Assembly: GCA_965113315.1 (NCBI GenBank)
Contig: OZ220367.1
Direction: 5' to 3' (one strand)
DNA from: Podarcis vaucheri
Lineage: Eukaryota
DNA length: 64,000 nucleotides
Position 1 is the first letter of the stretch. The number at the start of each line of letters is the position of its first letter. Shown in pieces: positions 1-64,000 of this stretch. Made by a program: the position numbers and the translations under genes. The notes under the pieces are model-generated. The model did not search any database and was not told the origin of the DNA. It saw only the letters and a program-made list of their open reading frames with translations.

Positions 1-1034
1 AAGAGGGAGGATCGAGTGCAAAGGAAAGAAGCTGCCTGTGCATGCAAGCCTTTGGATCAGTGCCACTGGATTTCAATACAGTAGGAGTTGGCTGCAGAGC
101 TGACATAAAAGCTGAGAACCTTGTCAAGGACTTTAAAAGAGCAATCTAAAAAGTTGCTGACACTATGTAAAATCATCCACAAGTTCCATTCAGATTTCAA
201 AGGATGTGTGACCTTGTACAATTTTAGCTTAAGGGGATACACCAGAGACAGGATTGGGTGTGTACTAACTAAGGGAGTTCCCAAAACCAAAACACCTGCA
301 TATACAGTGTTAAGAAAGCATTAGGCCTCCTGAATCCAGCTTAAACTGAGCTATATAATCAAGACAGATTACAACTTTTAAGTATGGACCTAGGCATGAA
401 GATGGCCCACTGAGTTATATAACTTCTGTTTGGGCATTCATCAAGCAAAAGCTAATACTGTATCAGAATTGGGTTTTAAACCCATTCTGGGTTTAACCAG
501 GCCATAAAAGTTAAAAGGTCAACCACAAGCTTGCTATATAGGTCCTCCCCCACCATGTCAAATGCTGGTTATTTAGGGTTCCTTACAAACATGTAATTAA
601 AGGAAAGTTGCAGAACTTCAGATCCTATACATGTTGAGTGTAAACCACACAGAGCTCAATTAAATATACAGAGGATCACAGCCTTATATTTTTTTATAAT
701 ACCCATCTACTCAGCCTTATTTCCAGGTAAGCCTACATAGGATTGTAGCATTAAAGGATGACTATGCAGTGTTTACTCAGAAGTAAGTCCCACTGTGATC
801 AATGGGTTTTATTCCTAGTAAGTGTGTTTAGGATTAACCAGATACAATGCCTGACATATGTAAAATTTATATGAACAAGAAGAATGATTCCCGGGTGCAT
901 TTGGCCTAGATTACTGCAGGAGAAAAGTAGTATTTAAGCTATTTAAAAGAACATAAATCCTTTTCTCTCCCCCCACCCCATGTTCTATTGTGACAGAACA
1001 AAATGAAATACATTATATATCATTTCCCACAAAT

Positions 1035-1585
1035 TGAAGAAAATGTTTGAAATAACGTTTGTGAAAAAACAGAGGCTTTTTTGTTAGGCATTTTAGGTAC
1101 AGGGATTCCGAAAGAGCAGAAAAGACTATTTATGTATGCAACAGCAGAAGCAAGAATATTACTGGCCCAGAGATGGAAAGAAGATAAAGTTCCAACCAAA
1201 GAAGAATGGCTAATGAAGATGATGGACTATGCCGAAATGGCAAAATTGACCAGGAGAATCAGAGACCGGGATGAGAAGAAGTTTAACAAAGAATGGGAAA
1301 AATATAGGATTTATTTAAGAGAACATTGTAAACAACTAAAAACTTTGGCAGGATTAGAGTAATACTTGTAATGTACAAAACACAATGGAAAAAGGTAATA
1401 CTGTTGTTAACAAATTAGTTAAAACATGGATAAGCTGAAAGAAAAAGGGATTGACATTGAAAACCAGAGAAGGGCGGTGCGAAGTCTAGGGATTCTGAGA
1501 ATCCTAAAAGTGAAGGGCAAACGATACGTTTAAATTGTAATATGTTATGTACAACTCAATTTTTAAAATTATATAAAAAAAGAAA
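1035..1585 (+). mobile_element. L1 LINE 3' fragment (ORF2 C-terminus, 3' UTR, A-rich tail)
   Basis: ORF 1081-1362 (FLLGI...LFMYAT..ARILLAQRWK...P..EEW...) is typical of a vertebrate L1 ORF2 end; A-rich tail near 1570-1585. Confidence 0.8.
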
Positions 1586-2382
1586 TAAGTTTTATGCCTT
1601 CTAATTTTCAGTACTTACTCAACATAAAAAACTGAGTTGCAAAAGGGTCATTAACTGCTCTCTAAAAATGTCTTTAATTGTGTTTTTCCTGCTGTGCGCT
1701 TTCATGCTATTTCATGCTACTGGAGACCACTTTTTTATACTGCAGAAGTAACAATGATAAAGGGAACACATGAAAAGATGCTAGGCTTCTGAAAGTAAAC
1801 ACAGAAACAACAACCACTTGTTATCTGAAAAATAAAAATAAAAAAACACGCAGTGTTTTAAAAAGGCTTTAGAAAGGCATCCCTTTCAGCATATCAGCAC
1901 GGAACTTAAAACTTCTTGGGAGCAAGAGAAAATACGGTTGTTTATATAGGTGCCACTTTCAGCACCTTGGAAACATGGGGCTGAACCCCTTTTACTTCCA
2001 GGTCCCGAGAACAGCACTGCTCACACCAAATCTTAGCAAGGCACCAAAAGAACACTCCAACCATTCTTTTCCTGAGGAGGCCGGTGGCTCAGTTCCAGAA
2101 CTCTGGGAAGGCTTCAGACACACACCAAAAGGGGGGGGGACCAGGGGCACCTTTAAAACCAACAGCTTTATTGTAAAGCAAGCTTTCATGAACTACAGCC
2201 CTCTTCTTCCATTGCACGCCTCATCCAGGCATAACACAGTTCCGTGGGAGCAGAGGGACTAATCTGGACTGGATCCAAACCTCACTTAGTCGAGCTTAGG
2301 GTCCCCCAAGGAAATCAACGAGAGCCACAACGCAGTTATTATCGCTTCGATTTCAAGGGGTGCAAGTTCAGCTAACTTAAAG

Positions 2383-2477
2383 AGCATAGCTGTCAACTTT
2401 TCCCTTTTCTTGCGAGGAATCCTATTCGGAATAAGGGAATTCCCCTTAAAAAAAGGGGAAAAGTTGACAGCTACGCT
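2383..2477. mobile_element. Short MITE with 22-bp terminal inverted repeats
   Basis: AGCATAGCTGTCAACTTTTCCC ... GGGAAAAGTTGACAGCTACGCT (one mismatch); lies in MLF1 intron 1. Confidence 0.65.
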
Positions 2478-2889
2478 TAAGGGCCTGCACCCAGATCCAG
2501 CGAGGACATGAAAGTGCAAACTTTTTTTATTGCACCTTCGCAACGGGGGCGGGGAGGCAAATTCTGCTGAAGGTGAATAAGCAAGGTTGGGGTGGGGGGG
2601 GGATAGTAAAAGAGAATTCAGCGACCTTAAAAGGAGGGTTGTGAATTATTGTTGTGTTTGAGGGTGTCCCCCCCCCCACGGTCAGGCTCCGCTCTCTCTC
2701 TTTTTGACACGTCTGGAGAGAAGGAACGTCAGAAAACGGTCGACAAGAAGAGGAAAAGGCGACGGAGAGATGCGCATCCCAGAGGGAATGTCTATGGGGC
2801 AAATGGGGGAAACGCCAACGCCGCCTTCACCGCCGACGCCGTGAGGGACGGAGCCCCCCCCCTCCACGAAGCCCCCCCCTCCCCCTCAC

Positions 2890-2936
2890 CGAAAGAAAGG
2901 ATCCTCCTCGAAGATTCTGGACCAACCCCCGAACAT
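2890..2936 (-). CDS. MLF1: MLF1 (myeloid leukemia factor 1) first coding exon; gene continues off the left edge of the window
   Basis: Minus strand reads gccATG TTC GGG GGT TGG TCC AGA ATC TTC GAG GAG GAT CCT TTC TTT CG|gtgagg, i.e. MFGGWSRIFEEDPFF, resembling the MLF1 N-terminus (MFRMLNSSFEDDPFF). It has a good Kozak context and a canonical donor, lies in a CpG island, and sits downstream of RSRC1 on the same strand as in other vertebrates. Confidence 0.88.
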
Positions 2937-3138
2937 GGCTCCGGCTCGTGAGGCGCCTCTCGCGCTTCTCCTTCAGCCCGCCGCGTCCCGCTCGAGGTGT
3001 TGCCGCCGCTGGCGGGCCTCCCCTGACGACGGGCTCTAAGGAGGCGAACCGCCCGCTCGGCCGCCACGCCCCTTTCCCCCTCGCCACGCCCCCCTCGGAA
3101 ACCGGCGCTTCTCCTTCCCATTGGCCCTGGCGAGCATC

Positions 3139-3150
3139 CAAGATGGCGGC
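3139..3150 (+). promoter_or_regulatory. YY1 motif
   Basis: CAAGATGGCGGC, the extended YY1 consensus, inside the CpG island. Confidence 0.6.
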
Positions 3151-3171
3151 GGGCGACAATAGGGCAGGAAC

Positions 3172-3185
3172 GCTGCCATGGCAAC
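3172..3185. promoter_or_regulatory. RFX X-box motif
   Basis: GCTGCCATGGCAAC is a 13/14 match to the palindromic X-box GTTGCCATGGCAAC, about 240 bp upstream of the MLF1 ATG. Confidence 0.65.
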
Positions 3186-3360
3186 GGGCTCCGAGGCAGG
3201 GCCTCCCCGCTGGGGCCCGGTTGCCTTAAGTGGTCTTCAGTTCGCTCTTCCGCCGCCGCCCCTCTCCCTCCGCCCCAAAGTTCCGGCTTCCGGGGAGAAG
3301 CTACCCGTCATATGGGTATCGCGGTGCCAAGCAGGCAGCGCCGAGTTAACATGAAGGCTG

Positions 3361-3420
3361 CCCTCCCTCCCTTCCTTCCTTCCTTCCTTCCTTCCTTCCT
3401 TCCTTCCTTCCTTCCTTCCT
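3361..3420. repeat. (CCTT)n microsatellite
   Basis: Direct reading. Confidence 0.95.
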
Positions 3421-3745
3421 CTTTATCCATCCTTGAGAGGTTTTTTTGTTTTTTAAATAAAATTTAAATAGGAGTCTGATATAACAACGAATACATAAAA
3501 AGCGTGCACATCTTACAAACGAGAGAAACCAGCAGCAGTTTTAAAAAGGATAATATATCTGAGTTTAATTGTTTTATTAATATGTAATTTAAATTGCATG
3601 CTGCTTTGATGCATTTTCCAACTCTCTTACCATTTTTGAGAGGTGGCAACCAAATCTATATACAGCATTATCAGAATAATTTGTTTTATTATCACCCCGC
3701 TTCTTTCCAAATGCAGCTGCATCATGGATTAGTGAATGCATTTAC

Positions 3746-4706
3746 ATTTAGATTTTAGATTTAGAAGGGTGTCCCAAATTTAGATAAATTTATTGTCATT
3801 GTCCGTATATACACAGTATACACAACAACGAAAATCAAACACAGACCCAAAGACCGGGTTCACACATACATCTGCACGCATCTCCGACACTCCCATCCCA
3901 TTCAGACACAATCCATAAAACACAACACAATCCAGAACATAGCATGACCCACTAAAGGCACAACATAACCTAAAACCTATCTCATTCCTTCCTACTCCCT
4001 GCTTGCTAAACCTTGCAACTGGCCCTGAGATCATTATTTAGTGCAATCAGAGCTCTTGGATAGAAACTATTCAGAAGGCGTGTGGTTCGTGTTTTCATTG
4101 TCCTATATCTTCTGCCCGAAGGTAATAGTTCAAAGAAGTTGTGAGCAGGGTGGGTGGGATCTCTCAGAATATTATGTGACTTCTTCAAGATGCGAGACGT
4201 GAAGATCTCATCCAGGGTTGGTAGTCGGAGCCCAATAACATTCTGGGCAATTTTAATTGTTCTCTGTAAAGCTTTTTTATCCGTTTCAGAGCTGCTCCCA
4301 TACCACGATAATATACTATAGGTCAAGACACTCTCGATGGTACTATGATAATAGGACAGAAGTAGGTGCTGGGATAGATTCAGTCCCCTGAGCATTCTCA
4401 GGAAATACAACCTCCCCTGCACCTTCCTCACAACCATATTAATATTTGCAGTCCATGAGAGGTCCTCCGAGATATAAATGCCCAGGTATTTAAAACTACC
4501 AACCCTCTCCACTTCCTCGCCATTTATGTGCAATGGTAAAAATACACTTTTCTTTCTCCTAAAGTCAATTATGAGTTCTTTGGTTTTTTTGGTGTTAAGC
4601 ATAAGATTATTTTCTTTACACCATTGAATTAACCCCTGTACTTCTTTCCTATAGGCAGTCTCATCGTTCTCACTGATGAGCCCCACCACTGTTGTATCAT
4701 CATTTA
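3746..4706 (-). mobile_element. Rex1/Babar LINE, 5'-truncated
   Basis: ORF 4006-4725 has DDTTVVGLI..DE.AYR.EV..L..WC..NNL.LN..KTKE.I.DFR...SGRRYR....RT.R..NSFYP.A, the Rex1 RT C-terminus; 3' UTR ends in a (TCTAAA)-like repeat tail. Confidence 0.85.
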
Positions 4707-4713
4707 GTTTGAC

Positions 4714-4847
4714 GGGCTTCCTCAACCTCGGCCCTCCAGTTGTTTTTGGCCTACAATTCCCATGATCCCTAGCTAGCCAGACCAGTGGTCAGGGATGATG
4801 GGAATTGTAGTCTCAAAACCTCTGGAAGCCGAGGTTGAGGAAGCCTG
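4714..4847. mobile_element. hAT-type palindromic MITE (squamate CTACAATTCCCATCATCC family)
   Basis: Ends GGCTTCCTCAACCTCGGC / GCCGAGGTTGAGGAAGCC; same family as 12365-12500 and 17363-17498. Confidence 0.75.
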
Positions 4848-5249
4848 GTTTAGAAGCAGTAAATGAAGGTGCTGGAAGTAGAAGGTGGCTTCTGTTTTAG
4901 GAGAGTATGATAATGATGAATAAGGAGAGAGGGGGGGAAACCCCACAAACACCTTCCCTTTATTGGTGAAATTTTGTAAGCCTTGCACACCCACCCAATC
5001 TTTTGAGGAGTGTGAGATTCCAGGGGTTTGGGAGCTTACCCAGGGTTTGTGTTTCTCATTTGGAAATGAGAAAAAACAGCAGAGACAGTGGTGTCTTTAT
5101 TTACACATATGTACACAGTGGTGTACATATTTACACATATGTACAACCTCCGATGGAGGGGTTCTAAGCATTGCACTCCAAGATGGTCCAGTTCTTCCAG
5201 TTCCTGCAACCTCTGATTTAAACTGTAAGCCCACCTTGTACTCTGACCC

Positions 5250-5610
5250 AGTGCCGGATTTACATATAAGCTAAAGAAGCTATAGCTTAGGGCCCCACTC
5301 TCTTGGTGGCCCCCCAAAAAAATTTAAAGGAAAAAAACAACTGGATGTACATTTCCAAAATATAAGATAAAAAAACCAAATAAAATAAAACCTACATTCA
5401 GCAACAATGTTTTGTGTTGTGTCGGATCCTATGATGTAAGTAATGGGCCCCACCTGGTAGCCTGCTCCCTAAAATATCACTGATTTGCTCATTTCTATGC
5501 ATAGGGTGCCTACATTCTGCATGGACTGGTTGCATGACAACATGGGCAAATGGCTTTAGATACCTATTAGGTCTATAAATTACCATATAGCATATAGCTA
5601 AATTCAGTGT
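5250..5610. repeat. Probable non-autonomous DNA transposon fragment
   Basis: Begins CAGTGCCGGATTTAC...GGGCCCC, resembling lizard hAT-like elements; right end not clear. Confidence 0.35.
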
Positions 5611-6589
5611 CCGACAACCCATCTTAACACTCCAAGCATTGAACTCCAACACTTAACTAAATCCAGGAATTATTGGTGTCTTGCACCCCCAAACTCTGGC
5701 ACCCCCAAACTCATAAGTAAGACATGGTTTATTGTTCATTTCCCCCTTTTACTTGACAAAACTAAGTACTGGATTCTTGTGATGGCAGCGGAAATATGAT
5801 CTGAATCATTAGAGGAAGTAAGCTGTCCTGCTTTAAATTACATAATCATAAATGACATTCCATTCTTAGGGCTCAGGTGATGCAATATGTTTGAAAAAAT
5901 AAATAGCTAGACAAGTATGTGTCCTTAAAACAACCTTAAAGTTACCTCCTTTGACAGAATGATGACTCAGGATGCCCAGCTGGCATGAAAAGACATACTA
6001 AGTAATAAATCAAAATTCAGTAATCTGGAATAAGAATTAGTTATGCAAAACAACCATACTTGCATCCCGTATTTTGTATCATTTATATTTTATTGGCCCA
6101 TTTGTTTTAGGCGTTTTACAGCACGAGATCAGCTGGGATGCAAGAGTTTGGGATTGGGGGATCTTGGGCTTTCTTGGCTCAGCTGGGGCTACACTGGCAG
6201 TAGTTGCTCAGCCAGCCTAATTTGCCCTAGTAAATCCTCAGAATGGGGCATTCTGGGGAAGTGGTGAGGGCAAGACAAGACAAGGACCTATACAAAGCCC
6301 TGTTCAGCATGGTCATGTGACCTATGTGCAATGCTCAAAACTTGGGCCCACCTCGCCTGCTGGTTCAGCCTGCAGAAGACCCTCCCAGGGATTCCTGGAT
6401 GGAATTTGGAATTTCAAAATTTCTTACTTAGGAATGCTCTGTTAATCTGCAAGGTTTTTTATGCTAGCATTTTATTCTACTGTACCATGTGATCTTACTG
6501 TTTAGCTGTCTTGATTTTGTAAGCTGCTATGCGAGCTTTGGCTGAAGACTGCCTTAAAAAATTACTTACAAAAATAATAACTGGAGTGC

Positions 6590-7180
6590 TTGGTCTTAAA
6601 GGATGGCATTGATATAGAAGACATAATGGGCGCCTGGTAGAAGGGAGAGAACTAGTGAGACATGGTTGTCTCTGGATAAAAACTCTACAGGAAGGACAGG
6701 GAAGGACGTATTGGAGGTGGTGTAACCTGGAGGTCAAAGAGAGCACTGAGTCCAGCAAGCTAGAAATCCCAAAAGGGGCACTCCACTGCAGAACTGTTGT
6801 GGGTAGTGATACCAGGCTCCAAGAGTAACATAGTGCTGGGGACATGCTGTTGTGCCCCTGATCAAAAGGCTCAGGAGATCTTGAGGTAAAGAATGAAATC
6901 AAGGAAACATCAAAAAGTTGCAACAATGGGTGACTTCAGCTACTGCTTTATAGACTGGTTACATAATGTGTTCATCACAACAAAGAGCTAAAATTTGTAG
7001 ATACCCTAAATGATTGTGCCCTAGAGCAGCTGGTCTGCCTGGGAGGGCGGTGACCATGGACTTAATATGGAGTGGCACACAGGACCTGTTGCGAGAGGTT
7101 GTAGATCCAAGTGACAGATAAAAGAAAGTACTTCTCCATGCAAAGCATAGTTAAACTATGGAACTTGCTTCCATAGTAGT
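6590..7180 (+). mobile_element. Degenerate, internally deleted CR1 LINE (endonuclease remnant plus 3' piece)
   Basis: Decayed motifs MGDF...IDW, KF.D.LNDC.LEQLV and DLI..G..DL..EV, followed by the CR1 3' sequence GACAGATAAAAGAAAGTACTTC. Confidence 0.6.
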
Positions 7181-7579
7181 CAGTGGAGTGCCATTTATTT
7201 CAGGCTACATGAGATTATTTCGCAGGAGTACCAACATCTCTGCTTATTAAAAAGTAACGACAAATGATCTTAAAATAGACTGTTTTGCAATGGAATATAT
7301 CCAAGAGCAGGTCCTCTGAGTATCACTGTGAATCTTTGGATGTCCCTGCTGTCAAATATAAGGTAGGCAGTAATCAGGGAAAGGACCTTCTCAGTGGTGG
7401 CACCCTACTTCTGGAATACGTTGCTAGTGTTGTTTGCCTAACACCTATTCTGAGCTGCAAATACCTTTTTATTCTACAAGGCATTTTAACTGTGAGTTTA
7501 TTTCCAGTGATTAGTTTTTATGCTGCTCTCCCACCTGCTGTTTTAGATTTTATTGCTGTTGGGTTTTTTGGTATACATA

Positions 7580-7808
7580 CAGTGGTACCTCAGGTTAAGA
7601 ACTTAATTCGTTCTGGAGGTCTGTTCTTAACCTGAAACTGTTCTTAACCTGAAGCACCACTTTAGCTAATGGGGCCTCCTGCTGCTGCCACTGCGCCGCC
7701 GCTGCACGATTTCTGTTCTCATCCTGAAGCAAAGTTCTTAACCCGAGGTACTATTTCTGGGTTAGCGGAGTCTGTAACCTGAAGCATATGTAACCCAAGG
7801 TACCACTG
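7580..7808. mobile_element. Tigger/pogo-type MITE
   Basis: TA|CAGTGGTACCT ... AGGTACCACTG|TA; inverted copy of 16509-16750. Confidence 0.85.
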
Positions 7809-7856
7809 TATTATCATTGTTGTTGTATAATGGCACTTGAGCATGTTAAATATGTT

Positions 7857-8222
7857 GGGACGCGGGTGGTGCTATGGTCTAAACCACAGAGCCTAGGGCT
7901 TGCCAATCGGAAGGTCGGTGGTTCAAATCCCCGTGACGGGGTAAGCTCCCGTTGCTCGGTCCCTGCTCCTGCCAACCTAGCAGTTCAAAAGCATGTCAAA
8001 GTGCAAGTAGATAAGTAGGTACCGCTCCGGCAGGAAGGTAAACGGCATTTCCGTGTACTGCTCTGGTTCGCCAGAAGCAGCTTAGTCATGCTGGCCACAT
8101 GACCCGGAAGCTGTCTGCAGACAAACGCTGGCTCCCTTGGCCAGTAAAGCAAGATGAGCACTGCAACCGCAGAGTTGCCCGTGACTGGGCTTAACGGTCA
8201 AGGGTCCCTTTACCTTTACCTT
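7857..8222 (+). mobile_element. Sauria SINE
   Basis: tRNA-derived head GGGACGCGGGTGG...GGTTCAAATCCC, conserved body GTGCAAGTAGATAA.TAGGTACC, and (ACCTTT)n tail. Confidence 0.88.
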
Positions 8223-10041
8223 ATTTTAAATATACCCTAGCAATGTTTCTTTGACGGACAGGATATAAATAGCTAAAACAAATAAATCACACACAGAGAA
8301 ATCTAAAATGGTGCCAACTATCCCTTCACTTCACTTCCCAGCTGATTCCTATATGCAAACACATTCTCAAGGTCAAAGCATGCCACCACTATACAAGGTA
8401 AATGGGTATCTGAATTACAACACAAATGAGAGAAATATGAACAGAGCACTTTGGATTGTTTTAAAATTGCTTTGTAGAAAATCAGTGTGTCTGAAAACAG
8501 TTAAAATCTTCCAACTGGACTGAAGAAAGATTAGTCTTAAAAGAGGAGGCTGCCTGATTCAGAACAGGACACAGCCACCTGTGGTTTTTATAGGTGAGGA
8601 AAACTGGAATAAAGAACAGCACAGAGAAAAGATTTTAAGCAGGCCACACTGTTTATTGAAAGGGCTTACAAAACAATAAATTTGCCATAAAATCACAGCA
8701 TGAGAATGCCCCCTTTAAAATGCTTATGCCATCAACATAGTAATAATAAGACATCAAGGCCAAACTTAAAACTAACAGAGATTGATTGTTCTCAAAACTA
8801 AGAGCCTGTGTAATTTTACCAAATTAGAGTTTAAGATGCTTGGCCTATAAAATACAACAAATTTTTAAAAAAGAATAGAAGTAAAAGCTCCCTCATCTGT
8901 GTCCTTTTCAGGAGATCTAAAACTCCTTAAAACAGATCTAAGCTTATCCAGGATCTCGGCCCCAAATGCCAGGCATGCTGCCTCAGATTGTGAATTCACC
9001 AGAGTTCACCCCAGCCTAAGTTAGTCAAACTCCTTCAGGGAGCCTGATGAGTGCAACGGCTCCCTTTACAGTGCTGTAGTTCATATGCCATAAATACTCA
9101 AGAGTTTTCAAGGGGTTCCAGACTTGAATTCATTTCCCAACTTCCATTCATTCTCTCCCTCAAAAGTAATTTATGTCAAGCTTTTGCTAACAGAAGTACA
9201 ACTCACTTACAACAACTGGACATCACGTGGGAATCTAGGAGGGATTTAATCACTCAGTTCAAGAGAGTATTAATTACAGTGCTTTTATAGCAAAAACATA
9301 ATCATACAATTAGTATATTACTCAGTTCATTATGTAGCTGTCGCTGTTGATTCCCAATGGCAATCCCATTTCTCAATACTGGCGCAGTTTGTTGGGTTTT
9401 AACTTTCAGCATCGAGTGCTTAGTTTTAGATAAAGGCAAGAGGATACAGAATTTGCTGGCTGTCTCTCCTAAGATAGAGAGACACACTGGGTGAGGCATA
9501 TTCTGTGTTGAGCGTGTTCTGATAACTGTTTGCTTCTGTGTTTTCCCAAACAGTAGCTTCCAAACTTTGAGTGCCACTGTTCAAGGATGTATATAAACAG
9601 TGTAACATTGTGGAAGGCTTCACTGAAGGTTAAGATGCTTCTAGCTAATTAAATCACAAGATTTTCTAACCTTTAGTTTATGCTGCTACAACTTTTGCTT
9701 TGGACAAAAGGAGAGAAGCACTTGGGATCTTTAAAATACTAACAACTTGTCTGTGGAAACTGAAAAGCTTTGAGGGGTTGGGGACAAACCACGCCCAGTT
9801 CAAAAGCAAAATAACCAGTAGGAAAATAACAGGGTCTATCCCATGCTCAAGGCTGGATTAAGTTGGCTGGCGCCCCTGGTGTAATTCACAAAATAGGGGC
9901 TCCTTCCTCAAAAAAACCCCAACAACACAAAAAAGGTATCAACAAAAGTATATAGTTTCCAGATCAAGGGAAGTAATAGCCAGTAGATATTCTAAGCTTC
10001 CACTGTTGATCACATACCCTGTGCAATTTACAGGCAATTTA

Positions 10042-10209
10042 CCATATTTTTCCATGTATAAGACTAGGTTTCCCCCCCTAAAAAATAATGTCAAAAATTA
10101 GGGGGTGTCTTATACTCTGAGCCATCTCCCCTCCATTTTCTTAAATCAGAGTCCCCAAAAATAGGGAGCATCTTATACATGGGGGCATCTTATAGACGGA
10201 AAAATACGG
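10042..10209. mobile_element. Tc1/mariner-pogo (Tc2-like) MITE
   Basis: TA|CCATATTTTTCCATGTATAAGA ... TCTTATAGACGGAAAAATACGG|TA inverted ends. Confidence 0.7.
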
Positions 10210-11713
10210 TATATCCTGTTGGCCTCCTCCTATCTTCAACAGGTGGCAAAACTGAAGAGCCCATCTATTTATCTGTTAATATTTAAAGTGAATTTCACAC
10301 ATGCCAAACACTATTATGTTTATTGGATGTCAAGAATGTTATAAAATGGGTGTATTTTTAGCAAATAGCAGTCCTTGATTCTCCCCTGAAAGGTAGGATA
10401 GATTTGACTCACTCCAAAGTTGTGCACAGCTGAGGCTTCCTATTGTACCTATTTTCAACTAATGAAACAATTCATTATTCTTCATAGTAATATACCAGCA
10501 TTTTCTTATTTATCTCACATCTTGCAGCAGTAAAATTGGCCCTAATTGAGGCATGCAGACTTTCAACTTCTGGAGTGTATTATCCCATGGAATATTTGCT
10601 ATTGCCTGGTTATATCATTTTTGCCATCTCCCACACTGAGTTAGTTGAATAAATAATGTATGCTGCATTCATTTGTAGTTGATGTCCAGAGAGTTATATC
10701 ATAAATTAGGCTAGAACACACAGCGCAGCCTTCTTAGGATGTTCATTACAGAAGAACAAAATTTCTCTCTCTTCTTTACCATTAACAAGAGAGCAACATG
10801 AAGCCTTTGGCCTGCTGTGGACAATGCGTATTTACTGATTTCTCAAATATTATTTCAGTTTAGGAGATAGAATCTCCTTCCTCACCTCCTTCAAATCTCT
10901 GAGAATGTCCTGTTGAACAAATAAGGAGGAGGAGCTTCAGAAACTTAATTATTTTTGTGTGTTTGAGGCAAAAGACACTCTTATTAGGAAGGAGCTCATT
11001 ACGAGACCCATACTAACACACTAATGTCAGTAGCCCATTTCTGAGAGTGATGTCTCTAATTGCTCAGGCCTTTCTACGATTGTTGTCTGATTGAGTTAGA
11101 TTTCTTTTATACAGATAAAAAGGATTTGGGAGGGAATCATCTCGCAGCTACAGGATTGTCAGTCTGGAGGGCATTGCCAATGAGATTAATGATGTCGCCA
11201 GTAATATATGAAAACTTTTGCATAAATGAGATTATGGAGTCTGCAGAAACCTGCCAAGTGGTATTCATTCAGAGTAAATATCTTTAATTAAAAGTTTTGA
11301 GGTATTTTTATTCCTGAACTAATGAGTTCTGCTGCGATTCCCCTTAGGAATTAATTTACCTTCTTAATTCTTATTCATTTCCAAGATATGGCTATTTAAA
11401 TCTCATTCAGAATTGGCAGCCTTGTTAAGCACATTCATCACGAACAAAAAGGTCATGTTGCAATATTGCTGGATTGTTGGTATTAATATTGTTCAGTTCT
11501 GTAAACATTATATGGAGCTTTTAATTTTTTACCATAACCAAGGGTGCAATGCAACTGGAACTTCTCCTGTGCAGGCACTCCTTAAATCGACAGGGCATAT
11601 TGCAGAAATCCCATTAATTTCAATTGTGGGGTGTGCAAGAGAAAGATTCCTGTTTAGCAATACCTACTCATCTCGCCGTCCATTCCACCTGTATCACGTG
11701 CATCCTCCTAGGA

Positions 11714-12035
11714 CAGGGGTCTGCAACCTGCGGCTCCGGAGCCGCATGTGGCTCTTTTACACCTTTGCCGCAGCTCCGGGGCGGATACTAGCGAGGGGAG
11801 GAGGCGCATTGTGCACCCTGACACTCCCCACTGTGGCGGGCGCTGTACTGGCTGTGACGTCGCATGGGAGTGGTGCGTGCATTAGTCCCGACGTCACCTT
11901 CCTGCCCACTGTCAGATCGCAGCTCTGGAGATATATTTGTTTTAAATGTTGCAATGGTTTTGCGGCTCCCAGGTTTTTTTCCCTTCGGAAACGGGTCCAA
12001 GTGGCTCTTTTTGTCTTAAAGGTTGCAGGACCTCA
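11714..12035. mobile_element. Non-autonomous hAT element
   Basis: CAGGGGTCTGCAACCTGCGGCTC at the left end and GTGGCTC...AAGGTTGCAG at the right end; GC-rich interior. Confidence 0.65.
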
Positions 12036-12364
12036 GGGCCGTGGTCATGACTTTTCCCATATTCCAGCCAAATGACCTGGAATTCATTCAGTCATTACCC
12101 ACTTAATTAGAAAATCGGGGGACAGGGCCCTTTCACCGACAGGGGTGATATGCAGCCAATTCAATTGAGTCACACATGAATATTTAGAACTTGTCTTTGC
12201 TTAAATGCCATTTTCTGCCTATATATATATTTTCCCATTATCTTTCCGTCTTAAAGGTAGGTAGACCTTCATCAATACTGCAAGAAGGAAAAAATAGTAA
12301 GTTGGATATCTTAGCTAACTGAAGCTCCTGCAGTAAGATGAACATAATATGGGATAATCTAGAG

Positions 12365-12500
12365 CAGGCACCCCCAACCTTTGGCCCTCCAGATGTTTTG
12401 GCCTACAACTCCCATCATCCCTAGCTAACAGGACCAGTGGTCAGGGATGATGGGGATTGTAGTCCAAAACATCTGGAGGGCCGAAGGTTGGGGATGCCTC
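12365..12500. mobile_element. hAT-type palindromic MITE
   Basis: Inverted ends with 8-bp TSD ATCTAGAG/ATCTAGAC. Confidence 0.8.
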
Positions 12501-13110
12501 ATCTAGACGGTGCATTGTAAAGTTAACTAAGGACAGCCAACTGTCAGCTGCTTGGGGTTTCCTCCCCCTGATACATTTCAGTTTTCATTAGCAGGAAGAA
12601 ATTTGATCCGAAGGTGAAAATTTCATTACAGATCATGGATACACACAGACCTGTTTAGGTAGGCAAAGTTCCAGTGCATATTGCAGACATTAACAACTGG
12701 CAACTGGAAACCGATGCCATTTTAGACATGCTTCCTCCTCCTTCCTTAAAGAATGCTGTTACATTACTGGTATCTTCTGCACATCTGCCTTCCAACAAAT
12801 TCGTAAATATTTCCTTCTTCCATGAATAAACACTGCAGATCAACAGTGCACTCCTCTCAGAAGCAAGTCCCACTGAGTTTAGTGGGAACTTCTTCCCAGA
12901 TGTTTAGGACTGCAGCCTAAGCAATCAGATTAAGTAGCAGCATATTGCATATACAACATAATGTGCTTTGAGGTACTAAAAAAAAAGTGCTGGAGCCTGG
13001 GTTGTTGGGTGCCACCTGCTGGTTTAAGATGGAATTAACATACTAAACAGAAGGCAAAAAATCAAATGTAGCTGTGATTGCCCATAAGAAAAATTCCAAA
13101 ATAGGCATTA

Positions 13111-13460
13111 GGATACGCGGGTGGCACTGTGGGTTAAACCACAGAGCCTAGGACTTGCTGATCAGAAGGTCAGCGGTTCGAATCCCTGCAGTGGGGTGAG
13201 CTCCCGTTGCTCGGTCCCTGCTCCTGCCAACCTAGCAGTTCGAAAGCACCTCAAAGTGCAAGTAGATAAGTAGGTACCGCTCCGGCAGGAAGGTTAACAG
13301 TGTTTCCGTGTGCTGCTCTGGTACGCCAGAAGTGGCTTAGTCATGCTGGCCACATGACCCGGAAGCTGTACGCCGGCTCCTTCAGCCAATAAGCGAGATG
13401 AGCGCTGCAACCTCAGAGTTGGTTACGACTGGACCTAATGATCAGGGGTCCTTTTTATTA
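13111..13460 (+). mobile_element. Sauria SINE
   Basis: Same head and body as 7857-8222. Confidence 0.88.
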
Positions 13461-13988
13461 CGTTTATAAGGCCAAACAAGCTTCACAGAACAATTTCAAC
13501 TGGTTTTTAGTGTCCTACCAAATTTTAATCAAGGTATATTAAAAGCTTGTCCACAGTTCAGTTATAAGGAAACTAAATGTTGTCCAGCAGTAAGAAATAA
13601 ACACATCCTGTACCTTTATGTCTCTTTAAGATCTTGTATGCCATGTGTAAGCATACATCTCTATGCAATATAGTAGCCCCACAGAAATGAACGCACATAA
13701 GCTAGTTATGTCCACTAATTTAAACGGGTCTACTCCAAGTTTGATTTTGTGCGATGCAACCAACAATGTTTCACCTGCCTGTGTTTCTGAACTTGGGACC
13801 CTTACTGGCAGATGGTGCCAGCTTCATTATGGAGCCAGACCTTCTGTGAAACAGTTGTGCCGCTGTTTATGTAGCGCCATCCATGTTCTTGGAACTTCAA
13901 GACAATGACAGATCCCTGCCTTAAAATGCAACACAAGCAAGGCAACAGAGGGAGGGAGAAGAAGGCAAAGGTAAGCAGAAGATGAGGA

Positions 13989-14364
13989 AAAGGTAAAGGA
14001 CCCCTGGACGGTTAAGTCCAGTCCAAGGTGACTGTGTGGCGCTCATCTTGCTTTCAGGCCGAGGGAGCCAGCGTTTGTCCACAGACAGCCTTCTGGGTCA
14101 TGTGGCCAGAGGAACTAAACCACTTCTGGCACAACGGAACAGTGCGATGGACGCCAGAGCGCACGGAAAAGCCATTTACCTTCTCGCCACAGCAGTACCT
14201 ATTTTTCTACTTGCACTTTTTTGCGTGTTTTCGAACAGCTAAGTTGGCAAGAGCTGGGATGGAGCAATGGGAGCTCACCCTGTCGAGGGGATTCGAACCA
14301 CCGACTTTCTGATCAGCAAGCCCAAGAGGCTCAGTGGTTTAGACCACAGCGCCACCCGCATCCC
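13989..14364 (-). mobile_element. Sauria SINE
   Basis: Reverse-complement copy with (AAAGGT) tail on the left and tRNA-like head on the right. Confidence 0.85.
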
Positions 14365-16508
14365 TTTTGAAGAAGGTGAGTATGCACTCAGTTCAGTTAC
14401 CTGCCTATAGGGTTAGTCTGAGAAGGGAGATAATATGTTGTCCAAAAGATACTCCAGAAAAGGTGGGTTTTGAAAACAGAATATGGTAGGACAGGCATTT
14501 CCCTGCTTACGCAGCAGTTAAGAGCCCTAGGTACTGCATGTATACATAAAATATGGTGGGGAACACCATCTAAAAAACCTGCAAAGACCCTCTAAACCTC
14601 TGGGAACCCTTGAAAAAAACATTAAAAACCTGCAGCACTTACCAGATGCAAAAAATGCCAACTTTCCACCGTCCTCAAAGGTTGGTGCAAAGGATCCTGG
14701 GATTGCTAGCTGTTTTCCCCACTCTCTTCGTACCATTTTTGTGGTTTCCCCTGGTTACCTGTGCATTTCTGGGCACGATTCAAAGTGATGGTGACTTTTA
14801 AAGGCCTAAATGGTTTGAGACCAGGGCATTTGCAGGGCTTTCTTTCTTCACATGAAGGCCTTGCTTATGGCCTGCCTAAGATCAGTTAAATTGGTGGTTG
14901 CTAGAGACGGGGCCTTCTCAGTAGTGGCTCTTACCTTCTGGAACTCCCTCCCAATGGAAGTTTGCTTGGCTCTTTAAAAATGGTAGTGATGTGTTCTGCT
15001 TTATTGCTGTGGTTTTATTCAGTAACTTATTTTTGGGAAATCAATCCAAGTATGCATGTTTACAGAGAGCCGGAAGATTCCCCCCTTTTCATAATACGTC
15101 AATGACAAGAAATATTAATAAAATAAAATATAGAATTATTATAACATATTTGAAATTCACATTTGCTTCACAGAAATATCTGATAATCATTGCAAATTCT
15201 GTCCACCAAGTTTATCTGGACTCTGAAGAAACAGATAACGCATTGGTTCCATTTAAGTGTGCATTGTGCCATACTGGTATTCTGCTTGGATCTTCTGATT
15301 ATACAAATGATATAAACTCTGTATTTTTAAAGTTTATCCCCTAAAGAACTGCACTACAGTGGCAGAAAGCTTTTCAGAAAGCTCCAGAAACCACATTTTT
15401 TCATACCTCGACTCTATGCAGAGATGCTGTTTTATGATTCTACGTCTGTTGCTTTGGAAGATGTTTTTATACTGGTATATTATAGTATTGTTTTTCTGGA
15501 CCCCCCACCCCAATTCTGTTATGGTATTATGATGTATTGCTTTACAGCAGGCTTATAAATATTTAAGAGCAGGGAGGGAATCACTTCCTCCCAAACTGAT
15601 CTCAATTCTACTTTGACTATAAACCGATGTGATTTTTTTTTTTAAGGTAATGACTGTTGAAAATATAAGTCCAATTCTAATTAAGAATATCCTGTACATC
15701 CCTGAGTGTGCTTGGATGAACTAACCCTATCATTAGACTGCTTAATGCATGAGACTTCTTTTAATAGACTCTGTAAATTACTTGGCGATTGGGAGGGTGG
15801 GGAAAATCTTTACATGTTGCTCCTTCCCTCTTAGGTATTGGTAGTGGGCTCTAAGAAATCCTTTACACACACCGCAGAAAACAAACCCATCTTCCAGGGT
15901 TCGAAGCTCCCCGCATTAATCACTGATAACAACATTTAAAAACTCTCCATTAGCAGATCTGCCATTCATCATTGTTGCATAAACAGAACCTACACTGGGA
16001 CCAACTATATAGATAGATTCATCATTGATTTCTACAGGTTTTCGACACACTTCCACTTATAAGTCACTTAGAGGACCATCAATAATTTACCAGTAAATAA
16101 ATAATGCTTATATACTGCAGTCACGGCAACAAAAATCTTTCATACTGTGTCAGAGGTCAGCAGCCTGTGATGTACCTCTCAGAAAATATTCATAAGGTTG
16201 CAAATCTATAAAGCAAGTACTTGTATTGGAATATTTTTGTTGTTCTTTGAAGGAGGCATTTGTCTACGACTGGTGCTGTTTCATTAAACTTCTTTGTTAT
16301 GTTAAGGGAGAGCACCATGTCTTCCACGCTCACCATCATGTCAATAGCTGCAAAGTGTTAAGTAAGAGGTGTGTGCGTGCGCGCATAGCTTTCTTATAAG
16401 GATTTTGTCACAATTTATTGGAGAAGATTTCAAACTCGATTCACAATGATGGTCAATTCACATGACCATGTTGACACACTAAGAATGAAAGTATCTAGGC
16501 TGACTTTA

Positions 16509-16750
16509 CAGTGGTACCTCGGGTTACATACGCTTCAGGTTACATATGCTTCAGGTTACAGACTCCACTAACCCAGAAATAGTACCTCAGGTTAAGAACT
16601 TTGCTTCAGGATGAGAACAGAAATTGTGCTCCGGCAGCGCAGCGGCAGCAGGAGGCCCCATTAGCTAAAGTGGTGCTTCAGGTTAAGAACAGTTTCAGGT
16701 TAAGAACAGACCTCCGGAACGAATTAAGTACTTAACCTGAGGTACCACTG
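16509..16750. mobile_element. Tigger/pogo-type MITE
   Basis: TA|CAGTGGTACCTC ... GAGGTACCACTG|TA. Confidence 0.88.
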
Positions 16751-17362
16751 TACAAGCATAGATTGCAACCTATCTTACATGAGCCACAATGCATTTTTGG
16801 AGTTTGGCAGATACAATAAACAGTTTGGTTTTATGACTCGACTCCAAGCTTCCAAGCTTGTTCGTTTTCTTTTAAAAAGATGTCAAGAGGTTCTCTATAA
16901 AGAGGGGAAAGGACTTCTGGCAGAGGCAGATACATGGACTACTTTAAACAATACACTGAATAGAAAAATAAGTGCCTAGAATAGCTGGGACTTGCAGCTT
17001 ACATAAACTATGCAAATTAAACACATCACAACATTTGCTTCAGCAAATCTTAGGAAGGAGCAAGGATTTATGGAGGGTGCTGAAGCTTTCCCAGCTGGAA
17101 ATCCCACTCAGCACCTCCCTCTGCTTCTGAAATTTAATTCCCCCTACATTTCCAAGCTTACCTTTGAATCTGTACATCTCTTCCAACTACGAAGTTTTCA
17201 TCCTGACATTGTTTTATGTGTAAGCGGTCCTCAGATTTAAACAACTAAAGTGCAGTATTTAAATGTCATAAATGAATAGAGGGCTTCTGAGATGGAAATG
17301 AGTAGCAGTACTGGGTTAGATCAAATTGGGCCCAGCTGCTAACAAGCAGGCTATAACTAGAA

Positions 17363-17498
17363 CAGGCCTCCTCAACCTTGGCCCTCCAGATGTTTTGAGA
17401 CTACAATTCCCATCATCCCTGACCACTGGTCCTGCTAGCTAGGGATCATGGGAGTTATAGGCCAAAAACAACTGGAAGGCCGAGGTTGAGGAAGCCTG
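17363..17498. mobile_element. hAT-type palindromic MITE
   Basis: Inverted ends CAGGC.TCCTCAACCT; perfect 8-bp TSD AACTAGAA at 17355-17362 and 17499-17506. Confidence 0.88.
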
Positions 17499-17989
17499 AA
17501 CTAGAAGAAGAGACAAATACCATGAGCACCAAAGTTCCTTTTTTCAGAGTATATCCCCTGTGGTTGCTCTCAGGACTGCCAAGAGGCAGGTTCAGCAAAG
17601 AGCTCCGGACTCCAAGCTCTTCTTCTTTTTTTTAAAAAAAGTAAAACTCTAGCCCCCCACGAAAGAAACCTTTGAAGCAAAATGTGCAGTTACCCTTCTA
17701 TGTGATTTCTGTGAGATGAGCCAGTAGACAGTTGCCTGCAGCACCTTTCTGAAGGCACTTCAAACAGCAGCAGATGAAGCTGGCAGTAGTATCACAGAAA
17801 GAAGAAACTTACAAAGAAAATTTATTGAGAATCAGGAGACAAATGAAAAGTCTTGAGTATTATTTTAGAGAGGAAATGTTTTATTTGTGTTTTGTTAAAA
17901 CAAAAACCCAGTATATGAATCACTGAGACAGCTTTCAGGGGGCGGAATCCATGGAGAACAATGTTGCCCATCATTTGTTCTGTTCTGAT

Positions 17990-17990
<1 letters not shown>

Positions 17991-18033
<43 letters not shown>

Positions 18034-19005
18034 TTATTTATACCCCGCTCATCTGGCTGAGTTTCCCCAGCCACTCTGGGCAGCTCCCAATCGAGTATTA
18101 AAAACAGTACAGCATTAATTATTAAAAACGTCTCTAAACAGGGCTGCCTTCAGATGTCTTTTAAAAATAGGATAGCTGCTTATTTCCTTGACATCTGATG
18201 GGAGGGCGTTCCACAGAGCGGGCGCCACTACCGAGAAGGCCCTCTGTCTGGTTCCCTGTAACCTCACTTCTCGCAATGAGGGAACCACCAGAAGGCCCTC
18301 AGCACTGGATCTCAGTGTCCGGGCTGAACGATGGGGGTGGAGACGCTCCTTCAGGTATACAGGACCAAGGCCATTTAGGGCTTTAAAGGTCAGCACCAAC
18401 ACTTTGAATTGTGCTCGGAAACGTACTGGGAGCCAATGCAGAGCTCTCAGGACTGGTGTTATATGGTCCCGGTGGCCACTCCCAGTCACCAGTCTAGTTG
18501 CCACATTCTGGATTAGTTGTAGTTTCCGGGTCTACTGCACATTGCAGTAGACCAAGCGAGAGATAACTAGAGCATGCACCACTCTAGAAAGACATTCTGC
18601 AGGCAGGTAGGGTCTCAGCTTGCATACCAGGTGGAGCTGGTAGACAGCTGCCCTGGACACAGAATTAACCTGCGCCTCCATGGAGAGGTGGGAGTCCAAA
18701 ATGACTCCCAGGCTGCGCACCTGGTCCTTCAGGGGCACAGTTGCCCCATTCAGGACCAGGGAGTCCCCCACACCCGCCCACCCCCTGTTCCCCCAAAACA
18801 GTACTTCTGTCTTGTCAGGATTCAACCTCAATCTGTTAGCCGCCATCCATCCTCCAACCGCCTCCAGCCACTCACACAGGACATTCACCGCCTTCAGTGG
18901 TTCTGATTTAAAAGAGAGGTAGAGCTGGGTATCATCCGCATACTGATGAACACCCAGCCCAAACCCCCTGCTGAGCTCTCCCAGCGGCTTCATATAGATG
19001 TTAAA
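17991..19005 (-). mobile_element. L2 LINE 3' fragment with (AAT)n tail
   Basis: ORFs with HQYADDTQLYLSF...LRLNPDKTEVL and HITPVL..LHWLPV.FR.QFKVL...RAFSVVAP.LWN.LP; microsatellite tail at about 17992-18033. Confidence 0.9.
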
Positions 19006-19719
19006 AAGCAAAATATCCATGGCAAGACACACTATTACAAGAGTTGCTTGGACTAGCTCTGCGAACTAGCTGTGTACAGAGCAAAGAACCACCAGGTATA
19101 CAGTAAGGAGCATTTTCCTGGGCAGCAAACTGTTTACAGTACAGACACTCCCCACCCCAATTATGTGCGTTCAATATGTGTGCAACTGCAAACACACGCA
19201 TCATGCCAAACCAGAAAATGCCACAAATAGGGGCAGAACGGGGTGTTTGCAGGATTTTTCAATAGTGTTTCAAATATATGTGATTTCACACGCAGTGCCT
19301 TGGACTGTAACCCCTGTGTAAACTGGGAATTTCCTATACTGGACCGGCTCCACCCATGAAGGTGGAGAGGAACTATTTAACTGGAAGGGCTATAAAACTT
19401 TACTCTTTTGGCTAGTACTTCGGACAACAATAGCCTTCCTGGATCTTCTGTGGTTTTGCTTCTTGCTCCCACACTATAGCTGATGATTGACGATAGCCCA
19501 ATGTGTGGGATTCAATTTGAAGAACACATCAACAAAAGAATACACACATTTCCTAGATAACATAGGATCCAGTGGAAAGATATGTAAGAATGGTAATGTG
19601 GTTTTGTTCTTAGCAAATCCCACTAATACAAGTGGGTCATGCTGTTAAGGTAATATGAATTCACTAGAAAGACCTGAATGTTTAGTGAACTGTGTTTAGC
19701 ACAAGATGCATTGACTTAA

Positions 19720-19935
19720 GAGAGTAAGAATACAAGAAGGACCTTGCTGGATCAGACTGAAGGACATATTAGCCGAGCATCCTGATTCCCAAAGCAACCA
19801 ACCAGATGCCTATGAGAAGTCCAAAAGCTGGAAGGGGGAACACTAGAAGATCTTCGACTTTCTAGCAGCTGATATTCAGAGCCTTGCTCCATGTGATCCT
19901 GGAAGTTGTCCATGCTATCATGACTAGTAGTCAAT
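19720..19935 (-). mobile_element. Old CR1-type 3' UTR fragment
   Basis: TAAGA...CTGGATCAGAC..AAGG...AGCATCCTG motif; similar remnants near 39880-40070 and 54560-54720. Confidence 0.45.
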
Positions 19936-20949
19936 AGGAAATGAGAGAGGCTGTGTGAAATATAGGGCTGAAATAAAGAGCTCATGTGCCGTATATGCCC
20001 AGTTACAACCTGGTACCCCAAAAGCCTTTGACAAAAACGTATGATTTGTCTTTTGACAGCATTCACAGAACTATGGAAACCTATATGCCTGAAGGCAGAC
20101 CACAGTCTTGCATTTTTGTGACATGTTCCTTTCTTGCTGGAGCAGCTAAACGTTGCATCAAAACTACAACTGATATCCTTACCCCAACCGAATAAAGCAA
20201 TTTCTCTCTTTTTCTCCTTCAGCTTTCTACTCATATTTCACATAACAACATATTTTAAGGGATGAAGCAAAGTTTAGTTGGCAACATGATGCTTCAATAA
20301 TTAATGTAACTTGTAACTACAAATGTATGGGAGAAGATACAGATATAATCTAAGGCCCTGATGCTGCTTGTGCATATGTAATATGGCCTCCATAAGCAAG
20401 AAGTATATTTGCAATACTGAATGCTTTTATTGATTTGCTTTCTATGTCCACCTCACAACTGAGTGTCTTAAAATCTAGCCAACAATGTATGATGGGGAAT
20501 CAGGGTTACTTTTTTACCTCAGTGAAGGTAAATCATCCATCATATACCTTTGGGTATCTCATTCTGAATAGTGTACTGATTTTTTTTGAGCATCTGTCAA
20601 CAGCAAATGTTTCTTACTTTGATTCTATCCTTTCACTTTATTCCTAAGAGTTGAATATACATAAGAGTAGACCTACTGAAATTAATGGCTCTGAGTTAGT
20701 CATGTCCATTAGTGTTAATGAGTTTGGTTTGAGTGGAACTAACATTTGATACAACCACTAGTAAATAACCCATTAAACATGAATTGAGAAAAAATATATA
20801 ATATATGTCATTCACATGTAGCAGACAATCATGTGCTCAAAATGCCACAACTATACCTTCAAGAATTTGGTCCAATGAAAGCTGTAGATCTCCTGTCCCC
20901 CAGAATGTATGGCATGATAAGAGAGAGTTTCTGCTTAACCCTCAAAAAG

Positions 20950-21420
20950 AAGGGCATTTTTGCTGACCAGGTTTAATTCAAACCCATCAAACCTCCTTTG
21001 GAGAAGGTTCTCAGGCAGGGTGGAAGGAGAAAGAACTTGCCCATGTGAAGACCACCTGGTGGAAACCCTTACACATATGGTTCTTAATTGTAAACTATAT
21101 GCTGATCTCCGTCAGCAATTTCTAGATCAACTCTGCATCCCCAAATGGAAACCAGAGTTGGAGGTCATACATTTTCTATTACTGGGGAATGATCAGGAGC
21201 TCACCAAGTTAGTGGCTAAATATCTCCATCTGGTTTTTTGTCGTTGAAATACACTGCAGACGTCTAATCTCCTTGGAGACCTAGAGATGTGACGATAGAC
21301 TGCTCTGCCTCCTTTCCTTTAGCAAATGTTTTGTGCCACTGGGGAAGTGGTAATTCTGTATTGACTTGTTTTGGATGTTTGTATGTGATGTCAATAAAAG
21401 GTTTGATGATGATGATGATA
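20950..21420 (+). mobile_element. Non-LTR retrotransposon 3' end (RTE-X-like) with (GAT)n tail
   Basis: ORF with zinc-knuckle R.CPC....ETL.H..L.C.LY..LR, then AATAAA and (GAT)n at about 21393-21420. Confidence 0.65.
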
Positions 21421-22727
21421 AGATTGCATACTTATACATGATTTTTTTTGTGCACAGCTTAGGATATAGCTCAGCTCAATCTTTTATACATGTGAGAACG
21501 TAATAGGAGAGTAGTGGATCCAGAGAGGCCTGTGAATATTGTGCAAAGCAATTTCCTAGGCACATGAGTGTTGGGTTGAAATAAGCGACAGACTGGTCAC
21601 TTCCAACAGCAATTTCACTCACCCATCCAGAGGCTCCTCCGACTTTCAAAGCAGGGCTTGAGGGCTGCCACTGGTGGGAGTGGAGAGAGAAACTGAAATG
21701 TCCTTGCACATGTGTGAAATAGTACACACAGTACTTTGAATCTCAGCCACTATTGGGGAAATAGTAAAATGTGGACACCGCCAAAGAGGAACACCTGCTT
21801 TATCAACTAACAGCAACCCTCCTTTCACTGAGTGGAAGTTTGCAGTGTCTTTAATATGACATTGTTTGCCACTCGTCTAAAAATATCCAAATAAAACTCA
21901 AACGGGAGACTGAAGAGTGCATAGCTCAAAATACTCTTTTATTTAAAGAACCTTGAATTGTTAGCAAAGCGTACTTAGTAAGATTACACTGTCGTTATGT
22001 AGTTTAGGGATAGTTGGTGCCTTTCCTATACAACTGCCAGTTTCCAATTCTTATCAAGGAGCTCCATGCCTGGACTTTGAATGAGCATCAATGGGGAAAG
22101 TGTCACAGAATCTAGTGGTATGTTTCACCCTTAGAGCACAGAGCTATTAAATAGTATCTTAATACCTTACAATTGCATCTATATAACTACACACTGGAGA
22201 CAGTTTAAGAATGAAAACTGCAAAACACCAAATGATCTCTTCTCTTTCCCCTCTATTTGTCTGTGTCCTGTATTCAGAATAATTTGTTGAACAGGCAGCA
22301 AAGCATATGATTACATTTTAATAATGATAGAGAACAGAGAAAGTTAGGACTTGCCTGCTTCTGTTGGGAGGAGAGAGGTATTAAATTGTTAAGGAAACAA
22401 ATCCTAAACGTTCTTTCCAACGGGACTGAATTTTGTCAAAACACCACCAGGATCTCTCAGCTGCCTTCAGGACAATAAGGCATAATTTCTTATATGCAGT
22501 AATTTAGCAGATCTTCCCTCTCCCTCTCATCTCGCCTTCATTCTACCCACCATCCATTCAGATACGCGCAGTTATGCTAAGACAATTCTCAATTAAAACA
22601 ATGTTGGCCTCAAATAGAAGCCAAGGTAAAAAATTTATTTCTTGATAGGCCATGCTTACTTGGACACTCATCCAGTTTTACCACTGGATTTTTATAGCAC
22701 AGAAGACACTGAAATTCTGTAGGCTAT

Positions 22728-22829
22728 TTAATTCACCCAGGCCACAGGACTGCCCATTAGCCTCTCTTGACGAAGAGAAATCAACCTCTGGAACCATCTT
22801 TCTTCTGCTTCTGCCTTGTCAACAAATAG
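22728..22829 (-). CDS. RSRC1: RSRC1 terminal coding exon including stop
   Basis: ctcttacag|CTATTTGTT... encodes [33 protein letters not shown], matching RSRC1 [30 protein letters not shown]. Confidence 0.93.
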
Positions 22830-23840
22830 CTGTAAGAGAGGAAGAAAAGATACAACATGTAGACATTTTGCTGAGGATTAATATTTGTGAGTATTGAAAA
22901 TACCCCATAAATCCATTGCCAGAAACCTCAAGCAATCAGTAGTGCAGTGGAAAACCCACACTGAGATGCCCTCATCAAAGTTAGGATTTTGTTGTGTTTT
23001 TCCACGGATTTTCAGCATCTGTCAAATTGTGGTACGATCTGCATCAGGTCTTAGCTTAGAGCATACGCCATATATCTGTACCATGCCAACTGCGTAACCA
23101 CAATCACTATCCACTTATCTAGGCACTTTTGAGGTCTGGCATCACTATCTATAAATTAATCCTGTGTCACATCACTGGATCCTTCAAGCATCTCTGTAGA
23201 ATTGGAAAGATCTCTGCTGCAGCAAGTGAAGAGTGCCTACAAAGCCTGAATCTAATTACGGTAGACAGAAGTTCAGGAAGATAGGTGCTTCCTCCAAGTA
23301 TGCTAAGAGCATGTAAGAAAGACAGATTTCTATATTCTGATGTATACAATGCAGTGCGGGCAATTCAAAGGAAGTTATTGAAATGTGGGTACGTTTGTAT
23401 ACCATAATGTAGCTAAAAAAGCTTTGAAGTAATAAATGGATGCAATTTTCAGAATACCCTTTTTAATACTTCTTAAAAAGAGAGGCCATCCTCTGGAATG
23501 TAAGTGAATATGAGAGGTAAGACTGCTTCCCCCCTCTCCTCCCCCCCACCCAACAGTTCATAAGTCTGAAAAATAAATAGAAGGAATGAAAAAACCCAGA
23601 TTTAGCTCTACCTAAATCTGGTTATAGCAATTTGATTCCCATATGATTCCCACATTTACACGGCAATGCGCATGCTAATAGTTCTAGTGTTAAATGTTTT
23701 GTGAAAGTTGTTGGACTTTATTCAAAATAACCAGCATACACATAGGAACATATATACACATAGGAACATAACCTAATCTCTCCCCTTCCACAAGAACTTT
23801 GTTAGATAAAGGCTGTTGTAATAAGCATAACCACACTCAC

Positions 23841-23987
23841 ATTAGGATGGGCTAGTGAGTTTTCATCTTGGTATTTGATAGCAGTAGGAATAATTCCAGG
23901 CACTGTTTCTTTTTCAATAGATGTGAGAACAGAACTTCCCAGTTCTGCTGCTGCAGCTTCGCTTTTGACTTCCGCGGGTTCTGTTGC
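23841..23987 (-). CDS. RSRC1: RSRC1 penultimate coding exon, 147 nt
   Basis: attag|GCAACAGAA...CCTAAT|gtgagt encodes ATEPAEVKSEAAAAELGSSVLTSIEKETVPGIIPTAIKYQDENSLAHPN; the motif IPTAIKYQD.NSLAHPN matches RSRC1. Confidence 0.93.
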
Positions 23988-25554
23988 CTAATTGAGAGTG
24001 CAGGGTAGGGGATAAAATTCACACACAATCTTCATAGTCTAATTAATTCCACTCTGAATAATATGAGAACATCATTGTCCTGTGACAGTAGACTGATAGT
24101 GAGAAATATACTGAATAACAGGAATTTCATGTTAAAGAATTTTGCCTAAACTAACCCACCATGTCTATTTTAGTGGATGCATGGAAGCACCAGAATGCCT
24201 TGGAACCTACAACTATAGACTGGACAGAAGCCAGTTTGAGATTCTGAACTTGCTGAATTCTAGAGCAAGGAATTTCATTTATCTTTATAGGATCCTAAAT
24301 CCTAAAGTCTCAAAACAGTTGTCACAAATATTTGTGCATTTCTCTTATGAAACCAAATTAATAAGATAAGGGGGGGGACTGTTTCCAAGGGCTCACAAAC
24401 TAATATATATCTATTTGCAGCAAGGGATGCTTTATCATATAAGACATATATAGTGAAAACTGCAAAGGCCTGCTTGAAGAGATAGGATACTATGCTCCAG
24501 CTGAAACTAGAATAGTGCTTCTGCAATAGTTCTGTAGATGACTATGGCACCGTCTAGCTCAGTCCTATTTACCCTGACTGGAAACAGATCTCCGGGGTTT
24601 CAGATGAGCTTTTCCCCGCCGTACATGAAGATTTCAACAACTGGTCATCCACGTGATACACACAGCACTTATCATCTTATTTAGCATCCCCCCCCAAGAG
24701 TATCCTTTCACTCACCTTTTACATGACAAAGGGCATGCATTTCCTGACACACAGACTAATTTCAGTGTTGGAAAAAATAATGACTGGAGATTCCCTCCAA
24801 ATATAGTTTGTCCAACCCGCACCTAACCCACAACTCCAGTGCAGGAGAACTCCCTCTTAATCATCAGCCCAAAGATCTTTGGAATTATTACTGCTTCAGA
24901 TCTGGAATATCTTTATCTGTTCATTTGGGAAAACGTGATATGGTAAACCGCCCCGTGATCTTCGGATGAAGGCTGGTATAGAGATTTAATAAACAAGCAA
25001 GCAAGCAACATTCATATGGCACTGGATTCAGAGAAGACCCCACACCTTGATGTGGGGTGGGAGTTGGAGGGCTGATTCGGTCTGGCGGTAGCTTCTCCCA
25101 TTGCAATACATGCTGCTCCACATGACCTTGACAGAGGAGGGCCTTCCCAGGGTGATGCCATCAAAAAGGGGGAAGACAAAAAGCCCTCAGATGTGCAAAA
25201 AGCAGCCTTGTATTTCTCTGTACCCAAACTGGCAGTTTAATAAGTTGGATTGCTATATTAAAAAAATACGGCATTTGTGTCAAAAAATGTCAATACTTAA
25301 AAGCGATACCTGTGCCTTGCTGCAACCAGAACACACTAACTGAATTAAGCACATTATTGTTGACAAAACCTGCATTCCTTTATTGTACCTAAATGCAGAA
25401 TCACATCATTATGGGATCCATATATTTCTGATGACTGGGATTAGGATTACCAGTATGAAAGTCAAAGTCAATGTCAATGTCAACTGCATTAATGTACCGG
25501 CTTTCCACCAGCTCACAAGGGGCTCTATGCAAAGAAAGAAGATTGAAAACTTAC

Positions 25555-25661
25555 CTTTTTGACTTCTTTACTTGATCTGAATGTCTGTGGAACAAAGGAG
25601 TCACTTTCAATTGCTTCAATTTCTTTTACTCGTTTCACTTGCTCTACGAGGCTGGTTTGGT
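25555..25661 (-). CDS. RSRC1: RSRC1 internal coding exon, 107 nt
   Basis: ctatag|ACCAAACC...AAAAAG|gtaag encodes (D)[35 protein letters not shown]; the phase joins correctly to the 58383-58451 exon. Confidence 0.95.
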
Positions 25662-28196
25662 CTATAGAAGAGGGTATAATGTCAGTATAGTTTAGCATAA
25701 GCTTAAGATCAGCACTGTGCAATATTCTTCTAAAGTATTTCCTCTGCTCGAAAAATGGAAAACTCTAAGGTAAGTGATGGCTCTGCCAAGGAGAAATTAT
25801 TCTTATTTTGTTCAGCAAAAAAAAAAAAAAAGGATAGGAAGGATAAAGCAGATTCTAGACAATGGAATTGAAATATTTGCCATTTACACCAGATACAAAC
25901 AGGATGGCGCTGCTGAGAAAACATCTGGTAATCATGAGTTTGATTCCTGTTGCAAAGAGTACAGACACCCCCCACCCTCTGCCCCACAGTTCAATATAAT
26001 GCCAAAAGAAGGGACTTGGCATTTTGTTTCTTGACTCAATAAAAAGTCCCCTAGCATCTGACCACGGTTTGAGCCTCTCAATGGGGTTCCACCTACCACA
26101 CTGAGAATCACTCCAAAAAAATGATGGGTAATTCTATACAGAGCCCAATGTATCCCTAAAGTAGCTCTCTGTATGCTTATTGCATTCATGTAAACCATGT
26201 TAATATTCCAGCACTGCTTTATGTGACATTTTAAAAAGTTTTTCAATCTTTTAACAATTGAAAAAGTTGAAGAATGTGCTAGAGTTAGGAAAATTTCATT
26301 TTACAGACTCGCTTGTTTCCTTTTGAGCTTCACTGTAATAAATATGAATGCTGCATTTTTTCCACTTCTGTTGGAGATGAAATTAGTAAGATCAGGCATA
26401 TATATACTGACAACAAAAAGATCCATCAGAAATTTAAATACCATACTTTGATCCACAATAGGAAACCAAATAGAAAAGTTCTTCAGATAACATAAGTATT
26501 CAGCACACACTAAGGAACACAATAGTCTGTGATATTTGCTGGACTGAGAAAGGTCTCTGGACAATCTGGATATATTTTTGGCACCCTTCCCTTTAAAATG
26601 TCAGCACTGTATCGTGCTAAGCCCATCAACTCTTATCCAGAAGAGCATTCCAGTATTTATGTGGACAAACAGTACATACAAGTTTTATTATACGTAAAAG
26701 CTTTGCTTGATCAGAGGCAGACAGAACAGAACCTTGCACACTATATAATTTAGAGCTACTCTATGTCAGTCAAATAACCAAGGAAATTTAAAAGAAATTA
26801 ATGTTGCCGTACATAAGCAACGGAAAGAAATTTAGCTCTGCTAATCTACACTTTCGAACGACTGGACTGTAGCGGACACAGAAGGCTAAGTCAAATGTCT
26901 CACTGTTTTTTTATGCATCCACTGAGTACAGCCACCACCACTGGTATAATGTCAACTTATTTAGGTTTAGGTTTCTACAATGTTGTCATTCAGGTCACAT
27001 GTTGTCCTTTCTCTCCCACTGATGAACTAGTATGGGACTTGTGAGACACCCTTGCCAGTCACTCCTATGATGGAAATGGTATCAAGATTTTATAACCACG
27101 CATAATCAAAAAGCCGGATACTGTCATGACAAGCTGCCTTCGATGCTCAGGTATATCTGTGTCTGCTTCACTTATGGTTTTTCCAACACCGATGACAGAT
27201 ATCTGTGTAAGAAAAAGTGTATGCACTATATATAAATATATTGTCACAACTGACAAACATGCACCTGAATGTTTTTGTAGTTTAAGCATTCAATGGGAAA
27301 ACCGTTGTAGACAGGTTTGACCTTTGGTATTGGCGAGTCACAATGTGGGGAACATGGTCCCCAAGAGAAACAAAATCACAGAATGTTTTCCAGAATTACT
27401 TCAGTGACATTAACTGGATAAAAATGGACTGGAAGGAAGCTGTATCCATTAGTCTACAATATTGTTGACAAACACATTATTGGTATATAAAATGACTTCC
27501 ATATAGTGTTTGTCAGATGTCAGTAGAAAGGATATATATTTCATAGTAAAATCAAAAATAATGGAGTCAGAAAGCTAAGAGGGTAGAGACAAAAAAAATC
27601 AATACTAACTCATTGGACAGCAAGTCCTTTCACTCTGGTCAGACTGAAAATACAGAACTATTTGTATCAGTGACTGTTGATGCCATTTTTCATACATAAA
27701 TCATTCCTTCTATAAGAATTACAATTAAGCTTGCTCCCAGTAGCTCTGTTCTTTTTATCTTATTACTAATGCGGGTGGGAAAACTTGGAGAAATAAGCAT
27801 ACATGGGAAACTATCAATGCACTTGTGTGGGAGGCTTGTCAAGACCTTTTTGTGATAACCTTCAGTTTTAATGTGTCTGCTCATACAGGCTTACGTCTGT
27901 AAGTCAACACAATCATACAGCAGCAGTAACCTTCTGAAAACAGCAGGTGGCATTGTATTACCAGTTAAACCACAATGCATAACAGAAGGGCTTCAGAGGC
28001 CTTAAGTATCCAGAATTCATCTTATTTCAAAAAACCAAACATCTTTCAAGATTGTGACTCCTTTTGTTTTAACTTAAGAATATTTGTATTAATGATTTCT
28101 TTTTTGTGTGTAAACCTGGCTTTCGTAAGTACCTTTAATGTATGTGCTGTTCCTATTTTTAGGGGGGGGGGCAGCTTTTTCAGTGGCTAACATGAT

Positions 28197-28630
28197 ATTG
28201 TTGTTGTTTAGTCGTATCCGACTCTTCGTGACCCCATGGACCAGAGCACGCCAGGCACTCCTGTCTTCCACCGCCTCCCGCAGTTTGGTCAAACTCATGC
28301 TGGTAGCTTCGAGAACACTGTTCAACCATCTCGTCCTCTGTTGTCCCCTTCTCCTTGTGCCCTCCATCTTTCCCAACATCTTTTCCAGGGAGTCTTCTCT
28401 TCTCATGAGGTGGCCAAAGTATTGGAGCCTCAGCTTCAGGATCTGTCCTTCCAGTGAGCACTCAGGGCTGATTTCCTTCAGAATGGATAGGTTTGATCTT
28501 GCAGTCCATGGGACTCTCAAGAGTCTCCTCCAGCCCCATAATTCAAAAGCATCAATTCTTCAGCGATCAGCCTTCTTTATGGTCCAGCTTTCACTTCCAT
28601 TCATCACTTTAGCTTTAACTATACGGACCT
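28197..28630 (-). mobile_element. BovB (RTE) LINE 3' fragment
   Basis: RVPWTAR.SN.SILKEISPECSLEGQILKLRLQYFGHLMRREDSLEK; (CAA)n tail; possible 9-bp TSD TGGCTAACA at 28184-28192 and 28634-28642. Confidence 0.92.
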
Positions 28631-29271
28631 ATATGGCTAACAGGGTATGTGGCATGTAGCAATTACACTTCACAAACATAATTAGGAGCTCCAGCACAGC
28701 CAGAGAGGAAGTAAAAGGGGGCAAATATTTCTTTTAAAAACAAAAACATAATCTATATAATACAAAATGATAGAAAACTAGTATCTTGTGAACCACTCTA
28801 TTTAAATGTTACAACCCCAAAAATGGTATGCCAAAATATGCTTATCAGACAATTTTCTAATAACAGAACTCTGCCCAAGGAAAAGCAACAAGGAAAAACA
28901 ACAAAGAATCCTGTGGGACCTTTTAAGATTAGCAAATTTCTTACAGCATAAGATGTTGTGGTCTTCTGATATAGCTGTTGCAGTGTTTTAAAGGACACTG
29001 CAACAAGAAACCATTAAATTACAATGTTTCAAGCGGTTCAATTCTGTCACCTGTGGCTTGAATTGGGCTAATGGGCTTTTATTACATTACACGTGTTAAT
29101 TAGCTTACCGATGTCAGGATGTTTGTGTTATCGTTGATGCTGCTTTGTGAATGGTCACTGTTAATAATAATAATATAATTGTCGCTGTCTGTGCTTTCTG
29201 AGTCTCTTTTCCCTCTGGCCTCACTGTTTACAATCCCTTCCAACCATTTGTGTACTTGTATGTATGTCACT

Positions 29272-29957
29272 CAACATCAAAAAAAACGAAGATCATGGCC
29301 ACTGGTCCAATCACCTCCTGGCAAATAGAAGGAGAAGAAATGGAGGCAGTGAGAGATTTTATTTTCTTGGGCTCCATGATCACTGCAGATGGTGACAGCA
29401 GTCACGAAATTAAAAGACGCCTGCTCCTTGGGAGAAAGGCGATGGCAAATCTAGACAACATCTTAAAAAGTAGAGACATCACTTTACCAACAAAGGTCCG
29501 TATAGTTAAAGCCATGGTTTTCCCAGTAGTGATGTATGGAAGTGAGAGCTGGACCATAAAGAAGGCTGATCGCCGAAGAATTGATGCTTTTGAATTATGG
29601 TGCTGGAGGAGACTCTTGAGAGTCCCATGGACTGCAAGAAGATCAAACGCATCCATTCTTAAGGAAATCAGCCCTGAGTGCTCACTGGAAGGACAGATCC
29701 TGAAGCTGAGGCTCCAATACTTTGGGCCACCTCATGAGAAGAGAAGACTCCCTGGAAAAGACCCTGATGTTAGGAAAGATGGAGGGCACAAGGAGAAGGG
29801 GACGACAGAGGATGAGATGGTTGGATAGTGTTCTCGAAGCTACAAACATGAGCTTGACCAAGCTGCGGGAGGCGGTGGAAGACAGGAGTGCCTGGCGTGC
29901 TCTGGTCCATGGGGGGTCACGAAGAGTCGGACACGACTAAACGACTAAACAACAACA
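29272..29957 (+). mobile_element. BovB (RTE) LINE 3' fragment
   Basis: KKTKIMATGPITSWQIEGEEME.V.DFIFLGS.ITADGDSSHEIKRRLLLGRKAM...; (CAA)n tail; 12-bp TSD ATGTATGTCACT at 29260-29271 and 29958-29969. Confidence 0.95.
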
Positions 29958-31508
29958 ATGTATGTCACTGATTTGTTAAGTCTTTTTAAGAGGTCAATGG
30001 ACTCCGTTGGCTTTGTTGCAACACACTCACCCTTCTGAAAACTGTCAAGGAAAAGGGGCTTTAAAACACTTACTGGTAAGCATCAAAATAAGTTCAACAT
30101 ATACAGTATCCCTACTCAGCCATAAAGCCCTCTGGGTGACCTTGGGCCTGTCAAGGCCACAAAGCATAATCTACCTCACAGGGGGTTTGTGGGGGTTAAA
30201 TGACGATTGAATGCCCAGGCAGCATGGATCCCAAAGGGTATTGGGAGGGGAAACTGCCAGGAAAGGAAGCTGTGGGGAGGAGGGGGAAAGGAAGAAGAGA
30301 AATGTCACAGGTCCGTGGAACCTTCTCATGTGGCCACTTTCTTACTCTCCAGGTTTCTGCCCCACGGCAATAAATATCTGAGGACGCAAGAAAGCAGGGC
30401 ATTTTCGGTGGCAGCCCCAGTTCTATAAAACACATCTTGGTACCATACATTTTAACCTAGGGCTAGCAACTTTTTTAAAATTGAAAAAGGGCCATATTTT
30501 ATTACTGAGCAACAATAGAAGGGCCAGCAAGAGTGATCCGACCCAACTGAATGAATCCTGGATAAGTCAGGACTTGGGAAAATAGGCCACTTAAGTCTCC
30601 TTTTCAGTGTGAGAAGCAAGATGAGCTTTGACCCAGCAACTCTTCCTTTACTCACCTCAGTTGCTCACCACCTTCTCTCATGCTTTAGGTCTGGAGCTAG
30701 CACAGCTAAAGTGCATAAGAGTTGTGGTGATGTCTCAGCCAAAGCTTTTCTTGCTCTCTGTTGCTGTTTTTTAGCTTAAAAAGATTTCTTCCTCGTGTAA
30801 GTCACATACATAGGTCAAATGACACATTAGGTTTTATCCAGCATTGGTCATACTCAGAGTAGATCTATTAAAGTTAATTGGCCTGACAGGTCCTTTAATT
30901 TCAGTGGGTTTACTCTGAGTAGAACTTAATTGGATACAATCCCTTTCTTGTATTGGGTAAATGTACTTTCATTCAGCAAAATGATTAAGATGTTACACCA
31001 ATGTTAACTCAGTGTTTTCCAGCCACCTAATGTGTATATAAAAAAGACATATAATTACAAAGAAAGGTATAAGAATTCATAGGACAAAATGGTACAGAAC
31101 ATCAATAATATCCTGAAGGATGCTGGACGTCTGCTGCATTTTCACACACACAGAGAGAGGCTGAATAAAGTTTCATCTTGCAGCATATGAGCAAGCCAGA
31201 CTGCAGCCTCTGCTGTTGCTGCTAGCTGTCCATTTTAATTCTTGAATTCTTATTGACTCTAATTAAAATTCTATAGATGGAAGAGCTGTAGGTTTCTCAG
31301 GAACTTGCCAGTGAATGTTGTCTGCCAGCCATCTCCAAACACCCCATAACCACACACAACCAGCCTGTCAGGAGAGCTAATGCAGACATTGTGGGGCACA
31401 CCACATTTGTCACTGTGGCTAATATCAGAGATACTCAGCTCTTTTTTTCTCAGCACACAAAAGCACGATATGTAATTCAATGCTCAATTTACCCTTGTCT
31501 CGTAGGAG

Positions 31509-31712
31509 NNNNNNNNNNNNNNNNNNNNNNNNNNNNNNNNNNNNNNNNNNNNNNNNNNNNNNNNNNNNNNNNNNNNNNNNNNNNNNNNNNNNNNNNNNNN
31601 NNNNNNNNNNNNNNNNNNNNNNNNNNNNNNNNNNNNNNNNNNNNNNNNNNNNNNNNNNNNNNNNNNNNNNNNNNNNNNNNNNNNNNNNNNNNNNNNNNNN
31701 NNNNNNNNNNNN
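31509..31712. other. Assembly gap (N run)
   Basis: Run of N. Confidence 1.
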
Positions 31713-32650
31713 ATCCAAAGGTAATGCTTTGTGCTCTGATCTTAAAGGCAATTACTAGCTTCTTCTATCTTTTATATATCCATAGTAAAAAAAACAAACA
31801 ACCCAAAAAACTTTATATAGTATATATAACACATCTAAAGTATGTGGCTTATTACCAATATATAGCATACACATTGTAGTTAGACATGTAGGTAGACAGA
31901 AAGAGAATACAAGCACACAGAGAAAATCACTAAAAGGGTCATATATATACATAGGCCACAGAGCTTAAAAAGAAACTATTCAGTTAGAAGCAGCTGTGGC
32001 TCTCAGTAGCTCTCATTCAGTTCAGTTGCACATACTTTTATTCTCTCCCCTCCTCATATAAGTGAATAACTGGAATCACTGCCATTCCCTCCTCCAGGGA
32101 AATGTAAAACTGTGACGTTGGGCACATGGCTGGGATGAAGGCAAAACCAGACCACCTCCACCCCAACCAACACTGACATACAGTGAGAGGGGGTTCTCAG
32201 GGAGCGCACAGTGATGCACTGCCTAGCCCTGGTGAAACCCCTACAATAAATGGACCTTCAGTGTCAGCCCCACCTGTGGAAAAAACACGGGCATTTTGTT
32301 AACATTAAATAAGCACGACTGCAAAAAGCACCCTGCTTATAATCAAAGATGTGGAATGCTAATATTAAACAGATAAATTAAGCAACAAGCCTTGGGAGGC
32401 TTTCAGTTATAATTTATCCTAATTGGAAAAACAGCAACTGCGCAGACACATTTTTTTCATGCTGCTCATTTGCTACACATGTGCCACAAGATCAAATGAA
32501 ACTTTCAGAAGACATGAGCATATATATCCCAGAAGAACACAAATTGCCATGTGGCAACATGTGGTACAAGAACATGGTTTTACTTTAATTCAAGTAATGA
32601 TCCATCATGAGGAACCACACAGAAGTTTGTTATACATCCAGCTGTACCAT

Positions 32651-32652
<2 letters not shown>

Positions 32653-32700
<48 letters not shown>
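32653..32700. repeat. (TA)n microsatellite
   Basis: Direct reading. Confidence 0.95.
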
Positions 32701-32702
<2 letters not shown>

Positions 32703-32953
32703 TTTCGTAGATTTTCACGGGTACAGGAATGCAGGTTTTGGTGTCTTCGGGTGTCTTCCCGTGTAAGAGTCGGGGTGTCTGGGCGACGTTTCGACGAGGT
32801 CTCACTCGTCATCTTCAGGCTGGAGCTTTACTGGCTGGAGCCAGTAACAAGAAGCCGAAAGCTCCAGCCTGAAGATGACGAGTGAGACCTCGTCGAAACG
32901 TCGCCCAGACACCCCGACTCTTACACGGGAAGACACCCGAAGACACCAAAACC

Positions 32954-32958
<5 letters not shown>
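32701..32958. mobile_element. Penelope-like element terminal sequence in inverted (foldback) arrangement, within a (TA)n tract
   Basis: Perfect 101-bp inverted arms 32729-32829 and 32858-32958 with a 28-nt spacer; each arm carries the hammerhead core CTGAAGA-T-GACGAG-TGAGAC-CTCGTC-GAAACGTC; (TA)n on both sides. Confidence 0.7.
32869..32902 (+). ncRNA. Minimal hammerhead ribozyme motif (mirror copy on the minus strand at 32785-32818)
   Basis: CUGAAGA, one extra U, 6-bp helix II, GAAA, palindromic ACGU in place of helix III, GUC cleavage triplet; helix I has only about 2 bp. Confidence 0.55.

Positions 32959-33043
<85 letters not shown>
32957..33043. repeat. (TA)n(CA)n compound microsatellite
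   Basis: Direct reading. Confidence 0.95.
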
Positions 33044-33046
<3 letters not shown>

Positions 33047-33789
33047 CAACTGCTGGCAAAGAAAGCCTGTAGAAGAATGCAGATGTATAAGAAATGCAGA
33101 TTTACAGGAAACTACTACTACTCTGTGCCATGACCCCAAAGTAGCTCAAGGAATCCTTGATCTCCCTACACTATTGATAGCTTACAGCTGGATTCCCAGC
33201 AGAGATAACAAAATCAGTGTGGATTACAAAATACTTTGACTCTTCTGATAGGTGCAGTAAATGTTCTTGTTTTGGTTTCTTGTGCAGTTTTTGCTATGTA
33301 TGATAGATTAATGTTTACTGATTTTTTAAAAACATGTTTTGGGGTTTTGTGTTTGTTTCAGTACTAGAACAGATCCATCCTGAAAAACGGGGAAAGTGGA
33401 ATACAATTTCATTATCTGCCTAAGGGGTCACTCATAGCTACAGCCTTACGTCTCCGAAGAAAAGCTTAGGATACAGTTAACATGGAGATTCAAATGCTTG
33501 CTTTGTGCTACTAGTTATCTTCACTGTTATTTGTAAAATTCCCTTTCTCAAAGAAATTACCATTAAGAATCACTTGGAGTCAATCTGATCTTGTTCATAC
33601 AGATGAACAAATTGACAAGTTGTTGTTGTTGTTGTTTTATACCCCACCCATCTGACTGGGTTACCTCAGCCACTAAGAGCAACTTCCAACATATATAAAA
33701 ACATAAAAATAGTATTTTTTTTTAAAAAAAGAAAATCAGACAAACAACAGTTGGCTTATTTCCCAGTGGCTGCTGTTTATTTCATAGCA

Positions 33790-34053
33790 GGTAAGGTCCC
33801 CTGGATGGTTAAGTCCGGTCAAAGGCGACTCTGGGGTTGCGGCGCTCATCTCACTTTTCAGGCAGAGGGAGCCAGTGTTTGTCCACAGACAGCTTTCCGG
33901 GTCATGTGGTCAGCATGACTAAACCACTTCTGGTGCAACGGGACGCTGTGATGGAAACCAGAGCGCACAGAAACACTATTTACCTTCCTGACGCAGCGGT
34001 ACCTATTTATCTACTTGCACTGGTATGCTTTTGAACTGCTAGGTTGGGTAGCA
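33790..34053 (-). mobile_element. 5'-truncated Sauria SINE with 32-bp flanking direct repeat
   Basis: SINE body reversed; direct repeats 33758-33789 and 34054-34085 with 2 mismatches. Confidence 0.82.
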
Positions 34054-34325
34054 ATTTCCCAGGGGCTACTGTTTATTTCATAGCATTCCATACCAGAATA
34101 GACACTGCAATACAGAGAGGTTGGGATAATATTTTATATATGTAATGTTTATTTTTTATTTTAAAGAAAGCAAACATTAAATAAACAGATGCTCCGGCGA
34201 GGGAATCATAGTTCATTGCACACAGAAGGCCCCAGCTTTAATCTTTGGCATCTCCAGTATGATACCAAGTGGCTGGAAAGGAGTCTGCTTGGAACCCTGG
34301 ACAGCTGAAGCTGGTCAGTGGAGGG

Positions 34326-34326
34326 A

Positions 34327-34370
<44 letters not shown>

Positions 34371-34371
34371 A
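34326..34371. repeat. (GAAA)n microsatellite
   Basis: Direct reading. Confidence 0.95.
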
Positions 34372-36796
34372 TCCCTCAATTTTTATGGGCTTAATGCTTT
34401 CATTGCCCTGCAGCTGCTATGTTCTCTTAAATCCAGGTGCTCAGTTTGGGAGCTTTCCTTTTGTTGTGCCTCATCCAACCACAGAGAACTTATACTACAA
34501 TCAAGTGTTATATAAATTTTGTTAAAATTCTTGATGTTAGCCTGCACCCATTGAATGTGTGCTGAACCACCAGGGACCATGGATTCATATCTTCCAGTTT
34601 GACTCAAGTTTTGGGGCATTTACCTCAAACTATGCTAGACATTCAGGTAGTAAAAGTGTTTAGCATTTAATATTCTGCTGTGAATTGTTTTAATTGATTT
34701 TAATACTGTATTACTATATTGTTGTAGCCCGTCTTGGAGCTTTATGGTGAAGGGCGGGTAAGAAAGCCTATAAATAAATAAAATGACATTTGAAATTACC
34801 ACAAGATTGATATGACACAGGGAAGTAATCAAAACTTGATCTACCAGGACAATTTGTTTACAGAATATACTTAATCCATCACTTGATATTCTGATTAAAA
34901 ATGATTGGCACTAGGCAAACAACAATTTGTACTTAATGGATTACAGACTTGTTAACAAATACTCAAACATAATTTTGTGTTTGGCATTACATCCCACCAC
35001 TTGTGTACCAGATGCCAGTGACCTCAAAAATCTTATGGAAGGCAGCAATTGTGAAGTCTGCAGATGTCATAAAATAACTGAAAGTAAGAATTGGATATAC
35101 ACAGTAGATGGTGATAACAGGAGAAATCAGAACAATTGTTACGTTTCTCCTCTGCTAATGCAAATAATCTTAATGAGCGTTTCCTCTGACCTCCATGCAG
35201 TATCCCATGTGCTACAAAAACAGAGCTTTTCACTCTTGACATCAGCCCATCTTGCCTATCTTAAATTAGAAATTATATTGGTAAGAAACCTTGAAAGCCC
35301 TGGCAAAAGGTGTAATAGCAAATGAACATTAGCTTCAGATATAAGGAGGAAAGTTTGGCATCAGAAATATCCCCTTGCCATATGGGGAAACATGTTAACT
35401 TGAATTTGCTATTCTTGAGTGGGAGATCAGGAGAAAGGAGAAAGAAAAGACAGAAATGGAAGAACAATGAAACTTGAGATAATTCCTTGTGACATGCGTA
35501 ACAGCTGCCAAGGAGACAATCGTTTCACCAATCTCATAATACGAAGTCCTCTTAGATCCATCTGTAAAGAAATAGGTTGCTCTAGCAGAACAGAGCTGTG
35601 TGTAGCACAGAAGTACAAAGCAGAATGTGTAGATTATTTACTTAACTTAAATAGTGTTAAATCAGAAGATTTTAAAATTATGAAATATTTTAACAACACA
35701 CAAACAAACAAACAAACAAGCTATAAGCACTTCACATTTACATTTCACCATAAACTGCTTCCTTAAAATGGCTTACATGATTTTTGAATAACTTTCACAC
35801 TTAGGATCTAAACAACCAGGAAACGAATTCCAGAAAAAGGTAACAGCCACTCAGAAGACATCTCTACATGCCTCTGTTATTCCTAAGTGACCAAGAGAGG
35901 ATGCAAAGAAGAGGATAGTATTAGCTGAGTGTAGGGATTGTATGCCACCAAGTTAATACAGAGCCACATTTAGCAGCTTTTGTTTTAACTCCCTCTACTA
36001 GGGATGAGAGAAAATTTCAAAGTACTATTCTAGAATAATCACTCCAGTTCTTAAGGCTGGAGTGGGGAACCCTCTCCTCCCCAACAATTAGGGTGTTTCT
36101 TTTAAGGCTTCCATAGGTGACAGTGGAAGCTTTTTAGAAGCACAATTGCTGCCTGGGTGCATTTTCATATGAGGGTCTGCAGCTAAAGAACGAAGGGCAT
36201 GTGCTGCCCCCTCCCCACCCAAAAACTGCTGCTCCTTTAGCTAGGCAATTAGGCTTGAAAACAGCTTTCCTTTGGAGCCAATTTGAGGCTTTTTTCAAGC
36301 CTAACTGCCAAGACGGAGAAGGCAGCTAGGGAGTAGGATATTAACCCTCCCAGCACCGTGGGCTGCAGTCTTCAAGAAGATCACCACCTTAGCCATTTAG
36401 CTTGGGGGGAAAGCTCCAATGTTTTCTTCAAGCCTAATTGCTTGGTGGTGGGAAGTGACAAAATATGTTTTGTGTGTGTGTGTGCGAGGGAGAGAGAGAG
36501 AGAGAAATAGGTGTGGGTGTGAATAAACTGCTGTGTGTTATATACACACTGTGCTATTTTTCCAGAAAAAGAGGTGCCAGAACTCAACATGAACACCTAC
36601 CTTGTTCTCTTATAGTGGCAATGGCACCCACCTGAGAGATGCCAGAACTCAGTTCCAGTGAGCTCCAACTGAAAAAAAGCCCTGGTTATATGCGAGAACA
36701 CATATGTGTGGATTCTGTAAGTGTGTATGACCAAAGAAGAGGTGTATCCACTTTTTGCATTGGCCCCACCCAACACTGGTAAACAGATCCCAGAAG

Positions 36797-36891
36797 TCAA
36801 AATAAAAAAATTCCTTCCAGTAGCACCTTAAAGACCAACTAAGTTAGTTCTTGGTATGAGCTTTCGTGTGCATGCACACTTCTTCAGATAC
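36797..36891 (-). mobile_element. 95-bp Penelope-like terminal fragment with 14-bp TSD
   Basis: ACAGATCCCAGAAG repeated at 36783-36796 and 36892-36905; insert has TAGCACCTTAAAGACCAAC...GAGCTTTCGTG...CTTCTTCAGATAC, typical of sauropsid Penelope ends. Confidence 0.85.
36854..36891 (-). ncRNA. Minimal type I hammerhead ribozyme motif
   Basis: Minus strand GUAU-CUGAAGA-A-GUGUGCAUGCACAC-GAAA-GC-UC|AUAC: helix I GUAU/AUAC, intact core, palindromic helix II, palindromic AGCU in place of helix III. Confidence 0.75.
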
Positions 36892-39800
36892 ACAGATCCC
36901 AGAAGGTTAGTTATGAAGGAATATGGTGTTTGCACATAAAAAGGTTTCCCACCCCTTTCTTATAGAAACATTATTTTTTTTGGGGGGGGGGTTCAATATT
37001 AACATATGATGTGTTTGTGAAACAACTAAGACAGAGAAAAACATTTTTATTATAATTACAAAAAAAACCAAAACCATAAAGGCTTTTCATTCACAGAATG
37101 GCTTATTTATAGATGCCAGAGTGATTCATTAGCTCGGCAAACGTGGACCATGAGAACTACAGCAGAACTGTAACCCGGTTTTTAAAAGTGCAGCTTTTCA
37201 AAGGTTTTGATTCTCACCTCAGGGAATCAACTACGAACAATGTACAATTTTTTTTAACGAGTTCTTCTTATTTTTATGTCACAAAGCATTAATTGACCAC
37301 AACTGATAAATATTTGGTGAACTTTTGATGATTTGATTTTCCCCATCAATGCCTGCAAAACTGATAATTATATCAGAAACTTTTCATTCGGCAGTCTTTG
37401 TTCTGCCTACAATCTAAGGGCAAGATCAACCTCTGACCCATATACATGGAGGGCAGGCACAGCATGTGTAAAAGACTGTGGGCAAGAACCAAGGCAATTT
37501 TTAAATATTGTATAGCACAAAGCACATCTATAGGTGATTTAAAAACAGCAAATTATAGTGACAACCACCACCAGAAAACCAGCTTTGGAATGCTTCAATA
37601 TTGCTGCGCAGGTACTAAACTGAAGGAGGTCAAGGATTAAACATTTGTGTACTGTATAAAGCTGGCCAAATACATAGTAGCCTGTATGTTTCATGCTGCA
37701 TAATTCCAAGCAAACTAGAACAATCCATGGATAAATCTATCAAAGCAAAGAGATAATGTCTTGACAGAATGTGTACTGACAACCTGAACAATCAACATGC
37801 TTTGGCCCTAAAAATAGCAGGATAGCTGGATTCATGTATAGGATGGGCATATAGACCTTCCTCCATTGATTAGCATGATTAGCATGCTGAGGGTGGATGG
37901 ATTGCGTATCATGTTGGGTGTGTCTGTGTGTGATTGTGTTTGTCTGAATTAACAACTGGGCTATATATGGCTCCATAATAGTTGAGCATGGCACTGATCA
38001 TCCTGTGTTTGGAAGGTTCGCAATGTTACCTCAGCTACGATTTGTGCCTAAATTTGGAGCAAGCAGCTTCACTTGTTGGTCTGCTTCACTCAGTGATCAA
38101 TCTACCACCTTTATATTAGCTTTTTAATGTTAAAATTGTCATTTCCCCACTAGTTTTGAGCACATATTAGAATGACAAGCTTGATGTTATTCCTCTCTTT
38201 TAAATACACTACAGGGTGTTGCACTCACATAATGTATTGGTGTATTTATAGGAAACTGTTTCTGGCAGTGATCAGGTAATAGTTTTTGACTGAATTGATT
38301 ATTCACTGACAGTACTCAACTTAGCCTTGCAAATGCATCAACTATGTAATAAGGAACTATTAAGACCATTGATTTTCTGATTTCAATTGATAGCTAACAG
38401 GCCAAAGCTACACATCAATATTTGCGTAACTAATACCCAAGAGCTAACAATTTTGACAAATGAAAACCTCAATAGGCCAAACAGTGCAAATAAATGGAAA
38501 TTTAAAGCCTAACCCTCAGAAATTTAAATGAGGTACTTATATTCACGATACATATTAGTCTACAGGTATCTCATGATGACATGAGTTAAGGGAATAGGCA
38601 CATACATACATTTATTTTTAATCTAAAAGACAATATATAAAAAATGTAGGGGGGCCTAAGAAGTCCATTTACTGCTCATAGCATCCAACCCATAACGTTT
38701 GAAGCCTTATGTAGAGATGTGCTGCAGTATTATTAAAAATAATCATCTTCCAGGTAATTATAAAATATTTAAAGCCTTCTCTAACAACCATGAATTTAAA
38801 TGAAACCCATAACTTGCCCAAGGTATTGCTGACCATCTGTTTATATAATTCACCTAAATGTTGAAGATGAGTTTAAGCTACTTATTCATGCACTTTAAGC
38901 ACGTGGGATCTTATTTCCATAATTAATTACCTTGGGCTCCATTTATTAGAAATTCCATTGTGTTGCGATAATGACACAAGGAAGACAAATATGCCAGAAA
39001 TATGCCAGAAAGCACATACAGTGGTATATCTAACTTGGGAGGACAAGGGCTGTATTAGAAATGTTCATGATCCCAATAATCAGAGGTTCCAGACAGTTCT
39101 CTGAAGCCAACTGGCAATAAAGCAGCTGTAGAACATCTGTAGACTCTTAAGGAAGGTCTTTCGGCCTGAAAAGCCCTTTAAAGCATATCAAACTAATAAT
39201 ATGGATTTATGTTTTCATCTTGTGAGGTAGCTGCGGGTGCCCCTTGCAGTTTCTGCTAATCGTCAAGGATAACAGTGTTTTAACACAAAATCTCCTTCAC
39301 AGCCCATTTTCTTCAGTTTTGAACTTGCAATCAAGCCAATGCTAAATTGGTAAGACCGCAGTCCTTCCAAAGCCAGATGTAATTTCACAAACAGATTTAT
39401 GACTTTGCTGCATTAGGTCTGTGAAGAAAATGTTGTAAATAATGCAACTCTGAAATCATATCCTTTCAAACTGACAGCTATTACTTCAGATTTTCTGAAG
39501 CTCTGTATTTAAGGCCCGCTACTGCTAAACCCTTAGTTTGTGACCATCAGCAGGATTGTAAAATAAGACCATTTGGCAGCTGATCAAGAACAAAGAACTA
39601 CTAAGACATGCTTCTCTGCCTCCTTTGCTGGCAGGAAGATGCACCCCCCCCCCCGGCAATGTAAGACTGGCTGTAACCTTTAGTCAAAAACAGGTTTATG
39701 TTAAGTCACACTTTGATAGTAGAGACAATGTTTTAACATAGAATATATAGATAATCAAATAAATTACAAACGGATCAAGGGAAAGTAGGAGAGAAAAGAT

Positions 39801-42800
39801 ATGTGGACTGGGTGCAATTCTCCTCTCATGTCAATCAATGCAGACCCAATGCATTCCTTCATTTCCAGTAATATCTAATAGTAGAAGAGCCCTCCTGGAT
39901 CAGGCCACCCAGATCAGGTCATCCTCTTCTTACTGTGGTCAAACAGATGCTTATGGGAAGCATGCAAGCAGGACTTTGCCGTTCCTAGCAACTGGTATTC
40001 AGGAACATACTGCCTCCAACAGTGGAGGCAGATTATAACCATCATGGCTACTAGCCACTACTAGCCTTATCCTAAGGCTACATGGTGGCAGGAGAATCTC
40101 TACAACTGCAGGGAAATGGCCTTCACAAAGAGGAACATTTTTTTGTTAAGCTAGCCGGCTACTCTGCAATGGTAGGTACATGCAATGTACAGCCTGCCCC
40201 TGACCTTTACTGATCAATAGAGCCCAATATTAAGGACACTTCTCATTTTTATAACCGTTAAAATGAAAACAGCGTTTAACAAATAGCAGAGGTTTCTTGA
40301 CATATTGCCATTCCAGAGTTGCTCTTTTCTCTCTTTCTTCTTTCTCAGAACTTCAGCTTCACAATATTATTATACAAGCAATCTCACATCTGGATATATT
40401 AGAAAAACACAAACCTATAAAAAATAGAGGAAGAATAAGGTCTTACTGGCAAAACCCTATCGTTGGTGATTAAAATATAAGCACGTTTTAATGCCTCACA
40501 AAAAACGTCCGTGATTTTTATAATGATGAAATTGCAGTTGGTGAATTATTTATGTCAGATCAGCACTTATTAAAATTTGTCCCTTTGACTTGTCTAATAT
40601 TCCAAATAGTTAAACAAGCCATGATCAAGCAGCAGCACCAGGAGCCAATACATTAAAGATTGCAGTCTCTGCTCCTTTCTCACATCTGAAGAAAATTTGA
40701 CTTTTCAGCTTTTCCTTCCAATCCAACCTCAACCATTCTGTGGTCATTATACTAAAAATAAATAAAATAAAACTGGTGGTCTACCATTTTGGCAAGTCTA
40801 TCACAAGTCAAGTAATATGAAAGTACCACTCTAGAAACTGTTGCACAAGTACCGCAATGCACTCGGCAAAGTGTACAACAAGTAGTGTTTAACGATATCT
40901 GCACAACAAAAGGAAACAGAAATAAATTGTTCCATTTGAACCAATCCAATACACATTCTTAAATGAACCAGTCCTTTATTGATTCCATCTCTCCCCCAAT
41001 TTTACAGCTGGAGAACTGAGACAGATAAGTAACTTAGCATATTCATGGCAAATAAAAAATTAAAAATTCAAGCACACCACAAACAACTTACAACAGAAAT
41101 ATTAGACCTCAGATTAGTTACTTGCATACTTATGTGTTGAGATGGAGATACTGATCTGTATCAGTTAGGAAACATCCTGTGAAATTTCACAGATGTGGTG
41201 GTTATTTTGGGAGCAAGGACAATTCCAGATACTCCTCAACAATCAACTTGCTAACTTCTCTCCCCAATCAGTTCCCAGCCCATGCTACCATACAAAGGGC
41301 CTCAAGTTCTTGCCTACAAGATATTTCTTTCTATTCTTGATGAGCTCCTGCTAACTGAACCTAACATCCAAAACACCATTAAAGAAAAACCATTTGACTC
41401 TATCCAAACATCTTCAACTTGGCAATACTACATAGCTGAGAAGGCTAGGTAAAATGAAAGGAAGTTCTGAAAGGCAGAGAAAGGGTGAGCAAGGAGGGGA
41501 AGGAAACTATGAAATGTCAATCATTCTTCTAACTACTATATGAAAGGCAAAATTTAAAGTACACAAGAATATTCAGTCTAATTAGCAGCAGGTCAAGGTG
41601 AAGACGAAGAGCTTGCAGGAAGGGATCAGTTTATTTTATTTTTTGTTGAAGAAGAAATCTTAAAATATAAAAACTGAAAACAGGTGAAGATTTTTGTTTA
41701 CATATTGCCATGCAATTTTTGGCGGCCATAATCCATAGTTAACCACAAACAACAGTTGCCACAGAATAACAATAAGACTTGACCAATATTAGCAGCATTT
41801 CTTAAGGTATTTCAATTTTTTGGGTGCATCTGTGTTCTATATGTTGCTTTATATTAAGCTGAATATCTCAAATAATGTACACCATATTAATTAATCCATT
41901 TGTCATAAAATTACAATAAAAGATGAAACATACGTAAAAGGAGATCACAGTATGTACCAGATGTTACAAATTCTCAAGACACTGGAAATTCAACACCAGG
42001 TGGTTATGTCGGCCTAATGAAGCAACATCTCTACTCTCCAGGGACATGAAGGGTGCAGTTGGAGGCTCTCAGATATTGCTTAAAATATGCCATTTGTTAG
42101 GCATTAATTGAACAGTTTGAAATCCTGCTTTTTGTATAGTGGAGCCATATACGTGTTTAATTTACACAATATCATATGGAAATTTCTGCTGAGTGTTTGA
42201 GCCTGCTTTCATTCAAGTTAGATACTTTTGTTACTTGAGCTTACAGTTGATCAACCGATTTTGATTAATGAAGCAATAACTTAACCATATGTTATCTAAA
42301 ATTAAAATTGAATTTCTTGCAGAATATATATATACTATGTGTTAAAGGCCACACAGCCAGAGTTCAGGTCACTGCCATAACAATAAACTTCAATAAAATT
42401 AGCGGAACATAAAGTGCGACCTTTGGCAATCTCTAATGAACTTAAGGGCATCTAAATATATTTTCTTATCATTGAGTACTGCACTCTAAGTTATTACAGC
42501 TATGTGTGCCACGTGGTATGACCTCATGCAATTGAATCCTCCTGTAGCAAGTTATGCCTAGTTTTCAATGCGAATTAAACTAGGGAATAATATGAGAAGT
42601 AACCATCAGAAGAGTAAAGTAAAATGATTCCCATACCTTGCTAAATTTAAATCTAAATCAGGGAAGCATATATGGTGCCCCCCATGTGATGCGGGACTAC
42701 AATTTCCATCACCTGTGACCATTGGCTATTCTGGCTGGGGCTGATGGGAGTTGTAATCCAACAACATGTGCAATGTCTGCCTCTGATCTAGATATTGTTA

Positions 42801-43213
42801 AGAGTGAACATCATCTCAAAAGTAGTTTCCAAAAGTGAAAATACAAGGTAGTAGATGCAAGACAAAGCAGGGCCAGTGCTCCTCAGTTTCTTCCACTTTT
42901 CTTTGGTGGAAACAAATACAGGAGAAGCTAGATAACAATTTAAATTCACAGAGCTCAATTAAAGGGCTCTGTGAAGCTCTTTAATTGCACATCCTTCCAG
43001 TGGCCCCAGACCAGCAATCCTCAGATGCAGATCCTTCCACAACAGTAGTCCTGAGAAGGAGTTGGAGCCACCCCCAACCTTTCCTCTGTGAAACTGCTGG
43101 CACATCTCATGTGCTGAACCTTGAGGAGATCCTCCTGCCACTGGACTCTTGATGACCAGACCACAGACTCCTTGGAGGGATCAGGAGACCCCCCCCCAAG
43201 CCTTCCTCTAGGG

Positions 43214-43505
43214 CATGGGTAGGCTAACTAAGGCTCGGGGGCCAAATTCGGCCCAATCGCCTTCTAAATCTAGCCTGCGGGCAGTTCAGTGTCCTTTTAT
43301 TTAAAATGCACCTCTGGGTTATTTGTGGGGCCTGCCTGGTGTTTTTACATGAGTAGAATGTGTGCTTTTATTTAAAATGCATATCTGGGTTATTTGTGTG
43401 GCATAGGAATTCGTTCCCCCCCCCCCTTCAAAATATAGTCCGGCCCCCCACAAGGTCTGAGGGACAGTGGACCGGCCCCCGGCTAAAAAAGTTTGCTGAC
43501 CCCTG
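43214..43505. mobile_element. Non-autonomous hAT (Charlie-like) element
   Basis: Ends CATGGGTAGGC... / ...TTTGCTGACCCCTG; 8-bp TSD CTCTAGGG/CTCTGGGG; right end shared with the hAT at 45371-47039. Confidence 0.75.
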
Positions 43506-45370
43506 CTCTGGGGAGTCCTCACAGCTTGAAACTCCAGTCTAGAGGAACATACCAGTCCTTTAACAGTCTAAGTGCAGCATAAAGCAGACAGGCTGCCATC
43601 TCTTCCAGTTGCTCTAAGAAACCACTGTGTAACTCCTGCCTTAGCTAATCTTGGTCATTATCCTCGCTTTGCCTACCCTAGTCATCTGTTACCTTCCCTT
43701 CTGGTTCCTGGCCTACTGATTTCCACCTTGTTTGGGTTATCACCTTCCTTTGGTGGTGGACATCACTATGGATCAGGACATCATGTGGCTCAGTCCCTTT
43801 GCCCATGAGCGTGACATGAGATCTGTTGATGCTTCATCTTGACTCATCATACAGAAGCTTAATAAAACATGCAAGGCAAGTTAAAGAAGCATTCACTCAA
43901 TCCACGTGCTGCAGAGCATAATGCAAACTGACCTTGAATGTGCACCATCCAGCAATTTGCAGGGAATAGTGATTCAGATGTGTTAAATAAAAGGAAATTT
44001 CTAACTGTTGTCCTTAATGTAATATGCTGAGTGTCCTTGTCCTGAGTTCTGTAAGTAGCAGTACGTGATCAGTTATTTAGCACAAAATTACCAGGACAGA
44101 AATGATATATTGTATACCTATATTCAGACCTTCCTAAGAAGCCTGTAGATTATCCGAAAGAGAACGTCCTTTTGAAGTAACAAAAGTATTTCAAGTGAAA
44201 GTTAAAGATTATTTAATGTTAGTGAAGAGTGGGTAAAATCCTTTAACTTATGGACTGAAGGAAGGAACAAGAAAAAAGTCAGAGCTATGAGATCACATTT
44301 AGCGGAAGTTACTGCATGAATATTGGTAAATAGTCTATAACACAAGCTACTCTCCCTTTCTTACACACGTTGCTCCTAATAATATCTGTACCAAACAAAC
44401 TTAAAATTAATGCAGTTTCTATATTCAACACATCCTGTAGAGTCTCTTAGCGAGCATGAACTAGATGGACCAAGAAACAAAAGATAAGTACAGTGGTACC
44501 TTGGGTTACGAACAGCCTAGTTAATGAACTATTTGGATCACGAACACTTCATCCCTGGAAATGAGTATTCCGATTTGCGTATTATTTTTTTGGAAAGCGA
44601 ATTTGTGGGCTCTGGCTGTGGGAGGCCTTGGTAGGCTGTGCCGTGGCCCGGAACTAGGCCCCAGCACCTGTGTGGACTTGATTCAGCCTCCGCTGCCGGG
44701 CTCTCACCGCGGGAGGCCTCAGTAGGCCACCCCACGTCCCAGAGCTAGACCGCGCAACCCGTGAAGCCTGGAGTCGGTCCCCGCTGTCGGGGGAAGAAGA
44801 CACCAGCCACAGGAGGCCTAGCAGGCCACACCGCGGCCCTCATCCCGCCCCCAAAGCCGCGGAAGCAGTGCCGGCCATAGGGGGCCCAGCAGGCCACACC
44901 GTAGCTCCAAACCCCGACGAGGAACACTTACCTAACCAAGACCAAGAGCGAAGTCCAGCGGTGAACCTGGTAAGAAAACAAAGTGAGCCTGGGCCGAAAA
45001 GCATCAGCCCTTTACTGGCCCTGGCCCCACCCCCAGCTGGTAGCAAGGTGAGTGGCACCTGGCCAGGTAAGTCCACCCACCCTGTGGGAGGGGGTGAGGG
45101 GAAAATTTTGGGATTCTGCTTTGTTCCATTGTTTTTGGGAGTCTGCCTTGTGCCTTTGTCTCTGCTTTGCTCCTTCGTTTTGGGGACTTTTGGGGAACTC
45201 TGCCTTGTGCCATTGTTTGGGGGACTGTGTGGAACCCAGTTCAGCTAACTTATTGATTGACTGTGGGACTGCTGACATGGATAAAATTAGCAAAAGGAAG
45301 AGAACCATGATAACTCTAAGAGGTAAAGAAGCAAATTATTTCTAAGCATGAAAGTGGGGTCCGTGTAAGT

Positions 45371-47039
45371 CAGGGGTTGGCAAACTACGGCTCCCGGGCC
45401 GGATCAGGTCGGCTGAGTCCTAGATCCGGCCCGCCCGGCCATTTAAGAACCCGCCACAAAGCCGAGACTCCTGGCGATGGCGACGGGTGGAAGAAGCCGA
45501 AACACCATGCCTGATTTAGTACCTCAGTGTGGCACGGGGATGTCTCTGCTAATCAAACGCCTCACCTGGTTTACCTCAGCGACGTTTGATTGGCAGAGAC
45601 GTCCCCATGCTGCACTGAGGTAAACCAGGTGCAGTGTTTGATTGCCAGTCCCGCCGCTGCTCGGCCTCTTCCTCCTGTTGCCTGCGGAAGCTCCGTCCGG
45701 GCAGTCAAGCTGGCTTCCGGCGGTGGCGCTGCGGCCGCCATGCAGTCCTGCGTCATGATGGGCCGCTCCAATGACAAGAAAAGGTGCAGGTCTGGGTGGC
45801 ACCACTCAACTCGTTCACATGTCCCCCACTCCTTGTTTCAGGTAGAGGGCCAAGCTGCCTTTGCTTGCTTACTCACCCTGATATCATTAATATTATTAGT
45901 ATTAGTATTTGTATTGTTTTGTGCCCCCAGAAGCTGAGCGTGCGCACAGAGTTAGATGGTGGAAGGACAAAAATCCCCTTCCCCCTCTTTCTCTCTGCTT
46001 TCCCACCAGCCTTTCTCCTCTTGTTCTCCCTCCAAGTCAGGCCATTGGGGAAATAATACAGTGGTGCCTCGCAAGACGAAAAGAATCTGTTCTGTGATTC
46101 TCTTCGTCTAGCGGTTTTTTCGTCTTGCAAAGCAAGCCCATTGACGGATTAGCGGATTGGCGCTATTAGCGGCTTTTAGCGGCTTATCAGATCAGCTGAT
46201 AAGCGTCTTAGCGGCTTAGAAAAAGGGGGGAAAGGGGGAAAAAACCCGCAGGAACTCGCAAGACATTTTTGTCTTGCGAAGCAAGCCCATAGGAGATTCG
46301 TTTTGCGAAGCACCTCCAAAACGGAAAACTCTTTCGTCTAGCGAGTTTTCCGTCTTGCGAGGCATTCGTCTTGCGGGGCACCACTGTAGTAGTAATAATA
46401 ATAATCTTCTCCCGCCGCTCCAGCTGCCCTGGTGCGCCTATGGGCCAGAGAGCGGAGCGGACGAGCTCACTCTGCCTACCCGCTTCACAAGAAGAAGCAG
46501 TGGTGGTGGTGGTGGCGGCTGTGGCAGCTCTTTCTCTAGGCGGGGAGGAAGCCCGTTTCGCGGCGGCACCGCCAGGCCTTTGGCGAATGAGGCAGGTGGC
46601 AAACCGAGGAGGCGGCTGGGGCTGGGTGGAGAGGACTCCTTGCCCCCCTCGCCTCTTCTTCCAGCTCCCTCCTGGTGCCGCTTCTCCAGAGCTGCCATCC
46701 CTCCTTTGCCTCGGCCATTGTCTGCATACTTAACTTGCCACCATTTTCTCTGTGGGGTGATTGTGGGTCTTGGTGTGTGTGTGTGTGTTTTGGGGGGTGG
46801 CGGGAGGATGAGCAGCGTGATGGTGGGCGAGCTAGTCTGTTGAGGAGCCTTGCCCACCCCAATTTAATGCACACTATTTTGTTTTGTTTTATTTTATTAC
46901 GCCTGCCCTTCCCTCGCCCCATTCTTCCCAGTGTGCATAGGAATTTGTTCATTTCCCCCCAAAAAATATAATCCAGCCCCCCAACAAGGTCTGAGGGACA
47001 GTGGACCGCCCCCCTGCTGAAAACATTTGCTGACCCCTG
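45371..47039. mobile_element. Non-autonomous hAT element inserted into the Tigger transposase
   Basis: TIRs CAGGGGTTGGCAAA / TTTGCTGACCCCTG; perfect 8-bp TSD GTGTAAGT at 45363-45370 and 47040-47047. Confidence 0.88.
46059..46386. mobile_element. Tigger-type MITE nested in the hAT element
   Basis: TA|CAGTGGTGCCTCGCAAGACGAA ... TTCGTCTTGCGGGGCACCACTG|TA; near-identical inverted copy at 61880-62204. Confidence 0.9.
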
Positions 47040-49491
47040 GTGTAAGTGATCTGGCAACGAAGTTTGGTATGGCCAAATATACAATTTGTACCATCTTAAA
47101 AAATAAGGATGCCATTAAGGGGGCCAGTGTTGCAAAAGGTGTTAAAACACTCACAAAGCAACGAACACAGACAATGGAAGAAATGGAAAAACTGCTTTTA
47201 ATATGGATAACCGAAAAACAGTTGGCCGGTGACAGCATTTCTGAAAGCACAATTTGTGAAAAAGCTTTACATTTGCATGCCGACTCATCGCAAATGCCCC
47301 TGTAGCAAGTGCTGAGGTTGAGAGTTTCAAGGTAAGCAGAGGGTGGTTTGAAAATTTTAAGAGAACTGGCATCCACAGTGTTGTGAGACATGGTGAAGCT
47401 GCCAGTGCCAACAAATTAGATGCTGACCAATTTGTTTTGGAATTTAAAGATTATGTTGAGTCACAGGGCTTCGTTCCCCAACAAGTTTTCAACTGTGATG
47501 AGACAGGCCTCTTTTGGAAGAAAATGCCAAAGAGGACCAACATCACAAAAGAGGAGAAAGCATAAGCCCATGAAAGATAGGCAAACCCTTTTATTTTGTG
47601 CAAATACAAGTGGAGATTTTAAGTTGAAGCCTTTGCTAGTCTACCATTCTGAGAGTCCCAGGATATTTAAGATGAACAATGTCATAAAAAGCAAACTGCA
47701 TGTGATGTGGAGGGCGAACAGCAGAGCTTGGGTAACAAGACAATTTTTTATTGAGTTTGGGCCAAGTGTGAAAAAATACCTCCAGGACAAAAATCTTCCA
47801 ATGAAGTGCCTGTTTCTTATGGATAATGCTCCAGGTCATCCTCCTTGGAGGATGAGTTGTTGGAAGAGTTTGCGTTCATCCGTGTAAAGTTTTTGCCCCT
47901 CAATGCAACTTCTCTCATCCAGCCCATGGACCAGCGGGTCATATCTAATTTTAAGAAGCTTTACACCAAAGCATTGTTCCAAAGCTGCTTTGAGGTGACC
48001 TTGGACACAGAGCTAACCTTAAGAGACTTCTGGAAGAATCATTTTAATATCCTCCATTGCTTACATATGATAGACAAAGGATGGAGAGAACACTGAAGGC
48101 AGCATGGAAGAAATTGTGGCCAGAAGCTGTCCCAGAACATGTAACAGAGGCTGTTGAAGAGGATGCTCTTCTTGTTGAGGATATTGTGTCTCTGGAAAAT
48201 TCCATGGGCTTGGAAGTGAGTGGTGCTGATGTGGAGGAGTTAGTGTAGGAGCACAGGACTGAGCTCACCACAGAAGAACTTCAAAACATTCTGATGGAGC
48301 AGCAAAAGGCGGCAACTGAGGAAATATCTTTGGAGGAGGAGGAGCAGAGAAAGTCTATCTACAGCAACAATCAAATAAATGTTTGCAAAATGGGCTGAAG
48401 TGCAAACTACTGCTGAAAAATATCACCCTGATAAAGCTGCTGTAAGTCATGCCACTAACACCTGCAATGTCTTACTTTAGACAAGTTTTTAAACATCGGC
48501 AAAAGCAAGTATCAATTCTTGGTAAGGAAAAGATCCAGTGAGTCTGAACCAGGGGGCAGTGGTGTAGGTGGCAGTGATGTAAAAAAAAGCAAGGGAAGGA
48601 ATGGCAGGAGAGGAGTCACCAATTGTGAATCTGGAAGAGGACCCCAACCCCCCATCCAAACAATGACTATCATCAGTGTAGGTAAGAAAGAAAAAAAATC
48701 ACATTTTCATTTTTTTAAATCATCAATACTGTTTTATTGATTGTACAATACAGTACATTGTTTATTGCTTTCATTTTATGGATCAATGGCCTCATTAGAT
48801 ATTAAAATTCATATTCAATTGCTGTTTTAGGGGTTGTTTTTCATCATCTGGAACGGATTAATCAGCTTTACATTACTTTGTGTGGGAAAGCACACCTTGG
48901 TTTAAGAACGCTTTGGTTTAAGAACCGGCTTCCGAAACGGATTAAGTTCGTAAACCAAGGTACCACTGTAATGAGGGTGCCAGGCGAGCCTCCCAGGGGA
49001 GAGCATTCCATAAGCTGAGAGCCATCACAGAAAAAGACCGTTTTTGTGTTTCCACCCTCCGGACCTCTCGTGTTGTCTATGCAGGAGAAGACTGTAAAAT
49101 TTTATGTAGGAAAGATACCTGAGTGAACACAATGCCTGGTTAATGCACCCAAAAAGTCTGATGCACTGCAATCTTGGGACCGTACCACTTCATAATGTGG
49201 AGGTTGGTTCAATACCCCCAAGTCAAAACCTTCCTGCTCAGGAAAGCTAGTTTATCAGGAAGAAGTGGTCTGGATGTGCCCTCATCCCAACATGCTACTT
49301 TGATTTATCAGAGAACACTGAGATATAGAATCTGCCCTCTGTGTTCTAAAAGGGAAAAATATCTACATTTTTTTTAGTAACTAAACAAATAGGACTAGCA
49401 GTGAAATTTATCTGTGTGGAAAGCTCCTGACCAAGGTCCTATCCAGCCATGCCCTCCTCTGGGATACGCCATTCTCCCTCCCCTCTGCTTT

Positions 49492-50419
49492 CCTTTTTCT
49501 TTTTTCCCAGTCCATCTTTTAATTTTTTTTAAAAAATTCTGACATTACAGAACTAAACTCAAATGTATTAATTCCACTCTTACATCTCATGACATAACAG
49601 AAAAACTTCATGAGCCAAGAAAGGGGGAGAAGCGTATAAACTAAAATATGAATCAGCATTTTAACAGCTGAACAGAGAAAGGGAATTAAAATGCTGCAAT
49701 TTTTTTTAAAAAAAAACATGAGTAGATGGGTAAAGCATGTAGAACTGAAAATTTACAAACTAGTTAAAACCTGGAATCGCTGACTGCTCAGAAACTACAC
49801 AGATGGACCGTGGGGATGAACAGCAGAAACAGGTAATGAGTGAGGCGGTTGCATTGTCCTAGATGCTTCCCATTCCACCAGTCTCCAAAGAAAGCCTGAT
49901 ATTAATTAGATATTGAGCCAGGCTAATGCTGGCTGCAGATCCAGTTATGGTAACCTGCCTGTCAGTAGATCCTTCCACTGGATTGGCAATTTTGATCTGC
50001 GCCCCAGACATCTGGCGAATCTCATTGATCTTGGCGCCTTGACGCCCAATGATGCATCCAATCAGATCATTTGGAATGGTGAGTTCATGAGAAATAGTTT
50101 GAGCTGATGCATCCAAACCATGGAATCCAGTGTTGCCATGAGACATTGGAAAGTGGGACTGTTGCATTGCCAACTGTTGCAGCTTGGTCAGATCTGGCTG
50201 TGGAATGGCACACTGTCCTTGAATGGTATAGGCCTCTTGAGGTGGTCCCTCCCGGTCAGAGTTGAGGCACACTGATGGGGTGGTGTGGAGGTTACTTGCA
50301 CTGCCGCTGCTGTACCTGTCCTGACCGCCTGCAAAGATGACAGGAGAACTGGATGGCTTGGGTCGGTAGGGGATGGTGACACCCTTTAGGGGAGACTCCA
50401 GCATGACCACACATAACTG
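49492..50419 (-). pseudogene. PCBP2: 5'-truncated processed copy (retrocopy) of PCBP2: linker, KH3 and 3' UTR
   Basis: Intronless frame QLCVVMLESP.KGVTIPYRPKPSSSPVIFAGGQDRY...HELTIPNDLIGCIIGRQGAKINEIRQMSGAQIKIANPVEGSTDRQVTITGSAASISLAQYLIN.RLS.ETGGMGS, stop at 49859. ATTAAA at 49518-49523 (minus), A-rich tail at about 49494-49505. TSD CCTCCCCTCTG(C/G)TTT at 49477-49491 and 50420-50434. Confidence 0.92.
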
Positions 50420-50754
50420 CCTCCCCTCTGGTTTTCTGACCATCTACTGAAACCATGCATAACAATGCCCACTGAACTGTTTCTGGTGCCCCTCTTAGGG
50501 TTTTTCTTTTTTATATATAAAAAAGGAATTCTACAAACTTTGGGTCAAGTCTGCTGGTGCATGGAGGCTGCAGAATGGGGGGTAGCAAGACTGAATTCTC
50601 TTCATTATAAATAAAATAATATTCTCTGAACTAAGTATCAGACAGAAGGCTGCATTAGAATCCTGCTAGTTCCAGCCATTCTATGTACAGGACACAGACA
50701 CCTATCCCTATCCCTGAAGGTGCATGCACTTCTGTAATTCCTACACTTGCAGTC

Positions 50755-51058
50755 TAAAGGGCTGTCACATGGAGGTTGGAGCAAGCTTGTTTTCTCCTGC
50801 TTTGGAGGGTAGGACCCAAACCAATGGATTCAAGTTACAAGGCGATTCCCACTAAACACCCAGGAAGAACTTTCTAATATTAAGAGCTGTTCAACAGTGG
50901 AACAGTCTCCCACGAGAGGTGGTGCACTCTCCTTCACTGGAGGTTTTTAAACAGAGGTTGGATGGCCATCTGTCATGGATGATCTAGTTGAGATTCCTGC
51001 ATTGCGAGGGGTTGGACTACAAGACCCCTGGGGTCCCTTCTAACTCTATGATTCTATG
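50755..51058 (+). mobile_element. CR1 LINE 3' end
   Basis: AGGAAGAACTT.CT....TAAGAGCTGTTCAACAGTGGAAC...GGAGGTTTTTAAACAGAGG; (ATTCTATG)n tail. Confidence 0.88.
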
Positions 51059-54000
51059 ACAAAGTACAGAAGCACCTTGATGAGTCATTTCTATCTGCAG
51101 AATGGAACTAAAAATCACCTTACACCACAGGTCTCATTGTCAGAATAACAAAGAGAATGGTGCGTTTAAAAACTTACATATCACACAAAGCATTAACTGC
51201 ATGAATGATACAGATTGCAACTGGAATGTCCATGCTCTCCAGATTCCTAATTTCTGACTTAAAGAAAAAACATCCTAAAGGTGCTAGATGCAGCCCTTCA
51301 GTATTGTATTAAAGATCTTACCATATGAATCTGAAACAATATTTACAAATGTTACTTATAAATATTTTGAAACTACAGTTATCTTCCCTAAAGAACAATT
51401 TGGTAAACATTCTGCTGATTTGTACTCACCCTTTCTTTCTGCTCACGTGGGCTTTATTTCCAAGCCTATTCAATATAATGTTTTCCAAGCAGGGACCATG
51501 TGAATTGTTCATATAAATAGAGCAAATTAAACTGTCTCCACATATATCCTATCACATTTGTAGCCCTGATTTCTCTCCTTAACACGTGGCCAAGACAGCG
51601 TATTATCTCCCTGCAGAGGTTGACCTCAGGATATTAGATTCTGCCACACAGCTCTCTTGTACTAAACTGAGGGGAAACACTTAATCACCCCTGCCTTTTC
51701 AGGGAAAAATCAACTTTAAATTTGCCATGATGAAAAATCAATAAAGCAGTAATTGCTTGGCTTATCATTGTGTGGAGGAACAAATTGGGAAGCGAAGCTT
51801 AGCGTCCACACAGATTTCAGTGAAACACATGGAGTTTCAGGATCACTAAGCTAGAAAAGGGAAAGGTCTCAGAGCGATAATTAAATCTACTCATGCTGAT
51901 TTTCTGCCAAATTTATTTCCCAAGTGTATATAAAATGTTTCACTGCTTACTAGCTAGGCATAACTAATCAATTCAACACTGGGCCAACACACATGAGAAA
52001 CAAAAATGCAAATTCAAGAATGAAGGCATCAGGATAACATATTCATTTAGCATTAGTCAATATTATTTCTTGAATTCAAAGAAACGAGTCCTTATTTCAC
52101 TCTACCCCTTTGATATTTAAGATCACTTTTACAAATGTCTTTTCCCTATAATCCCCTCTAAATTTTTTACACACTGATTCATTCCCGGTACCAAAATAGT
52201 GTTATCACTGTCAGATATTTTAATCATCTTTCACTTCACATTTTTCAAATTGTATGTTTTCATGAGCAGCTCCATTTTAATAAATCAAGAAAACTTTTAA
52301 TTGTATTATGCATGATATATTAAAGTCAACCGTTTAAGCACCTCATAGCAGTAATCCAACATGCCTGGTTTTAATATGGAAAAGTACCACTTTCTTCTTC
52401 AGCAGTATTTATATTGCACCTTATCACAGTGCTCTTGTGGCCACATATTTAATTTACTTTGAGTTTGACTAGCCAGGCCTAGAATTTAAAGAAAATCAGG
52501 TCTGCCAATAAAGCTGTCATAAATCCTGATGCCATCATAAATAAAATTTAAATGCTGTTTTCAGTTAGTCCCAAATTAAAACACCCTCTGCCATTGAAAA
52601 CATTCTTGTAAAAGTGGTGTATTTTTATTAATAGACCTAATTTTATGCAGAAAATTAGCATAGCTCCAATGGAAGTGCAATTTGGCTCTGTCAAATTCAA
52701 ATTAGATGGGGGAAATCTCTCACACCTCCCCTACTCTGCTATAAAAATTATTTTTGTGAGGGAGTCCTTCAACTGGTTATAGGGACTGTGATAATTAAAA
52801 CATTTAAAGTAGCACAAGCCCCCTTGTCTCTAATCTGTAGCTCAGGTCAGCTGTCTGTAAATTCTAATTTGTCCTCCATTTGTATTCATGACAGGAAAAT
52901 GCCGCATATGTAACAGCAAACCAGCAGGAGGCTGTAGTGGTGGGCTTGGAGGTCAAATAATTTGATTTCTGAGCAGATTACATGTAACATCCAACATCTA
53001 ATCTCACACCTGATTTGGCAATAAAATTATAATAAAAGTAATGTTAAGACACCATTACTAAGGGGCAGATAAAAGAACAACCTTTCTTCATGTGCTGGAA
53101 AACAATATGCTTCTTTATACCACATGTTTTCCTTAGCAAAGCAGTCCATTTCCAGAATCCTGCTACTTTCCAAAGTGCTCCTTTAAGACTTGAGAGAGGG
53201 GCAGGGCAATTTCTTGCATTTATTTTAAATACAAGGCAAAGCATGGGGAATAAAAGCTAAGCATCCAATGAATCGGTAATTTCAATTACAAATCAATATT
53301 TATTTTCGACTAATAGTTTTTGCTGGCTGCAGAGAATTTATAAACTATATGAAGTTGTATCCAATGTTAGTTCTACACAGAGTAAGCCCATTAAAAATTA
53401 TGCACATGACTAACTTAAATCCATAAATTTCACTGGGTCTACTCTGTGTATAACTTAGTTGGATACACCCTGTATTCAGATAAAATATGTCTAATGTGTG
53501 TGTGTGGGGGGGTGTTTCAACAAAAGTTAAGAATAGTAAGACAACAATTATTCCTCATATTTCCTTCGGATATTAACTTTCATACATCTAGCTTTGCCGA
53601 AAGCACCTATAAGAATTTTGTGGTTATCTGGTTTACTTCCCAATTAAATGATTTTCTAACATGCTAATTCCTTGAAATCATTTCAAAAGGTATTTTGGCC
53701 TCAATCTGGATTTCATTTCAGATTATTTTTCAAGCAAATTACATCAGCATAATTCTTAATACTGACAGTATCTGTTACTGAACCAGTGGCAGAATTTGTT
53801 ACAAAATTCAATCTTCAAACGGGGACATATTTTCAAAAATACAGGAAACTATTGTTTCCCCTACTGGTCAAAGTTCACACTGTAAGCTCTTTGGGGCAAA
53901 TTACTTTTTAAAGAACTATGGCAGCCTTCTTTAACTTCTAGATATTCTGTCTTCTAGATATTCTGGACTACAATTCTCATGGTTGTGCTGACTGAGGTTG

Positions 54001-54762
54001 AGGCTGATTGGCAGTTGTAGTCCAAAATATCTGCAAAACACTAGGAAAAGGCTGCACCATGGGAAACACTTGGGAAAGGCTGCACTATGTACATTGATGA
54101 CTATGTACGTTTACTGGCAATGCCAGGTATTGTCTTATTTCCTGCCCCACATAAATGACTGCAAAATCCTGACACACCTTTTACTTTCCTTGCTGGAAGG
54201 ACTTCCCCTCATTGACATTCAACTCCCTCTTGCAAGATCCCTTTAGAGATGCCATACTCCCTCAAAATTGCCCTCAGTTTTACATACTGTTCATTTTAAT
54301 TTCTATCTGCTTTGCTAATCTTTGCTGGCTCTGTTGGATAGCTCAGAGACAGAACCTTTCAGCAGTGTATAGTTCTATTGGTCACTTCCACCCAACCAAC
54401 TTTCTGGGGGCTCTAAGGCTGGTGCTAAATTGTGGTCATCAGGTTTGGTGGTGGGGTGTATGTGTCTATTTCCTTTTAATTCAGTTCAGGATATGAGTGA
54501 AATATGCTTGGACTCTGAAGTGGTGACAGTAGGACCAATATAACTTGTGCCTTCCCCCAGATTTCTTTACATGCTGGATGACACTGGACACTGTGATGGA
54601 GCCATCACTTCAAGATAAGGATGTAAGAACCTGCCAGATCAGACCACTGGCCCATCTGGTCCACCATCTTGTTCTTACAGTGACTGATCAGATGACTATC
54701 CCTAGATCAACAGCAGGACCTAAGCACAACACTACCCATTTGTGTGTCCTAGTAGGAGTGGC

Positions 54763-55196
54763 CGCCGAGACCATATAACACTGGTCCTGAAAGACCTTCA
54801 TTGGCTCCCAGTACATTTCTGAGCACAATTCAAAATGTTGGTGCTGACCTTTAAAGCCCTAAAGGGCCTTAGCCCAGTATACCTGAAGGAGCGTCTCCAC
54901 CCCTATCATTCAGCCTGGACACTGAGGTCCAGCTCCGAGGGCCTTCTGGTGGTTCCCTCACTGTGAGAAGTGAGGTTACAGGGAACCAGGCAGTGGTGCC
55001 CGCCCTGTGGAACACCCTCCCATCAGGTGTCAAGGAAATAAACAACTACCTGACTTTTAGAAGACATCTGAAGGCAGCCCTGTTTAGGGAAGTTTTTAAT
55101 GTTTAATGCTATATTGTGTTTTTAATATTCTGTTGGGAGCCGCCCAGAATGGCTGGGGAAACCCAGCCAGATGGGCGGGGTATAAATAATAATAAC

Positions 55197-55230
<34 letters not shown>
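54763..55230 (+). mobile_element. L2 LINE 3' fragment with (ATT)n tail
   Basis: Reverse-complement homolog of 18030-18500. Confidence 0.88.
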
Positions 55231-55231
<1 letters not shown>

Positions 55232-58200
55232 CACTTCTGACAGTGGTATAGAAAAAATAGTTATCATGGCTAGTAGCCTTTGATATGTCTTATCTTCCAA
55301 TAACTTGTCTAGCTCTCTTTTAAAGTTACTCAGGGTGATGACCATCACTACTGGTTGTGGAAGTGAATTCCATATTTTAATCAGGTGCTGTGTGAAGAAG
55401 CACTATGTGTTGTCTGTCCTGAATCTTCCAATGTTCAGCATCACTGGATGCCCTTCATAGGAAGCAATTAATAAATGAACTACTACTAAATCGTTTCTCC
55501 CCAAGAATTTAGTTAGTATCGTTATGGTTCGCAACTGGAGTTTCATTTACTCTCAGAATCAATTGTAAACCCAGAACAATACGGGAAATGAATAAATCTC
55601 TGTGCAACCAGTATATAGCTCTTGAATAGATTATGGACTGCATATCACACAATATCTTTACTGAACTACAAATGGGGAAGGAGTATTTTGGACTTTTACG
55701 TAGTTTGGCTTGAAATATAGCCTTAATTTGATAGACATTTTTTGAAAGCCAGATAGCACAACACTTCTGATTAACTTTGGAATAAAGAATATAAACTTGT
55801 AGCTGGGAGTAAAACTGCATGTATCTTGACGTGGGAGCTCTGTGATAATCTTTATAAAAACTTAAAAGCAGCCTCAGAACAGCAGTGCCTTGGGAGGTAT
55901 TTAACCCTTCTCTCCTACATCATTTTCTCTGGTTGAAATTTCCCACCCTCAAAAAAGAAAGAAAGAAAAAGAAACCCGACAACAGATTTGCTGTGGGGGA
56001 GGCACAGTAGGAAACCTGTCTTATCTCTCCTGTGGATTAATAGCCACTGGGCAGGGTGTGGTGGTGGAGAGAGATGGAAAATGAATGAATGAATGGCACA
56101 ACAGGAAGCAGGCTCTCCCTCACCTGCTGCCCAAGCTCCTTCCCTCTCCCCTGGCTGATGTGTGCACAATTCTCCCACATCATCTGTGCTTTGCTCCTAG
56201 GACAGAATGGATTGGGAGGAGTTTTGGGCCCTAGCTTCTGTTTTCAAGTTGACCAGGCTCTGGCATCATAAAGATTCCACAAAGGCAAACAAATCACTTT
56301 CACGTTGAACAAGTTGCCCTGGGATCTTAATACACTCCTGATGTAACTTCTTACATGAAAGCTCCCAGACTTGAAAGTGCTTAATCACCTGCTGAGTACT
56401 ATTGAGATGACAGACTAAGTTAGAGGAAGCTACATTCCACTTTGAAGATAGGATGTCCATGAAGCACAGTTGAGTTATCCAGTTTTACTTTCACACAATG
56501 CCCTTTTAAATACTTTCCAATTTAAGCTTTAAGTCAAAGTAAAACTACAAAAACCTACCCAGATGCCTTAAAAGCATGCTAGGGTCTCAAGGCAGGGGAA
56601 ATGCAGGTAACTCTTGTTCTCGGTTATTACTGCTTCAAGAGTAGAGGTACTGGCCTAGAGGTGGCAATAACTTTAGCAGTTTTATCTTTTGTCACAATGG
56701 ACATTGCTAAATGTGAGAAGCCTATATGTCTATTATAATACATGCACACAGTGTATCTGGATAACTTAATTAGAAAATTAACATAAAAGAAAAGATTTTC
56801 TTCAGATGTAATGAGTGCCCAGTGTGCTTTGAAGTTAAAGGGAATAAAGCTTCAACCATTTTTGAATAGATCATTAAACTGAAAAGTTTATGAAATTTGA
56901 ACATCTATAATCACCTCTGCTTCAGTTACTGAGAAGCAATAAAATTATTAGCTTAAAATCTATGAGGCTAATTATGTTTTAGATTTTCAGTTTTGCATTG
57001 CACATCAGGAAAGTTCAGTATATTGTGTCAATCAATTGCCTGTATATTAGGCATCTAGTTAGAGAAGTTCTCCATCATCCAATTTAACTATGCACACCAA
57101 ATGCTGATATTTAGAGACCAGGAAGACTTGGAGACAAGATAGTCTGGCCTTTGGGATTACTATAGGCAGAAGGGGGATAAGCTCTCTCAATATGTCTGCT
57201 TTTGTCGGAATAAAAATTACATATCCCAATTCACTGACCTCAAGTTTTCAGGTTGTATTAAACCAGTGTTTCATACAGGAAGTATTTTAAAGCTTGCGAA
57301 CATGTTTCTAGCACAAAACTTGTGGGGATCTCAAAAAGACTAACTGGAGGAAACAGAAGGCTACCAATGAATCAACCTACCAATGTTACAACCTAGGGTC
57401 ACTCCATAAAAACATTTTTCTATGTAATGAAGGCATGATTGGTAATTTTTCTTCAAGTTAAGTCTTCAGTTGCAGGGGTACCTTCTGAATGTTGAAAGCT
57501 CAACATTTTAACCTAAAATGCTATCCCCCCTCCCAATAGTGCAGCTGCTACTAGGATGAGTAGAATGTAATCTTATGAACATCCATGGACATCTATTGAA
57601 TATTGTATGGGATCTGCCTGCTGATGAGCAATTCAACTCCATTCCACACCATTTTGTTAGTGCTTCTCTCCGTATCAATCCATCAGAGAAACACTTGTCT
57701 ACTATTTTTAAAATGCAATACACCAAAAGGCTAATCCTCTCCCCTAGATATCAGAGTTCTCCGTCTCAGGTGCTTGAACATGAAAGTATTTTTTTTTTGT
57801 AGGAAACTGAGGTGAACAGCAGTATCTATAGCTACTAGTAGGAAACATACATGTGCACCCACTTGTAAATGAAGCTTCAGTTCTTCAAGAATAGATAATT
57901 ATTACTGGCTGATTTTGGACTAACCTCTTCCCACAAAACTAAATGTTATGAAGTAATAAAATTCACACAATCCAACATTGTGTCCCATGTTCAACTTTAC
58001 CTACTCTGTGCAGAAAAGCTGATCTACTTAATAGGTATGTCCTATGTTTTCTCTGGTGTAAAAATGTCTTATTTTCTACTAATCTGGAACTACTACTTGA
58101 TTCTAATAATAAACTATGTGTTTTGAGCTATGCATACACAACAGTTCAGTTTTAAGGATATTTTGGAAGTACCTTAACCATTCAGGGGAATAATTTGAGA

Positions 58201-58382
58201 GATACAAAGTACAAATGTCTCTCTTTCAGACTTGTCTAGTTATTAGGGTCCTATTGCTCTGTATATGCCAAATAACTGACTTGTTTTGGGTTGTACATAT
58301 ACCAGGGCTTGCGTATGTATCTGTATCTATCTCTCTATAAAAACAGTACTTTTAGTTCATCTAAATTTAATAGCTGAATTAC

Positions 58383-58451
58383 CTTCTTCCTTTTTCTTCT
58401 TTGCTTCTTCTTCACTTCTTTCTTTAGCTTTTAATGCTTCATCAGCTTTTG
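58383..58451 (-). CDS. RSRC1: RSRC1 (SRrp53) internal coding exon, 69 nt
   Basis: tttttag|CAAAAGCTGAT...GAAGAAG|gtaatt encodes (A)[22 protein letters not shown](D), matching RSRC1 [24 protein letters not shown]; phase 1-1. Confidence 0.93.
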
Positions 58452-58945
58452 CTAAAAATAAATAAAATGCTGATTAGTTGTTCAGTAATTAACATTTTTG
58501 ATAAAACAACTTCTTATGAGGGATGGTCAGAAAGACACTTCTTGTGTCCGATGGAAAATGCAATTTACTGTGGACACAATAAGGGATTGTCTCAAGTCCC
58601 AACTTGTCCCTGTATAAAATACATACATGGTGCTCAAAGAAGAAACCATTAGAGCAGCTGAACATTTTCCTTAGACTATCTTTGAGGTATGTGGATGCTT
58701 TGAAGTATCCCACCACACATTTTCTTCCCAATACCTTTCCACTAGATAATAGACTGAAGCACTCATGGGCTCTATGTCTCCAGTGTTTGGGCTCCATAAG
58801 CAAAGCATGCCATACCCTGGTGCCCCCTTTGCAACTGGTCTGCTGGATGAAGAAACCTTGTACTGCTTCCTGTTTCCTTCTGTAGACATAACAGAGTTTC
58901 ACTTGATGGATCAGGGCCTCTACATATATTTTTCTTCAGTGCAAG

Positions 58946-59375
58946 TCATAGAATCATAGAGTTGGAAGAGACCACAAGGGCCATCGAGTCCAACCCCCTG
59001 CCAAGCAGGAAACACCTTCAGAGCACTCCTGACATATGGTTGTCAAGCCTCTGCTTAAAGACCTCCAAAGTAGGAGACTCCACCACACTCCTTGGCAGCA
59101 AATTCCACTGTTGAACAGCTCTTACTGTCAGGAAGTTCTTCCTAATGTTTAGGTGGAATCTTCTTTCTTGTAGTTTGGATCCATTGATCCGTGTCTGCTT
59201 CTCTGGAGCAGCAGAAAACAACCTTTCTCCCTCCTCTATGTGACATCCTTTTATATATTTGAACATGGCTATCATATCACCCCTTAAGCTCCTCTTCTCC
59301 AGGCTAAACATGCCCAGCTCCCTTAGCCATTCCTCATAAGGCATCGTTTCCAGGCCTCTGACCATTTTGGTTGCC
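58946..59375 (-). mobile_element. CR1 LINE 3' end
   Basis: ORF ATKMVRGLE..PYEE.LRELGMFSLEKR.LRGDMIAMFKY...RKNFLTVRAVQQWN.LP; (CATAGAAT)n tail. Confidence 0.92.
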
Positions 59376-60112
59376 CAAAATGTCATAGCAGCAGCATTTA
59401 ATTCATGTTATTACAGCATCTTCTAAGAAGAGTCTCCTTTCCTTTAGAAACAGCTTCCCTTATTACTTAATTATCTACAAGTTGCTCAACTGCAGGGGTT
59501 TTAAACACTTTACTACAGATGTTAAAGAAGATTAAAAATATACAGCACAGTAACAAGGGACTATCAATATACTCTGTAAATTAATTAAATTTCTGTTCTA
59601 GCACATCATTTATTCCAAAGCGTTAATGTCTCAAAGGGGCCATTCTCTTTTATTGCCATCTCACTGCCTGATGAGTGAACTTGGAATAAGTCTCTAATAG
59701 CATTATAGTTGATGAAATATTAAGTTTTTAAAAGTACTGCCATGTCGAAAGATGAAGAACCAAAACGTGGGTAGTTAGACTTTAGACCAGCCCTTAATAT
59801 GTAATAAATCCATTATATGCCTAGTATACCGGCTGTTTTGCTCTACGTTAGTTTGCTGCACCAATACATTAGTTATATGAATATTCAATTGACATAGTGA
59901 GTATGAAGTACATGAATGACACATGACCACAACTTTCAAAGTCTAATGTCTCTTTGTATTTAGTAGCTACACCTTCTTGAAATATACAATTTAAATACTG
60001 ATGCTCTGAAATGATAGAAGCAATTACAGAGACATCTGTTTCCATTTCCAAGCTTTTAGACACACTTAGGCTACATTTAAAGTCATGAAATATTAAAACT
60101 TTTCTGCCAGCA

Positions 60113-60332
60113 NNNNNNNNNNNNNNNNNNNNNNNNNNNNNNNNNNNNNNNNNNNNNNNNNNNNNNNNNNNNNNNNNNNNNNNNNNNNNNNNNNNNNNNN
60201 NNNNNNNNNNNNNNNNNNNNNNNNNNNNNNNNNNNNNNNNNNNNNNNNNNNNNNNNNNNNNNNNNNNNNNNNNNNNNNNNNNNNNNNNNNNNNNNNNNNN
60301 NNNNNNNNNNNNNNNNNNNNNNNNNNNNNNNN
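60113..60332. other. Assembly gap (N run)
   Basis: Run of N. Confidence 1.
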
Positions 60333-61879
60333 CACATTCCACTCCTTACAACCATCTTCAATATGTATTAGCAAAGCTCATTAGACTGAAATTTAATAAT
60401 GCAAACATTAGGTGGGTCTCAAGATCCTCCATTATCAACACAAGATGGATTGCTTATATATAGCTCTTAGGCTAACCAGGCAAAATTTAGATTCAATAAA
60501 CTACGAGGCTTAAATTTGATTTATTTATTTCTCTATGCCAGTTTGTTCTTCATAACTGATTTGTTCCCTGCATAGGAACAGTTCATCATATTTTTGAAAG
60601 ATAGCAAAATTATAAGTTTAAAAGAGAGAATGTTATCTCATAGTTAGGCATGTGTTTCTGTGTAACCTATACTTCGTTAATTTTCTTGACTTCTATGTAC
60701 CAGTAGGAATTTTTAAGGTATTTTAAAGGAGATGCTTATTTTCCTTTCTTGGCCCATTATTTGAGCATGGTAGCAAATGCATAACATCCTAAAATGTTTT
60801 AATATGGCCCATAAATGGAGATGCTCAGCCTAGCCCACTTAGAAGAATATTCCAGCGAAACAACTGCTTCCAAGTGAATGTGCTGAGGAATTACACATAA
60901 TCTATTTTGAGAAGTTTAAGATGTCACAGTTTAAAATCAGGAGAATAAACATTTTTGTTTTTCTTTCAGTGCAATACTGGAAAAATACTGTGTGCATGCA
61001 AAACTTCTAAACCAAATATTCCTGTGTTGAATTCATAAAACAGTTATTTGGAATTCAAAAGAGCAAACTGTTCCTGAAATCTATTATCCTTGCACTACTG
61101 TGTTCCATGAGACTGCTAAATCAGGGCATGTCTGCATTGCTGCTTTCTGTATGTTTCTCATTAGCTATCATCCAGAAGGATAGGCATATTTTTTCCATCT
61201 CAAGGATTATCAACAGGGTAAGGAGACAAGTTTTAGAAATTCCACACCAACATTTTGAAGATAATTAAAGGGCCACTGAACAACCAGCACTAGCCTTCAA
61301 AACCTACACCTTAAAGAGGAAGTTGGTTGTCCATATAACATACAACTAATCAACTGTAAAACCGTATGGGGATGTGCCTTTTGTTTCAGGTTATGATAAG
61401 CTAATTTTGTCTCATGTGGCCTGTGTTCTCAGCAAATCACTCCTCCACAATGACATGTGACTATCCAGCCACATATCAGCAACTGAGGAGTGATGTGCTA
61501 ACAGCCTGTAGCAGGTATGAGCAGACTCCAGGATGGCTTTTGTTTTTGTTTTAACTAGAACCACAAAACCTACCAACCAGAGTCTGGTGCAAAATACAAG
61601 GGTTTTGATTACCAGAACTGAACTAAAGGCCTTAATTCTCTCAAAAAACAAAAACAAAAAACAAAAAAACCCCACTCCAATTTATCCTGCTCCCATTCCA
61701 CACACAACTTTATTCAATTCAGCAGCCTACTTTGCTATTGCCATTGTTAGAAATCCTTGCTGATACTTCAGATCACCCAAAGATCTAGTGGTGAATCCTG
61801 ATCTACTTTTTGCCCACCTGGGGTCTAGAGCTTCTCAATAAAAGTCATGGTTACTTTTGTGTTTTTGAATTACAGGATA

Positions 61880-62204
61880 CAGTGGTGCCCCGCAAGACGA
61901 ATACCTCGCAAGACGGAAAACTCGCTAGACGAAAGAGTTTTCCGTTTTGGAGGTGCTTCGCAAAACGAATCTCCTATGGGCTTGCTTCGCAAGACGAAAA
62001 TGTCTTGCGAGTTCCTGCGGGTTTTCCCCCCTCCCCCCTTTTTCTAAGCCGCTAAGCCACTTATCAGCTGATCCGATAAGCCGATAAAAGCCGCTAATAG
62101 CTCTAATCCGCTAATCCGTCAATGGGCTTGCTTCGCAAGACGAAAAAACCGCTAGACGAAGAGAATCACAGAAGGGATTCTTTTCATCTTGCGAGGCACC
62201 ACTG
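61880..62204. mobile_element. Tigger-type MITE
   Basis: TA|CAGTGGTGCCCCGCAAGACGAA ... TCTTGCGAGGCACCACTG|TA. Confidence 0.9.
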
Positions 62205-62811
62205 TATTTGAGAACAGTCATAACAACAACCAAAAACACATTTCAATTCATTTCATCTTTTTCTGACCTGTAACACTTTAATGACGTAAGATTTTTACTG
62301 GTTATAGATGGCATCCAATTGCTGTCCTTCTACAATTTAAATGCATCTGCCAGCAGTACAGGGATTGAGTCAATTTCTCCCCATAGCTAAATACCTCAAA
62401 ACATGGCCCATCTGCTCCAGAGGGTACTCCAATCATCTAGAGCAAATTGGGAGGATTGGGGGGGGGGAATTGCAGAAAATGGCCTCTCCTCCCATTTCAC
62501 CAACAGATGTCTTCCATCACCAGAAGGACACCAGTTGGGTGTCACTGTCAGAAAAACGATCAAGTATTGCAGGTCAGGCAATTGAAATGGTCCTCATTGC
62601 CACCCAGATCAGCCCAGCTGGATATATTTTAAAAGCCCTTAAGAAGATATGAACATTATCATACAAAAATATTATCTCACCCTAACCAACTTTCTAAAAG
62701 TATAATGAAGCATAAGACAATGTACTCTAACATCCATAAATAGGCTAAATCCCACCAAAACAGTTGCCTAACACTTGCTAAGCAGTGTGAATCAAGTTCA
62801 GCTGGCCTTAA

Positions 62812-63175
62812 AAGGTAAAGGTAAAGCTACCCCTGCCCATACGGGCCAGTCGTGTCCGACTCTAGAGTTGTGCGCCCATCTCACTTAAGAGGCCAGGGGC
62901 CAGCGCTGTCCGGAGACACTTCCGGGTCACGTGGCCAGCGTGACAAAGCTGCATCTGGCGAGCCAGCGTAGCACACGGAAACGCCGTTTACCTTCCCACC
63001 AGTAAGCGGTCCCTATTTATCTACTTGCACCCAGGGGTGCTTTCGAACTGCTAGGTTGGCAGGCGCTGGGACCGAGCAACGGGAGCGCACCCTGCCGCGG
63101 GGATTCGAACCGCCGACCTTTTGATCGGCAAGTCCTAGGTGCTGAGGCTTTTACCCACAGCGCCACCCACGTCCC
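62812..63175 (-). mobile_element. Full-length Sauria SINE with 15-bp TSD
   Basis: Perfect TSD TTCAGCTGGCCTTAA at 62797-62811 and 63176-63190; CpG-rich, so probably young. Confidence 0.92.
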
Positions 63176-63802
63176 TTCAGCTGGCCTTAATGGTCACCTA
63201 TTATCTTCAATCATCTCTAAACTCCTCCAAGTCCTTTCACACATGTAGAGAACTAGAGTGGTCGTGAGAAAGGAACTGCAATCCAGAAGAGGCTCTTGCT
63301 GGAGGAATGGGCTTTTTACCAATTTCCCCCTTTCTTTTGCAGCCCCTGCACCACCATTTACATTGTAATAGTTTTTGGAAAGTCCAAGAACACTTCCCAA
63401 GAAGCTGAGACAGACCTTAGCTTGGCAGAAGTCATTCTAATTATTCTTCGGCAAGACTTGTTCTTCCATACATAATTTTATCTTTAATACTGCTTTTTAC
63501 CAGTTTACCCAAAACACATAATTAAGTAGCATATAATTTCCTGGATCACCTCTGCTCCTTGAATAGCTTCTTATAAATCTGGGTTACATTAGCTGATTCA
63601 TATCACCAGTTTCATATGGGAGAAGAAGGACCCAGGTTCCAAACTAACCATGGTTTTAAAGGTCAAAAACAAAGCTTTGAATTGTGCACAGAAACTCAGA
63701 GTCTAAGAAGATATTTAATAGGTGTAATGTGATCAGACTTGCATGCCCCAGTCAGCAATCAAGTTGCCATGGTCTAAAAATAGAAACTGAGGGAAGAGCC
63801 TT

Positions 63803-64000
63803 GACTCCCAGTACATTTCTGAGCACAATTCAAAGACCTTTAAAGTCCTAAATGGCCTCGGCTCAGTATACCTGAAGGAGCATCTCCACCCCCATTATCC
63901 AGCCCGGATACTGAGGTCCAGTGCCAAGGGCCTTCTGGCGGTTCCCTCGCTGCAAGAACCAGGCAGAGGGCCTTCTCGGTTGTGGCATCTGCCCTGTGAA
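63803..64000 (+). mobile_element. L2 LINE fragment running off the window
   Basis: Homologous to 54800-55010. Confidence 0.8.

Follow-up and report, generated by a model that had tools for sequence, protein, structure and literature searches.

Among the described systems that come close to the locus reported here is PAc of Anolis carolinensis (Frangieh et al. 2024, PMC11167929), a Penelope-like element (PLE) that nicks and extends both strands of its target and prefers AT-rich DNA. According to the text of that article, PAc begins reverse transcription at two internal sites, one on each side of the tail, and in vitro chooses between them without strand bias; it requires the first 172 nt of its open reading frame (ORF), and carries a ribozyme that cuts only with its protein and is dispensable for insertion in vitro; the same text does not treat inverted pairs and reports no test of coupling between the two start sites. 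PLE insertions with an inverted, 5'-truncated pLTR and a one-sided tail of 30-40 bp have been described elsewhere (Arkhipova et al. 2013, PMC3846280; Craig et al. 2021, PMC8557442), and in those articles the tail was ascribed to endonuclease resolution and the palindromes to self-priming on an antisense template. Cervera and de la Pena (2014, PMC4209133) documented minimal hammerheads in metazoan PLEs and noted opposite-strand pairs 100-700 bp apart, and non-LTR retrozymes consist of head-to-tail tandem units (Li et al. 2026, bioRxiv 10.64898/2026.07.22.740005). In the literature searched (subscription papers, figures and bioRxiv supplements lay outside its scope), we found no statement of a PLE model with one priming site per strand (double priming), and no paper on the present Penelope family among the lacertid papers listed.

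We analysed a 64,000-nt stretch of the Podarcis vaucheri genome (contig OZ220367.1; hereafter, the window). A first-pass annotation of it had described exact 101-nt inverted arms with a 28-nt spacer and a mini-hairpin, a hammerhead core on both strands, and a CpG-rich composition between (TA)n tracts, and each of these features was borne out by the sequence. The arms (32729-32829 and 32858-32958) are 100% complementary and lie 28 nt apart; the mini-hairpin at 32828-32847 forms the centre of symmetry of the unit (32837/32838); and the observed/expected CpG ratio is 0.99 in the unit versus 0.31 in the window. The RNA fold of the unit gave a z score of -37 against shuffles. (TA)n flanks the unit on both sides, also where a target-site duplication would be sought, and the right tract passes into (CA)n. 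The left arm carries in addition a 29-nt tail at 32700-32728, overlooked in the first-pass annotation and absent from the right arm. The features are as follows, with element positions numbered from the A of the ATG of the parent ORF (+1):

32653..32699, no strand: left (TA)n tract, the target microsatellite (from the sequence; nearly all of 100 sampled family ends adjoin (TA)n).
32700..32728, minus strand: 29-nt Penelope tail, parent ORF +85..+113, ending at the putative outer start site of reverse transcription (match to the start of the parent ORF; family ends cluster at +84 and +113/118).
32729..32829, minus strand: tailed arm, an element end with its sense on the minus strand, parent +84..-17 (arm alignment).
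32785..32818, minus strand: minimal type I hammerhead core, with the parent ATG at 32812-32810 and a predicted cut after the C at 32785.
32830..32840, no strand: junction, in which a 12-nt deletion with 2-nt microhomology precedes 5 nt of parent -30..-34, followed by a patch (single-copy in the genome).
32841..32958, plus strand: tail-less arm, an element end with its sense on the plus strand, parent -34..+84, ending at the putative inner start site (arm alignment).
32869..32902, plus strand: minimal type I hammerhead core, with the ATG at 32875-32877 and a predicted cut after the C at 32902.
32959..33043, no strand: right (TA)n tract, then (CA)n (from the sequence).
58383..58451, minus strand: host coding exon upstream of the insertion (bounded by AG..GT, in phase with the next exon).
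25555..25661, minus strand: host coding exon downstream of the insertion (in phase with the upstream exon).

Both arms are the terminal repeat of the element around its ORF start, one ending at +113 with the tail and the other at +84. Both extend to parent -34: the right arm spans -34..+84, and the left arm spans -17..+113 and resumes at -30..-34 beyond the 12-nt deletion. The tail, which measures 29 nt or up to 34 nt when an ambiguous AT run is counted, is confined to one arm. The junction patch repeats 32818-32826 as a 9-nt direct repeat at 32833-32841 and looks like a templated repair scar of polymerase-theta-type joining. Elsewhere in the window, a SINE-like 264-bp insert (33790-34053) that resembles a Sauria SINE lies between 32-nt direct repeats (33758-34085), and four older copies are present in other parts of the window.

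The link to Penelope drawn in the first-pass annotation proved correct. When half-matches were extended, a parent element (L031:2257-4977) was identified that encodes a 906-aa ORF with reverse transcriptase (RT) and GIY-YIG domains and is bordered on both sides by the repeat of the unit. The protein contains RVT_1 at 358-536 (E 6.7e-15), GIY-YIG at 705-744 (E 1.1e-3, below the curated cut-off) and the DKG and YVDD motifs. Inspected by eye with the criteria of PMC8557442, its endonuclease has the CCHH motif, and no CX2-5CxxC finger was seen in the RT-EN linker. The ATG of the parent ORF sits within the hammerhead, a TATA-like box begins at -71, and the pseudo-LTRs of the family are tandem or partial-tandem copies that take in the ORF start. 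On sequence grounds, we assign the unit to a 5'-truncated, inverted insertion of a Poseidon/Penelope-like element of the EN+ Penelope/Poseidon clade.

The protein shares 96% identity with a Podarcis muralis protein and 45% with an A. carolinensis protein, consistent with a lacertid host. Its relatives run from Podarcis (96%) and Vipera (82%) to many named insect proteins at 38-59%, near the Anolis level (45%), and the spread of this protein lineage may possibly have been patchy or horizontal. Long open frames of other retroelement-like sequences lie beside family copies at L036:3521-6524 and L037:1426-7258. Like PAc/Poseidon_Ac, the family has an ORF with RT followed by GIY-YIG and an ATG that overlaps the hammerhead at helix II; it also resembles PAc in its two end points bracketing the tail (the outer at ~+113..118 here and 111-118 in PAc), its AT-rich target and its tandem arrays of the full unit (2,961-nt spacing here). 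It differs in its protein, with ~45% identity to an Anolis protein presumed to be PAc-like, in its predicted cut 28 nt rather than 26 nt after the ATG, and in its target, which here is a (TA)n microsatellite.

The 34-nt hammerhead core occurs once per strand, at 32869-32902 (plus) and 32785-32818 (minus), whereas none is expected by chance (100 shuffles). As in the hammerheads of PMC4209133, the full conserved core, the extra base before helix II, the G10.1-C11.1 pair and the palindromic ACGU that replaces helix III (15.2-16.2) are all present; in contrast to them, helix II has 6 bp, and helix I is limited to 2 bp, where 4-5 bp are expected of PLE hammerheads; the D. virilis variant likewise has 2 bp. 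The hammerhead model search proposed earlier came out negative: the Rfam scan of the unit returned no hammerhead match at E<=10, and its 15 rows were non-specific miRNA, lncRNA and viral-UTR matches, all under gathering scores. In the predicted RNA fold of the stub, each core base is paired with a probability >0.997, and forcing the hammerhead costs ~72 kcal/mol, so that the ribozyme of the intronic copy is predicted to be fully masked by its antisense, as had been supposed. Because the hairpin would lock the core, helix I has 2 bp even in a lone arm, and the PAc ribozyme is protein-dependent and dispensable for insertion in vitro, the hammerhead in the unit is most likely carried along by the terminal repeat as an inactive passenger. 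In the parent, the -45..-15 region (L031:2212-2242) folds as a hairpin, and -40..-34 is, by eye, nearly complementary to +29..+35 (L031:2281-2292), which might lengthen helix I distally; this complementarity and the -45..-15 hairpin are both incomplete in each of the window arms.

The first-pass annotation had judged the insertion to be very young and directed at (TA)n, and the genome agrees with both points. We found 11,012 exact 37-nt hammerhead cores genome-wide (control, 0), and 505 family copies continue into the ORF. Full-length tandem arrays are also present, as shown by ORF-start matches at 2,961-nt spacing (four at C1:24.106-24.115 Mb and five at C1:127.064-127.076 Mb). The family is therefore large, very young and recently active. 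A search of the unit against its own genome gave at least 98 matches (40 of 131 candidates scored), including ~25 loci with the tail-arm-junction-arm form, and a pattern tolerating up to 20 nt between anchors detected ~540 short foldbacks (630 and 641 matches on the two strands versus 90 and 93 in the control). The idea of a foldback family thus held for the arm-spacer-arm form, which recurs, but not for the window junction itself, which occurs once. Since a parent element and ~540 foldbacks exist while this junction is single-copy, the window unit is an ordinary insertion product, one of hundreds of such stubs, and not a propagated MITE or retrozyme.

The first-pass annotation had named a non-autonomous foldback Penelope derivative (MITE- or retrozyme-like) as one of two readings. 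The Penelope enzyme would then copy such an element whole from a master locus. The stereotyped foldback size (~250-285 bp), the 191 loci that have one perfect-palindrome junction in common and the number of short foldbacks would suit this explanation. However, apart from the unique window junction, foldback junctions vary widely across loci, one and the same junction is found in both polarities relative to the tail, and inverted pairs range without a break from 42 nt to 4 kb. Of the 39 perfect palindromes examined, 25 carry haplotype AA and 12 haplotype AC, and private changes are present on both of their arms; the family at large is divided in much the same way (73:21), and this class comes from several source haplotypes. 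Moreover, the stub does not contain +114..+172, which lies within the part needed by PAc (PMC11167929), and we consider copying from a master locus highly unlikely. The unit resembles retrozymes in being short, non-coding, hammerhead-bearing and derived from a PLE terminal repeat, but it is arranged head-to-head around a single-copy junction and has none of the head-to-tail hammerhead units (two or more) by which retrozymes are recognized. A MITE or foldback DNA element was likewise rejected as a candidate, given the unique junction, the asymmetric ends and the continuum of arm lengths.

Head-to-tail hammerhead units were found at another family locus. L150:1095-6098 (G000:C10, ~113.36 Mb) contains 17 head-to-tail copies of a 294-nt family unit (~-68..+226). 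The copies are 99% alike, and every one includes the hammerhead and the two end sites; an inverted tail-less arm stands at its front and (TA)n at both ends. This locus is apparently a retrozyme-like array produced in one insertion.

An artefact of assembly, namely a chimeric inversion, might also leave perfect inverted arms between simple repeats, and the locus is known from the assembly alone. Against this stand hundreds of loci with the same grammar, locus-specific junctions and a fixed tail rule, together with the recurrence of both end points, followed by (AT)n, in RNA reads of a related species; an artefact is hardly credible.

To assess the arrangement of the two ends without selecting loci by shape, we examined every one of the first 100 cores on contig C1. 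This sample represents one chromosome end, with 5 perfect palindromes per 100 cores versus 191 per 11,012 in the genome, and the frequencies of the tail classes are drawn from it and from the fetched palindromes. The 3' ends fell at +77..+84 in 54 cores and at ~+113..+118 in 44 and ran on in 2, two positions that match the two internal RT start sites of PAc (PMC11167929), and nearly all ends abutted (TA)n. Seventy-six of the 100 cores formed 38 divergent pairs (within 5 kb), and 31 of these combined one tailed with one tail-less end (50% expected, p 6e-5), the remainder having no tail (4) or two tails (3). The same combination was seen in 27 of 32 directly joined pairs and, in the separate set of perfect palindromes (39 fetched of 191), in 34 of 36 scorable loci, with two tails in 2 and 3 loci unscorable. 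Exceptions to this one-tail rule thus amount to 7 of 38 C1 pairs and 2 of 36 palindromes.

Arm lengths and haplotypes were compared within pairs. Among the 27 directly joined pairs with one end of each kind, the longer arm was the tail-less one in 11 and the tailed one in 7, and in 9 the arms were within 5 nt of each other; the excess of the tail-less arm reached ~1.5 kb. Symmetric pairs have common 5' end points (for example, 344/344, 210/210 and 1965/1972). Identical junctions occur in both polarities relative to the tail (8 versus 3 for the -42/-34 junction and 2 versus 3 for the -38/-29 junction; 25 loci scored). Arms within a pair differ at 23 places versus 126 expected between loci (36 pairs; 2 were too short), and the two-site haplotype differs between arms in 2 of 31 pairs; the two window arms have the same haplotype, one found in 1 of 98 sampled arms.

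These counts bear on the possibility that a single first strand, primed at the tail site, folds back and is copied to +84 by self-priming, with no second priming, as was proposed for such palindromes in PMC3846280. A hairpin in the -45..-15 region, haplotypes and private changes common to both arms, and the 9 nearly symmetric pairs are all compatible with self-priming. However, a copied-back arm cannot exceed its template, and the same junction occurs in both polarities. Because 11 of 27 pairs have their longer arm on the tail-less side, folding back of a single tailed strand cannot be the rule, and the plain template switching or one-strand snap-back raised in the first-pass annotation fails on the same pairs; we regard self-priming as unlikely for the window unit. 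The counts favour two primings over the published explanation by endonuclease resolution and self-priming.

Two primings might also take place on different RNAs, with each subunit of a protein dimer bringing its own and each RNA primed from one strand; the likeness of the arms would then be due to a few active source loci per cell or to later gene conversion. A dimer is predicted for PAc (PMC11167929), the arms do differ in a few pairs, as in the 2 of 31 mentioned above, and arm identity within pairs could also reflect gene conversion or one active source locus per cell. On the other hand, the common 5' end points of symmetric pairs and the three-piece insertions described below are hard to obtain from independent RNAs, and the one-tail rule is not explained by this reading alone; we consider it improbable.

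Taken together, the data show a young Poseidon/Penelope-like retrotransposon that inserted head-to-head, in short and 5'-truncated form, into an intronic (TA)n tract, probably through two primings on a single RNA. The element protein would nick both strands of (TA)n, and each nick would supply a primer on this RNA, one for the outer and the other for the inner start site of reverse transcription. The two cDNAs would extend towards the RNA 5' end (~-42 for short stubs), and their 3' ends would be joined head-to-head by microhomology, with small deletions and templated patches. Two primings at two start sites of one RNA offer the simplest reading because the one-tail rule holds, either arm can be longer, junctions occur in both polarities and haplotypes are shared. 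This reading also fits the nicking and extension of both strands by PAc in vitro, to which the coupling of the two sites would be an addition. The resulting stub is likely unable to move again, since the downstream part needed by the Anolis relative (the first 172 nt of the ORF) is incomplete.

In twin-primed, 5'-inverted mammalian L1 insertions, both target strands prime cDNA on one RNA and a microhomology joint results; the internal position of the second primer varies, and the two cDNAs have hardly any overlap. The formation proposed here is alike in its two-strand priming on one RNA and its microhomology joint, whereas its two starts occupy fixed positions separated by 29 nt and both cDNAs copy the same stretch, which yields a perfect foldback. 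The published inverted PLEs (PMC3846280, PMC8557442) likewise show head-to-head terminal repeats, palindromic junctions, a tail at one end only and a microsatellite bias, with (TA)n for Naiads; in the present case, by contrast, the whole insert is just the two ends. Inverted ends with a one-sided tail are therefore already published, and the family statistics are the addition.

The arms also share a preferred 5' limit. Among the 100 C1 cores, 33 arms stopped at -25..-45 (13 of them at -42) and only 1 at -46..-66, and among the first 50 foldback loci listed, 25 reached -42 and none went beyond (by eye; up to 20 nt allowed between anchors). Nine of the 33 arms lack a nearby inverted partner, so palindrome formation alone does not create the peak. 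As a control, 41 copies reading far into the ORF were examined, 6 of which begin inside the ORF and 6 of which are of the short three-piece type; among the 29 scored, none starts at -25..-45. A search of sequencing runs listed no RNA data set containing the sequence. Four raw RNA runs of a related species, aligned to the 5' part of the parent, covered the hammerhead region in both directions, with loose ends at +84 and +118 carrying (AT)n and 3 reads joining +180 to -26; in these fragmented libraries of low depth, starts did not accumulate at -42/-37, and no read was seen to end at the hammerhead cut site. A simple promoter start at -42 is not supported, given the 0 of 29 far-reading copies that begin there and the RNA reads, and the same two results make a trimmed, protein-protected RNA end a live alternative as the source of the stop. 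Stalling of RT at the -45..-15 hairpin was also rejected, since a stall would be expected at the 3' side of the hairpin and not at -42.

Seven three-piece insertions contain a head-to-tail joint from +149..+181 back to -4..-45, and in 4 of them all three pieces start no more than 3 nt apart. A targeted pattern retrieved 3 joints from +180/+181 to -39/-42, one of which was already among the three-piece set. Head-to-tail joints from +149..+152 or +176..+182 to the ORF-start region are present at L085, L154, L161, L162, L169, L170, L190, L192 and L193, and they suggest short RNA templates with preferred 3' ends near the 172 nt that PAc needs. The stubs may accordingly represent run-off at a physical RNA 5' end, with occasional end-to-end jumps. 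We lean slightly towards a programmed double priming in Poseidon/Penelope elements, in which both RT start sites would be used together, one per nicked strand, on one RNA; the short stubs would arise by run-off on a compact RNA whose 5' end is fixed at -42 (29 nt downstream of the TATA-like box, or trimmed and protein-protected) and whose 3' ends lie near +150/+180, on which RT sometimes jumps from end to end. If true, programmed double priming would account for the inverted ends and the one-sided tail of this class.

The unit lies within the ~32.7-kb stretch between the two minus-strand exons, and the intronic position given earlier stands. From their protein motifs, these exons are tentatively attributed to RSRC1, the gene named in the first-pass annotation; look-ups in PDB and Atlas returned no confirmation of this name. 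On the host-gene strand, the antisense arm is transcribed first, and a host function of the unit is unlikely.

The locus itself is ordinary. What is of value is the pattern across the family, against which ideas on PLE integration can be tested; the texts of PMC11167929 and PMC8557442 describe this step as unresolved. As a side effect, such stubs would place hundreds of perfect 100-150-bp hairpins, candidate targets of editing or silencing, in the lizard genome. The manner in which Penelope-like elements integrate is recorded in ~11,000 very young and nearly identical ends, and the one-tail rule, together with the haplotypes shared between arms and the -42 stop, provides sharp predictions for the existing PAc in vitro system.
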